Origin: Leidyana gryllorum EB-2025a
Lineage: Eukaryota > Protista > Apicomplexa
Assembly: GCA_048772705.1 (NCBI GenBank)
Contig: JBLWGC010000115.1
Location: 63,728 to 127,727 of the forward strand
Length of the DNA stretch: 64,000 bases
Reading direction: 5' to 3'
Positions 1-64,000 of the stretch are shown piece after piece (position 1 is the first letter of the stretch; every line of letters begins with the position of its first letter). The notes under the pieces were generated by a model. The model searched no databases, had not been told where the DNA came from, and saw nothing but the letters and a program-made list of their open reading frames with translations. The translations under genes and the position numbers were made by a program.

Positions 1-3000
1 CGTCTGCTCTTCCGTCGGCTCGCTCGTCTTCATTTGTTTGCCCATTCTGGTTCTCTTCACCTTGCAGTGGCTCGTCTCCCTCCATTGCCTCCTCCTTATG
101 GCCCTCTTCCGTTTCGGTCGGCTCGTTGGGGTTTTGGCCCTCGCCTTCTGGCTCGTCGCCATCCACAGCGTTGTCCTTTTCATCCATATTGTTGTCGTCG
201 CTGTCGTCAACATCGTCTCCCATAGTATCGGGAATGGCATCATCTTCCATATCGGATTCAGCAGCAATCTCGTCGTTTTCATTTTCACCCTCCTCATCTC
301 CACTGTTTTTCTGGTCGTCCTCGGCCGCGGGGTCAGCAGCTCTTCCCTCTTTAGCGGCGGCCTCGCCGACCATCTCATTCTCTGCTTCCCCCTCGAGATC
401 TCCCTGCAGACCTTCGTCGGCCTCAGTCTTCCGAGGATCGTCAGTGGCATCATCGCCCATATCGGACATTTCGTCGTCGAGCGCTTTCTGCTTCCCAGCC
501 TCTTCATCGTCCACTTCCCCAAAGTTCTCTTCCATCCCATCGTCGCCTTCTTCGGCCTCGGCCTCTTCCTTTTCCTTAGTGTCCACTTTATCTTCCGTTT
601 CACCCTCGAAGTCCATTTGAGTATCGTGCTCTTCTGTTTCACCCTCATGTTTCTCCTGATCCATTTCTGGGGTCTGCTTGGGTTGGTCGGCCAAGTTGTC
701 CAGCTCGTGGTCATTTTCAATCTTCTCCTGAGCATCCGTCAGACCGCTGCCGTCGGCTAAGCCAGAACCGGCCACCCAATCATCACGGAACCGGTCGGGC
801 TGCTGGTTGTCCTCCTCATTGTCTTGCTCGTCCATACGCAACCCATTCTGAGCCAAATCAGCCACCACACGGGCAGTCACTGCCACTAAAGTAGTGAAGG
901 CATCTTGATTCCGACTGACGATCGCTGCAACTCGGGCACACTGTGCGCGACAGACTTCCACATGGGCTTCGCCCATTCCTTCCAGGCAAAGCTCCACTCC
1001 ACTGCATTCTTGGGCCCGATGCTTTTTGAGCGCTTCAAAAGTAGCACATTGCCGTTCTTGTATCCGAGCCAATATTGCATCACCGTCGACCACTTCATCG
1101 GTCTCCTCGTCGGTCCCATCAACGTTGAGGTGCTGCTCCCATCTCACAATCTCGGCCTCCAACTCGGCAAACTTGCCGATCGTCTGGTCATCGATCGCTT
1201 TCACACTTCTGAGCGGAGCACCCAGAGTACTGTCGGGAATCGTTCCGGTCTCTATGATCTGTTTCAGATGAGTCCACAGAAAGGCGGAGCTCTCAGGTCT
1301 CGTTTTGGATACCAACTCTCTTGCTGACGACTCTTCAATTTCGTTGTGGAGAAGAACCCTCAATTCACCCAGCCTCTCTGTATATGGTGCCAGAGGAACA
1401 CGTACAACAGTTGGCTCTTCTCCCAATCCTGAAGAAGAGGGGAGTGCGCTGTTCAACAAGTTCCTGAGTCCCTGTAGAGAGCTGCGAATCATCTGGTAAA
1501 CTCCCAGTTCGGCAGCGGGGTCTCGAACGGCTCGGCATAAGATTGTGTCCGAGCTGTGAGGCACAGTTGCTTCCACAACTGTGAGTGTCAGTAGCGCTTC
1601 ATCTATAAGTCTCATCATCTCTTGGCTGCGAGCGACGGTGAGTCTGACGCCTTGTTTGGCGTCAGTCTCTCCGATAAAACGTTCAAACAGCTGGCAGAGT
1701 CGAAGAGTATCTCCACAGACTCTGGTGCGTTTGATGGATTCTCGCCCCAACCCGGCCAGGAGTTCTTGCCAGTCTCTGGCAGACTTGATGAAGGAAGCGT
1801 CCATATCGCTTTCATTGATGGCCAAGAAATCTCCGACTGCCATCAACGCCCTGGCCAGCTTTTCATCAACTGGCAACGAGAGATAGGTAGACGTTAACTC
1901 CTTCACTTGATCTGCTTTCGAGGTATGCAGCACAGCAGCAGCAGGAATGACGGACCGGAGAGTCTTTCTCACTTCAGTAAACTCTCTCAGAGCAGTCTCG
2001 CGAGGCTTTCGGACAAGCAGACCGGTCATGTTCTCAACATGGGCACTAAACACGTTATCTTCGTCGTGAGACTCCAATAGTTTCTTGACCCACTCGTCTC
2101 CAGACTGTGCCCGCTGCGTCCTCTTCAAGACGTCTGCGATCCGTTCACGGCAGCACCGGTCATACGCCTCGACCAAACGCGCGATTTGCAGTCGCTTTGT
2201 CTGGATGTTACGTCGATCTCTGTCCACTGTGGCGGACTCGAACTTGGTCAGCTGCTGAATTTTCTTGATTTGGTTCTCCAAGTGCCCCAGAATCGGCCCC
2301 GCACTGGCGCGGACGTACTTCTCATACTCCGCCGACCACGCAAGGAACCCTTGGAGGACTTGGATCTTCGTACTTTGCACACTTCCTGATGTCCCAAAGT
2401 TGAGAACTTCGATGAGTTGACGGACAAAATGTCGCAGCAACGGAAGTTCAGCGATAGGACGCGATCGAATGGGGTGGACACAGAAGGTATCCAAATCCTT
2501 GAAGAGCTTCAAGTCATTCTCGGGCGTCGATGGTTCGCAGAAGACCGCATGGAGAATCACCATGGCAACTCGATTCCAGAAATCGCCAGCTTCTTGCCAA
2601 TGCCGCTGTCGCCTCTCTCCAATGTTGAGCCAATCTCTGACCTCCTGAATCCGCAGGTCAGCCAAAACCTCTCGGACTCGTTGGCAGCTGCCATTACTGA
2701 CATCTTCTCTTCGGGCATATCGTGATTCCCACACTCGTAAATGGTCATAAAGATCCTCCACAGCGTGAGCCAACACGTTCGGGGTCGTGCGGTAAAGAGG
2801 CAAACTGGACACAGTTTTGATTGCGTCGCGTATTCTTGCCATATGTGGCACGTGATCCTCCCCATTCTCCTCGATTTGCATCTCAGCCAATCTCAATATG
2901 TGGCTGAGAGGTTCCACCAACTTGAGCATTGCATCTTTCGAGTTGCCCGTGTAGAAAGGGGGATACTGTGTCTCGGAAGACACATCAGATCCACTCTTAT

Positions 3001-6000
3001 CGTTGAGCAGCACGTTGCGATCGCAAGTGCATTTGACTGACAACTTTGCGGATCCATCCAACTCCACGGCATCTTGGAGAACGCACGACCGTAAGTTGTC
3101 GAGGATCTCTCCCGATAGTGTCCCGTTCAACGAGGCTTCCTGTGCCATTCTGCGGAAAGTTTGGACAGCCGTCTTTCTGGTGCGATCGATGCACGAGTGG
3201 CCTCCGAATATCAACCGAACAACAGCTCCCAAATCGTGCATGATACCTGTGGCATCTGCCTCTGGACCATCCATTTCTTGACTTTCAATCGGGTTAATGA
3301 GCGACTTGAGGGTCTCGGTTGCATTCGGGAACAATTCGTTTACGAGAGGCTGGAGCCTTTGCTCTTCACTTTCTGTCATCACGGTTCCCCAGTCTTCCAC
3401 CTCCGGCATATCCAGAATCAAATTGGCGGTTTCGGTTTCGTCTTCGTCAACTTCTATGGCGTCGGATTGTTGCGCCGGATCACCACTCACGACCTCCAAA
3501 GCGTGCTGCAAACACTTGAACCACCCGTCCCCCCCCTCCAAGAGAAGGTTATGCAACTTGGATATACTGGAGTCAGGGCCAGGTCTGGACAGAGCGAGCC
3601 AGCTGGAAGTCCGAGACAATATCTCGGCACGACTGCCATTCCTCAACTTGCCCGGGACGGCGTTCGTCGTGAGCAACAAATCTGTCATCTTCACAACGTT
3701 GGATGTGCGAGACGCGTCGAAGTCTGCTTCTGCTTGCTGCATAGCGCGGCACGCGGATGCAGCGTTGCCAATAGCGAAGACGATAGCTAAATGTGGACAA
3801 CGATCTCCACCGAATCTTAGGAAAGCTTTCAGCATATTAGGGTCTGCGAGTCCGAGTATCCACGTGGTCCCGCCGGATTCGATGGCCGATTGTGTGTGTT
3901 GGATGGCCATGGATTGGAGATTGTCGACGAACGTATTGATTTCGTGCACCGTATCCGTGACGACTTCGCTTCTGTCGATGGTCTCCACCTGAGCAGCGCT
4001 CATTTTGCTGAGGGCTGTCCAATCAGTCATCGCTGAATGGCATCCCATGGAACCCCACAGCATCATCCAGTAGCTATTCAGGCTTTGGCGTGTGGTGTGA
4101 ATATCAGCCACTACACTGTTCATCATAGTCTCCACACTGAAGCGCAGGGTGGAACTGATGGAACAGAGTTGGCTCCAGAGACATGGAATGCAGAGGAGAT
4201 GCAGATGATTCACTGCAAAACGCAATGGATCGTCGGTCGTCTCCAAATCATTCCAAGCTGTTCGGAGCATCTCGTCCACAACGGAGAATGGTGATCGAGT
4301 CCCGTCCGGCGTACAATGAGGACCAACCTTCTGCCACAATCCACGGGCCTTTTCCAGACACAACGTCAGCATGTGAGTGGGATCCTCCCAACTCTTGCGG
4401 TCTGCAATGAACGCGTCTCCCTCAATCGTGTGGAAGAGCACTGCCATTGCCCGTACGACCTCCATGATCACTCGTCTCCAGGAGGAGGGAGTCAACTTGG
4501 CGATTTCGCACTCGGGCAGCCCCAAGGGTAGAGAGCTGTGAATGTTGGCGGTAACAGACGACCGTAACATCCGGAACTGATGGCTGAGGGCCTGGAGATC
4601 GAAGGCGGCATCGCAATAGGGAGAAATCGTCGAGAACGGTAGCCTATGGCTCAAGGAAGCCTGGACGTTGTACATATATTTCTCTACTTGACTGGTGAGA
4701 GAAACCGACAATCTGTAAGCCTCGAGGTGTGACAGAGGTACATACTCGTCTCTGGCTCCATTGAGGATCCACAAGAGACACAGCCCCACAACGAGATCCT
4801 TTCCATGAGTGAGACAGCCTCCGCCGAGGGTATCGAGACGCATCATGACGCTGTAATACTCCCGAGCTGTCTCCCACCAATTGCCGCTGTACGGTTTATG
4901 GCCATTCGAGTCCAGCATCTCTTCGCGATATTGCTGCAGACGCGCCATTATGGACTGCAGATTGCGATACTCGACCAGCAAAGCTGTCGTACACCATCTC
5001 TTTTGACGACGATCCTCGACCTCGTCCGAGCAGTGGCCATTCGATGAGGCACCGTCCACCAACGAGGTGGTCTCCACCTTCACATTCGCGTCACAGAGCC
5101 GGAAGAATAGACGATTCTGAATCTCTGGGCACGGACCAACGGACTTCATTCGCGAGCTTTGCACAACGGCCAATTCTTGCAACAGATCGGGAACAGCCGA
5201 ACATGTAGCGAACTGTTCCACGCTGCCGAGAAGGAGGCGATGGAGACGAAGCCGCAATTCCGAGTCGCCTGGACTGCTTGGACCGAACGTGATAGGTTCG
5301 GACGCTTGGAAACTTGGAAGTGTTGTGCTTGTCGGATGTAAGGTAAGGGACCACAATAGCAGCTCAATGACCGCCGATGGTGGAACATGACTCTCCAAAG
5401 TTAAGGCCTTGAGATCCGATTGGGCCGGAGAACCTCTGCTCAGAACAGAGAGGAGAGTCGAAGACTCATCGGTCAACCCGCTCAAAGTTGGATTTGTCGG
5501 CCTGAGTCCACTGACCAATTTGCAGTAGCGGAGCAGCCAAGGGAGCAACAGTTGTCGGCAGTCACAAAGCCAAGAGTTGAAGCGCGATTCCCGCAGGGCC
5601 GCTATAGTGGTGCGATCCGAAGGTAGTCGAATGGAGAGTCGAAGGTATGCCAGATCGAGCAACTCGTTCTGCAGCTCCGCGAGAGCGTCGAGTGTGGGGG
5701 AGTCGCACTTGTTGATCACTAATTCCAAATCGTCGTCCATTGTTCTTATCCGTAAGTGTCGGCAGAAAGAGATGACCCATTGAGGGGTGCCTTCTGGCCA
5801 AATCATCCTTCCATCGAAGATATCGGCGTATTGACCCAAAGAAATTCTGTCTCCGTGCACTTCGAAGCCTTTAGCGGCGCCACTTATACTGCTGACGAAG
5901 CGAGCGGCGTGACATACGCGCCGCTTGAAGGACCCAAGTAGGTGATCGGCAACTTTGTTGGGAGAGGAACGACTCTTGTATGCGTGACAGAGCCGAGCCA

Positions 6001-9000
6001 GTTCCTTCTGCAAGGCCTCAGGAGCCCGCACCAACTTGACAGTGGGGATCAAATGTGCCGATGACAGCACTATTTGTTGTTCCAGTGCCTCCAACTCAGT
6101 CTGAGCACCCCCCACTGGGATCTCGAGGGCCGTGACGCTCGGAGTCAGAGGGCTGATTTGCATGCCGAGAATCTTTTGATCAATCATACGAGGCAATTGT
6201 CCCTGAGCCTCCAGCTCCATGGTGGTTCGCAACAAGCGCACTATCAACACCGGATTGAGTACGCTTTCAATCTCCTTGTATCGGTTCAGATAGGCCAGAG
6301 AAGCGAGCCAATGTACAGCAGTCTCTTTGGCAGATTCTGTCCCATCGGCTTGATGAGGCAACAAAGAGCACAAATATCTGGCGTCCTTGTCCCCATAGAG
6401 AGAGAATGGTTGACCGTCGTTCAACCGAGTGAGCTCCAAGCATCGATCTGTGTGAATGACTTCATCAACAGCAGCGCACTCTTCACTTGTGAGGTACCAG
6501 ACCCGACTCTCGCACTCCTTGACTCCAATCGAGACAGGCCAGAATTTACTGATCCATTCACTGGGGCAAAGTTGCGACTCCTCTGTGGGCTCAATGAGGT
6601 CTTCGGCTGTTCGGACAGCCCGGAAGACGCCGACAGTTGTGAGGAACATAACGGTATACTTCATAATCAGGTGGACCAGTGTGAGTCGATCCCATTGATG
6701 AGGTGCGGAGCTGGAACCCAAAAGGGATCCTATGGTTCTGGCAGTCTCCAAACATTCGGTGGGATTGATCAGCATCCCAATCCGTGCAGCCCACTGTTGA
6801 CCTTCAAACATGCCGGGCTCGAAGGGGGTTGTATTGCGCAACACGGTGGTAATTGTGTTCACGAGCATCAAGATGAACTCTCGATTTGTTTGAGTTCGGA
6901 AACTCAACCATAACTTCTCTTCAGCGGTTTGATTGGGCGGTGTGAGCGACCGCGTTGCTGTCACCGCATCTTCCATTGTCTCATCATCTTTGATGTTGAG
7001 AGTCTCATTCGATGCACAACTTTCAGTAGGGATGAGACCGGGCACTTTCCAGTCTCTCACGCCGTCGGGCATATACAGTTCCAGGCACCGATTGCGCACA
7101 GCTGCCGATATTCCCGGATTCGGTGTACAGTCCGACAGGAAAATGATTCGGAAATCGGGATGAGGTTTGACTATTTGGAACGGTCCAGCCTCCGATATGG
7201 TCAGCACTCCGTTGCGCTCTGTAAGACCGTTCAATCGGTCTAAAACACCCGCTTGGGCCACTGATGTGTCATGAACGACCACCCAGTGTCCTTCGCGGAT
7301 GGCTTTGACCAATGGGCTATCGACCCAGGTGAAATGGGCTCCGGAACCTGTAGAAGTCTCAGCCTCCGCTTCCTCCTCCTTGACTCTGACGCTCTCTTCG
7401 ATTTTGGCCTCTGACTTGATGGCAGTTGACGGGTCGACGCGTGCGAAACCACCCAACAGAGTCGTCCCATCAGTGGACGGAGCCATATGGAAATCGATGA
7501 CTTTGACTCCCCTTTTCGAGAAAGCTTCGGGCTCAGCCAACAAATGAATGACTTCTGTGGCTGCCTTCAAGTCTGCTGTTGTCAAGAGAATGGGGAGTCG
7601 GGCGCTGAGTCCCAGTTTTAGTTTCGCCGCCAGACTGAGATGCCAATATGGCAGGCAATTGACAGCAGCGAGTTTGCCGAGCATTTTGACAGCTTTGGTC
7701 TGCAGGAATTGGTCTGTGCCGGTATGCGTCGCAGACCACTCGTCATGTTCTCTTTGGTCCAACTTGAGGGTATCGGCCACAATATGATGGAACTTCCGAA
7801 CATCAGATGGGCTTTCCAGTCGCGAGCCAAACACCACTCGGAGCGCTGAAGACAACTTTTCTCGTGTTGTCGGCTGACGACTGTCGTGACAGAGTATTGC
7901 TGCGACCCTCTGGAGGTCTCGGGTGTTCCACTCCCAGTCTTTAGCACTTTTGGTTCTCCATGTCTCTTTTCGGAGAGCATCGAGAACGTTGATACACAGA
8001 GTCGAAACATCAGCGCTGGCGTCATTCTCTGCCATCGAGTCATCTGCTGCTGTTGCCTCTGCGAGTTGTGGCACCACGTGGTTGATCACAGCCAGGAGGT
8101 CCTCGGTATTCAACGCCAGCACGCGGATCTTATGGAATCTATTTAAGAAAGAGACCGGAAGGCCTTTTCTCCCATCTCCTTTGCTCGCCTCATTCTGGGC
8201 AGCGAAGAGCCGGAAGCCCGCGGACGGTACGAGAAGTTTGTCAACTTCTGCAACATAGAGCTCATTTCGATGGTCGAGCAAACTGTTCAATCCTTCAAGA
8301 ACTGGTTGTGGTGCGAGATTGATCTCATCAAGAAGGATCCAGGCACCCATTTGCAAAGCTTTGGTCAACGGTCCCGGTTTGAAGGTGAATGAGCCATTGG
8401 CACCGGGTACAAAGTTGCCGGTCAGATCGCACATCTCACTCTGTTCGCTGAGGTTCACCCGAAGCAGCTCGACACCGAGGAGACCAGCAACACTTTGCAC
8501 GAGTGCCGTCTTTCCAGCTCCAGGAGGACCTTCCAACAATATTGACGTTTTGGACGACATGGCTCGGATCAATCTGGCGAGATTTTGCCGAGTTCCTGGG
8601 GCCTCGAACCGGACGCTGGATGCGGTCATCGCCTCCTCATCCCAGTCATCGATAAGAGGGAGGGGGAGTTGGGCAACAGTAGTCGACGAGAAGATCTTTG
8701 GGTTCGATGCGACGAAAGGGTGCATCTGAATGAGCCCTTTGCGGATCCGTAGTCGAGTGTCCTTCACCCATCCAAGACCTCCCGGATAGAAGTCCATGAA
8801 CAGATCCCCAAACAGCGCGGCATCGATACTGTTGTCCATCGTTGTGGATTTGCAGATGATTTGCAGCACAGCCACCAGGAGACTGTCCACATCACTCATA
8901 AAGTCGGTGGACTTCGATCCCGTGATTTGCTGAATAACGGGCTGAACCGACTCGTCGAGATCAAAAGTGACTTTGGATTTGAGTCGATTCCCAATGAAGA

Positions 9001-12000
9001 ATCCATCAATCAGAGTGACATAGAGTGCGTCAATCAATGGTCTCTGCCACTTATCGTCGCGCACAAGACTGCTGAACACTGTCAGCCAGTTCACGAGCTC
9101 TCGCAGGGAGACAGGAACAGTGCTGTGCTCTTCGAACCACATCATAACAGCGCACACAGCGTCCTTTATGTCAACGATGGTGGACTGATCTTTCAGTACG
9201 CCTTTCAGAGTCAGCGATGCCAAACGATCCATCACCAGCTGAGAACAACTCTCGTCGCCAAAACTGATGGTGGGAACATAAACTTCTAGTAGACGGTTCC
9301 GCATAGCCTTTGATAACTCCTTCTTGCCGTAGTCTCCACCGGGGTTCATTGTGGCAAAAAAGCGGAAATCGTCTTCGCTCTGTATAACCCCATTCTCGTA
9401 CTCTCCATTGTCGCATAGCTCGGGAATGAGGAGGAATCTGTTATCCGCCTCCAGAACTGAGTTGAGACGTTCCAAAATGGCGTCATCGGCCAAGTTCATC
9501 TCATCCAGAAGGAAAGCTTCACCCTGTAACATGGCTTGAACCAGAGGTCCATTCTGCCAGGCAAACAAGGCGCCGGAATCACTTTCAGCAGCTGTCTCCT
9601 GGTCAGACATACTCACGCCCTCTGCTTTCGATGGGGTTTCAGCCTGGACTGTTCTCGGCCTCTTGTTGCTGGTACTAACGTCAGGGGTTGTGGCCTCCTC
9701 TTCGATCTCCTCCTTGTGAGACACCTTAGATCGAGGACGGAAGCCTCCAATGAGATCGCTTATGTCGGTATTCTGTTGACAGTTGAGACTCAATAGCCGT
9801 TTATTGTGCACTTTAGTCGCCAGATACTGTATGGCCGCCGTCTTGCCGGCACCTGTGGCTCCCACAAGCAGGCATGGCTCCTTATTGCGCCAAGCCCACT
9901 CCAGTATACCCAGGAGGCGACGCATTGGCCGAGTCATTGTGAGATCTTGGGACAAAGAAGTGCTGGCCGGGCCGAGGAGTTGGGTATAGTAAGCCTCCCC
10001 CTCGTTGTCCAGCAATTGACTCTCAATGTTTCTCCGGCGCTCCTCTGCCATCGCGGCTTTACTGGTGATGCAGATCCGAGTGAGCAGTTTCACGAACTGT
10101 TCCCGGCCTGAGGTGGACCTCAACCGCTCTCCAATGACCTGTACGGCCCCGAAGATCAATTTCTCTTCAGTATCTGTACCAGCCCGACCCCAGCGCAACA
10201 AATCGCGAATTGTCACCAACACTTCAAAAGTCTGACGATTATCCAAATGGCGCACTCTCAATTCTTCGTACACTCGAACCATTGTCTCCGCCGACTTGGG
10301 GGAGACATTGGGCGTCCGTTTCATGATGATCAGCATCAACTCGTCGGAAGGCGGCTCAGAGACCAGGAATTCGATAAAACGACCTTTCAAAGCCTCTGAG
10401 AGCTTTTTACGACCTCCATATGTCACTGGATTCTGAGTAGCGAAGAGGCGGAACTCTGGATGGGCGCGAACTCTCTCGCCCGTTTCGGGCACATAGACCT
10501 CGCGATTGTCATCCAAGAGACGGTTAAGCCCTTCTGTCACTTCAGTGGGAGCCAAGTTGAACTCGTCAAGAACCACCCAATGCCCATTTTTGACAGCGCT
10601 CAAGAGTGGTCCCTCCTGGAAACTGATACTGCCCGACTTGTCGGCTACGAAAGATCCCAAGTATTCTGACAAGGAGATCTGATCGTGATTATTGATGCGA
10701 ACAAACTTGTGCTCAGTAAGGGTGGAGAGATACTCGACCAAACTGGTCTTTCCAGCTGAAGTGGGCCCCTCCAAAAGTATAGGTGAGACAGAACCACTCA
10801 GGAGACGGACCAATCGATGGATCAATTGTCGAACCGACGGAGTACACAGGAACTTCTCGTTAGCAGCTGTCTCGGCTGCTGCGAACTTTTGTGGGTTGCC
10901 GTCGCCGCCCGACTTGAGGGGATAACCGTCGATGAACACAGCCCCATCCTTTAGCTCACATTTCGGCTGCAGATGCTGTTTAGCGTAATTGCGGAACAGC
11001 TCGCCAGATTCAGCCTTGAAGGGGGGAGGTTTCGGCGGCAATTGGTTGGGCAGTCTGGTACAGTTGAAGGCTGTCTTAATCTCAGATTCCAGCTTTTTCA
11101 GACTCTCCTCGCTTAAATTGGCGCCAAAGAAGGACATGTAGGCATCCATTAACAGGACTCCGGTGCCCTCGTTCCCTCGTGCTTTGCGGTTCTCGACATA
11201 CCGAAGGGCATTGACGAGGGTTCGGAGGTTCACAGAGGCTCCCGCAGCAGCCGTGCCTTCGCCAGCCGCGCTCAGCTCGAGACGCCCAGTATTCGCCATC
11301 TCTTTAATCTTCAGATACAAACCAGCAGCGCTGGCACTGTACATCCTGACGGTGGGGAAAGTGTGGCAGATCATTTCCAGATCCTCCTGACGATCTAATT
11401 CGTCAACGTACATCTCGAAGAACTTTGATCTCAGGGCATTGGGCAGCTCAGTTTTAGTGGACGCACCTGAGCAGCTCAAGACTGACCCGGTGGCACTCAA
11501 CTGAACACTTGGATTCATTGTCGCTAACAATCGGAAGTCCTTATGGACCTCGATGCGTTCCCCGGAGTTCTCATATACAACAAACTCTCGATTATTAGAG
11601 CGGTTGAGGAGAGGTAAGATACGACTGATGACTTCGGACGGAGCCAAATTGATTTCATCCAGAACCAGCCATTTTCCCTCCTTTAGACACTTGAGGAGCA
11701 CTCCTGGTTGGAAATGAGATCGTATTCGGAAACGAAGAGAGGTTTCCAATCGAGCGCACTCCTCACCCTTGGATTTCCACCAAAGGGCTTCCTTAACCCA
11801 CTTCCTCCTCTTGCGGCCGGGGGCCACGTCTTTGAGATGCGCGGTGATTCTGCGCAAGACATCTTCAGACAAACTCAAGGCAGCCTTCAACATCTCCTTG
11901 GGATCGTTCTTCTTCATAGTTTGAGCATTTCTCTCTTTGCGGCCTTCATCAACAGTGACGAGAGTTCTCCCTTCCTCAAGTCTGATTCTCATTGCATGGA

Positions 12001-13308
12001 AGAGCTCTCTGACCAGTTTGCAACTCGAAACCGGTACAAAGTCACCAATCAAATCAGACGCTTCAGTTTGCTCATGAAGATTGAAGACTTCGATCCGATC
12101 ACCGCACTGCTCCATTTCCGCGAGAGCTTTGCAGAGATGTGTCTTGCCAGTCCCCGTTGGGCCAACCAACAATACATTCTCATCACGTTGCAGTGCTTTG
12201 CGCAGTTCAGCGCTTGCAGATCGATGAACGAGCGTCTGGACCATCGGCGTCGGGCCACCAGAATTGTCGACCACTGCTGAGTCTATCAGAGGGTAAACAA
12301 TCTGGTTGCGAGTCTCGGGGGTCTCGTGCAGTTGGAAAGCAGCAATGTAGAACGGAGCAATCCAACGTCTGATGCAGACTGGCAGCGGTGCCATCAAGCG
12401 AGACGCAACCAGTTGTGCACAGTTCATCCGTTGGCTGTCCGGGACATTCTCCAACGTTTCTTGCCATTGATCCAACCGCGAGAGGGCTCCTGCGTGGTCA
12501 CCCACCGATGAGACGATAGCCTCGAGATCTCGCCACCCCGGAAGTCGTCGGACTGCGAGGGCCGGCGGCCCTGCTGTCTGCTTGGTATAGGGGTCTTTGA
12601 CTCGTAGCAACTCAGTCCGGAGATTATCGACAAACTTTAGTAACCAGTTCAGAAAGTCCAGGCGTCCAGGTACATATGTGAGGAGGCGGGATTGAGCTTC
12701 GTCGAGACTGAGTGGAGGCAGTCGTAAGCGATTCCATCGGCCAAAATACTTGTGGGACTCTAAGCGTCCGAGAGACGGGGGAACCTTCACGCTGGCCAAC
12801 AGGAGCTCTTCAATCGACCCTACGAGAGTCTGTTGGGTGAAAGATGGTAAGCTATCTTCGGGTTCATTGTATAATGCGATGATCTGAAAATCATCGTGGG
12901 CATATGTAGTCCTCTGTCCCTCATGATCAACAAAAGCACGGCAACGCGCCACCTCATTGAGCTTAGCAATAACATCCAAACTTGCGTTTTCGGCTCCCTC
13001 AAGAATTATGCACCACCCTTCCTCAACTGCCTTGGGTAAGAGGCCCGGTTGCCATTTGAAGGGTGTGTTTAGATCTCCAGATACCCACTGACCTGCAAAG
13101 AATGTTCCAATTAAAAGCCCACTACTCTCTGGCTACCTGAAAGGTCCTTAGCGTCAGTTTGGTCATCGCAACTAAGCCAGACTTGGCGTGCAGTTTTTGG
13201 CAAGAGTTCGTTGATACTGACAGCATTCGGTGGAACAGAGATGACCAATGGCCCCCCCAACTTCAAAAGATGCTCCAGCTTGCACTCTAATCCATATTCG
13301 CTCGTCAT
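1..13308 (-). CDS. MDN1: Midasin (Rea1/MDN1) AAA ATPase, 3' end outside window; exon 1 13137-13308, 44-nt intron 13093-13136, then an apparently uninterrupted ~13 kb exon
   Basis: Minus-strand translation gives successive midasin AAA modules: DQTDAKDLSG..FKWQPGLL, GPTGTGKT, EGPTSAGKT..FVRINNHDQISLSEYLGSF..WVVLDEFNLAP..EGLNRLLDDNREVYVPETGE..HPEFRLFATQNP, GATGAGKT, EGPPGAGKT. A D/E-rich tail occupies about 1-860. It is absent from the ORF track, consistent with no stop inside the window. Confidence 0.95.
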
Positions 13309-13420
13309 CTATGCAACGAAAAAATTATGTCCGCTCGCTGACCCTAAAACCGCGCTTGGGGAGACAGGTGTATCCGGGTCTCCAAGTGCATTAAGCCACA
13401 AGCGTCTTCAGATTATAAAC

Positions 13421-14650
13421 ATGCTTAGTCATTCTAGTCTCTTAGCCTTGGCACTGATCTGCTGCGTGGATGCTGTGGACTACCAAGGTCACTCTTTACA
13501 GTTTGATCGTGGTCTGACGCTTGCTGACGTATATGGGAACGTGACCAGAAATACTCGTTGGCGAGCGTCCAATCACATTCAGAATATCAAGGAGTATGTG
13601 AGAGCTGGAATCAGCGATAGTTTACAACGCCATAATTACCTCTCCCATCGTGCCCAACGAGCCTGTGATTTTGCTATCGATTTGTTGATTGTGCAAGATG
13701 CTACCGGGAGTTTCGAGAGGAATTTCGAGGTCACTGCCAACCGCACTCTCCCAGCGATCGCGCGCGAGATCCCTGCCGAACATCCTGGATCCACCTTCAG
13801 CATGATCACCTTCCGTGACAAACCGGTTCCAAGCTTAGGCGAGCTTGACGACGATTGCGTCACTGTCCAGAAGATTGGAGCCAAGGATCCGATGGAGTTA
13901 GCCGAAATCTACCAAAGTGAGGATCCCGGAAATGGTTGGGATACTCCCGAGAATCAATATGGCGCTTTGATGGTTGCCTTGAGCAGCCCCAAAACCATCC
14001 CCTGGCACACTAACCCCCTGGCGACCCCCATTATTGTCCTGATCACTGACAGCCGGCCGCACTTCCATGGAGACACGCAACACAAAGCTTTCGCGCAGTT
14101 GAAGGACTGGCCCGAAGACGGGTTCGACGAGGATGCTGCGGACGACATTTGCTCCCAGCACTACTATCCGAGTCCAGAGACGCTGCGAAACGCTTTGTGG
14201 GACGCTAAAGCCTACATGTCGACAATCATTGTCAGACCGGCAGGCTTTTCTGGCGATGCGGTGGACTCGTGGAAGTGGTTCAACAGCTACGCGGGATACC
14301 CGGATAGTTTTGTTCAACTGTGCGAGGACGATGATGAAGGGTGGGAGATTGAACTTCAGCACATTATCGACGCCGTTGAGGTCATGGAGTGCGGTGTTTC
14401 TACTACCGAGACCCCCACGAACGCCCCAGCGGGAGGCTCAGAGGAGGGTGTCACCCGCCCCGATGACGATATTACCACGACCCACCCGGAAGGAAGTGCG
14501 GCGACCGGTGGCAGCGATGTGGGGAGCGAGGATTGCCATTGTCAGGGTCAAGAGGACTGCCCTTGCTGGCAACAGCCCGACATCTTTGTAGCCTTGTACA
14601 AACGTGCCAAAGAATTGGATATTCACATGCGCAAGGAGGCGAGCGTTTGA
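13421..14650 (+). CDS. Secreted integrin-beta I-like (vWA) domain protein with T/E-rich linker and Cys-rich C-terminus
   Basis: ATG 13421 starts a signal peptide (MLSHSSLLALALICCVDA). Motifs CDFAIDLLIVQDATGSF (MIDAS DxTxS), FRDKP, GWDTPENQYGAL, LITDSRPHFHGD and YYPS occur in the order of the integrin beta I domain. Intronless. Confidence 0.85.
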   Translation: MLSHSSLLALALICCVDAVDYQGHSLQFDRGLTLADVYGNVTRNTRWRASNHIQNIKEYVRAGISDSLQRHNYLSHRAQRACDFAIDLLIVQDATGSFERNFEVTANRTLPAIAREIPAEHPGSTFSMITFRDKPVPSLGELDDDCVTVQKIGAKDPMELAEIYQSEDPGNGWDTPENQYGALMVALSSPKTIPWHTNPLATPIIVLITDSRPHFHGDTQHKAFAQLKDWPEDGFDEDAADDICSQHYYPSPETLRNALWDAKAYMSTIIVRPAGFSGDAVDSWKWFNSYAGYPDSFVQLCEDDDEGWEIELQHIIDAVEVMECGVSTTETPTNAPAGGSEEGVTRPDDDITTTHPEGSAATGGSDVGSEDCHCQGQEDCPCWQQPDIFVALYKRAKELDIHMRKEASV

Positions 14651-14777
14651 ATTTAAAACTTGACCTTCTGCATTTTTGATTTAAATGTGTACTGATGTAC
14701 TTTGAAGGAAAAAGGGGAGGTACCCAAGAAAGTCCTTAGCCGTCCCATTTGGACCGGGTGCTGAAACCTTTATTGTC

Positions 14778-15713
14778 ATGAATAAGGTGGTCATTTATTC
14801 ATTTGGCCTCTTGGCACTGGTGGAAGGGTCTCAGCACTCGCAAGGCAGGGCGGAATGTAGGTTCCCCTTGGACATTCTCTTCGTCAAGTCGGCCAACACT
14901 GATTTACGTTTTTCGGCTCTGGAGGCACTGAACTCATTGGGTCATGTGCTGTCAACATCCAACCCCGGCTCCTCCTACAGCATGGTAACTATGATGGGGA
15001 GCAGCTCATATGGAGGCACGTCATGTCTGCTACCCGAGAAACTAAATGTGGCCGACCCTGGGCAATTAGCCGATTCCTTCGAGACACTGCCCCCAGTTGT
15101 GGAACCGACCAGTGCCTCTAAGGCTCTTTTTACAGCAATCAATCCGAACTTCCCGTGGTCCCACCAGTCTGACGCAATTCCGTTGATCGTTTTTCTCACC
15201 AGCCAGTCACCGGATGACTTAGAGTCTGATGGCGACAACGACCCAATCTCCTCCTGCGTGGGAGCGGCGGATATCGATGCCATTCGTGCTACCCTCAACA
15301 ACTCCCCGGTATACGTCTCCACGCTGGCCTTCACTGAGGATGAGGAAGTGTATTCCAACTGGAGCGTATTCCAACACTATCTGGGGATGCCCGACTCACT
15401 CGTGGAAGGCATCAATCCTAATGAGAACTGGATCCCCAAACTGCTCAAAATGCTCCAAATCATCAGAGACTGGGAGTGCGGAGCTGACGATGGTCGCAGA
15501 TTAGCGGATTACTTTGATCTGCCAATCTTCGCCGCCACCGCCCCTTTTCCCATCGTGCAGAAGATACCCAACACTGAACCACTCGACGGAAACTGCGAGT
15601 GCCCACCAGAGAACCCCGATTGCTGTCAACGGAATCCGAAGGTCATGTTCATGCTCTACAAAAAGCCTCCTGTCGTGGACATCCATCTCAAAGGCGAGGG
15701 CTTGAGTGGTTGA
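14778..15713 (+). CDS. Secreted degenerate vWA paralogue of the upstream gene (MIDAS lost)
   Basis: Signal peptide. CRFPLDILFVKS, NPGSSYSMVT, FPWSHQSDAIPLIVFLT and WECG align to the upstream gene, and the C-terminal Cys motif is shared. Confidence 0.8.
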   Translation: MNKVVIYSFGLLALVEGSQHSQGRAECRFPLDILFVKSANTDLRFSALEALNSLGHVLSTSNPGSSYSMVTMMGSSSYGGTSCLLPEKLNVADPGQLADSFETLPPVVEPTSASKALFTAINPNFPWSHQSDAIPLIVFLTSQSPDDLESDGDNDPISSCVGAADIDAIRATLNNSPVYVSTLAFTEDEEVYSNWSVFQHYLGMPDSLVEGINPNENWIPKLLKMLQIIRDWECGADDGRRLADYFDLPIFAATAPFPIVQKIPNTEPLDGNCECPPENPDCCQRNPKVMFMLYKKPPVVDIHLKGEGLSG

Positions 15714-15761
15714 ATATTGAGTAGCTTTTATTGAATTTTAGTGAGTAGCAATTTTACACAT

Positions 15762-15775
15762 GGGTGCATGCACCC
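15762..15775. promoter_or_regulatory. Perfect palindrome GGGTGCATGCACCC containing the TGCATGCA ApiAP2-type motif
   Basis: Seen directly in intergenic DNA. TGCATGCA is a known apicomplexan ApiAP2-binding element. Confidence 0.45.
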
Positions 15776-15903
15776 TTTAGTGGCAAACAAAAAGAATTGG
15801 TACCCCACTAGCTTATGCACGGTATGTCACATATTACCGATCTTAAAGGGCACTACTGACCCGCTGCGGCAGCGCACATTCCATCAAATGGAGGGCAGTA
15901 GCT

Positions 15904-16953
15904 GCACAGGCTAAGGGTGAGTATTCGATCCAAGAGCCAAGCTTCATCCTCCTATACCATGTTGGCATTGCACGGGGAGCACGGATGTGCGACGGAGCGC
16001 GGATTGAGACTTGCTCGCAAGCCAGTCCGCGGCACCTGCACAGTCGTCCCCAGCATCTGGCGCGGGCGCCATCCCGACATAGGGATGAAGATATCTTTTT
16101 AGATATCTGACCGTGAAGTACAGGCGAGTGGATCTTGTCTCATCCCTTGATCAGGTCCTTGATGGGCATATGCCCATTATCACATCTTTTGTGATCTCTA
16201 CGTAGCTGCCATTTTGGAGGGATAGCTCAGGCAGGTCTTTGTGCTCCTCTTCCATAGTTGGTAGGCTTTTCCGCGGAAATGCGAGGCTGGCTCCCTCGCG
16301 CAAAAGGGCAACCGCGTAAACCGTAGAGCGTAGATCGTAATCGTAAACCGTAGGGGATATCACTGGAAGATAGGCAGCTAGTGCTCATGCAACAGTAGCC
16401 TCTTCATATGTGCATACATCCCAAATATAATTAACAACAAATGCCATATGCGCGCGCGGCACATTTTCAATACTAACAGCACACTAATACTCCTATCGTG
16501 TGTCGAAACGGCACACACGAGACACACACTGCAGCGAGATTGCATAGTGGGGGTCAAGCTGGCGATACCGCCAGAGTAATCTCATATTGATCAGCACTGC
16601 AGCGTAGTCGCTGATATCCGAGTGGACCGTTGATTATGGGCCTTGATCGGGCTGAAGGATAACCACCGGCACTTAAGCTGGTGGTGCCTCGAGCCGAATT
16701 GTAGCCCATTATGTGCGCTCTTTATCTCGTCTGCTCACAGTACAATTAGTATGGCTTAACTTGGCTTCTAAGATTTTTTGTGGCTCACCACAGGCACCGC
16801 GAGCTTGATAGGGACCCAAAAGGGATCTATCGACGCTTGCAGGCAGTCAGTGATGGTGTTCCCACGGTTTAAAGGCTCCAACGCGCACGTTGCCGGTGAT
16901 TGAACTCACTCGTTATCCCTACTAGAATACCCTCACCGTACCGGCCCTGTTGC
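15904..16953 (+). ncRNA. Candidate long structured non-coding RNA (~1.05 kb, family unknown)
   Basis: No credible ORF, many helices whose G-U pairs work on the + strand, and long-range pairings 15916-15926/16925-16937 and 15904-15910/16946-16953. Confidence 0.5.
16315..16355 (+). repeat. Imperfect tandem of CGTA-initiated 6-7-mers
   Basis: CGTAAAC CGTAGAG CGTAGAT CGTAAT CGTAAAC CGTAGGG. Confidence 0.7.
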
Positions 16954-17481
16954 GAGTGGAGGACAATTTCACTCAGGACGTGATCGAGATCATGTTGGAC
17001 GGGGTGATGTGTATTCCAACTATATTGGATATAAGAAGACCAATACTCTCGACTCGCCGAGCAGCTGATAGTCACAGACGCTGTCTGGAACGGGGTGATA
17101 TGGAGCAGATGGTATAAAAGAGCGGTTGAGCACAGCTAAGAACGGACAGTTGGGAATTCACGCAAGAGTGTGGTGCCCTGTTGCCGTCACATTTCAACTC
17201 TCACAATCTGCTCGTTACAAACCAGCACTGGGTGGGTGGCAATACCGGCACACCAATACAGGTGGACCCCGATGGAGCTCAGACGATCAGAACAGAACAG
17301 AACAAAGTCAGGCTTAGCCCAAAGCGAGATACTGGCGCGTTGATCTGAAGCCTCAGAGTGCGCGAGGAAGGCCTCTCAGGGGCGGTGGACAGGTCACAGG
17401 ACAGTGGCGGTGGACAAAACCCTCCATACTGCAGTCGTACTGGGGTTGTGAAAAAGAGGGGGCCAAAAAAGTTATAGCGTG

Positions 17482-18512
17482 ATGATCACTGTGCAGACTG
17501 GAGATGAGGCGGCCAGGAAATGGCCCTTGTGCGAGATGTTGATGGAGCACAAGGATCAGCTCTGGCGAGATTTGGACTTGGGGCAGCTGGTGACCTGTGG
17601 TGACGAGGTCTCAGTGCCAAGTACTGCTTTGATTGGGCACGGTATTGCCAGTGAAGAGGTGGCTGATGACTCTTTGATGGAAGAGGGTGAGGAGCCATCG
17701 GTGGAGAAGAAGGCTTTTGCGACGCTTACTGGGATTGTAACGCAAGTGAATCAATTACACTACGTGGAAGGAGTCCACAGCCGATATTTGCCGGAACCAG
17801 GTGACGTGGTGGTTGGTCGCGTGGTTGAAGTGGGACAAGGGAGGTGGTATCTGGACATAGGTGCTGTGTCCTTGGCGACCCTGCAGCTTACTGCTATATA
17901 CCTTCCGAGTGGTGAACAGAGGAGAAAGACCGAACAAGAAGCCGTTGATATGCGACAATTCTTTGTCGAAGACGATTTGGTTTCGACAGAGGTACAGAAA
18001 GTCAACATGGACGGGACCGTGATGCTACACACACGGAGTGCTCGATACGGCAAGGTACGAATGAATCTATATAAATGAACAAAGTTTGCAAACTCTGTTA
18101 ATTTCAGTTGGCTAATGGTTGTTGCGTATGCACACCGCCCACTCTGACGATGCGCTTGCCCCAGCACATGGTTCAACTGCGCAACGGGGTACACATTGTC
18201 ATTGGACGTAATGGGTAAGTCTTGGGTATGAATGGCAGCTCAAATTCGGTGTCCAGGTATCTCTTCATCAGCTCCACTCCGCAAGTAGGAGCCCAGGATA
18301 CATTGAACTTTGTGGACCAATCTCAACCTCGATACACCCCGGTCACTCTTGAGATCCGTCAGAAGATTGCCTTGACTCGAAATGCAGTTGTGTGGCTCGC
18401 TCGCAATTTCGTACAAGTATCTCCGCCTTTAATTGAGGCCGTCTGCGCCGCTGTGGAGCGTAATCGAGGATCGTTCAAGGACCTTTGGAAGGTTCTCTTC
18501 AATGTTTCGTGA
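17482..18512 (+). CDS. RRP4: Exosome complex component RRP4 (introns 18055-18107 and ~18215-18256)
   Basis: SRYLPEPGDVVVGRVVEV..WYLDI..LPSGEQRRKT..DLVSTEVQ..DGTVMLHTRSARYGK|LANG..IVIGRNGYLFI. Confidence 0.92.
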
Positions 18513-18534
18513 TTGGGACACGGTCAATCGCTCT

Positions 18535-20768
18535 TCAAGTCCACTGGATATCGCGAGCGCTGGGCCAAAAGCCCTTGCGCGGGGTGCTTGGACATGGAGC
18601 GGGCTTTTGGGGCATTGGTTCATCTTTGGGCGGCTTCCATTCTGGACTTGTGGGCAGTAGGCGTAATCTGGACCGTGGAAGGGGCCACGAGGTACGGGGG
18701 TGCAGCTGGAAGTCTGTGCTCTTATAATCACGGGAAGGATCATCCAGTTCTGGCGCGATATTGGGTGGCGAGCGGCGCAGATCCAGAAGACATCCTGCGA
18801 CGAAACGGTGCTGTTTGGGGCTCAACATGTCTCTTGGCAGACGTTCGAGCGCTGAACTTGAGTTGTCGAGTGTTTGTGGCCCTGGAAGAAGTCCCTCGGA
18901 TGGGTTTTGGAACCAAGGATGGTTGAGAGCTCCTTCGGCTGAACATCGCAACTCGGGATCTGCTTGCGTCATCCACGCCAACAAATTCCGAGCTTCTTCC
19001 GAGAACAGCCGGATCGGGCCAACTCGGAAGTTCAGGGAGCAGCGGGCGTTGTTATCGAGGACCTCTCTGGCACTCTTCCCACGGAAAGGCGGTTTGCCAG
19101 TGCACATTGTGTAAAAGATTATACCCGCTGAGAAGACATCACACTTGGTGCCGTACTTTTGGTTCCCCAGAACCTCTGGAGCTGTTGAAGCGTTGGTTGT
19201 TTTTGCGGGTTAGCAAGATTTACTACTTACCAACGTATCCAGGCGACCCGCACCGCATTGTCATTGTTTCACTGCCCAAGAACGCCGAGAGGCCAAAATC
19301 GATGACACAGACTGACGTCGGATCCTCCGCATCCAATAGCATTATGTTCTCCGTCTAAGATGAGGGTGTTGAATGGGAGACACACAGACATACCTTGAGA
19401 TCCCGGTGCACGATGCGTTTCCGATGTAGAGCTCTCAAGGCGAGGAGGATTCGTTTGATGGCGGCTTTGGTTTCTTCCTCCGTGAAGGGCCCTATTTGGT
19501 ATACAATGTCAGATGGTGGAGTTGTCAGAGATAGAAGTCGTACCTCTGCGTTTGATAAAGTCATACAAGTCCCCTCCCCGGACTAAATCCATGACAATGC
19601 AGAGTGTGTTTTCTGCATGTAGCTGTGCTCATGGAGATTGAATGATGGTACTAACCGTTTTCAAAGGCCGAGTGGAAACTGACAATGCTGGAATGTGTGA
19701 CGCGTCTGAGGACCTGAACCTCGGTGAAGGCGTTGGCGTGCTGGAGGCGTGTTTTTTCGATGGCTTTGATCACCACCTGCTCATTGGTATGCAATCTCTC
19801 TGCTAAGTACACCTGCGCAAAGCTCCCCGATCCCACGTGTTCCGTGATATTATAGATTTCTGAGAACGGAATGAACCGGGTGCCCGCCCAGCTCAGCACT
19901 TGCCACCAATGGCGCTGTGTGACGGGATCGGGCGGGCACTGAATCTCGAAAACGGCACTACCGCAAGCCAAGAAGATGCATGGCCCTCTCTCGGTGACAT
20001 TGGCTGTGAAGAATGTTTCGCGAAGTGGCAGTGGGACCGTCTCCTTGGGTCCGAAAACTAGTAAGGTCCAGTCCAAGTTGGCCAACCCCCTCTGGAGGAC
20101 CGCTTGAGAGACGTCTGGGGGTAGACTGGGGTTGCGTGCACCCGCCAAGAAGGGAGATACATCGCAGTACCTGAAGAAGATTGGATGAGAAGCAGTCGCC
20201 CGCCGTCTGCGCCCTACTTGCTACTGTTGCCGCCAGTACAAGGCCCAGGCCGCGAAGAATTGTCACGTTTGCTGGACCGTTTCAGCCCGACAGGGAGGTG
20301 CTGATCGTCCACAAATGACACTCCCGATCGACATGACCCTTGGTGCCTTCTACCACTCCGGTTGGGACAAGAGCAGTTCTCAGTTGGTGGAGCCCCCACC
20401 AGCGGCCGGTCTTTGAGTGTGTTGCATAGTAGCCTAATGATCTGCAAACTTGGAGCCATCCCTTCATAGGGAGGAATGGTAGTTGCAAGGTCAGCTGGGT
20501 TGACCGCTCGACCAAGACAGTGTGATCGTTGTAGTACTTGCTCTGCCATTCGTGTGAACTTATCCAGCCGTTGGAGATCTGCGAAACGTGAAGGGACAAG
20601 CTGCACTTCAATGTTATCTCCGTGTGTCAGAAGGAACTGATACCGCCGTCCACACAGTCCCCACACTAAGGCTGTCAAGGCTGGACCATTTAGCGAGTCG
20701 GCAGAGTCGTATTTCCTCATGGTAGGAAGGATGACATTGTGTCTGCGAGTGTCATCCCATATGGACAT
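18535..20768 (-). CDS. CAMK-group Ser/Thr kinase with an N-terminal extension (possibly PH-like); multi-exon
   Basis: VGSGSFAQVY, VVIKAIEK, IVHRDLK, IDFGLSA, RCGSPGYV and GKPPFRG..RCSAEGALNHPWF are spread over exons. The start codon is uncertain. Confidence 0.85.
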
Positions 20769-20825
20769 CTAGGTCGATGGTGGGGGGGTAGCATGTGCTT
20801 GTTGGGGGGAGAAAAAATTCTCTCT

Positions 20826-21968
20826 ATGAAGCGCCCCATCACTGAAGAGGATACCCCAGAGGCTAAACGGGCACGAACGGCCACCAAACAAGTGCTTGGA
20901 CCTGACAGCCTGGCTTCATGCCATCGTGCACTCGTTGGACTGGCCGCCGCTACCCGTGAGCGAGAACGGGGACGGTGTGTTGTGGAAGCTATACCCGGGG
21001 CCATCGAGCTGGTTATGGCCGCTGTTATGAACGTTGTGGGGGATCTGTGGGAGGCGTCAGTGGTGCTCAGCCACATTCGCATCGACGCGGGTGCTCATAA
21101 GATGCTTGAAAATCTCATCCAAGATGAAGTGGGCCCGGCTCAACGCCTAGAAGCTCTCAAAGCCTTCGACCGAGAGCAGGTGGGGTTTCGTGACGCGCTT
21201 ACTGTAATCCATAAGTGCTATCTCTGTTAGAGAGCAAAAGTACCGTCTATAACCAAAAGCCCTCTGGTGCCAGGAGGGGCGCTCGGTGCAACTGATGATG
21301 ACGGATCTCGCTTCGAAGGTGCCAGTACAGTGACCAAAGGTCGCGGCAGAGGAGTTACACGTAAACGAGGCCGAAAGGGGGCAAGTGATCTCACAGCAAC
21401 TGAGAGCCACGCCAATGAGTCGGTATTCAGTAATTTGCCCAATCGCCCTGGGGGACCTCCAGATGCTCTGAAGCATCAGTTATTCAGTGAACCCGAAACC
21501 GTAAGATACCTACTCAAGCACCCCTTCAGCATCATGTGCCTCTGTGTATAGAAAGTTGCTGAGGAGACGAACTCGATAGCAGAAATGGCTCGCGAAAAGA
21601 CACTTGTCAATAGACGACAGGCGGAGCTGAATCGTGACGTACTGCCCATCGATGTCGAGTGTGCGTTACGTCTCTGTCACAATAACAACAGGGATCCATT
21701 GATCGCGGCGCCATTGAGATTCAAGTAAGTGTTTATTTATGCCGAGGTTTCAAGAGACGGACACCGTCATCACGACAGGAAACACTTTGCGATGTGCAGT
21801 TCGCTGCACTATGAGGCCTTTCTAGATCGGCTGGCGGCCATGCGCGCACCTCATCACAATGCTCCAAACGCTATAAACAATCCGCCCCAGCCACCACGGC
21901 CTCACCCCGGTCATATGCCCCCCCACCCAAGTGCCGGGCCGCCAGGTGTTATGGGGAGGCCTCAATGA
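20826..21968 (+). CDS. Putative TAF4-like histone-fold protein; multi-exon
   Basis: NLS-like MKRPI..KRAR. The helical segment ending LSHIRID resembles the TAF4 histone fold (..SEHRVD). Later HANESVF and NRDVLPIDVECAL resemble TAF4 C-terminal motifs. Pro/His-rich tail. Confidence 0.4.
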
Positions 21969-22016
21969 CAAGTTCTCGCATGCACTCTTCACCCACCAGA
22001 GTACAGTGCCGACTAT

Positions 22017-22604
22017 CTAGGGTTGTAATACATCTGCTGCAACCAGTCCTGGGAAAGCTATATATTGTTGTTCTTCTTCTTCTGCTGGGCGGTACGTTTT
22101 GGGCGTCATGAGTCCTTGGCTGAGGTCTGCGAGAATCTTCTGCCCCTTCCAGTCCAGAAACATGGATGAGAGCCCTTGGAAGAAGATATCCCAGCCGTCG
22201 GTCCAGAGCTCTCGAATGTGGTCGGGATCCATCATCGTGCTCAAGGACCGCATGACAGCGAGCTGCAGCTCAAATCTGCCTCTCTTGGTGCCATGGCCGT
22301 ACATTGTGCTCTCGAGATCCGCTAACTTCTCATTGAGGTTCCGGGTCAACAGGGTGAAGACGTTCCGTTTAAGCTCTTGTGCTGCCAGGGGGTGCTTAAC
22401 ACGGCCCACCAGCACTTCATTCATAACTCGAACGAGAGTGACCAATTGTTGCTTCGTCTGGAGGGATGTTTGAGCAGTTGCAGCTTCCAACACGTTCAGT
22501 TTTGGACAACGGAGGTTCATGGTGAGTCGGTAATCGCCATGCTGGAACCCTGGCCCCCCCACAACTTTTCGGCACAAACCTATTTTCCGATTACTGGACA
22601 CCAT
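22017..22604 (-). CDS. Hypothetical protein (195 aa)
   Basis: Open frame with ATG that fills the gap between neighbours; no motif recognised. Confidence 0.6.
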   Translation of the reverse strand: MVSSNRKIGLCRKVVGGPGFQHGDYRLTMNLRCPKLNVLEAATAQTSLQTKQQLVTLVRVMNEVLVGRVKHPLAAQELKRNVFTLLTRNLNEKLADLESTMYGHGTKRGRFELQLAVMRSLSTMMDPDHIRELWTDGWDIFFQGLSSMFLDWKGQKILADLSQGLMTPKTYRPAEEEEQQYIAFPGLVAADVLQP

Positions 22605-22653
22605 CTGGACTCCGACCCTTTGCTGTTGGGAATATCGTTGAGAAGTGACCCAA

Positions 22654-23574
22654 TCACTGTTGATGACTCACCGGAATAACTAATCCAGCCACTTCAAAAG
22701 TGACTCCCACATCCTTCAGCGATGGATTGTTCACAATACGGAACAGACGAGCTAAGCGTTTCTCCATCTTGCGCATCTGGCGGTGTTGTACGTTCTGTAC
22801 TGTATAGGATACGAATGGAACGGCACGACTCGGGCGGTACATCATTTGATACACTTCCAAAAGCAGTGGCACGCCCTCCCCGCAGGTGTAGTCCACAAAC
22901 CTGCCGAAGGAGTCCCGTCCACGTGCAGAAGCTCTGGGTATGAGGGGCCCCTTGTTCAATCCTGTCCGTTCCAAGATAGGCGCCGAGTCGTCGTAGTGGT
23001 ACGCCTGAGACGCACCCCCAAAGTGAATACAGGTTGCGTAATCAACTTTGCTTACCAGTGAGTGGTTCATGATGGCGAAGGCGTGAGTTGAACTCATCTC
23101 GTCGAGATTACGCGATGAGCAGCCGGAGCATTGGATCTTGTAGACCTGATTGGGATCTTTGTTTTGGCTGAGGGCCATGGCACCCCAAGTACGCGATTTT
23201 CGGCATCCGTGGGCGAAGCAGAGGGAGCTCCCGTACTGTCGGAAGCCCGATCCAGGGTCCATTCTAGCCCAATCGGGCAGAGAAGCCCCGTCTCCGAAGA
23301 CGTTGATGTTCCTCATATCTTTGCTCGTTGGTGCTTGGCACAGCGAGCCGGTCAAGTGCTTAGCTTCCCATTCAATTTTGTGACGCCGTACAGTATCTCG
23401 CCATCCATCGTTTTTGACAGACTTCTCGGGGTACCAATATTGGCCAATGTTTGATATTATCGACACAAGTCTGTCCTTGGATGTGACGGCTTCTTTCTTC
23501 TTCGCCCTAGCCGACTTGGCCGTTGCGACTGTCAGAGACGCTAGCACCCATGTGACAAAGTAGCGCAACCGCAT
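22654..23574 (-). CDS. Hypothetical secreted Cys-containing protein
   Basis: ATG at 23574 gives a signal peptide (MRLRYFVTWVLASLTVATA). About 306 aa, intronless, no family recognised. Confidence 0.7.
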   Translation of the reverse strand: MRLRYFVTWVLASLTVATAKSARAKKKEAVTSKDRLVSIISNIGQYWYPEKSVKNDGWRDTVRRHKIEWEAKHLTGSLCQAPTSKDMRNINVFGDGASLPDWARMDPGSGFRQYGSSLCFAHGCRKSRTWGAMALSQNKDPNQVYKIQCSGCSSRNLDEMSSTHAFAIMNHSLVSKVDYATCIHFGGASQAYHYDDSAPILERTGLNKGPLIPRASARGRDSFGRFVDYTCGEGVPLLLEVYQMMYRPSRAVPFVSYTVQNVQHRQMRKMEKRLARLFRIVNNPSLKDVGVTFEVAGLVIPVSHQQ

Positions 23575-23580
23575 ATGCAA

Positions 23581-25004
23581 TTAGCATGCGCCTCGTTTGG
23601 AGGTGCGTGAGTCCAGAAACTCTTGTCTGCTAATCGCCAAGTCATTGTAGTGCGACAGTGCCCACAAACGAGCACCTCTACGTAGTAGCAATAATCTGAA
23701 GTCGTCAACTTGAGCCACTTACTGCCAAACTGTGTGACTTTGATCCCCATTCGTCATGTGCAGAACCAGAGGCCACGAACTCGGGGTCACCCATCGTAAC
23801 TCATTCCATAACCGACTGATCAGTCCTTCCGTGTTGGCTATACCGCCTCCGACCAGCACGCTGGAGACCAAACTCTTTTGAAGTATCGGAGGAGCGCCGA
23901 AGATGGCATGCCGCACTGTCTCCATGATGCCGCCCACTCGTCGCACCCTTTCTGAGCTCACAGCAGTACCCATAAATCTCGCCGCCCATGTGTCGGTGAC
24001 ACGGATCAACGAATGTGATTCTTTATTGGTGGCGGTGAGATCGCCATTGATGGTGAGCTGAGGGTGGAAGAGCAACTCGGGTATTACAACGGCTTCTCGT
24101 CGTCCCTCGGTCCCCTCAGCTTCGCCCTCGTGGAATTTGGCTGTGGAGTTGGCAGACTTTATCTCCTCCAGCATGTCTTGAGCAACGCGACATCGGAGTT
24201 TTCTGATGTTCTCAATGTGCAGATCGCAGTGTTCCATCTTTGCATCTCGGAAGCAAATCACTCGACGCAACTCGTCATCGAGGTGTCGTCCTCCCACCGG
24301 CATCCTGAAGGCGGCGTAATCTAAACATATACCTCGAAAAAACGGAACAGCCCAACTGCCAGAGTAACCCAAGTCAATGCAGAGCTGTGCTGGCTCAGGA
24401 GTGTGTATCTCTGGGGAACTGGACCACGCCTGATATATGAGGGGGTGTCCCGCTTCTGGATGATCTACAGAGTAATCAATTATATAGGTATTGCGGTCCG
24501 CAGACAATTGCACATTTTGGATCCTCAAAGTGTCTTCATGACGAGGGAACGCGTGGATGAGAGCACTTTGTGAGGTTACGAAGGCGCAACTTCGGAAACC
24601 GAATTCGTCAAAGACGAGTTCTTGAAGTAGTCGTCTACATGTGTAGGGGCTGCCCAAAGACTCCGTTATGCACAAGTCAACAGTCGACGGTTCCTGCAGT
24701 GTACAGTCAGTTCACAGTCCAGCAAAAGTGTCACACATACTTTGTTCCCCAGTACTTTGGCAAAGGTTTGCCGCCAAATCTGAATCTGTTGAGTGGGGTT
24801 AGTCAATATTCCTGCCTGGATAGGCCTAAGCACATTGTAGGTTTGCAGAGCTTTGATTGCATCAGCTCCAATCGCTAACTTGCTGGTGTTCTTGCGTGAC
24901 TGACCGAGTGCATTCGGTATCACCAGTCTGGGCGTGGGCTCGTTAGCCCAACCTGCCTTGATGTAGCCCCCACCATTATCTACCACTAATATGGAGGGCC
25001 TCAT
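23581..25004 (-). CDS. ARP6: Actin-related protein 6 (introns near 24.7 kb and 23.7 kb)
   Basis: LVVDNGGGYIKAG..PRLVIPN, LLQELVFDEFGF, IDLGYSGSWAVPF, VIPELLFHP, VLVGGGIANTEGLISRLWNELR. The last exon reads QGARLWALSHYNDLAISRQEFLDSRTSKRGAC* after a 45-nt intron. Confidence 0.85.
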
Positions 25005-25017
25005 TAAAATTTTGCTT

Positions 25018-25783
25018 TCAGAGATTCTCAGTGAGTTTGGAGAAGGTTTCGGTGCACACTGTGTCTATCACATCCACTTCGGTTACTAACTCACATCGTT
25101 GTATTACCATCTTGGCAGCTACAGCAGTTGCCCAGTCGCCAGCCTTCACCCATACTCTGCCAAAAACATAGATCCAATCCATACCAACACCGTCCCACCT
25201 GCCATTTTTCCCTACCGCCACCTCGTACGCGGCCGTCGCCCCAATTACAGTCAGCACAGTGCAGTAATCTCCCAGCAGTCTGCAGAGAAGCGAGCGTTTC
25301 GAACCGTCAGACACTCTTAACGACTTACGTGGATGCATAGGCCAGCGAAACATCGAATGTCAGCCCTCCCTTCAACAGCCCCAGATAAGTTTCACCGCTG
25401 GTCCAACTCTTGGGATCGTCAACGCTTATGCATGTCAGGGATATATCATGATGCTCAGTCGCGCAAGAGATAGCACATAGCACCACGTCTCCAACATTGA
25501 GGTTAGGGCCGTGATGACGAGTCGCGTTCATGAACGCCATGCAGTTCAGGTGACCCTCTTGGGCCGCATTTATATCCACACGCCATCCTTCGGCGTACTT
25601 GACGGTTATTATTCCCACTACAATATCTCCCAACTTGGGTGTGTAGCGCTTAGCAGTTGTGAGACTTTCGAGTCCATACGGATGGTGGGAGGCCTCTTGT
25701 CTAAAACATGCCTGCCGCACAGGGTCTTCAGAGCCTGTTTGACTCCCTATCTTTCCTTGGCAGTCTCCCGGCAATCTCGCCAT
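25018..25783 (-). CDS. RRP40: Exosome complex component RRP40 (one intron ~25282-25329)
   Basis: KRYTPKLGDIVVGII..WRVDIN..LNCMAFMNATRHHGPNLNVGDVV..LGLLKGG and YEVAVGKNG. Confidence 0.9.
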
Positions 25784-25819
25784 CTCTTTTTTTGAGACCT
25801 ATTTTCATCCTTCTCCACC

Positions 25820-27006
25820 ATGAACAGGAACGTCTATGACACCGACTGTGTGACCTGGAGCCCCCAAGGCAGAATCTTTCAAATCGAGTATGCCACCGAG
25901 GCCGTCAAACAGGGGAGCTGTGTAGTCGGTGTGAGAAGTAAAACTCATGCGGTGAGACAGAGACGCCCGCGGCCTATTACTTGATGTTCAGGTGCTGTGC
26001 GCCTTACGGCGGTCGGTTTCAAAGCTCGCCGAGTATAATGCCAAGCTCCTGAAGGTAGACGAACATGTTGGCGTTACGTTCTCAGGCATTACGGCCGATG
26101 CGAGTAAGCAATGAGTCCAATAGTGTGTCTTACCGACCTTCTCTAGACTTAATCGTGCGCGGACTCCGTAGTGATTGTTTAAATCACCGATACATCTACG
26201 AGGAGGACGTTCCTGTCGAGCGTCTGCTCCACAAGTTCTCCAGCAGTAAGACGGCTAATGCGGCGGAATTACTATAATCGATCTTCAGAGGCACAGCAAA
26301 ATACACAAATGATGGGAAAGAGGCCATACGGCGTTGGTTTACTGGTTGCTGGACATGATGTGAGTAACAACCACTCCGTCTGACTCATATCTGCCTAACT
26401 TTAGCACACTGGCCCTCATATCTACGAAACCAACCCAAGTGGGGACTTCGTTGAGTATTTTGTAAGTTCTGCGCGGGCGCAAGCTTATGATGCTTGGTTT
26501 GACTTTATGTGCTGGGTACATCTTTCACTTATTTGAAGAAGGATGCTTCTATGGACATGACTTTTACTTCCTGGACGTGTAGCCTGCTTAGCTGAGCGTG
26601 ACTTGATGCGCACATCGAAGTCGGCTCAGCTCTTAGCATGTGTGCTGTTGCGTGTGCACTGTCATGTGGGTTCATTGGTGAATCGGTGCCTTTTTGCAGG
26701 CTACTGCATTCGGGGCGAGATGTCAAGCTGCGAAGACCTTCCTCGAAAATGAAGCTGACAACTTCCCCAATGCCACCCCCGACCAACTAGTGAACTTTGC
26801 TCTCCGAGCATTGGCTGCGACAGTCGCTGCTGATACCGAGTTGGTCGGCGATGCTCTCCACTGTGGGATTGTAGGCGACCAGACGCCTTGGAGAGGTGAG
26901 TCATTGGGCGACTTAAAGCGAAATCAAAAGCTCATCAGTGCTAGAAGCGTCGGAACTCGATGCTAAATTGCAGGAGTTGAACCTGGTTCGCTCGAGTTCT
27001 TCTTAG
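25820..27006 (+). CDS. PSMA1: 20S proteasome subunit alpha type-1 (alpha6/Pre5); multi-exon
   Basis: [69 protein letters not shown]|[16 protein letters not shown]. Confidence 0.93.
26477..26611 (+). ncRNA. Intronic box C/D snoRNA candidate in the 238-nt proteasome intron (26462-26699)
   Basis: C box ATGATG 26487-26492, D box CTGA 26592-26595, flanking complementarity (GCGCAAG / CTTGATGCGC). GACTTTTACTTCCT (26559-26572) is antisense to the conserved 18S sequence AGGAAGUAAAAGUC. Confidence 0.7.
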
Positions 27007-27086
27007 AGTAGTATACCCAGATAGAACAGCGGGAGGGTACAAAAAGACGGCTGGGAAGTGGCCGAAATTTTCTTTGGGGTTAGCCC

Positions 27087-29454
<2,368 letters not shown>

Positions 29455-29528
29455 TCGCTCTTTTTTTGGTCGTAGCTACCGATTAGCAGAAACTCCCTCC
29501 AAAAAAAACACTACTAGCATGGAAAAGA

Positions 29529-30185
29529 ATGCACTTTCTCGATTGTAATCCAACATGGCCCGGGCTGCAAGTGTGCTACCAATATGTCAGAGGCGGAAGT
29601 CGTGAACTGAGTGCCAGGATCGCGGCCAGTAATGGAGAGCTGCAGTGCTCAGGCATCTTCCAGCCGGACGGAGTCTCGCTGGCCGTACCGCACCTCGAGG
29701 TTCCATTCATATTCCGTGCAGACAGGGTGAGTGGACTATATATTGGCGCTGACTAACGATATGTGATGGGACACGTTTAGATAGTGGCACTGGAGCAAAT
29801 CCAAATCGCTATTCTGAACGCTCTGGACGCTAGCGCTCAAAGGACGAACAGACTGAAAACATTCAAAAGTGAAGTTTTCTCCAGACTCTCTAACGACTGG
29901 GGTATCGCCGAAGCTTGCAACTTCTTCGGCTCTGATCCGGATGTGTCGCCGTACTCCCTGTTCGTTGTACTCTATAGTTGCCCCAAAAGTGAGGATATGA
30001 GCGAGCGTGGGGCTGGGGTCGTGCGAGAGAGCCTGAAAGAGGACTTTGAAGGTGTTGAGCAATTGCCTGATATTCTGGATAAAAGTGCACTAATGAAACA
30101 TTACAAAATAAAACCTGTAGAAGTGTCTTTGCGTGGTGGACTGGAGGCCGCAGTTTTGTCAAGAATATCTACAAAAGGCATTTGA
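29529..30185 (+). CDS. CGI121: KEOPS subunit CGI121/TPRKB (intron 29727-29780)
   Basis: [55 protein letters not shown] matches the CGI-121 pattern. Confidence 0.8.
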
Positions 30186-30189
30186 TTCC

Positions 30190-31271
30190 ATGGTTGTGCT
30201 CATTACTCCGGGCGTGTTTTCTGCTGTGCGTCTTGTGCCACCGGCGTTAATTGCTCTCGCCACTGACACCCCAGACGATGTACGCCAAACCAGAGTTTTT
30301 GAACCTACGGCTGAGTATATAGTGGGACTCGAAATTCCGGCCGGGGTGGAGCAAAAGGAGAAGCACTGGTATGGCTACACTGGCGAGCTGAGCCCGTCCA
30401 CGGAGAACGTGAACGGCGGCGAAAGCCCAAAAGAGGCTGAGTACTTCGAGGAGGGAGACGCCATCCCCCTGACAGCGTGTGGGAAGATTTGGAGGGACCA
30501 TGGGAAAGACATTATTGTCAAGCTTCAAGCCCAGGCTGGCTCAGCCCCCCTGACTGACACTGGTCTGACGAAGGTTCACCGCAAAATCTACGAGTCGACC
30601 ATTCAGGCATTGGACGCCCGCGTTTTGGGCATCAAGCGTTGCGACGAGTGCTCGGTGGCCATGTTTGACTCGTGGACTTCCTTTGACAAGATGCTCATGT
30701 GCCTCGATCCCTGGACCGTGGAGGGTGTTTCTCAGTCGGCTGAGAGTTTGAAGGCCAGACATGCGGCTCTCCAGCAAGCAGTGGCAGAGACGGCCGAAAT
30801 CTTGCGAAAGAACATCAAGGGACTTCTCACGGATTGGATTCCGGCAGTGACCATTGTGCAGAAAGCAATGGACAATCGCGAACAGTACAAACAGGGCGAT
30901 CAGGTTGTGCTATTACTGGAACATTTTGTGCCCTGGCGCGAACATTTGTACAACATTGAAGACGAGAACAACATCACAGAAGAAGCTGACCAAGCCAAGT
31001 GGGTCGTTTTCCAAGACGACCGCAGCGGCCAGTGGAGGGCTACGGCCCCAGCGAAGCGCGGCGAACGTTTCGCCAACAGGGCGTTGCTACACGAGGATCT
31101 TCGAGGTTTACGCGATGATGAACTCGTGGCGAAATCGGGAATCGAAGGGGCCAATTTTGTTCGTAAGTACATTCTCTCAAATCATTCAATCGTCTTCCAG
31201 ACCACAGCGGCTTCACGGGAGGGGCAGCCTCCCTTGAGAGTATGTTGAAGCTCATCGCTTACGGCCATTGA
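30190..31271 (+). CDS. MYG1: MYG1 (UPF0160)-like protein, probably catalytically degenerate (intron ~31163-31200)
   Basis: LTACGKIWRDHG, IYESTIQALDA, WIPAVTIV, VPWREHLYNIE, WRA..FANRALL..LRGLRDDELVAKSGIEGANFVHHSGFTGG. Confidence 0.8.
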
Positions 31272-32708
31272 TGCAATTTGACTGGGATGAAAGTCCCATC
31301 GCGGGCCACCTCGATACTCTCAATGTGGTTCCAAGATGGGGTATCATTGGGCTCAGAGATAGTTGATAGCATTTTTCGTACCACATTAGGTCGAAAACTC
31401 ATGTCATCAGCAGACCTTCCATCATACTTGTACGGTGTGTGTCTTCCGCTCCTGATCGCGGGCAGGATGTCACTGTCCAGAACTTCGTTCACCCAGGCAC
31501 GATCTGGTCGACAAGCAAAACCAACCAAATACGTATGTCGAGGTCTCCATCTCTTTCAAAATAGCTATGCCCGTCAATTTGTCATCCGTGTAGCTCACCT
31601 TGATGAATTCCACGGCTTCTTGTACACATATATGGCTATAGTGTGGTTTATCGTAGAATAGCGAGTCAAGTACCAAAACCTGCGGGACAACTCGGCATGC
31701 ACAGAATGCCAATTCACTACCTTAAACGGAACAAGCGAGTCAATGAACTGCAGAGTCTGCAGCGGAAACTCCGACACATCTGAAACATATACAATACGCT
31801 CGTAGCCGGTCCCGAAAACATAGCCGAGGCTGATGTACTGTGCGCCGTGGTACACGGGCAGGAGCCGCACACTTAGATCGACTAGACGAGGTGTATCAAT
31901 CTCCAGCAGAGCCCCGACTAAGGACATTTCCGAATGGTCAATTTCACTTAACACCTGCTTTCGTTCTGGGTCCTCGTCGATGACCTCAAAAGAGACCATT
32001 GCTACCCGACGCTCCGCTGGTTTCACCTTCAATGAGGCTTCGACTGAGTGTGTTGTAATGCGCTCATGTAACCAATTGTGCGGCTTAATCAGCAGATTAC
32101 CTATGTACCCAAATGCTTTCTTGACCTGTTTCATCGTTTGACGTGTCAGATAGACGGGTAGCTTGTTGACAGCTGCGTATATTGGATTGCCATCTGCACC
32201 GGGCTTGGCCGTGAAGCCGCCTTGCACGTCACGCAGGTCATCCAATCCTCCTACAGCGTCGGCATGATCATGGGAAAGCATCAACTGAAGTCAAGCCGCC
32301 GTCTTTACAAGTGCCATCATTGGGCATATCCGCCATACCGCGTCGATGTGGGATATTGCAAACTTGGGAAACCATCTTAATACAGAGCTACGAAATGTCT
32401 TTCCGACATCCAGCAAGAGATGTCCGTCTCTCTCAGCTGGATCCTGCTGAGCCAACACCACCAGACCACAAATATTGTCTCTCCGATTGGGATGGTTTGG
32501 ATCGGCATAGGCCGATGCACACACTCTATGTCGAACTCTGGATCATTCTATTGTTTAGCACTCACTCGCAACGGCGTTCCCCGTCGGGCAAGTCGTGGTA
32601 TCGGTTAGCTACGGTGGTCAATACATGGTGTAACTGAGGCACAGCTGAGCTGGGACCGGTGCCAAGGAGGATGATACCACTTCGACACTCATTGTGCTGC
32701 CCTGACAT
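31259..32708 (-). CDS. Metallo-beta-lactamase-fold hydrolase (PhnP-like); multi-exon
   Basis: IILLGTGPSSAVP, NRRDN, LLDVGKTF, LSHDHADAVGGLDDLR, LPVYHG..SLGYVF..YVSDVS, VARDG. Confidence 0.88.
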
Positions 32709-32755
32709 ATGCGACAGAAAAAAAGATAAAAGTGACTAGGTGCGAGGGGGTGAAG

Positions 32756-35700
32756 CTACTCCTCATCCGGGAAGGGGTAATCTTCTTCCTCATACACTGA
32801 ATATTTGAGGTCTGCTTGGTCTACCATCAAATACTCACCTCCAGAGTCATCAATGAAGTCATCTTCTGTCTGTCCACCTCGTCCACCCCGAGTCCCTCGT
32901 TTCTTTTGTTGTGATTCCGGCACGTACTGCGGTATACTCAGCGCAATGTCCTCCGCCTCTTGTTGGAGAACACGGCCAACCTTTTCCTCGCGCTGACGAG
33001 CCAGCACTTCCATCCTCATCCTTTCATCCTTGCGTCGCTGTTCTTCTTGAGCCTCTAATTGCTCATTTCGGAGTCGCATCTGTTGCTTTTCGTGTTCCTC
33101 TTTCTCGAGCTTCTCATTGACTAAGGGTTCGACCTCTCGGAGTTTGCGCACTAGCGGAGCGATCTCCCACTCTATAACTCTTTTGATGTGCTCATCACGT
33201 GGCATTCTTTCAAGCTCGTTGAGCGAGGCGATCTCATCCTCTCCCCGGCTGGACGGTATCCGTGGTGGGTTCTCTTTACGGAAACAGCGAGCGGGCCAAG
33301 GTAACAAGGCCAGACTTACTGGAAAGTCTTGTGTCACGAGCTCGTGGATGTTGAAGTCATACGGATTCTTATAGGTTAGTGAGGCCTTTCTCTCGTGGCC
33401 TGAAGGATCCCGCGCGGCCCATTGTTTCTTGGCTCTGACTTTGTCCCGCATGAGTGACTGCCAGTATTCCTGAACATCCTGAGCCTCACGAATGACGCGT
33501 CGCAGATGCTCAAGATCTTTCAGATCCTCTTTGCGCTCTGTCAATTGAACCAGCGAGAGTCTGCGGACGTTAGCCAAGGCGTATCGCTCCAGCAAAGTGG
33601 GTCCCTTCATCCTTTCCCAACCAGTCGGTACCGGGACGTCCTCGAGCTTCCCAGTGGTGGCTCGCTTCTGCAGTATCTCCAGTGCTCTGGTGAGATATGG
33701 CTCGATGATCCGAGCCAACATACCACTTTGCACGACACTTCCCAACTCCACCAGGAATCTGATAGACTCCACCAAACCGGCGGGGTTTATCCCCGCGCTC
33801 ACTTCCGCAGTTGTAGCCTCGTCTCCTCGGGGAGTCAGGATCGCATACCCGACCGTGGCTGCCGCGAGGTCGACCGCTGTTTCGATTCCCTTTTGCAGCT
33901 TTGCTGCATGGGTTGACGGGGGTTTACGTGTGGTGGCTAGATACAGTGCTGACTCTTGTACCATCACAAGGTCGATCAGTGGTCTGTCGAGTATATGGGC
34001 GGCATGCTCGATTTTCTCGCTGATGAGGCGGAGAATTTTCGCAGCGGCCACCATTTGGTCAAGTTCGCGACAAGCTCGACTCACAAGCCAAATCGCTCGC
34101 CAATTGGTCGGGTCATTTCGGATAGCGCTTCGGCCCAGATCTCTCGCTTCTTGGAACAACACTCTACTGTTACTCCGTTGGGATTGAGAGCTTCGTCCAC
34201 CGTCGCCTCCCCGTTGCTGTCGCGACTTGTCTCGCTCCTCCTGCAGTTTCCGCCGTTGAGCCCGCAAGTACAGACAATATGCCTGGATAGTAATGATCCG
34301 ACTTTTGATGGATGCAGGCATTGGTAGAGCGGTCGGATCCGAACTAAGTCTCATTGAGTCTTGACGGAGGTATTTGTCGAACAATTCCTTCGTCTTATCG
34401 GAGAAGCAATCCATACTCACTCCTTGGCGGTTGAGATAGATTATCTCGATACATTGTGCATAATGTTCCCATAGTTGTTTGTCATTGCCACCGTTTGCCT
34501 GAAGCTCCGAGTTGATGATGGACAATAACCTTTCCCCCAACTGGCGGGCTGTCAGCAGTCCTCCCTTCAACTGATACGACAATGCTCTAATTAACATGAA
34601 CTCTCGACGACGGACCAGATTACCGCCACCATTGGGAGCCCCAGCTAGTTTCTTGATCCTACTATGTAACTCGTCGTACATCCCACCACAGCACAAAGCG
34701 GTCAGCGAGCACAGTTCCACATTCTCCAGCAGGTGCTGATAGTCGCGAAGAAGCAACTGCTCTGGCGTCTCATTGGGCATCGCGTCGGCGTCCAACTTGG
34801 TGTCCTGGGACGGCGGCACCAGGGACTTGTGATGGTTCAGGAACGTCTTGACAGTGACCTTAAGCAGACTGAGCGTTTTGAAAGCAGCCTCGGACCGCCC
34901 AGTGGCACTTTGTAACGTGGCAAACTGAGTAAAGTATGAAACGGGGACGCTCCTTCTGGCCAGTAAGTAGCTGACAATGTCCTCATCATTCCATTGGTCG
35001 ACACTCTCCCTAACGGCACTTTCCTCGGAATCCTCGGTGATGACCTCTGGCAAAGCTTTCATCGCGGCGGCTCTAACCTTCGCAACGGGCGAAGCTCTTA
35101 CACACGTCTTGAGAATACCCTTCAATGTTTCGTAGGCCGGCTCGCCACACGATTTGTGGCCTGCCACACTGAGTGCTTCGAGGCCATACAGTTGGAGCCG
35201 CATCAAACCGACGTTCTTCTGTATGACAGAAGAATTGTTCCTGAACATCTCCAGCAGCTCCTCCGCTGACACCACCTGTCCGCTCTGTGTATTTGCAACC
35301 ATGGAGTGAGCGAGCAAACTCTTGACTCCCAGTGAGACACTGGTTCCCCGCATGCCGAAGGCGCAACGTCGTAACAGCGGGGCTCCATTGGCTTTGGCCG
35401 AACTCAATTGTCCTCTCGCCGCGAGACATCGAATTAAGCCAAGTCGGGCCCCACTGGTGAGGGTATAGTGGGAGAAGGAGAGAAAAGTCGCCCTTACTGT
35501 TGCGCAGAAGAATGACTGAGACTCGCCCGATACTCCTCCAAGGCAACGTCGTCGCGCCCTTGTTCATGCATTGCGCGGCCGTTCTGATAACTGGAAGAAG
35601 AGATGAGAAACGGACGCGGATAGACTCACAATAACTCCGCTAACAGGAACTTGTGATTGAACTCCAGCCCAGACTCGCCAACCCGACTTCTCTTTGCAGC

Positions 35701-36907
35701 CGGAGGCCCACTCAGACACATCTCCTGCGCAGTGTTGAGTACCTTCTTTGCCTCTGGATGGAATCCTGCATCGCTCAGAACGTCCGAGAGTGCGAGACAA
35801 GCGGCGGGAGTGGATGGTACCTCGAGACTTGTGTCTATTTTCTCCATGAACTGATGTCATCATAAAAGTTGGGATGACAGATTTAGGCGGCGCGAGTTAC
35901 CTCAGGATCGATGTCTCGCGTCAGCCAGAGTAAGTCGCGAAGACCCTCAATATCCTTGACGGCTTGCGGGTCGAGCATTTTGCCCAAGTTCAACTGACAA
36001 ATGGCTGGGGGGGTGGGAATTGGAGACACGCGACGGTAGCGTTTGGCTTACCCTGTACTTCGAGCAGAAGATCACGGACAGTCTGCTGCATTGGGGTTTT
36101 GCGTTTACGCTGGTTTGCAAATTCAGCTTCAATGCAGGACACCACCTGCTGATAATTTCCCTCGGCACAATTGACTGCTGCTTGTCCAAACTGAGCCCCA
36201 CCGATCCCCGGCCGTTTATGATTGGCGATTCCGAATAAGACTTGCGCCTTTTCCAACAATCGCACGGTCTCAGATGTGGCACTTTCCTGTTTGTGAACTT
36301 GCAGATATGCAACTTGAGCGAGGTACAGCAGCCCATTGAGAACGACAACTTGAGCTGCCGCCGTGACGGTGGACGTTCGATTGCCTCCTTCCACTTTAAT
36401 CCACTCATCCAGTTTGTTTCTCGTTCTGGAGCTTTTCGGTGGCTCTTCAGAGTCTAATGTCGGGAGGAGCATGATTTCTCTGTGGAAATCATAATTTGTC
36501 AGCACTCTACTGACCTCAGTCACACCGCCCAAAGTCACCAGCAATCTATTGACACTCTTCTTTGCCGTAGTTAGTTTCTCATTCCAGTTCTCGTCTGATT
36601 CACACCTATGTATACTCAATAATAACTGGTCGATTGCCAGCACCGAGCCACATAGAAGCAGCTGGAAGAAATCTAGGATGGAATCCCCCTTGGGCCTCTT
36701 CGATTCCAATACGGAGCGCTCAACAAGAAGCAACGCTTCACTTGTTCTACCAACTTCTTGCAAGGCTGTTAGCAGCGCCAGACGGGCACGTAAAGGCAAT
36801 TGGATGTCTACACCGTCCGCAGTCAATTCTTCAACGATATTTGCATTGTCCAAATCAACTTGGAGGATCCTGTCAAGGGTGAGTGGGAGTTGGAGTTCGA
36901 CCCCCAT
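32756..36907 (-). CDS. CTR9: Large helical/TPR protein, probable PAF1-complex subunit CTR9; multi-exon
   Basis: N-terminal VELQLPL..LQVDL..LRARLALL, TPR-like helices, and a C-terminal E/R/K coiled coil followed by KKRG..DDFIDDS and an acidic tail. Confidence 0.55.
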
Positions 36908-36944
36908 CGCCCAAAAACCCCTAAAATCCCCCAAAGAAAACACA

Positions 36945-39900
36945 TCAGACTGCTCCTTGCTTGAGTGCTTCAACTGTGGCTACTCCTAAATTGACTAAGT
37001 TGCTGATTCCTCCAACAATCTGGGATGCCCGGTCCTCTTTGTTCGCCACCACGTCAGGAGAGTGGTTGTTCTGCCGTATTCTGCCCATCATCCACGAAGC
37101 TCCCTCAGTGAACGCTCTGAACAAGGCGTTTCCGCCCAGCTTCGTGAGAGGTTTATCAATCTCAATGCAAGCACTCGTCAGCCGTGCAACGACCAGATTT
37201 ATCACATTCGTCCAAGGAGAGGGCGACCGCTCTAACCATTCGAGCTCTTCAGTGCTGAAGTAACTTCTCCGCCCGACACACAGACTGAACGCCGGTTTTC
37301 CCATCACGTCTTGCAGCATACTCGTGATGGTTCCAGAGCTTCTGACAAACGGGTAGATGCCCACTTTCACAGTGTATTCGTTGTAACCAGGCCGCATATG
37401 GATATTGGGAACAGTGATGGGGCCCAGGGCGCTGCCTTGATACTGCCAATCCAGCAGAACAGGGCCGCTCTCGATCTCCACATTTGTAGGATTATGATGG
37501 GCCAGCACGATACTGATCATTCCATCAGCATTGCTGCGATCGATCCGCAAGTCTTTGACCTTAATATGCTCCTCTCCTGAGCTTAGCAGGGCTGCGCCAC
37601 CCGGCAAGGACATATTGTATTCCATTTTATCATTATGAAGGACGAAGGGAGGTTCGCTGGGGTCGCTTATCAACACGTCAGCCTTCAGATCACCCCTCTT
37701 CAGACTCAAAGGGACTTCACGCCGAGTCACCATGTCAATCAAGAAATCCAGCAGGTTGGTGTTATCCTTCTTGGGCACAAACTGGTTCACCGTCGCAAAC
37801 TCCTGAACTTGGTACCTCCCTTTCATCGGACCAAAGGTGGCAGTGAGGTGATTCCGACTCATTTCATCGTCAATCATGATCGATCGGGCACTTGCTTCCG
37901 CGATACCGCCCCCATCAGCTCCGATCAGCACAGCATCGAGTGCCTCTATCTGATCCTGCAGCCCCAAATCTTTCAAAGCCTGTTCAGAAACCAGTATCCT
38001 CGATCCCAGCGAGCTCGACATGGCGGACATATCGCGAATTGAGGCCTTCAACTTGCCGATTTTCGATGAAAGCCCATTCTCCTTCTGAAAGTATATGTCA
38101 CCTGACAGCGTCCCATTGGATATGATCGCTGTGTTGAATGGGTGCCAGAAAGCAAGCAGCATGGACCCGACAAGCTCCAGAGATGGCAAAGCATCGACAG
38201 CCTCCATGAAAACCGACTCGATAGGACCATCCCACAAAAGTCGCGCAACTCCGTCCAACTCTGTCATGACCGTTCCATCCGTCGAGATTTGGGGGGCTTC
38301 GAGCAGTACGGGAGCAGCAGGTTGCGGTACGCTCTCCAAACCTACTCCGGGCTGAGCCTCGGCCGGTTTCCCGTCCGCCACCCGAGCAAACTGTTTCAGG
38401 AAATTGACACCCATGGATCCAAGGAAGTCCGCCAGTCGAGCTGACCGCGGGGTTGACACTTCAGAGGAGAAATCAACAATGGCAGAGGCAACCTCGTCAG
38501 CAGACACACCATCGTCAACAAAATACCTTCGCAAGCCTCGAGGGGTCTCGACGCCATAAGGGCTGTCGTCTCGGTCGCGGAGTATGGCGGCGTCGAAACC
38601 ATCCGATACCTCTTCTTGTACACTAATAACCTCGACGCCATCATCACTCAATTGATAAAAGAAATCAGGCATGACAGGGATGACATTGCTTCGAAGTTCA
38701 TCGGAAAACGGAGGGGTCCCACTCAAGCGGCGCACAGTCGCTGGAATGCGTTCTTCATTATCTGCGTTTTGCAGAAACGGGCTGGTGTTAGGGCTCCCCT
38801 CGCCCGAGATATCTTCAGACACTACATTTTGATATACTGTTGTAAGATATTGTACGAGTGAGCGAAGCACTTCGAAAGTTTCGTCTTCATCCAACTTGAT
38901 AGTGTCGGAGTTTAGCTCATTGATGTCACGAGTGACGTTCCGTTCAGACGGACTCGGCAGCAGGTGACGATGGCTACCAATGAACGACAAGTCGAGTTCG
39001 TTCGGGTCCGGAAGGGTGTCAGTAGGACCGCTCAGTGCAATCCACGTTGGTTCGTCAGGATGTTGGCCGGACACATCTTCGCAAATATCGTCTGAATCTG
39101 CTTCGTCGGTCTCCAGTCGATGCAGTCGACGTCTGTTCCGACGTTCGCGACGTTTGTCAGCTCGACGAGCAATCCGAGCGTTCATGTTGCCCCCAGCCGT
39201 CTCTGGGAAGGCGGGCAGATTGGTGTAATAGTCGTTGCCTGCTTGGTAGGTAGCGATCGCCTCCTCAGATGGTGAGCGAGACGGCGCTAAACGTATGTGC
39301 AGAAGATGTAAACCTTGCACGATCTGGGATCTGTGCTCAGTTCCTGATGAGATATCAGTTTCAAAGGTCAAACTCGAGAGTGCAGCAGTCAGAAGATTGG
39401 GCGATGAGTACAGAGGCGGTTCCCCTCGAACTCGGATATGCGCAGTTCCAGTTGATAACAGATCCTCAATGAAAGGAATGAGTGTCGGGGAATTAGTATC
39501 CAGTCGACCCTGGAAGGTAGCGCGGTTCGGTCCCATGGCGAAGGGAATGTTAGGCGTCTCTAACGAGGCCACAGTGCTGCTGCGATACAAAATGGATATC
39601 CTTAAGGGTCCCAAGTCGTCGATATGAATGGTTCCAGGGTTCAGTAAGCTGGCGGTAACTGTTAAAGCAATACCGTCGGCGGCTGTATAATCACCAAGCT
39701 CCATGCTGTCTACAGTCATGAACTCTTCACTCCCCTTCCCTTGCATTGCGTCGCTGAGCTCTTGAGAAGAGAACTCGAACACCTAAGTCAAATGTGGAAG
39801 TAGCGGCAGAGAAACAAAGCGCTTACGCGATAGAAATCGACGTTGGGGAACGGTAACCCCAATATCCGAGGAGAAGCTTTACCTTTCATCAGCCAGACAG

Positions 39901-40689
39901 GTGCTTCTGTGCCAGAGAAGAATTGCAGCATGAAGCGGGTGAAGGCATCGGGGTCGAGCACCTCCAACTCTCCTGTCAGCTCCTCCCAAGCATCCTTGCC
40001 GGCGACTGAGAAAGCCCCCATACGCAACTGCCCCAACACCTCACGAGCCGTTGCAGAGCGTTCCACACGAGCCGGACTTAGCCACCGTGAGAGTCCTTCT
40101 TCGGACAAAACCGGCGCGAAAGATGTCAGCTGGTGGAACCTAGCGGATTCACGAGACATACTCGGCAACTCCACATGCTCTACTTGCATAGCCAACGGAT
40201 TCATGTGGCATCGTAAAGGGGCAGCGCTCCGGATATGTGCGTCGATAACGAATGATAGACGGTTAGGGCCCGACTGGAACATGTGCACTTGGGACATCGC
40301 TACTTCTGACTGGGAGTCATGGTGTGATGAGTGCCCTGGAAGAAATGGCTTACGTAGTATTGATAAGCGGCGATGGTGGCAGGTACATAGTAGAAATACG
40401 CTGTGCAGGCGGCAACGATAACACATGCTATCACTCCGACAGCTATGGCCTCGAGATACTTGATGCGGGGAGTCAGACAAGATGCTCCGGTGGGCGGAGG
40501 GTCGCTGGGCTCTCTGCCCTCTTTGCGTCGACCATCTGTGGTCGTAGTAGTCTCAAGGCACAGATTCACGGTTTCAGCATTAAATGCTGCGTCATCCAGC
40601 ATCCGCACGTGAATGACATCGCTATTTTGGTGACAATCGTTGGAACTAGCTGACTTGTCTGCTTTCTCAAGATCTACCCGCTCCTGCAT
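36945..40689 (-). CDS. Single-pass membrane protein with repeated LEA_2/DUF3712 (Tag1-like) beta domains (introns near 40.33 kb and 39.8 kb)
   Basis: N-terminal TM (IAVGVIACVIVAACTAYFYYVP). Repeated NP..I..G.l...Y.g..lG...pni....G.N motifs (LLNPGTIHIDDLGPLRISILYRS..; HHNPTNVEIESGPVLLDWQYQGSALG..). Long acidic disordered insert. Confidence 0.65.
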
Positions 40690-40745
40690 TCTCCCTCCAC
40701 GTGTACGTGTTTGTTTTCCGCGCTCGGAGATAGAGCCAAGCCCCC

Positions 40746-42200
40746 TCACTCTTCCCACCACAGCTTGGGACTATCTGGCAGTCTGGCTGTCAGTATCTCA
40801 CACCCTGCAAACATGTGCAACTGTCGAATCGTCCCACTCACCTTCTTCGGTGATAAGAATCTGGTGTTCGAACTGAGCGGAGCGCTTCCCATCAACAGTC
40901 ACTGCCGTCCACTGGTCGGGCCACATTTCGTCTTGATACTTTCCGCTATTGATCATAGGTTCCACAGTAAAGACTTGTCCCGCCTGCATCAAACCCTTTG
41001 CCTTGTTGTGACGGTAGTGTGGAACGTTCGGTGTAGTGTGGAACAACTCCCCGATGCCGTGTCCGCAGTATGTCGTGATCACAGAGAAGCTGTAAGCGAC
41101 AAAGTGGCAATACGTTTGACTTGTTGCTCTTACCCTTGCGGTTCCACCACATCAGCGATCGCTTTGCCCACATTTCGAACCATCTCCTTGGGTTTACACT
41201 GAGAGAAACTGTGGTCGCCTTGTCTCTGTCCACTTACAATAGCTATACCGGCCATCATGCCGTCGTGGGCAGCCTTGATAAGGCGCTTGCTATCTTCGTC
41301 CACAGTGCCCACGCAGAATGTCTCATTGAGATCACCGTGCATTCCATCGAGGAACACCGAAACATCTACGTTTATGATGTCACCGTCTTCCAGAGGTCTC
41401 AGGTCCGGGATGCCGTGGCAGACGACCTCATTGACGGAACTGGAGGCAAAGGCGCTTTAAAGTCCACCAGCTGACCTCGACAACTCACGTGCAAATCGAT
41501 TTTGGAAATCCGTAGTATCCCAGAGGTGATGGATAGGCCCCATTGCTGGTGATAAAGGTGAACAGGGCATTGTCTATCTCTTCTGGCGTGGTCCCCACTT
41601 TGCACATTGTATGTGCTAAATCCAGCGCCTTGCGGCCAAGTAGGCAGACTTTCCTGATTCGCTGAGACGAGTCCTATGTTCTCAGCAATCACTGAGCGCT
41701 GTTGCTTACCTCAACCTCACTTGGCGTATGAATCTTGGCCGCCCCGCCTCTGGCGCGCTCTTCAGCAAGTGAGCGACCACCCGGCCTATTCACATAGTCA
41801 GGTAGGGCGATGTGGGCTGGCACATCAGCCGGCAGACTGCGCGGGTACGGTCTCAACGGCCCAGTGAATTTATATTCCTTGAAACGCATCATATTGAAGT
41901 CTCTGGTCCACGTCGAAGGGTCGGCTGGATTGAAGCCGAGCTCCATGGACTTCTTGCCGACTGTTATGGTGGGTTCATCTGTTGTGTTGGTGGCAGCCAC
42001 AGCCTGGGCATGTTTGGCGCTGTGTGTCTTCCAACTGGCTTTGAAGCAGTCCTATTGAATAGATTTGAGTTGAGTGTCGGGGAAGAGGTGTGACGTACGG
42101 TTCCACAGAAATATCCGCCCTCTAATTTGAGCGACAAACACTTCGGACACCTCAACTTGGTGTCGAGTTGCTTGCCACAGCCCTCACAAACCAGCTCCAT
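40746..42200 (-). CDS. METAP1: Methionine aminopeptidase 1 (type 1b, N-terminal zinc finger); multi-exon
   Basis: [91 protein letters not shown]. Confidence 0.96.
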
Positions 42201-42232
42201 GGTACAAAAAAACTAGTCCCACGCTTGAAACC

Positions 42233-42583
42233 ATGTCTGGCCAGGTGAGAACCACTTTTAATCACTCCTTCAGGATGCCCTTTGTCAGATGGACCTTCAA
42301 GCGCTCAATCCGAAGCCATTTCTTATGAAGTTGATCGACCGGCAGGTCGCTGTTCGACTAAAATGGGGTTTGGAATACCGAGGTGGGAAGTTTCCTTTTA
42401 GATGTGTGACAACTTCCCCTCTCTTCAGGAAAGTTGGTATCCTTCGATAACTACATGAATTTTCAATTGTCGAATGCCGAAGAGTATGTTGACGGCCAGT
42501 TCAAAGGGCAGTTGGGCGAGCTTTTCATCCGCTGCAATAATGTCTTCTGGGTTAAGGGAATAGAACCCGAGCCAAGTAGCTAG
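42233..42583 (+). CDS. SNRPF: Small nuclear ribonucleoprotein SmF (two introns; not in ORF track)
   Basis: Spliced translation [67 protein letters not shown]. Confidence 0.93.
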
Positions 42584-42646
42584 CTGTCCTACGATCTATA
42601 AACAGAACAATAAATCTATCAGTGTTGTATGGTAGCTAGTGCCAAC

Positions 42647-44079
42647 ATGGCCGAACCTCTGCTTGAAGAGGTCAAAGTGAGACCCACCTCATTTCCCCTC
42701 TCCACCATCCTTCTCAGGACTCCGATGTGGAGTACTTCTCGGATGTGGGAGTAAGTCGAAGCATCAATGTATCCCATCTACTCACGAACAACAACAGTTC
42801 TACCCGGATATCCTCAGCAAGAAACCCCAGCGCACGGCTCGCAAACGAGCGGACATCCAAGCCACAGCGCGTGCTAAGCCGGATCGCATCAAGCCCACAG
42901 GCGAGGTTTGGGCTTGCTGCTGCTCCTCCGAGATCGTGAGCGAACGATTGAGCGCCCCGTCCAATCCGAATACTAGCTGCTCAATCCCTTGCAACAAGCC
43001 GCGCGGCGAAGGGTGCTCAGTTCCTCCAAAATTGAGTTGAAGTGAGGTCGCGCTAGTTAGCCCCACGCGCTTCGCAGATTCGAGACATTCTTCAGTGATG
43101 TTTTCTTCGCTTGGATTGACATCCCCGAGCCCTACTGGGCCCAGGGTAGCATGAATACTGGGCCAGGAGCTGACTCTCCCCTAACGTCGCAGAAGCGCGC
43201 GGTCGTCTTCATCTTCAAGTTCGGTAAGAACTGTTGACATCAATCAACACAAGCCGTCAAGGCTGCATCGCTGCGTGGGATCTGCCCCCGCCTTTACAAA
43301 AGGATTTGATTATATTGCTGGAGCCGTACTTGCAAGACCCTATAGAACCGGTGGAAGAAGACTCTATGAGCTTTGTGTGGGCCTATCAGCGCGCTATCCG
43401 TCAAGACGTAATTCATCTGGTCTCTGAGGACCACTTTGAGCGACTCGCGTATTCTTATGCATTCGCGCAAAGCTGCAAACTGTCCGTTTTCGAGGAGCGT
43501 GTCGAACAAACTATCGATCGTACACGGTCAGTGCCTGGTGAGCTTGTAATCAAATCAGCGTAAGCAATGCTGAACGTGAACAGAGAACTTGGCACGAACG
43601 GGGAAGATCTCAGCTAATCGTGATGAGATATCAAAGCGGATCGGCGAGTTGTTCATAGTTCGATTTTACATCAATTTGCACACTGACATCCTGGACACAC
43701 CAGGTGGGACATGGCGTCAGAGGCCTGTGACACACTCTCGATTCGAACAGACGTGTTTTGGGAGTTCGACGAGTTTGCTGATCATTACACCTCGTGTCGA
43801 AGCTACCTCGAGTTACCAAAACGCGTGGAGATTCTGAATCAGCGGTAAGTGGTCCTGCTTTCTGGGACAAAGGTGGGCAGACTGGACATCATGAAAGATT
43901 TATATGATATGTTGAATCAAGAGTTGACAATCCAGGTGTGTGTGATTGGTTGTCGGTACCTTACATTCTTGTAGCACGGCTACAAATTGGAGTGGATAGT
44001 TATTTACCTGATCTGTGTCGAGGTATTCATCTCGGTGGTTTGGAACATTCTTATTCGTGATGTGCTCAAGCTCGTGTGA
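42647..44079 (+). CDS. RMD1/DUF155 family protein; many short introns
   Basis: VFIFKFG, ERLAYSYAFAQSCKLSVFE, KRIGELFIVRFYINLHTDILDTP, YLELPKRVEILNQR, HGYKLEWIVIYLICVEV (C-terminal TM). Confidence 0.88.
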
Positions 44080-44180
44080 ATGTGCACGCGCAGTGGTTTT
44101 CCGATGGGGTCCCTGCCTCTCTCGGTGTTTGTTTGTGTAGTGTCTGTCCTGTGTGCATTTATCTAGTCTGTCGTCCCCCG

Positions 44181-45639
44181 ATGGAGAGTTTTCGGTTTGT
44201 GAAGAAACGGGGTGAGGGGACATTTGCCGAAGTGTGGGAGGTAGAGGACAGGGAGAGCGGCCTCCGCGCGGCGCTGAAAATCCTCAAGAAGAAGTTCACG
44301 GGGGTATTCGAGGTCTTCCAAGACGCCGAGTTTGTGACATTGTGTCAATTCTCGTGCCGATGGGGCTGCAACGACCTGACCTTGGACCGCGCCAAGTCCC
44401 ATAGGGGCGACAAGCCCTTGTTGGGACGCTTCGGTGGTCTTGGCGGGAAAGGCTCTGCACTGTTCCATCCGCATTTAACCGGAATGTACGACGCTTTCTT
44501 CGAGCCACGAGACGGAAGAGTCGTGTTTGTCCTGGAGCTTCTTGGTCAATCGCTCCTGGACGAGATCATGGAACGCAAAGCCGAGCGTTCTAGAGCTCAA
44601 CTCAATCAATGGCGCTACCCCCTATCGAACGGAGAGCGGACGTCGCGAATTCCGAAGCAGCCCACGACTTTGTTTCATGAGGGCGAAGTTAGGATTTTGC
44701 TGTTCCAGATCTTAAGTGGGATCAATGACTTGCATACCCGTGGAATATTTCATCGGGATATCAAACCAGAGAACATCCTTTTCCATTTGCCTCCTGAGGA
44801 GGGAAAACGGCCCGTTCCGCTTCGCCTAAAGCTTGCTGATTTTGGCTCCTGTCAGTTCAGCGATCGTCAATCACTGGAAGCGGAACTGGCAGACGATACT
44901 CCAACCACTCGAAACAGTGAGGGAGGCTGTTCCCCGCCGCCGCCTCCGGCACATCGTCATACAGCGTACACCGAGTATATAGCAACGCGATGGTATCGCA
45001 GCCCAGAGTGTCTTTTGACTGCTGGGCATTATGGACCCTCTATGGATCTGTGGGCTTCTGGGTGTGTGGCGATCGAGCTTCTGACTGGTCAGCCGTTTTT
45101 CCCTGGCCAAAACGAGACTCACCAACTTCAGCTGATCCACGAGATGTTTGGTAAGTACTGGGAGCACCCGCCTGGGGCAGTGACGTTTATCGTGATTCTC
45201 CTCAGGAACTCCGTCGAGGACTGAAGTCGAGCGACATATCGGACCCATAGGGTCTCACGTGGCACAAATTGCGAGTTTTGCGACGAACGAGGTAGAGTGC
45301 AGTATCAGACGGTCCAATTCGCGCACGTTATGGAAGAAGTCTGAGGACGGCGTCACTACGTCCACAGGGAGTGAAGACGAGCCGCTGCTGAAGACAAAGT
45401 TTCTTCAGCGTCGGTTGTTACGTCGACAGTCTCTTGTGGCTCCACCGCCTCCGACGTTCCCCAGTGTTCGCCACTGGCAGGAGAAAGTGGTGCCAAACAT
45501 CAACAGGGGGGAAGTTTCAGACTCCTTATCGGATTTGCTTCATCGCTTGCTCGCCTATTACCCGTCACAACGCATCAGCGCAGCCGATGCTCTACACCAT
45601 CCCTTCTTCTCAGACCTTTCTTCGCGGAGATGTTCCTGA
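44181..45639 (+). CDS. MOK: MOK/RAGE-like CMGC (RCK family) kinase (intron ~45151-45207)
   Basis: KKRGEGTFAEV, GIFHRDIKPENIL, LKLADFGSC, YTEYIATRWYRSPECLLT..MDLWASGC. Confidence 0.85.
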
Positions 45640-45679
45640 CCACCAAGTTTCGCCCAAGTCCGTAAAAAATTCCACCGTA

Positions 45680-47568
45680 ATGGAGCCTGCCGAGCTTCCT
45701 AGACCAGATGCTGCGAAGCTCAGGAGTACAATAATAGAGGAGGTATGTAATGCTGAGAGCAGTCTGGTACTCAAAAAATCCTTCAGCTGTGTCAGCAATG
45801 TGTGGTCGATGTATTTGAGGCTCAACACAATGATGCTAATGAAGATTTGGACACATTGTTAGGTCAATTAGCGTCGGCCATTAATATCCAGCACTGGTAT
45901 CACCCCGATAAACGGAAGACAATGCACTGGTTACCCAGCGATCCCTACTATCTCCAAAATTACGCCAGGTGCGTTGGCCTACATCCTATTGAGCGCTGAA
46001 AAAGGGTGCCTCCTTCCACAGATGGAAGGACTTCTTATTATTGGAGGCGCAGTCCATGCTGACTGTGACCAGTCAACTCACAGCCTTCGAGCTTCGCTCT
46101 TTGATTCTGAGCCGGGGTGACCATATATTGAACGAGTTGCAGAGAACTGCGTTGGCCGCGTATGGTGATGCACTTCTTCGCAAGTTTGCCTCCCGGTTGC
46201 ACATCGAGGCCGAAGTGATGGACAAACTCCTGAGTGTTTATGCCCAGAACACTGCTGAGGGAGAACTCGCCTCATTTCTTCCGTCAGAAACGGGTATAGG
46301 CTTCATTTTGAGGGACCGGGGAGGTGCTGCGGAGGAAGATCTCGGCATCATTTCGTTTGATTGCATAACAAATACACGAGAACCAGACCATATGATCAAA
46401 CTGCTCACTCTCAAGTCCATCTTCAGTCGACAGCTCCCCAAGATGCCTCGCGAGTATATAGCCCGACTGACTTTTGACAGACACCACTACAGCTTCTGTC
46501 TGTTAAAGAAGAACAAAGTTATCGGCGGAGTATGCTTTCGTCCGTTCTTTGCGAAAAAGTTCGCTGAAATAGTGTTCTTGGCCGTCACGAGCACCGAACA
46601 GGTCAAGGGATATGGTACCCGCTTAATGAATCACCTGAAGGAGTTCGTTAGACATCGCGGTATCGAGTGCTTCCTCACATATGCGGACAACTTCGCTCTC
46701 GGCTACTTCCGTAAACAAGGTTTCAGCTCGAGGATCAGTCTGGACAAGAGCCGTTGGGGGGGATACATCAAAGAGTACGATGGGGGTACCCTCATGGAAT
46801 GCCATATCTGCCCCCATATAAACTATCTACAACTGGGAGAGATTTTTATCAACCAGAGACGCCAAGTCCACCAAGCTATGCGACTAATCAAAACCCTTTC
46901 GGTTCATTCTGGCGCGGCTGTTTGGACCTCGGCGCAGCTTAGGCCCCCTTCCGCTCCGAAACAGGAAGGTGCGATGGTTGTCAAAGAGGAAGAGAAAGCG
47001 ATAGAGGAAGGGGTGATGCAGATCGATCCGGCCAGCATCCCCGGCTTTGTCGAAGCAGGGTGGACACCGGAGTTAAATCTGCAGCGTAAAAAGTAAGAGT
47101 TGAAGCTCCTCGGCATATGACTGACAATTCCTTCTTCTCAGAGATCCGCTCCCCTTAAATGAACAGATATTGAAAGTCATAGAGACCATGAATGGGAATG
47201 AAAGCGCATGGCCCTTCCGCAAACCGGTCACACGAGCGGAAGCTCCTGACTATTTGGATCATATAAAACAGCCTATGGATATCAGTACAATGCGCAAAAA
47301 CGCACGGAATAAAGGTATGATCGAGATGATAATACGGCTGGGCGGCGATACACAACACTTCTTCCTTCAGTATATAAGAGCAAGGCTGAATTCGGCGCCC
47401 ACTTGAAATTGATGTTCGATAACTGCCGATTCTATAATCAAGCGAACACAATTTGGTATAAACTGGCAGATGAGTTAGAAGCGTAAGTGGTGGCTGTCCA
47501 AATCCCAAATAGCTGCCGGTTCCTTCAGAGCAATTTGGCCAAAATATTTGGACATAGAGGAAACGTGA
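45680..47568 (+). CDS. GCN5: Histone acetyltransferase GCN5 (GNAT + bromodomain); multi-exon
   Basis: LKSIFSRQLPKMPREYIARLTFD, FAEIVFLAVTSTEQVKGYGTRLMNHLKE, FLTYADNFALGYFRKQGF, YIKEYDGGTLMEC. Bromodomain AWPFRKPV..PDYLDHIKQPMDIST..LMFDNCRFYN. Confidence 0.96.
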
Positions 47569-47587
47569 CAGTGGTCAAGCAATTGTA

Positions 47588-47880
47588 ATGGCTCAGAAAC
47601 CGTTGACTAAGAAGCCCGGGACGCCCACCAGCGCCACCAAGAGGAAGAATGCCCCCAAGAAGCCAACCGCACCACTCAATCATGTGGTCAAGAAGCTGAG
47701 ACCGGTATGTTTTAGACTTCGCACACACGGGTATAACGTGGATGGTAGGGTGTCAAACCAGTTGGTATAAAGGCAATCGAGGGGCAGGTGGCCGGGCTGG
47801 CTGCTGGAAACAATGAGTACATGAAGATTGTGAAGCCTGGGGTGGGCACCTTAACGAACAAGAAAAGAAAGGCTACCTGA
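47588..47880 (+). CDS. Small basic protein, possibly UPF0390/C19orf53-like (one intron ~47705-47761)
   Basis: MAQKPLTKK..KRKNAPKK..KKLRP|VGIKAIEGQVAGLAAG..MKIVK. Confidence 0.55.
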
Positions 47881-47882
47881 GT

Positions 47883-50170
47883 CTAGTGGCTGGAGAAGAG
47901 GAGATCAGGATGTCGATCCTCCAAGTTGTCGCTGGGAATCGTGCACAATCTGTTCTGATTTGGAGAGGGTCCCCCTAGTTTGATTGAGCTCTGCGCCTGT
48001 TTGGCGGCAGCAATTCCTACAGCGTTCTTCAGACCTTTTCCAGACTGGCTGCGAAGCGGACCGCCACCATACGAAACAGCGTTCTTCATCGTTGTTGGGA
48101 GTCCCCTCTCAACGTCACTCTCACTGTTGCGTCTGGGTCGGTCACCAACATCTTCTCTTGCATTGTTATTTTCACCCTCGCTTTTGCGACTCACAAATGC
48201 CGCCCCACCACCCTCGCACGAATCCGTCTCATCAATCAGCCGTCGTTGGAGATCCTGTAGGCGTGGGCCCAAAGCCTTGTTGGTGCTCGGACGGACGTCG
48301 CGAATCTTCCGTACATTTCGTGCCAGAAGAAGAACGTCGCCCTCTTGTGCTGCGGAATCCAATGGTCGTCGCACACTGTTCATGCGCGGGCCACTTGCCG
48401 CGCCTGTATTTCCCATCACATTGCTAGTAGATCCGGTCAGTGCTCCTCCGATCGCTGTAGTGGTCTTCTGTACCAGGACGCTTGGGCTCCAAGTGTAGTC
48501 ACTAGAGTCAACTGACAAAGACCGTCCCACGTTCTTTGATGGTATTAGAGTGGATGTGTAGTTATCAAATTCATCATAGATCTCTTCTTGGATCAGCTCT
48601 TCGATCACGTCCTGATCAGAACTCAGTGCCTCGCTCAGCTGCTGTCGCTCACCTCTAGAGTTGCAATTCCTAGCAGTCGATTAGGTCCGCAGGGACCATC
48701 GTCAGGAACCTCGGGAAGTTGCCAAGCTTGCATCTGCCACTCTGGGTTGGTTGTAACGAAAGCCATGTGTCGTCCCCGCTGAAATTCGTTCAAGAGATCA
48801 TAGAGCTGCAGGTTAGGCAGACAAAAGACGGGCATTCGACCTGTCTTCATGATGTCTCCTACGCGCACCACTTCTGCGGCGACGATCAAATGACGCATTT
48901 CCGGTCAGATCAATTCAGCGGCTCCTTACCTTCATTCGACTCGAAAACGATGAGAGATTTGACTAAAAGTAATCCCTTGACATTGTGTCGATGATTCTTA
49001 TATATGGGTATGCGCGAATGCCCCTTCTACAGAGCAGTCGATTCAATCTTCGGGTCACTGTGAGAATGATGGACGACTCACCTCCAGAATCTCTCTTCGT
49101 AATTCGCTGGTGACGACTGTATCCCACTCCTGGCAGAGAGCATGGAGGGGGTGCAGATTATCCGTGGGACTCACGAGCATATACACGTCTGACAAGGGAA
49201 CCATGATCTCGCGCACATGTTTTGTGGCCAGATCCAGGGCGCCTTCGATCACTACGACTTCATCCGCCCCCAAAGCTGAGTCCAATGCGACTGGAGACCC
49301 CCACTAGCAGTACGTCTCTCCCACAAAGCTCTCTTACCGTCACCCTGCAGTGCGTAGTCCTCGTGCAAGTCCCCCTGGGCTCTATTACCCTTTTGATGTA
49401 ATCGTATCAATGCTTTCAGATGCGAACGGGCATAGAAAGTCTGTTCCGTGTGACCTGGCGAGCTATTTATTTGGGGTATTATAGATGAGGTATTCTCACC
49501 AAGAATAGCATCGAGTATTCGGGCGATTGGCCAGGACAGCAAGTAAAAGGCGACGATCAGAAGGTTAACCAACGGGAGCGATTTCTGTATTGGGTCGGGT
49601 CGAGTCGAGGATAGTCTCACATGCTACGGCCTACCATCACGATTGGAATTTGCCATTTCCCAGTACACAGCGCTTGTGGTAGAATTTCACCAAACAAGAG
49701 AATAGCAGACACAGAGAGGAGCACTGCCATGTATTCTGGAACACATTTGTTCAAGAAGAGCGGAAGTGCCTCCATGGCGATGGCGTTTGCCAAGAGTAAC
49801 GTAACAAGTAACAGATGATGCTGACTGAGTATCCGTTCCAGCCGTGCAGCTCTGAGTGTGTCAAGATCTCTGCGGGTCAGCCTCTCTCGGGCGCGACTCA
49901 CTGATTACGCTCCTCTTGAGTCCCCTCTTCCATTAAAACTTTGAGCTGAATGGGATCGATAGACAATAGGCCAACGGTCATTCCAGATGCAAAGCCTGCA
50001 AACGCGACCAGGAAGATTGACACTCCAATATTATAAGCAGTAGCATGTTCCTCCAGAGCTCCGCCCAGAATATGCTCGATTCTATCGGTCGGATCAGGTG
50101 TGACCGCGGATCTTATATGTGCTGCCCTCACTGCTGCAGCGAATACGAGTGCCCGCATCATCATTGGCAT
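47883..50170 (-). CDS. CNNM/DUF21-CBS metal transporter-like protein; multi-exon
   Basis: FAGFASGMTVGLLSIDPIQL, HLLLVTLLLANAIAMEALPLFL..LLFGEILPQALC, IEGALDL..IMVPL, LLNEFQRGRHMAFV, GIATLEDVIEELIQEEIYDEFD. Confidence 0.92.
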
Positions 50171-50214
50171 CTTTGATTGGGCCAGCCCTATCTGGGCTCC
50201 CGAAAAATTAGAGT

Positions 50215-51870
50215 ATGAGTTCACGGGTGGACTTGCTGCTGCGAGAGAGGCAACGTAACTGGCTGGGAGGCTTCTTGGGGTCCACCCTACGCTTGGACTT
50301 GAGTGACAGAATTGCGATTGTGGGAGCCTTGTGGGACCTCAAAGATAGAACCACGCAATGGACAAATTCTAGTATCAAGGGATTCTGCGAGCTTGTGCAG
50401 AGTGACGACGACTACAAGCCTCCCTCTGAGATCAGCAGCTTGCTAGACTGGGTGGTGGAGTGGCTTGCTGGTGACTGTTGGCAACCCGTTGAAGAATGGG
50501 TCACTCCAACGGAAAATGCGAGACCGGTCAGAGGAGTCACATCTGCGAGATTGATAGGAGAAGTGTGCAGGGCTGCCAAAACCTTGGAAGGTCAGCTCGA
50601 TCTCTATCCTATTTTCATGGGAGCAGCCTGGCGCGGCATAGTCAAGTCTTTCCTCAAGGAACCCGCCTCGCCAAGACGGGATGGCCCAGCAGATGCGATC
50701 TACCAGACCTGTATGAAAGAGTTTGGAACTACACCCTCCAAAGCCTTTGGCCGCCTAACCTTCCTGCAGAGAGTGGGACTGGCAGCTCTCATCCCACAAA
50801 AGGACGACGCACTTAGTCTGGCACAGTATTGCATCGCTGAGGTTTTGGGAAAATGGTCCTATGATTTCCCTCTATGGTTAGAAGCGGTAAGTGACTCATT
50901 CACTCTCTGCCCGGGTATCAGAAATCATCACAGATTTGGCAACCTGAGGGAGCCGAGAGAGTCCGTCAACTGGTCGCATCGGGAACAAACAAATACAATT
51001 CGAAGGTACCAGACGGGCTCAATGATCCTTTGCCTCATATGGTGGACTTGGCCACCCAAGAGGCTATAGAGGGGTCTCGTGAGAGACATAAGCACGGCGC
51101 TGCACTATATTTAGACCGGGAAAAGCTGCGTACTCGACTTTCAGAGAGGAGAGCCGAAGTGTTAGAACTGCTCAAAGCCGACAAAGACACTGCTGTGGAG
51201 CCCGGGGATGAGAGAACCTCCGCATTGGCCAAGGAGCTCAACACCAAACTCGAGGATTTGGACGCAGCCCTCAGTGCTCTGAACGGCTTGCGGATCCCTG
51301 ACCTCCTGGTTTCAGTGGGATGTAACACACAAGCCTTGACCAAGGCGTGGAAGAGCCTCAACGAAGCCCCTAAGGACGGAACCATCAAAGACCAACAGCG
51401 ATGGAAGATCCTGCACGCAGAGATGGTGTGTCTCTGCAAGGTGAGTGCCCACCCTTTTGGTCCGTGACACATGAGTCGCTCCTGAAACGCAGGCTGTTGC
51501 CGACGAAAGAGTTCGAGACTTCTTGCTGGCACCCACTGCAGCCACAGACCTGGCGGAATTTGGAGGGAAGCTTAAGTTTGACCACGGTGTTCCACCAGGT
51601 TTGGATGGCTTGCTGGAGTGTTTGAAGGCTGTGGGAGAGGGAATGTTTGGTAGCCTAGTAATGCTGGTAGTTGAGCTTCGGGACGACGGGGTTGCGTATG
51701 ACAACAGTCAAGCCTGTCCATTATGCGTCAAAGGCCTAAAGCGGTGGGGTGTGGGTCAGCAAATATACACTGTAGCTGGCCCTCAACTTTGGCAGCGAGA
51801 GAAAGTAGTCTGGGATCCTGAACTCAGAGCAGAAAGTCTGAGAGGCTCATTGTTCTATTACCTCAAATAG
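50215..51870 (+). CDS. Protein with a C-terminal zinc-dependent cytidine-deaminase-like domain (introns ~50887-50933 and 51441-51492)
   Basis: RHKHGAALY, ILHAEMVCL and ACPLCVKGLKRWGV (HxE...CxxC). Unknown ~250-aa N-terminal region. Confidence 0.65.
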
Positions 51871-51879
51871 TATTTTTGT

Positions 51880-54800
51880 ATGTCGTCAACCGATCCTGCC
51901 TCCCGCCACTGGGAAAGGTTTCTCAAGGCTGCTACACACAGAGAAGAGGCGGCTGCGTCTACTGAACCTGACTCACAACAGGCGGTGACTCAACCCGAAA
52001 ACGCGCTGACTACGAGCTATGAAGTTCGGGTTTACTTCAGAGTGGCTATAAATACCGGCTTTGGGCAGAAGGTCTCTGTTGTTGGAGGATGGCCGAAACT
52101 GGGCGACTGGGATCCCGCCAAAGCTCTGCCATTGACCACTACCGACGAAGTATTCCCCGTGTGGTTTAGCCGCGAACCTGTTTATTTACCGTTGAAACAA
52201 CCCATATATTACCAGTATGTGGTCGTCAGTGACCAAACAGGAGAGGTCATAGCATGGGACACACATGGGCAAAGCCGCAAGATCCGACCAACAGGATATG
52301 AAATGACTATCGAAGATGATGAAGGTTTGTATCGTGCATTGACACGTGGGGGCGGCGGGGGCCACGCTAACGCGCACCTGAGGTCACCGCTCTTTCGAAT
52401 GCGCGATCAGCAGGTGGCAGCGCTAATACAGCCTTCTCCAAGACCACCCTCCGCCCCTTGGTCCTCGTCTGACGCTTTCGACAGTCGGATCTCAGAGACA
52501 CCAAAAGCCGCTCGCCGCTCCAGGACTGGCACAAGTCTCGCTACTTTCCTGGTGAGTCTTAGTGAATGCTACTGATGGAAATGGTGTGCGTTTGCCGCTC
52601 CGTGTTTTTAATGCGCTCCGGTCTGCGAGACAGGCTGATGCGTCAAGCTAATCACGCACAGTGAGTCGATTCTGGAAGCTCAGACTGACCTAGGAGTCCG
52701 ATGCTGGCTGCGTTGAATGTGATATATATTTATGGCTGCCCGTTTGGTCGAATGCTGCAATAGCACCTCCATTGAGCTGCTCACTTCAGTCCTCGCAGAA
52801 CAATGGTGAGAATCCGCACACCAGCGACAATGTGGAGGGAAGGCCCGAAGTTGCCTCACCTCGTGTTGGTACCCCAGCATTGCAACCTATCAACTCTAGC
52901 GGAGTGGCGGGCCCCCGGCCAATCACTTCCTCCTCTGGGAGCATCCTCAACCCTCGACCGAGTACCGACGCTCTCAGAAATTTGGACGATGTCAAAATGG
53001 TCTCCGTCGACGCTGCCACATCACCCACTGTGGATGCTCTGGAGGCGATAAAGAAGCTGCGAGAGACCGAAGTGGAAGCTTCTTTCAATCGGGACGACAC
53101 CATCATTGTCGTCAGTTTCGAGCTTCCAGTACGGGTAGAGCGGATAAGATCATCGGTCGAAGAGTGTGAAGATGATGGAGCTTCGACCCGCCGCAGCTCG
53201 CACCGAAGTAGTCTCCGTGTGGTACCCTCAAACGTAAGTGTTAATCTTGTGGTGGTTGGGAGCATTTCGCCTTGTCATCTACAGTCACTCTTGCTTCCCG
53301 GTTTGCATCGGATTCGGGACGCGTTCAAGTGCCAAGTCAAGTTTGTGGGCTACTCCGGGATCACGACTCGCGACGACTATGAACAGGAGGAGATTCGAGC
53401 TTTACTCGAGGAACACGACTGTTATCCTGTATTCCCATCGGCGGATGACTTGGATTCTTACCTCTCTTTCTGTAACCATCATCTCAGTCCCCTTTTCCAC
53501 AGTGTCATTGATCTCGACAATCGGTAGGGCGGTAATTATTCTCCTGATTTACTCTCGGCTGGCAGACAAGAACCCTTCAGTCCAGAAGCGTGGACGACCT
53601 ATCAATCGATCAACAAACTGTGGGTTTCTGAGGCTGTCGTTCATTACAACACAGATGCGGATGTCTTCTGGGTCCACGATTACCATTTAATGTTGGTGCC
53701 TCAAGTAAGCTCACTACTCCCCGGTCGGCAGAAATGATGTCCCCCAGTATATAGCCAGAAAATACAAGAGAGCTAATATCGGCTTCTTCTTACATGTGCC
53801 GTTCCCAAGCTCAGAACTCTTCCGTTGCTTACCGGTCCGTGGAGAGGTGAGTGACTGTGTTCGAGTTGACCGACATCTGTCTGCTCCCTGCCAGATTTTG
53901 CGAGGGTTACTCTGTGCGGACCTGGTGGGTTTCCATTTCTTCGAGTACGCTCGACACTTTTTTGTCGCGAACAAGCGCCTTCTGGGTCTGGATCATAAAT
54001 TCCGCCTCGGCGGTTTCCTGGGAATCGAGTATGGCGGTCGGAACGTAATGATAAAGATCAGCCATGTTAACGTGGAGTATAACGAGCTGCAACAGAGACT
54101 GGAGAGTCGTAACGACATCCAAGAAGTGGCTCGCAAACTGAGGCAGACATATGATGGCAGATATATAGTCGGCGCAATAGACCGCTGTGACCAATTGGCT
54201 GGACTTATGCTCAAGCTCCAAGGATTTCATAACTTCCTGAACAATTTCCCATATGCAAGAGGGAAGATTGTTTTGATTCAATATGCATATCCAACCCGTC
54301 AGCCGTTGAGGGATGCCATGCGGATAAGCAATGACCTCACCATGTTGGCGAACAAGATTAATTCGGAGTTTGGACCGGAACCGCATGTTATTTTACGACT
54401 GCAAACAGTCTCTCCGGAGGAGAAGTATGGAATTCTTCTAGCGGCAGATTGTCTCATGGACACATCGATTCGGGATGGTTTGAATTTGGTGAGATTCACA
54501 GTGGCATTCGAGAATCTCTGAAACGTTCTCCTCTCCCCCTCCCCCAATCAGTTGGCTTTCGAGTACATTGGCTGTCGCAAGAATCGTCCCTCTCATCTGA
54601 TACTGTCAGAGTTTACCGGATGTTCACGGACCATTGTGAGCGCCACTCGTATAAATCCTTGGCAGTTGGAGGATATTGCAAACGCTTTGGATCGTGCTAT
54701 GAGTACCCCGGCCGAGGCCCTCAAGGAGCGTTGGGCTCGCGATCATCTGTATCTGTCGCAGCACAGCCTTCGGCAGTGGGCCGGCGACTTCCTGGCTGAC

Positions 54801-56238
54801 TTACAGCGATCAAAGAAGAACGCATCGGCTGTCTATATGCAGTGTGGGTTTGCCTCGACCTTCCGAGTTTTGACAATGGGCGAAAACTTCCAACCATTGG
54901 ATTATAGCCGTGTCGTTCGAGCCTACAGGAACGCCACTAGACGTATGCTTTTCTTCGATCATGAAGGAACGCTCGCTCCGGACCGTCGACACTTGACTGT
55001 GATTCCTGGCCAGGAAGCTCTTTCGGCAGTGGGTACCCCTCCATCGCAGGCCGTCAAGAGCGCTTTGGAAACCCTCGCCCGCGACAGCAACAACACCGTT
55101 GTTATCTTTAGTGGACGAGATCGGAAATGTCTGGAAGGCTGGTTTGGAGGTAAGTGAGCGACACCGAGACGTTATTAAACTCCTTGCGCTCTCTGCCCAG
55201 ATGTGCCTGATATTGGACTGTGCGCCGAGCATGGCTTTTATGCCAAGATACCAGCGGTCACAGGCAATCAGTGGCATTGCATGTCCGAGAACGTGGATCT
55301 GAAATGGAAGAACATCGCTTTGGAACTCATGCTTCAATACACTAGACGAACTCAGGGAGCTTTCATTGAGAACAAGGTGAGCAGTTATTGTCCAGTTCGG
55401 CCGGTTGCTCCACCGACGGCTACTCTAATTAATTGTGTGCCATTCAAACAGGGATCGGCGTTAGTTTTTCAATATCGTGATGCGGACCCGGATTTCGGGA
55501 GCTGGCAAGCTAAAGAACTGGCTTCATATCTCGAGTGAGTCTGACCCGCTGCTCCGTTTCATTCACCCCTTTGCCATCAGAGAGTTCCTCTTTGGTCAGC
55601 CAGTGACAGTAACGACGGGCAAAGGATATGTAGAAGCCAAACTGCGAGGAGTCAACAAAGGCGCGGCGGTTGAGCATGTCCTAGAGAGTTTGACAACTGT
55701 ATTCGGAGAACCCCAGTTCATCTTATGTGTGGGGGATGACCGCTCTGATGAAGATATGTTTGTTGCCATCGGAGAGTTAATCAGACGAAACCAGGAGCAG
55801 ACTAAAGCAGACAAGCCGCGTGCCTCAAGCAGAATGGCCACTGATCTGGTGAATGAAGGTCAGGTCTTCACCGTCACGGTTGGCAAGAAGCCCTCTGCCG
55901 CACGATACTTCGTGAATGATCCCGAAGAAGTGTCAGATCTCCTCAATTCACTCAGAAGTCAGACTCATCAGGTAAAAGAGATAGAATCTGCTGCTACACT
56001 CAACTCTCAGATGGAGGGCATTGTGGATGCCGCTGCAATCGTGGGTGGTCTGCTGCGAGTCTCGGGTAGTCGAGACGACTTTGACACTACGGGCTCAGCC
56101 GAAGGCGTAGGGGTGGAGCATCTTTGGCCAGGCGCAGAATCACTATTGGGGTTAGAGCCCACTCTGGGAGCCGTGGCCGCTCATCATCACAATCAAGTAG
56201 AGCAAGAGGAGTTGCTAGAACATCTCTGCGTCGACTAA
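51880..56238 (+). CDS. CBM20-trehalose-6-phosphate synthase/phosphatase fusion; multi-exon
   Basis: CBM20: TGFGQKVSVVGGWPKLGDWDPAKALPL. GT20: FWVHDYHLMLVP, GFFLHVPFPSSELFRCLP, GLLCADLVGFH, SIRDGLNL, LSEFTG. HAD phosphatase: FFDHEGTL, AEHGF, RGVNKG, CVGDDRSDEDMF. Confidence 0.93.
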
Positions 56239-59200
56239 GCCAAATGAAAGCCTGTGGCTTCATAGATTGCATTGCCCAATTTTTCTCTCAAAAGATCTTC
56301 ATTTTTATAGTCGGGAAGCTTCAGCAGATTGGTGCAGGTGGATGCCGTTGGCAAGTCGTTATGATCACCCCGAGGAATAATGGAGAATTTTGGATTGAGT
56401 GTACCGAAACCCTGCACGGGGAGGAGCAGAACACACAGAGAATAAGGAACCAGCTGCACCAGGCCTCGCTCTCACCTGCAGTGGTGGTCTGTCGTTAGCC
56501 ATAACGAACTCCAGAAAACGAGACTGGAAATCGGGAGTCGCCTCTTCCATGACTTTCCAGAACATTGAGATGGTCTCCGAGCCATCTGAGTATCCGCCAG
56601 CGTAAACTGTATTCCCTCGCAGATCCTCCACGCTGAAACCCTCTTTGTCAGCGCCACTGATGAGTTCGCAGACGCCCTGGGCGTCGAAGAGGCGCAGCCA
56701 GTTGATGTCGATCACTCTGGTCAACCCTCTCCGGAAGTGCTGGACGGCTTGGTCAAAGACAGTATTCGTCAGGTAGTGCGACAGGAGCAGAACGTATTGG
56801 TGACGATTCTCACTGGAACAGTGGCATGAAGGAGTGGTCAAAACTGCTGGTGAACCTTACGTCGTCACAGGTCGCGCCGAACCATTCGGAACTAAATCCA
56901 CATTGCCAGTCAACCCTCCCATTTCGCCCGACAGAGTGACAGAAAAGGTCAAACCCAACTCGGAGACATCACCCTTCACATTTGTGTCGAATGGAGGAAC
57001 GAGAAGGGGGTCACTTACCTCATAGTGCTTCACGAACTGGATATTTCGGTACAACTCTGGGTCGACCACTCTCAGGTCATCGCTGGTGTTCACTTCCCCG
57101 ATCACTCTATTCAAGAATAGGGAGCTGAAACGGGCTGCGCCGAGTAAAACGGACTCATATATGCCCTTCCCAACAACCACTCCCGCCAGCTCGAACATTG
57201 TGGCAGCGTCGAACTGACACATATGTTCCTGACGGTCGCCCACTTGACCCTGATCTCGCATGCTCCAAGCCGTGGGAGACGGCACCAATGAATCGCAGTT
57301 GGCCAAGAGGAACAAACCAGCGTTGGGGTCAAATACTTCGCGGGCCAAATGCACCTACACCCAGTTCTATCAACTCGAGGAGGCAGATCGATCTCACCAG
57401 ATATTCATTGAATAGACCTCCACCATCGATTCCAGCTTCAACGGCGCCGCCCTCCTCGACAAATCTACGCAGCACACAATGAATCAATCGAATGTCGGAT
57501 GACTGACTTACTGTACGCGGAACGGTTGCTTCAAATTTGGCCGTTTCAGCAGCAGCAAACTGTCCTCCAATATCCGGTCTCGTCTGATGACAACCAGTGG
57601 GGCTTGAGATATGTTGAATGAATGTTGCGGGCGTCCGTGATTGGAGCGATCCTCGGCAATGAGATTGTGGAACAAAGACACCCGGCCGCGAAAGTCAATG
57701 GTTTGGGGTACTTCGCTCACCACCGTGACGATGAGAGGGAGCAAGGCACCACGATGCACTGCAGGCATACGAGTGATGCTCGATGAGCTGTCTTGATCTA
57801 TATTGAGTCTACCGACTGTGGTTCTCAGTGTAGCTTCTGGACACTCCCACATCTCGAGCCCAAACTTCATCCTCCTGCAGCGTCTGTACAGACTGCGGGT
57901 GAAATGCGCCAGATCATATATTATGTATCCGGGATTCCAGGCTCTTCCGAAAACACTCTCGTGTTTCATATGGAGCACTCGAAGACACATTCCGGACTGA
58001 GCAGTCCATCGGCTCAGCACGATGATGAGACTCAGGGCCAATCTATTGAAGAAATTGCAAAAGAGTTTGTACTGCTCTTTGCTCATTGGGAATAACTGTT
58101 TGGGGTTCCCTCTCCAGACGGTCAGCGGATCACATCGCGACAGACATGCGGATGCCGAAGGGTCCGCATCCTCTGTCACCATTGAGAGGTCATCCAGTAG
58201 AATAGATCTACGCGTTAGAATGGCCACCAGTGCTCTGCATTCCAAGATTTCTTTGGCGGTCTCCGGATCGAAACTTACTTTATCAGCAGTCCGACTTCAT
58301 CAGTGAAACCCGGAGGCGGTCCGCACCGACTGACGAAAGTGTCAAGTCGACCCTCACATTCATTGAAGAAAATCTCCCCCACTCGTTGATAAACATGAAG
58401 AAGAATGTCGGTTGAAATAACAATTTTGTCGAAAGACGGCAGATCAATGGGAGCGGTGTACCCATAGATCGACTTTCCTTCTGCCACCGTCTGAGCTCCG
58501 TCGGTCAGATACTCGTCCGCATCTTCTTCGTCCTCATCCTCTTCCTCCATCTCATCCATAGACCCGTCCAAAAGTATCTGCCACAACACTCGTTCATTAT
58601 ACACCGAGTATTCGGGTATGTGTAACCGCGCTAGCGAACGAAAGTGTTTGTTGATACGAGTCAGGGAGAAGAGAACGGAGAGACGACTCATAATATTGAC
58701 GTTCACATTGCCCCCAAACGAGAAAAGGTACTGAAGAACGTCACTTCGGATGGCGTCTTCCAGCTCTCGGTGAGCTCCTACATTCAGGCCACTCATTCCG
58801 TAGCTCAGCAGCTCCAATAGCAGCAGTCGCCTGCTCTCGTCATCTTCGTTCGTCGACGACGCGAATCTGGCAGCCTGCATTGTCCTTCGGGCCTCCGCTC
58901 TCGCTGCACCCAATGCGAGCAGAGCAATGTTCATACGAGTCGATAGTGGGACTTGTTGCGGAGGGTTTAAGCGTTTAAGAGCCTCCGCCATCTCAAGATC
59001 TATCAAACCGGACAGCCGCAGTGTTACGGCTCGCGCCCGCTCATCCGAAACCGGCGGCTGCCCCCAATCGGCCATGACCTGACAGATGAGCTTTGCTCTG
59101 TCGTCATCTCGCATCTCATTTATATCCGTCCACAACGAATGGCTTAGCGGTAGACGGAGCAGACAGTTGGAGACGGCAGGTCGGAGGACTGGCGACTTGA

Positions 59201-60028
59201 TAGCTCGCCGGACACTGAGAGAGACAAAGGATGGACGCTTCTCAAACAGCTTCTCGATATGAGTCCGCACCGCCTGCAGACTCTCGGTGTCGAGGTGGTC
59301 ACATGTGCAGTGCTCAATAGGGACTCCAGCGCGACTCGCCGTAAGCTTAGCCGCAATGGTGCAATCAGCCAACAAGAGGAAATCCTCAATCACGTCAGGA
59401 TTAGGCAGCGACCATACGCTCGGACCAAATGAGAGTACAATTTCTGCGACGACGCAAGCCCACATTGGCGGCAGCGCATTGTCTTTGCGACACGTTCGCC
59501 AGCCTGTGACCTCTTTGGATTGGATTGTGTACTTCATAAATCTCTCCGAGAACACTCCACCCTTTCGCCCGAGCAGCAGGACCATTAATTCTTTGGAAGA
59601 GGGGCGGAGAACAACGTTCTTTTGTTGCATCTGCTCGGCGCGATCTTGAGTCGATAGGTGGTGTCTCCGCCAAGTGGCACATAGCGGGAGGCGGGCTAAG
59701 GCCAGCAACGACAATATCTTCCTTGAGGAGTCCTTATCGCTGATTGCCGTCCTGACCAGTTCATCGCTCAACTTTGATGTGCGAGGAAGAGAGTTTAGAG
59801 GAGAGGAGAAGGGTGTTCGATACTTACGCTCAGTTGCACGACGTGACGTCTCCATAGGGCTTGTATTCTGAGGATGGCTATACTGCGTCGAATGGCCTCC
59901 TGCCTGCTGAGAGCTGAATCATTGTATTCACGTTGAAAGTCTGCCAGTGTCTTCAGGGCTCCTGCATTTCCCATACGGACGGGTTTCCTCTTCTGAGCAG
60001 TCTCATCCCCATCAAAGACGTATTCCAT
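56235..60028 (-). CDS. HECT E3 ubiquitin ligase with N-terminal IQ motif (UBE3B/C, Hul5-like); multi-exon
   Basis: IQALWRRH, VPQTIDFRGRV, IRRDRILED, EAGIDGGGLF, VDPELYRN, LPTASTCTNLLKLPDY..GFHLA. Confidence 0.92.
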
Positions 60029-60088
60029 CTTGATGCTTTTTTGGGACGGATCCTACATTGCTAAGGTCAGGCAGGCAGGCAGGCTATG

Positions 60089-60490
60089 TCAATCTTTGGA
60101 CGATGTTTCCTTCCCAGGGTCTACGCTTTCCGTCAGAGCAGCCGCCCACTCCTTCTCTTTGAATCCGACCAGGATTTTCCCGTCCGGAGCAATGAGCAAC
60201 GGTCTTTTCACCATTTTTCCGTCCATGGCCAGCAGCCCGACCACTTCGTCGGGGGCCATTGAGGGCAGCTTGTCCTTCACCTTCTTCTGTCTATAGAGGA
60301 CCCCATTCACATTGAAGAATGCCTTGAGTGGCAGTTTGCTCTTGGTGTGCCACTTTCGGAGCTCGAGCGCGTTCGGCTTATTCTGCACAATGTCCCTCGC
60401 CTCGTACGCAATACCGTGTTTGTCCAGCCAGGCTTTGGCCAGCCGGCAGGTACTGCAACGTGGGTAGTGGAGAAAAGTATACATTGGCAT
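60089..60490 (-). CDS. ArsC/Spx-family (YffB/YusI-like) thioredoxin-fold protein, bacterial type, intronless
   Basis: YPRCSTCRLAKAWL (CxxC), RDIVQNKP..EL, FFNVNGVLYR, LLAMDGKMVKRPLL, VGFKEKEW. Confidence 0.9.
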   Translation of the reverse strand: MPMYTFLHYPRCSTCRLAKAWLDKHGIAYEARDIVQNKPNALELRKWHTKSKLPLKAFFNVNGVLYRQKKVKDKLPSMAPDEVVGLLAMDGKMVKRPLLIAPDGKILVGFKEKEWAAALTESVDPGKETSSKD

Positions 60491-61136
60491 GGTGTAAGGA
60501 AAGTGTCGCTCAAAAAGTAAGTAGGTTTGCTGGACAAAAGCAAAGGACGACTGGAGGAGTGTGGAGGAGTCTTGGGGATGAGAGCGAGGGCTACCACGCC
60601 CCCAGATATGGGCTGGCTGTCATGGGGACTCGCTAAGACCCCCTCTCGCTGTCTGTCCTGATGGATTGGGAAAGGTGATACTGAGCTCGTCTTCGCCCGA
60701 TGCCTCCCCCCTGTCGCCCCCGCTGGAAATCATTTATTGATCGACCAAGAGCCACCGCTCGCCCTTCTCTGGTAGAATAGCCGTTTCCAAAGTCACCTAT
60801 AATTTCATAGTCCACCATCTGTATACAAAGCATATTCGTTCTACCAGCACCACCAGTTGTGCCACAGACGTGTCCAATCTATTTAGTATGGCGGCAGCTT
60901 TTCTCTGATTCGGGCAACTCGGTTACAAATACTCGTCGTCGTCGTCGTTAAGGATACACCTGGAACGCCACTTGGGCGGTGAGTAGTGGTCAGCCAGGCA
61001 CACGTCCTGTGCATGGTCGCCTAGCCGATCACTCCAATATAGACAGATCCCTTGTAGGAAACCTCAGATATACATAAAATAAGCGCGCCAGCGGCCGACC
61101 TTTCCATAAAGTCATAAGGGCGTGGTCTCGTGACGA

Positions 61137-63189
61137 TCACTGCGCCTTGCGAGCTGCACAAGGCTTGCACTCATCAGCGGCTGGAGGTTCCGGGGTAGTC
61201 TCATCCTGCTTTTGAGTATGCAAGACTCGCGCCGTCCGAGCCACCTTGCCCTTGATCTTATAATTCTTTTGGCCGTCAACGCTATACGCGATGAAGTCCC
61301 CCAACACGGCTCCTTCATGGTCGTCAATTTTGCCGGTAAGGGTGTACGTAGTCTTCTCGCCCGGGTTCAAGCGGCGCAACTGGAAACGCAAGTCATCCCA
61401 CCTGCTTCCATCTGCGGGCTTGAGGTTCTGGGGGCGGAGTAGTTTAATGGCCGTCACTGGGTCGGGAACTCCTCCCCACAGAGTATTCGGTCGTGACATT
61501 GAAGCGACAGGAATAACTGCTTCACGCAAAACTCTTGCCATATCGTACGAATCCAGATAGGGGTTCACATTGAGTAGGAGAGCGCCTACTCCTGCCATGT
61601 AGGGGGTGGCCATAGAAGTGCCGGACTTGTCCACATACAGTGAGCGTTCGACTTTAGGGGCGCCGGTCGACCAGATAGAAGTTCCAGGAGCCCCCATTTC
61701 GACACACGTCTCTCCGTAGTTCGAATCGTATTGCATGTTTAGGTTGGATCTCATGTTGGCGACACTCAGGATGTTCGGGTAGTCCCAGCACGCATCGTAA
61801 ACCCACAGTTTCCTATTAACGGGTCCCAAACTTGAGCCGTTGTTCATGGCCGCAAAGAAGAGAGGAACTCGGTTGCGCAGAAGGCCCTCGAAAGCAGCTT
61901 TCTTTCCAATCCAGATCTCGCGACCAGGCGACTCATCGATCACCCCATACCTTTCATCACACAAATTTGCTCATTTGGTCATCTCATACACTTACGAATT
62001 GGCCGTAATATGGGCGCCGATCGACAAAGCCCAGTCCGAACACTCGGCAGTAGCGGCCTGAGTGTTCTCCAGATTGGGTCCGTAACGTCTGCAGATTGCC
62101 AATCGCACATTTGGACCTGCTACACCAGCCACACCAATGCCGTTGTTGGGCACGGCGCCGATGATGCCCGCGCAGTGCGTTCCGTGGCCGTCGAAATCAT
62201 CAGGAATCAGTCCCGTTCTGGCCTGTGTGGTCCAGCCATAAATATCGTCAATGTACCCATTTCCATCGTCATCAACACCAGGTCTCCCGTTCAACTCTGC
62301 CTCATTCACCCAGTAGTTCGCCTTCAGATCGGGGTGGTCCATATACGAGCCACTGTCAATGACTGCAACCACGGGCTTGAAATTCTCGGGCCAACCGCCA
62401 ATCTCTGCCCATGCCCCGGTGATGTTACTGTGAGAGAGGTGTGTGTGTGTACGTGGTCACTCTAAGCTCGACTTACCCCCAGGTCATCGCCCATTGGCGA
62501 CGATACTCAGGGTCATTGGGAGCCTGGATTCCCATTGAGCGAGAAGCCATCGCGGTAATCTCCGGATTGACTTCGGCAACTTCCAAGTGTTCAGGGGGCA
62601 GAGTCTCATCCTGAGCCACATCGATGATATGGAAATGTTGGCCAATAAACTTGACGTCATTAGTGATATCTTCTTGAGTACATTCGGTCACTGATTCGTC
62701 GTACATCAGTTCCACCAATCCGATGTGCCTCATCACGTGCACTCTCGGGAAGCATTTCGATCCAGCGCGCCAAGAAACATACTCGCAATCGCCTCCATGG
62801 GTTTCAAGGCAATTCTTCAGTTTTTCCGCCTTCGCTTTGATTGACTGATCTTCTGGATCAATCACGACGGTCACAGTTCGAGGACCGTTTCCCGTCATTA
62901 CAGCGCTGGCACTCGCCTCCACCTTCTCTCCAATGACGTGTTCGTCCGCTATCGTGCGGGACGATCCCGAGGAACGACTGGCACGGGCCGCCGCTACCGC
63001 GTCGCCAGGGAGAGTTTTGTTGAAGTTAAGCGCTACATCGATAGTTTCATTGCCATCATTGACCACAACAATTTCGACAGAAGCTTCCAGAGTGTCAGGA
63101 TCAACGTGAACTTGCACAGTTTCGCCCTCAATACGTAGGCCGTGAGTTACAGCAACGACTGAAAAAAGAGGCAACAAAGACAACCTCAT
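61137..63189 (-). CDS. Secreted subtilisin-like serine protease (S8A), introns ~62429-62476 and ~61951-61994
   Basis: Signal peptide MRLSLLPLFSVVAVTHG and prodomain. Catalytic triad motifs VAVIDSG, HGTHCAG, GTSMATP. Ca-binding loop NGRPGVDDDGNGYIDDIYGW. Confidence 0.93.
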
Positions 63190-63334
63190 TGTCGTTTCTA
63201 TGACTTTTGCCACAATCTTTCAACCGGCTATCGCACACGTCTCCTGCTGTCCCCTCAAGTCCCAGGCAGGCAGTGACTCAAGACCGCAAAGGATCTACGA
63301 GAATACGTGTCTAAGATCTGGTGGTCTATGGCAG

Positions 63335-63859
63335 TCACTCGTCATCGTGTACAATCTCGTCGAACTCGATGCTTTCAATACCAAGCGTGCTTTTCAGATA
63401 GTCAATGTCCTCTTCGATCTCCCACGACTTGCAGAATTCGATAGATTGGGAGTAATCTAAAACTGCTAGTCGCACATGGGCCAGTATGCGTAGTTCCGGA
63501 ATACAACGAGAGTCCAGATGCCTGACGGAGAACTGACAGCCGGTAGAGTGTGTTTTCAAGCACTTGATCACACAATCTTTCTGCTCAAGTAGCAACGGCG
63601 TGGAAGCAGTGAGTACCATAATCAGTCTATGAGGGATTGAAGGTTCTGTGCTCAGTACAGCCTTTGCCACCTCGGGAAGGTCATCAGGATGGAGATGAAA
63701 GTTGGTGGCCAACGTTGTGAGTGCGGTGGGCCTGGGAGGTGCTGTTGGTGTCTCCACGCTGGTACCCTCCTCCAGGAGGATGGGGGCAGCTCCGATGTGT
63801 GGCCCGATATGGGCTGCCAAGGCACTAGCCACGCTCAACTGTAGTAGGCTAAGCCACAT
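63335..63859 (-). CDS. Secreted stand-alone subtilisin-prodomain-like protein (putative protease inhibitor/chaperone)
   Basis: Signal peptide. The C-terminal ~90 aa align with the prodomain of the adjacent subtilisin, with four Cys conserved. Confidence 0.75.
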   Translation of the reverse strand: MWLSLLQLSVASALAAHIGPHIGAAPILLEEGTSVETPTAPPRPTALTTLATNFHLHPDDLPEVAKAVLSTEPSIPHRLIMVLTASTPLLLEQKDCVIKCLKTHSTGCQFSVRHLDSRCIPELRILAHVRLAVLDYSQSIEFCKSWEIEEDIDYLKSTLGIESIEFDEIVHDDE

Positions 63860-64000
63860 GCCAAAATACGAGGACCAGAACTACTGCTCCAGGGGCTGTG
63901 CATGCCGTGTGTGCTGTAACCACCACACACTGGGATGTCTTTACTTAAGGTTCGATGGACGAAGAAGTCTAGGCGCGGGTGTAAATCATAGACGCAGGGC

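What the first reader, a model, noticed from the sequence alone, without database searches (positions are those of the whole stretch)
15904..16953. Unannotated ~1 kb highly structured + strand RNA candidate in the largest gene-free gap
Seen: the 15714-17481 gap is about 1.8 kb where most gaps are under 100 bp, and it holds no credible ORF. It is packed with helices: CTTCATCC/GGATGAAG (15942/16090), ATGTTGG/CCGACAT, GCGGATTG/CAGTCCGC, AGATATCT-TTTT-AGATATCT (16089-16108), ATGGGCATATGCCCAT (16162-16177), TAGCTGCC/GGCAGCTA (16203/16380), hairpin 16496-16520, CTGGCG-ATAC-CGCCAG (16559-16574), GAGATTGC/GTAATCTC, ACCACCGGC/GCTGGTGGT (16662-16685), ATACTAA/TTAGTAT (16470/16752) and rod 16799-16840. 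The non-Watson-Crick pairs in the stems I checked read as G-U on the + strand, which argues for a + strand RNA rather than DNA palindromes. Long-range pairings 15916-15926/16925-16937 and 15904-15910/16946-16953 close the whole unit. An Sm-site-like or Pol III terminator-like AUUUUUUG lies at 16773-16780 and a TATA-like AATATAAT near 16424. I could not find signature motifs of spliceosomal snRNAs, SRP or RNase P/MRP. Inference: a long ncRNA (telomerase RNA is one candidate of this size) or a cluster of novel ncRNAs.
Basis: partly seen in the sequence, partly recalled or inferred. Interest (0 to 1): 0.8.

Follow-up and report, generated by a model that had tools for sequence, protein, structure and literature searches.

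The report
Two folded islands in non-coding gap
The largest gene-free stretch in this piece of a gregarine parasite genome really is non-coding and holds two roughly 200-240-base segments that fold far better than chance, so it may encode one or two unknown small RNAs, but nothing shows that it is transcribed, and it is not one 1-kb RNA or a recognisable telomerase RNA.

Summary
The gap 15714-17481 lies between a vWA-like gene and RRP4, both on the + strand. It is real, single-copy and non-coding. It has no ORF of 100 codons, no 3-base periodicity, no Pfam hit, no hidden spliced ORF and no relic of neighbouring genes.

The 1050-nt unit folds better than shuffles (z about -4.4), but equally on both strands. 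The excess sits in two islands:
- **Domain A (15913-16148):** a robust ~236-nt branched hairpin, z -3.2 on + and -2.7 on -.
- **Domain B (16531-16735):** three robust hairpins in a possible four-way junction, z -5.3 on + and -4.0 on -.

Behind domain B comes a tail with a T6 run and a small hairpin. The 300 nt between the islands is unstructured.

Other non-coding gaps in the window have z near 0. No Rfam family matches, and no paralog or homolog was found. No RNA run was listed.

This genome's U1, U2, U4, U5, U6, SRP and P/MRP-like RNA genes lie elsewhere. Domain B lacks the promoter and 3' box its own snRNA genes carry. No canonical telomere template is present, and the telomere repeat is unknown.

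Best reading: an unclassified structured ncRNA candidate, unproven. This scan had already noted the same stretch twice.

The parts
15714..17481 (.). Non-coding, single-copy gap between the stop codon of a vWA-like gene (+ strand, ends 15713) and the ATG of RRP4 (+ strand, 17482)
   Evidence: define the gap and its flanks; the only copy in the 15.5-Mb genome; no Pfam family in 10 ORFs; 3-base periodicity of 1.6-2.7 against a window median of 4.3; longest spliced ORF is 252 nt (+) and 291 nt (-), against 381 +/- 123 in shuffles; no relic of neighbouring proteins; the RRP4 N-terminus is complete without the gap.
15762..15775 (.). Perfect 14-bp zero-loop palindrome GGGTGCATGCACCC, containing TGCATGCA
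   Evidence: TGCATGCA occurs once in the window against 1.5 expected. The 12-mer core is unique in the genome.
15913..16148 (+). Domain A: a ~236-nt imperfect long hairpin. It has an apical hairpin at 15999-16030 and side hairpins at 16070-16087 and 16089-16108.
   Evidence: z -3.18 on + (2 of 200 shuffles as good) and -2.71 on -. Its helices have pair probabilities of 0.80-0.97 in local folding, and it has the highest density of confident pairs in the region. It also forms in the 1.9-kb fold.
16162..16177 (.). Perfect 16-bp zero-loop palindrome ATGGGCATATGCCCAT, followed by the hairpin ATCACA/TGTGAT at 16179-16195
   Evidence: The core GGGCATATGCCC is unique in the genome.
16315..16355 (+). 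Array of CGTA-headed heptamers containing CGTAAACCGTA twice. It lies in the unstructured middle segment.
   Evidence: Sequence. It is the nearest thing to a TTTAGGG-type template, at 2 mismatches in 11. No TTTACGG array exists in the genome. The segment 16160-16470 folds at chance.
16496..16520 (.). Split palindrome TCGTGTGT...ACACACGA. It resembles this genome's U2 promoter word GTGTGYCGCACAC but carries 6 extra central bases.
   Evidence: It is the top hit of a U2-promoter profile in the whole window, but only at E 0.45 and on the - strand. The genuine motif has 17 exact sites in the genome against 0 for the reversed control.
16531..16735 (+). Domain B: three robust hairpins (16543-16589 with 16559-16574 inside, 16590-16615, and 16620-16720 with apex 16662-16685). 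In isolation they are closed by a 10-bp helix, 16531-16540 with 16725-16735.
   Evidence: z -5.34 on + (0 of 200) and -3.97 on - (0 of 200); the MFE and centroid structures are nearly the same. The inner hairpins have p 0.8-0.97, but the closing helix falls below p 0.7 in local folding and is replaced in the 1.9-kb fold.
16540..16550 (+). TTGCATAGTGG, a 10-of-11 match to the tRNA-type A box TRGCNNAGTGG, about 10 nt into domain B
   Evidence: Sequence. A match this good is expected about 0.05 times in the gap (my estimate). No B box was found.
16773..16793 (+). ATTTTTTG (a T6 run, or an Sm-like site) overlapping a 6-bp hairpin at 16778-16793
   Evidence: U6 and SRP RNA genes of this genome end in T5. 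Its U1, U4 and U5 genes have AAUUUNUGR followed by a hairpin and then YGACA, and that GACA box is absent here.
16799..16840 (+). 42-nt rod hairpin
   Evidence: p 0.95-0.96. The segment 16740-17020 gives z -1.83 on + against +0.41 on -.

Best explanation
The gap holds at least one independent, single-copy gene for a small structured non-coding RNA of no described family, read from the + strand.

The best candidate is about 250 nt long. It starts near 16531 and comprises the three-hairpin domain B, a ~40-nt mostly unpaired tail and the run of six T at 16774-16779. The T run would act as an RNA polymerase III terminator, as in this genome's U6 and SRP RNA genes. Less likely, it is an Sm-protein site followed by the small hairpin at 16778-16793.

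Domain A (15913-16148) would be a second, separate hairpin RNA, or else a DNA-level inverted repeat.

What is shown: the DNA is non-coding and unique, and these two islands fold far better than chance and than other gaps.

What is inferred: that they are transcribed, the strand, the ends, the polymerase and any function. The function is most likely a scaffold for a ribonucleoprotein.
For: - **Non-coding.** Five independent tests agree.
- **An outlier in a compact genome.** It is the longest stretch of the window with no stop-free frame of 100 codons.
- **Domain B folds well.** z -5.34 with 0 of 200 shuffles as good, and a well-defined ensemble.
- **Domain A folds well.** z -3.18, with pair probabilities of 0.8-0.97.
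- **Other gaps do not.** Seventeen 210-nt tiles from six other non-coding gaps of the same window gave z from -1.95 to +2.2.
- **Local + strand preference from 16528 to 17020.** z is -5.3 against -4.0 for domain B, and -1.8 against +0.4 for the tail.
- **Terminator-like T6.** It lies 38 nt behind domain B, and Pol III genes here end in T5.
- **A-box-like word.** It sits about 10 nt into domain B.
- **Promoter-like palindrome.** The best match in the window to the U2 promoter profile lies 11-35 nt upstream of domain B.
Against: - No expression data: no RNA run was listed.
- No covariation is possible. A covariance model of domain B finds no paralog in the genome and nothing in the Gregarina niphandrodes RRP4 locus, which shares neither synteny nor DNA similarity.
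- At the 1-kb scale both strands fold equally well, and domain A is nearly strand-symmetric. This would also fit DNA inverted repeats.
- Two of the palindromes have no loop, so they cannot be RNA hairpins as such.
- Domain B's closing helix is not robust to sequence context.
- The promoter-like palindrome has the wrong spacing and only E 0.45.
- There is no B box, no TATA at -30 and no GACA 3' box.
- The A-box, T-run and Sm-like matches are each within reach of chance and were found post hoc.
- The known small-RNA genes found in this genome (U1, U2, U4, U5, U6, SRP) are multi-copy; this locus is not.
Confidence: 0.4

Rival explanations
1. The gap is ordinary regulatory or untranslated DNA: the 3' UTR and terminator of the vWA gene plus an unusually long promoter or 5' UTR of RRP4. 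The palindromes would be protein-binding sites or cruciform-prone DNA. The folded islands would be cis elements of an mRNA, or have no RNA role at all.
For: - Both flanking genes are on the + strand, so a terminator and a promoter must lie here.
- Zero-loop perfect palindromes are enriched: 2 seen against 0.27 expected, with 3 of 200 shuffles reaching that count. These are typical of dimeric DNA-binding sites.
- One palindrome contains TGCATGCA, which I recall from memory as a known ApiAP2 target in other Apicomplexa.
- Folding is equally good on both strands at the 1-kb scale.
- GTGAGT at 15918 could mark a 5' UTR intron.
Against: - That leaves 1.77 kb unexplained.
- The palindromes are unique in the genome, so they are not recurrent motifs. 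TGCATGCA is not enriched.
- Six other gaps in the window, including promoter-bearing ones, fold at chance level.
- The region 16528-17020 shows a + strand preference that DNA symmetry does not predict.
Confidence: 0.3
2. The gap is a decaying remnant of a lost gene or mobile element with no present function. Its hairpins would be leftovers of terminal or internal inverted repeats.
For: - G. niphandrodes has different genes upstream of RRP4, so the neighbourhood has been rearranged.
- Domain A is a long, strand-symmetric inverted repeat.
- The genome carries LTR elements and dispersed repeats.
Against: - It is single-copy at the DNA level and at the structure level.
- It has no protein similarity to anything in the window or in Pfam, and no residual codon periodicity.
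- A compact genome with such short gaps would be expected to delete useless DNA (inference).
Confidence: 0.15
3. It is the telomerase RNA. The template would lie in the unstructured middle, for instance CGTAAACCGTA at 16315 and 16342, and domains A and B would serve as protein-binding arms.
For: - It has the expected profile: single-copy, long, matched by no Rfam family, and partly structured.
- The other abundant small RNAs tested (U1, U2, U4, U5, U6, SRP, P/MRP-like) are accounted for elsewhere.
- CGTAAACCGTA has the repeat-plus-partial-repeat shape of a template.
Against: - No match of 8 nt or more to a template for TTTAGGG, TTAGGG or TTTAGG on either strand.
- The variant repeat TTTACGG that CGTAAACCGTA would encode is found nowhere in the assembly.
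- The only telomere-type words in the genome are of the TTTAGGG type, at one promoter-proximal site.
- No Rfam telomerase family matches.
Confidence: 0.05

Closest known systems
Small Pol III transcripts with an internal promoter and T-run terminator (the SRP RNA and U6 genes of this same genome; from memory, the A/B-box RUF6 ncRNAs that sit among adhesin-type var genes in Plasmodium falciparum)
   Same: The candidate is about 250 nt and highly folded, and is followed by T6 where this genome's U6 and SRP genes end in T5. It has an A-box-like word near the presumed start. It lies next to a tandem pair of secreted vWA adhesin-like genes.
   Different: There is no B box, no sequence or Rfam similarity to SRP, U6 or any RUF family, only a single copy, and no evidence of transcription.
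Sm-class spliceosomal snRNA genes of this genome (U1, U2, U4, U5)
   Same: An AU6G site is followed directly by a short hairpin, as at the 3' ends of its U1, U4 and U5 genes. A GTGTG...CACAC palindrome lies upstream, as in its U2 genes.
   Different: The palindrome has 6 extra central bases and scores only E 0.45. The YGACA 3' box is missing. No Rfam snRNA model matches. The fold is unlike any snRNA.
Telomerase RNA (the Plasmodium TER was predicted by Chakrabarti et al. with template ACCCUGAACCC, as cited in PMC5550746; TER inference otherwise failed for Apicomplexa, PMC9841428)
   Same: It is a single-copy RNA candidate with no family match, in a genome reported to have TERT.
   Different: There is no template for any canonical repeat, no closed core, and the telomere repeat of this organism is unknown.

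Membership tests
Telomerase RNA | A single-stranded template complementary to about 1.3-1.5 telomere repeats | tested here: not met
   no exact match of 8 nt or more to (CCCTAAA)n, (CCCTAA)n or (CCTAAA)n on either strand. The best is CGTAAACCGTA, with 2 mismatches in 11. The only exact (CCCTAAAA)n 8-mer is at 17416, next to the RRP4 start. Caveat: the organism's real repeat is unknown. No arrays were found in the assembly or at 40 contig ends.
Telomerase RNA | Core-enclosing helix, template boundary element and pseudoknot around the template | tested here: inconclusive
The segment holding the only template-like words (16160-16470) folds at chance. Pseudoknots were not modelled.
Telomerase RNA | Match to a curated TER family, or binding to TERT | tested here: not met
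   No Rfam hit. TERT binding cannot be tested with these tools.
Sm-class snRNA gene (as built in this genome) | Upstream promoter word GTGTGYCGCACAC about 45 nt before the start | tested here: inconclusive
   Only a split variant is present, at 16498-16518. It is the top profile hit in the window but at E 0.45 and on the - strand. The exact word was seen only upstream of U2 genes. The U1, U4 and U5 upstream regions carry looser GGGAC or CACAC words.
Sm-class snRNA gene (as built in this genome) | An Sm site followed by a terminal hairpin | tested here: met
   AUUUUUUG at 16773-16780 and a hairpin at 16778-16793. About 0.6 such sites per strand are expected by chance in the gap (my estimate).
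Sm-class snRNA gene (as built in this genome) | A YGACA 3' box right after the terminal hairpin | tested here: not met
   It is present behind most of the 27 U1, U2, U4 and U5 genes inspected. The sequence after 16793 reads AGGCACCG.
Pol III small RNA gene | A terminator run of 5 or more T | tested here: met
   T6 at 16774-16779. U6 and SRP genes here end in T5.
Pol III small RNA gene | Internal A and B boxes, or an upstream TATA at about -30 | tested here: inconclusive
   The A box matches 10 of 11 at 16540-16550. No B box better than 6 of 9 was found. AATATAAT at 16424 lies about 100 nt upstream of domain B.
Box C/D or H/ACA snoRNA cluster | C box RUGAUGA with D box CUGA, or a hairpin-hinge-hairpin-ACA layout; or a match to curated families | tested here: not met
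   There is no UGAUGA in the gap on either strand; the only one is at the RRP4 start, 17481. There are no significant Rfam snoRNA hits; the best, sR53, has E 0.79 and lies inside RRP4.
Known housekeeping RNAs (SRP, RNase P/MRP, U1, U2, U4, U5, U6) | A covariance-model match | tested here: not met
   There are no hits in the gap. All of these RNAs are found elsewhere in the genome.
Protein-coding gene (intact, spliced or decayed) | An ORF, codon periodicity, homology, or a splice-joined ORF | tested here: not met
Multicopy transposon fragment | Further copies in the genome | tested here: not met
   DNA search, only itself; covariance model, only itself.

The most novel reading that the evidence does not exclude
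The gap encodes the long-sought gregarine telomerase RNA. Its template would be the duplicated CGUAAACCGUA, specifying a TTTACGG-type telomere not known, as far as I recall, in any organism. That would also explain why no canonical telomere array appears in the assembly. A milder version: domain B is the founding member of a gregarine-specific Pol III RNA class placed beside adhesin genes.
Probability: 0.04. Interest if true: 0.8.

Novelty: new member of a known kind. Interest (0 to 1): 0.3.

Why it matters
Gregarines are early-branching relatives of malaria and Cryptosporidium parasites, and almost nothing is known of their non-coding RNAs. In a genome this tightly packed, 1.8 kb that codes for nothing is likely to be kept for a reason. 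A validated new structured RNA here would add to the small list of lineage-specific apicomplexan RNAs, and it would help the search for the still-missing telomerase RNA of this group. As it stands, the case rests on folding energy alone, so it is a lead for an RNA-seq or northern experiment rather than a discovery.

Tried and rejected
**RNA families**
- Rfam at gathering threshold on the whole window, and at E up to 10 on 15400-17800 and on 16480-16860, gave nothing credible.
- ARAGORN found no tRNA.

**Expression**
- No RNA run was listed.

**Comparative data**
- The nearest RRP4 is from Gregarina niphandrodes at 55% identity. Its locus has no synteny and no DNA similarity, and no match to the domain B model.
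- The Blabericola protein has no DNA on record.

**Paralogs**
- BLAST and a covariance model of domain B found only the locus itself.

**Coding tests**
- Two home-made codon models were too weak to discriminate and were dropped.
- They were replaced by periodicity (74), Pfam (58), tblastn of neighbouring proteins (93) and a spliced-ORF search (97). All were negative.

**Telomere repeat**
- Patterns for TTAGGG, TTTAGGG and TTTTAGGG, TTTACGG, TTTAGG and a GGCTTAACTT repeat suggested by the tail found no arrays.
- Forty contig ends carry no repeats.
- The Pfam telomerase RBD search was uninformative, because its controls did not ring either.

**Recurrent regulatory motifs**
- Both large palindromes are unique in the genome, and TGCATGCA is not enriched.

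**Short shared words judged to be chance**
- TCTTCATAT is shared with the U6 upstream region, and ACTAACAG with the SRP upstream region.
- The GTGAGT...TACTAACAG pair looked intron-like. However, introns here are 45-55 nt, and other notes of this scan report that the U2 RNAs lack branch-site pairing.

**Technical notes**
- My first stem counter was faulty and was replaced.

Full report
**Context**

The window is G000:C115:63728-127727 of a 15.5-Mb, 237-contig genome. The RRP4 gene downstream of the finding is most similar to that of Gregarina niphandrodes (55% identity). A Blabericola migrator sequence is 65% identical over part of its length. The organism is therefore a eugregarine apicomplexan.

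The gap runs from the stop codon of a + strand vWA-like gene (15713) to the ATG of RRP4 (17482, + strand). RRP4 aligns with its G. niphandrodes orthologue from residue 36 of ours to residue 25 of theirs. Its N-terminus is therefore complete, and the gap is not a missing exon.

Largely, yes.
- The stretch 15711-17451 is the longest part of the window with no stop-free frame of 100 codons. It measures 1741 nt against 1285 nt for the next.
Four coordinates are off by a few bases.
- The 1050-nt unit folds at -384.5 kcal/mol against -344.8 +/- 9.0 for dinucleotide shuffles, z -4.4. Two coding controls of the same length gave z -1.9 and +1.4.

Three parts of the description do not hold.
- **Strand.** The - strand is just as far from its own shuffles (z -4.5).
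- **Distribution.** The excess is not spread over 1 kb. It lies in domain A (15900-16160: z -3.18 on +, -2.71 on -) and domain B (16528-16738: z -5.34 on +, -3.97 on -). The 310 nt between them fold at chance (z -0.57 and -0.97).
- **Closure.** The long-range pairings said to close the unit vanish when 15650-17550 is folded. Each arm finds a nearer partner instead. In local folding none of them reaches a probability of 0.7.

Counts of short perfect stems are only mildly above shuffles.

**How unusual are the islands?**

Seventeen 210-nt tiles from six other non-coding gaps of the same window gave z between -1.95 and +2.2 on both strands. In 150-nt tiles over the coding flanks, the lowest values were about -3.3. 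Domain B, with 0 of 200 shuffles as good and a nearly identical MFE and centroid, is a clear outlier. Domain A is a moderate one.

Local pair probabilities support two structures.
- Domain A is a ~236-nt branched hairpin (15913-16148, helices at p 0.80-0.97).
- Domain B has three robust hairpins: 16559-16574, 16590-16615, and 16636-16709 with its apex at 16662-16685.

Domain B's 10-bp closing helix (16531-16540 with 16725-16735) depends on sequence context.

From 16528 to 17020 the + strand is consistently the better folder. This is the only strand signal in the region.

**What it is not**

- **Not protein-coding.** Ten ORFs gave no Pfam family. 3-base periodicity is in the lowest tenth of the window. 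The longest ORF obtainable with up to three introns is shorter than in shuffled sequence. No neighbouring protein left a trace.
- **Not repetitive.** It is the only copy by BLAST and by a covariance model of domain B.
- **Not a known RNA family**, and it contains no tRNA.
- **Not one of the standard small RNAs.** All of these are found elsewhere in the genome:
  - U2, 11 hits, plus two more found through their promoter
  - U5, 14 hits
  - U4, 5 hits
  - U1, at least 42 hits
  - U6, 8 hits
  - SRP RNA, 10 hits
  - a P/MRP-type RNA

**Testing the gap against this genome's own RNA-gene grammar**

The genome's snRNA genes gave a usable yardstick.
- U2 genes carry GTGTGYCGCACAC about 45 nt upstream. 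The genome has 17 exact sites against 0 for the reversed control.
- Sm-class genes end with an Sm site, a short hairpin and YGACA.
- U6 and SRP genes end in T5.

The gap measures up as follows.
- It has a GTGTGTCG...GCACACAC palindrome at 16498-16518, just upstream of domain B. This is the best match to a U2-promoter profile in the whole window. However, it has six extra central bases, scores only E 0.45 and aligns on the - strand.
- AUUUUUUG plus the hairpin at 16778-16793 resembles an snRNA 3' end, but the GACA box is missing.
- Read as a Pol III gene, domain B has a 10-of-11 A-box word at 16540-16550 and T6 at 16774-16779. It has no B box and no TATA at -30.

Each of these matches is individually within reach of chance, and all were found after the fact. 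I treat them as leads only.

**Telomerase RNA**

Neither strand contains 8 or more nt of a template for TTTAGGG, TTAGGG or TTTAGG. Otherwise the nearest is the duplicated CGTAAACCGTA in the heptamer array at 16315-16355, with 2 mismatches in 11.

The repeat that word would encode, TTTACGG, occurs nowhere as an array. But no telomere array of any tested type is in the assembly either, and 40 contig ends carry none. The organism's repeat is therefore unknown.

The only TTTAGGG-type word of 2.4 units lies 10 nt upstream of an ABC-transporter start codon. It looks like a promoter element.

For reference, the Plasmodium TER template is given as ACCCUGAACCC (PMC5550746), and TER prediction has otherwise failed in Apicomplexa (PMC9841428). 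I rate the telomerase reading at about 5%.

**Comparative evidence**

None could be had.
- The G. niphandrodes RRP4 locus has different neighbours, no DNA similarity upstream and no model match.
- No closer relative is on record.
- No RNA run was listed.

**Verdict**

The finding is a real anomaly: a unique 1.77-kb non-coding stretch in a tightly packed genome, with two islands of strong predicted structure.

| Reading | Confidence |
|---|---|
| Unannotated structured RNA gene(s): chiefly a ~250-nt + strand RNA spanning domain B to the T6 run, with domain A a possible second hairpin RNA | 0.4 |
| Regulatory or UTR DNA | 0.3 |
| Decayed remnant of a lost gene or mobile element | 0.15 |
| Telomerase RNA | 0.05 |

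The evidence is thermodynamic only, so interest is moderate to low until a transcript is shown.

The same stretch was already noted twice by first readers of this scan (s1-583484 and s1-583735).

Noticed in passing
G000:C12:47631-48560; C152:1015-2118; C186:83616-84656; C33:31188-32236; C85:25188-25910; C159:47933-48997; C82:287244-287693 and 289887-290937: U5, SRP RNA and U1 genes recur together as a cassette of roughly 1-1.5 kb in at least eight places. The gene order is conserved and orientation varies between copies. This is an unusual linkage of a Pol III gene with two Pol II snRNA genes.
   Followed up: partly
G000:C216:5002-16060: A tandem array of at least 20 U1 snRNA genes with a 342-nt period.
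   Followed up: no
L025-L035, L049, L050 (U2 loci), about 45 nt upstream of each gene: U2 genes share the palindromic word GTGTGYCGCACAC, often preceded by GGGAC and followed by GGTAT. The genome has 17 exact sites against 0 for the reversed control. Sm-class snRNA genes end in a hairpin plus YGACA. This looks like the snRNA promoter and 3' box of this lineage.
   Followed up: partly
G000:C36:10674, C71:24152, C148:12291 and 12514 (L036, L037, L043, L044): A dispersed repeat of a few hundred bases also carries GTGTGCCGCACAC followed by TTGGGAC words. The C71 copy lies beside a weak, partial LSU rRNA match and five tRNA genes.
   Followed up: no
G000:C12:6957-6973 (L023:1501-1517): GGGTTTAGGGTTTAGGG sits 10 nt upstream of the ATG of a - strand ABC-transporter gene. 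It is the only telomere-type word of more than two units in the assembly.
   Followed up: partly
40 contig ends (L002-L021, L070-L109): No contig end inspected carries a telomere-like repeat, including both ends of the 1.7-Mb and 1.27-Mb contigs. Several short contigs start inside tRNA genes.
   Followed up: partly
G000:C104, just downstream of the U1 gene at 252782-252944 (L064): A C-rich repeat of the CCCTTCCCTC type begins directly after the U1 3' end.
   Followed up: no
window 25799-27083 and 42052-42680: These are the next largest ORF-free stretches of the window. Neither folds better than shuffled sequence, and neither has an Rfam hit.
   Followed up: partly
G000:C215, C4, C27, C38, C61, C66 (L110-L116): Seven nearly identical U6 genes share at least 70 nt of nearly identical upstream sequence (140 nt in five of them), so they lie in a repeated unit. 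An eighth U6 gene (C159:138586) has a different flank.
   Followed up: no

Follow-up and report, generated by a model that had tools for sequence, protein, structure and literature searches.

This locus raises the question of whether a small gene lying directly upstream of a subtilisin encodes a free prodomain, and whether such a protein could act as an inhibitor of subtilisins. The window analysed here is a 64-kb stretch of DNA that forms the final part of contig C115, in a eukaryotic assembly of 15.5 Mb and 237 contigs. Contig and window end together, 141 nt upstream of the ATG of the small gene, and a DNA search for an overlapping contig to extend the locus in that direction matched only the locus itself. 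The original prediction had placed a 174-aa ORF upstream of the protease and on the same strand, and we found it exactly there, at 63859-63335 on the minus strand. We use the working name UP174 for this 174-aa prodomain-only protein and refer to the subtilisin gene directly downstream on the minus strand as its neighbour. The features of UP174 and of the spacer are as follows:

63335..63859, minus strand: UP174, a stand-alone ORF of 174 codons, opened by the first ATG that follows an in-frame stop
63812..63859, minus strand: signal-peptide-like N-terminus (MWLSLLQLSVASALAA), recognized by inspection only
63680..63811, minus strand: Pro/Thr-rich linker, aa 17-60, delimited by alignment and without counterpart in the paralogues
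63338..63679, minus strand: prodomain-like domain with four Cys, aa 61-174
63338..63367, minus strand: C-terminal tail E165-F-D167-E-I-V170-H-D-D173-E174, matched to PfSUB1 Prodp9, BPN' and SUB1-ProM
63900..63905, minus strand: GCATGC, located by motif search at -46 relative to the ATG of UP174
63190..63334, minus strand: spacer of 145 nt separating the stop of UP174 from the ATG of the protease, without a consensus donor at that stop
63232..63253, minus strand: promoter-like block in the spacer (GGGACAGCAGGAGACGTGTGCG), with the core ACGTGTGCG

The C-terminus of UP174 reads ..IEFDEIVHDDE and is followed by TGA. A similar hydrophobic leader opens every paralogue, and UP174 is probably secreted. 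Downstream of its leader, the alignment shows that the linker takes the place of the N-terminal beta region of the proteases (..ALSFNQTF..DATAVPSPG).

The neighbouring gene has its own ATG at 63189 and its own hydrophobic leader (MRLSLLPLFSVVAVTHG). Its three exons, which were searched one by one and not as a joined protein, are arranged as follows:

62477..63189, minus strand: exon 1, with signal peptide, N-terminal beta hairpin, four-Cys prodomain (aa 83-193), acidic linker and PNDPEYRRQW
62428..62476, minus strand: intron 1, 49 nt, GTAAGT..CAG, phase 2, at a position common to 10/10 paralogues
61996..62427, minus strand: exon 2, with the catalytic Asp and His (Pfam PF00082, 7.8e-16)
61951..61995, minus strand: intron 2, 45 nt, GTAAGT..AAG, placed by eye, restoring the frame ..ITANS/YGVIDES..
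61137..61950, minus strand: exon 3, with the oxyanion Asn, the catalytic Ser, a C-terminal beta-rich tail and the stop (Pfam PF00082, 2.4e-13)

The motifs carrying Asp (VIDSG), His (HGTH), Asn (AAMNNG) and Ser (GTSMA) are all present, and the PF00082 match together with the Asp/His/Ser triad and the oxyanion Asn identifies the gene as a subtilisin of the Peptidase S8 family. The closest solved relatives of exon 2 include the Plasmodium SUB1 entries 4tr2, 4lvn and 8pol (E 1e-23 to 1e-25). Such relatives, and introns as short as ~45 nt, accord with a gregarine-type apicomplexan as the source of the DNA. The adjacent protease is thus SUB1-like and has the same orientation as UP174; this gregarine has at least 10 such genes.

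UP174 matches exon 1 of the protease at E=2e-11 by BLASTP, with 24/104 identities. The gap-free alignment to the protease prodomain that had been claimed for it, with four Cys kept, was borne out: the 70-residue stretch concerned aligns without gaps and with 4/4 Cys. As sole query against the six-frame genome, UP174 retrieved 12 further prodomain matches at 11 loci (E 3.6e-12 to 5.5e-4), ten of which are intact paralogous subtilisins: the neighbour, six on contig C35, two on C194 and one on C121. The C35 genes belong to a seven-gene tandem array whose seventh copy is broken by two TGA codons and a frameshift. The intact paralogues share one layout (leader, N-terminal beta region, helix, four-Cys domain, acidic linker and PNDP..QW), after which each has a phase-2 intron in an identical position. 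In these 10 proteases the four-Cys domain stands between the signal peptide and the catalytic domain, and therefore exactly at the position of a subtilisin prodomain. The four Cys are invariant in 12/12 family members in our alignment (A1). Because of the BLASTP E-value, the genome-wide matches and these invariant Cys, we conclude that the similarity of UP174 to the prodomains is far beyond chance.

Outside the family, sequence comparison was uninformative. With UP174 or protease exon 1 as query, Pfam Inhibitor_I9 (PF05922) was not matched at E<=1, nor was it matched at E<=10 by the 12 family domains. We rejected a sub-threshold Pfam DUF7053 match as noise (13.5 bits against a cut-off of 27). 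A profile search of PDB sequences was blank; a word-based protein search with UP174 found no match in a collection from which UP174 itself is absent; a scan of metagenomes with the single UP174 protein found none; and the ESM Atlas, queried by features and by shape, returned nothing informative.

We therefore turn to the predicted structure. AlphaFold2 run with A1 modelled residues 61-174 of UP174 with a pLDDT of 86.9 and a pTM of 0.80. The pro-region of the neighbour, modelled independently with an alignment of complete first exons, gave a helix plus b-a-b-b-a-b, as in UP174, with a pLDDT of 78-92 over aa 83-193. An I9 fold had been expected for both segments, and an I9-type topology is indeed what the models predict for the UP174 domain and for the pro-region of the neighbour. 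A Foldseek search of the PDB with the UP174 model yielded no match at E<=0.001. Among the matches listed, the PfSUB1 prodomain had the highest probability (0.77, TM 0.61), and TgMIC5 (PDB 2LU2) stood at rank 15 (TM 0.35/0.45). The best structural matches are SUB1 cis prodomains and classical I9 propeptides (subtilisin BPN'), and these are the only ones with 20-22% identity.

The C-terminal tail was compared with what is known of prodomain-protease contacts. In PfSUB1, Glu209 (P9) and Asp211 (P7) serve as caps for two catalytic-domain helices, Val214 occupies S4 and Asp217 is P1 (PMC4024747); the E-x-D and Val are common to BPN' and SUB1-ProM (PMC6993865). The UP174 tail reads E-x-D-x-x-V at the PfSUB1 spacing (E165, D167, V170). 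In the structural alignment to 4lvo_P/4lvn_P, which ends at Asp217, D173 falls on that P1 residue, so UP174 stops one residue past the P1 of a processed prodomain, in keeping with the earlier proposal that the ORF stops where an I9-type prodomain ends. By sequence and structural alignment, UP174 thus has the helix-capping Glu and Asp (P9/P7), a hydrophobic P4 and a tail long enough to reach an active site. Judged by secondary structure only, V129, a conserved hydrophobic residue of the beta2-beta3 hairpin (H-V/I-G in the family), is a candidate counterpart of the Ile178 "plug".

Taken together, we propose that UP174 is functional and secreted and, as a propeptide mimic, inhibits one or more subtilisins, a reading to which we give a probability of about 0.6 by analogy with known mimics. 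UP174 would be an independent single-exon gene, born when the 5' part of one of this gregarine's SUB1-like subtilisin family members was duplicated, and its product a secreted protein made of a disordered linker and one I9-type prodomain, in which the four invariant Cys may form disulfides. It would act as a free inhibitor of family proteases. The adjacent protease would be the first candidate, and its role as the specific target is proposed only tentatively. By analogy with PfSUB1-Prodp9, SUB1-ProM and TgMIC5, the beta-sheet of UP174 would pack on two surface helices of the catalytic domain, with Glu165 and Asp167 capping them and Val129 of the hairpin plugging a surface pocket. The tail I-V-H-D-D-E would then lie in the substrate groove like a cleaved product, Val170 in S4 and Asp173 in S1.

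UP174 could instead be a relic without function, namely what is left, at the 5' end, of a tandem-duplicated subtilisin that lost its catalytic exons and is now silent or decaying. The family does turn over by tandem duplication, as the broken member of the C35 array attests, and the UP174 branch is the longest or second-longest in the tree. Its ATG lies 141 nt from a contig end, neither an annotation nor a listed RNA run was found for it, and no orthologue was found by the word-based protein search, the profile search of 1.84 billion representatives or the metagenome scan. Yet the frame is still open at ~75% amino-acid divergence, with a chance of ~7e-4 (an analytic estimate) for 173 stop-free codons at the composition of UP174, and its GC by codon position (0.58/0.42/0.56) resembles that of genes nearby. 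The conserved core is also kept selectively: UP174 retains 15/23 family-conserved columns (>=80% among the ten protease-attached prodomains) against 16/96 other columns, and its changes at conserved columns are mostly conservative. On this count, the retention has the pattern of a domain held by fold constraint. In the broken C35 copy, by comparison, decay is visible at far lower divergence. The ORF moreover stops after E174, exactly at the end of the prodomain, and the 145-nt spacer holds no catalytic remnant, which upholds the earlier statement that it has no catalytic domain; UP174 is also equipped with a leader of its own and, upstream, with GCATGC. We consider a relic unlikely.

Subtilisin prodomains are folding catalysts, and UP174, with the fold and interface motifs of cis prodomains, might serve mainly as a trans-acting folding chaperone or trafficking escort for a subtilisin rather than as a regulatory inhibitor. 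However, 10/10 family proteases retain their own prodomain, so there is no obvious need for one in trans, and the known stand-alone apicomplexan mimics are inhibitors (PMC6993865; TgMIC5, PDB 2LU2). We regard a primarily chaperoning role as improbable.

A third possibility is that UP174 is directed at foreign subtilisins, of gut bacteria or of the host, or has acquired a new non-protease function on the I9 scaffold. Its fast evolution, its secretory leader and the gut habitat of gregarines would suit such a role, but UP174 keeps the family-specific Cys and interface motifs that fit the gregarine's own proteases, and either outcome seems to us quite improbable.

The boundaries of the two genes bear on the last alternative. 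ACGTGTGCG occurs once in the whole window and is also found upstream of the paralogues C194_105k (-70) and C121 (-9), neither of which has an upstream prodomain gene. GCATGC has 11 sites in the window, and a (T)GCATG(C) core stands 13-23 nt before the ATG in five C35 copies, in the solo gene on C185 described below and in its orthologue on L025. Motifs of the GCATGC type are frequent upstream elements in apicomplexans. The spacer motif and the GCATGC at -46 hint at two promoters. A single transcription unit, spliced or read through into a protease with two prodomains, is rejected as highly improbable: the ORFs do lie 145 nt apart on one strand and GA/GTGACT at the UP174 stop is in principle a weak phase-2 donor, but GTGACT misfits the GT[AG]AG donors of 10/10 family introns, an intron of ~120 nt would be required against the 38-58 nt seen in the family, the protease ATG has its last in-frame stop only 30 nt upstream, the product would have a buried, internal signal peptide, an extra upstream prodomain exon was found in 0 paralogues, and the spacer holds the upstream motif that they share. 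As judged from their own leaders and ATGs and from the lack of a consensus donor, UP174 and the protease appear to be two genes, and the upstream ORF to be the separate prodomain-only gene that had been predicted.

The original prediction was of a partial tandem duplication of the neighbour's own prodomain; homology to the family prodomains stands, and the neighbour-specific copy does not follow from it. UP174 shares 19% identity with the prodomain of the neighbour, less than with any other family member, where the values are 22-28%. In the tree, UP174 falls within the clade of protease-attached prodomains and apart from the clade of the C185 gene and P0001 (100/100 support; both are described below), on a very long branch that the tree does not place any further. 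A tree constrained to make UP174 and the neighbour sisters is worse by 2.15 lnL (p-AU 0.21). With 19% identity and this p-AU, descent from the neighbour's own prodomain is neither demonstrated nor rejected. By the same comparisons, UP174 is not a recent copy of it. The alignment and branch length identify UP174 as an old, fast-evolving derivative of a family prodomain, which lost the N-terminal beta region and gained the Pro/Thr-rich linker.

UP174 is accompanied in the genome by a second prodomain-only gene, on C185 (L021:3974-4627), which encodes 218 aa comprising, besides a leader, both the N-terminal beta region and the Cys domain; no S8 domain was found within ~4 kb on either side. The A1 profile, searched against 1.84 billion representative proteins, returned one match, P0001 (205 aa, E 1.6e-11), a gregarine-like protein from another sample, encoded on a Logan contig of run ERR10899949. 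P0001 and the C185 protein are 52% identical (E 4e-71), with collinear flanks and the same shortened end, and no S8 domain was found downstream of P0001. On these grounds we take P0001 to be an orthologue of the C185 gene. Since the orthologue carries the same truncation, prodomain-only genes are maintained from species to species in this lineage.

Among the closest known parallels to UP174 is Plasmodium SUB1-ProM (PF3D7_0507400; Tarr et al. 2020), a 153-aa, single-exon propeptide mimic with a signal peptide, whose gene has SUB1 on one side and two more subtilisin-like genes on the other, with all of them oriented alike (PMC6993865). SUB1-ProM was shown experimentally to inhibit PfSUB1 rapidly, potently and selectively, and it has no sequence match to Inhibitor_I9 (PMC6993865). 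Both proteins are small (153 vs 174 aa) and encoded by a single exon, and each has a signal peptide, a variable stretch towards the N-terminus and a b-a-b-b-a-b core at the C-terminus, predicted in the case of UP174; both are without a catalytic domain, and both genes are directly beside a SUB1-type subtilisin and co-oriented with it. They also share the E-x-(D/N) cap motif and the P4 Val, and both tails end within one residue of the processed prodomain, UP174 one residue longer than Prodp9 (reaching P1') and SUB1-ProM one shorter. In contrast, SUB1-ProM has no detectable sequence similarity to prodomains, whereas UP174 is homologous to them (E 2e-11) and shares the four Cys of its family; inhibition is proven for SUB1-ProM and only predicted for UP174. 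The A1 profile search of the 1.84 billion representatives retrieved no Plasmodium protein, and so gave no sign of orthology between UP174 and SUB1-ProM.

In Toxoplasma gondii, MIC5 (PDB 2LU2) is a free-standing mimic of a prodomain, regulates TgSUB1 and lacks the P9 Glu cap (PMC4024747). Like UP174 as predicted here, it is a secreted, stand-alone apicomplexan protein with a prodomain fold, in its case regulating a SUB1-type protease; unlike UP174 it has no P9 Glu cap, the structural score between the two is weak (TM 0.35/0.45) and there is no sequence similarity. The cis prodomains (PfSUB1 Prodp9, 4LVN/4LVO; PvSUB1, 4TR2; BPN') share with UP174 the topology, the E-x-D caps, the P4 Val and an acidic P1, and that of PvSUB1 also has the N-terminal helix. 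They are, however, a covalent part of the zymogen, whereas UP174 is a separate gene product with four Cys in the alpha1-beta2 loop region. We know of no report that MIC5 is adjacent to SUB1. Beyond Apicomplexa, free I9-family inhibitors include yeast PBI2, Pleurotus POIA1 and Arabidopsis SPI-1. These are likewise prodomain-like proteins encoded alone and inhibiting subtilases, but they come from unrelated lineages, some are cytosolic, and siting beside the target gene is not reported for them. SPI-1 is mentioned in PMC11371169.

The concept of a free prodomain-mimic inhibitor is already published (SUB1-ProM, PMC6993865; Toxoplasma MIC5), and our findings do not alter the known principle. Two broader scenarios, which together we hold to be speculative and rather unlikely, would give them more reach. 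The pair of protease and free prodomain could be ancestral to Apicomplexa, with UP174 as the gregarine counterpart of SUB1-ProM; its four-Cys homology would then be sequence proof that these inhibitors go back to a partly duplicated SUB1 gene. Alternatively, the module could have been invented by gregarines at least twice independently, in UP174 and in the C185 lineage, which would amount to recurrent convergent evolution of self-directed protease inhibitors.

SUB1-type subtilisins are drivers of apicomplexan egress and invasion. To our knowledge, Plasmodium and Toxoplasma are as yet the only genera in which free prodomain mimics have been shown to control them. A gregarine version that can still be aligned to its parent prodomains would offer a direct view of the birth of an inhibitor by partial gene duplication, and it suggests that the free-prodomain strategy is widespread or old in the phylum. 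UP174 and its neighbouring protease may thus be a natural, sequence-tractable pair for the study of inhibitor-protease specificity within an expanded protease family.

The ten intact SUB1-like subtilisins share a phase-2 intron, which follows the motif QWxLxx and occupies the same position in every family member. In all ten paralogues, the GT[AG]AG donor of this first intron itself provides the in-frame TGA or TAA that closes the exon-1 ORF, and naive ORF calling therefore shows each prodomain exon as a separate gene. The paralogues and their surroundings include the following features:

Contig C35, 275167-292000: seven SUB1-like subtilisin genes arranged in tandem (loci L012-L017, L019 and L023)
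Window 63060-63140, minus strand: predicted N-terminal beta hairpin of the window's protease, amino acids 18-44 (pLDDT 63-73)
Window 61140-61480: C-terminal tail region of the same protease
Window 60089-60490, minus strand: intronless ORF of 133 aa resembling a bacterial ArsC/Spx-family protein

Genes of the C35 array are spaced by ~2.2-2.6 kb, and the member at ~285 kb is disrupted: its prodomain exon contains a frameshift as well as two TGA codons. The hairpin predicted at the start of the protease is kept in all paralogues and in a second prodomain-only gene, the C185 solo gene, and is absent from UP174, the 174-codon prodomain-only ORF upstream of the protease. The ArsC/Spx-like ORF is located 646 nt downstream of the protease gene.

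The C185 solo gene encodes a product of 218 aa, comprising a leader, an N-terminal beta region, a Cys domain and a tail of ~25 aa, and no gene with a Peptidase_S8 catalytic domain adjoins it. Its orthologue from another sample, P0001, was the sole match to the family profile (built from 12 aligned prodomains) in a search of 1.84 billion proteins; the two are collinear, with 52% identity.

L021:3974-4627 (contig C185, 22973-23626), minus strand: C185 solo gene
L025:422-1063, plus strand: P0001, on Logan contig ERR10899949_2125
L025:61-108 and L021:4913-4961: 50-nt block, preceding the C185-type gene by ~300 nt
Window 63900-63905; L012-L017, 13-23 nt before the ATG; L025:~405-411: (T)GCATG(C) core

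The (T)GCATG(C) core, often preceded by a G-run (GGGGG..TGCATG), lies near the start codon in many family members and in P0001, and is a candidate promoter element. Across the two species the 50-nt block shows 88% identity, far above the coding region; it may be a conserved regulatory element, or else a small exon or RNA.
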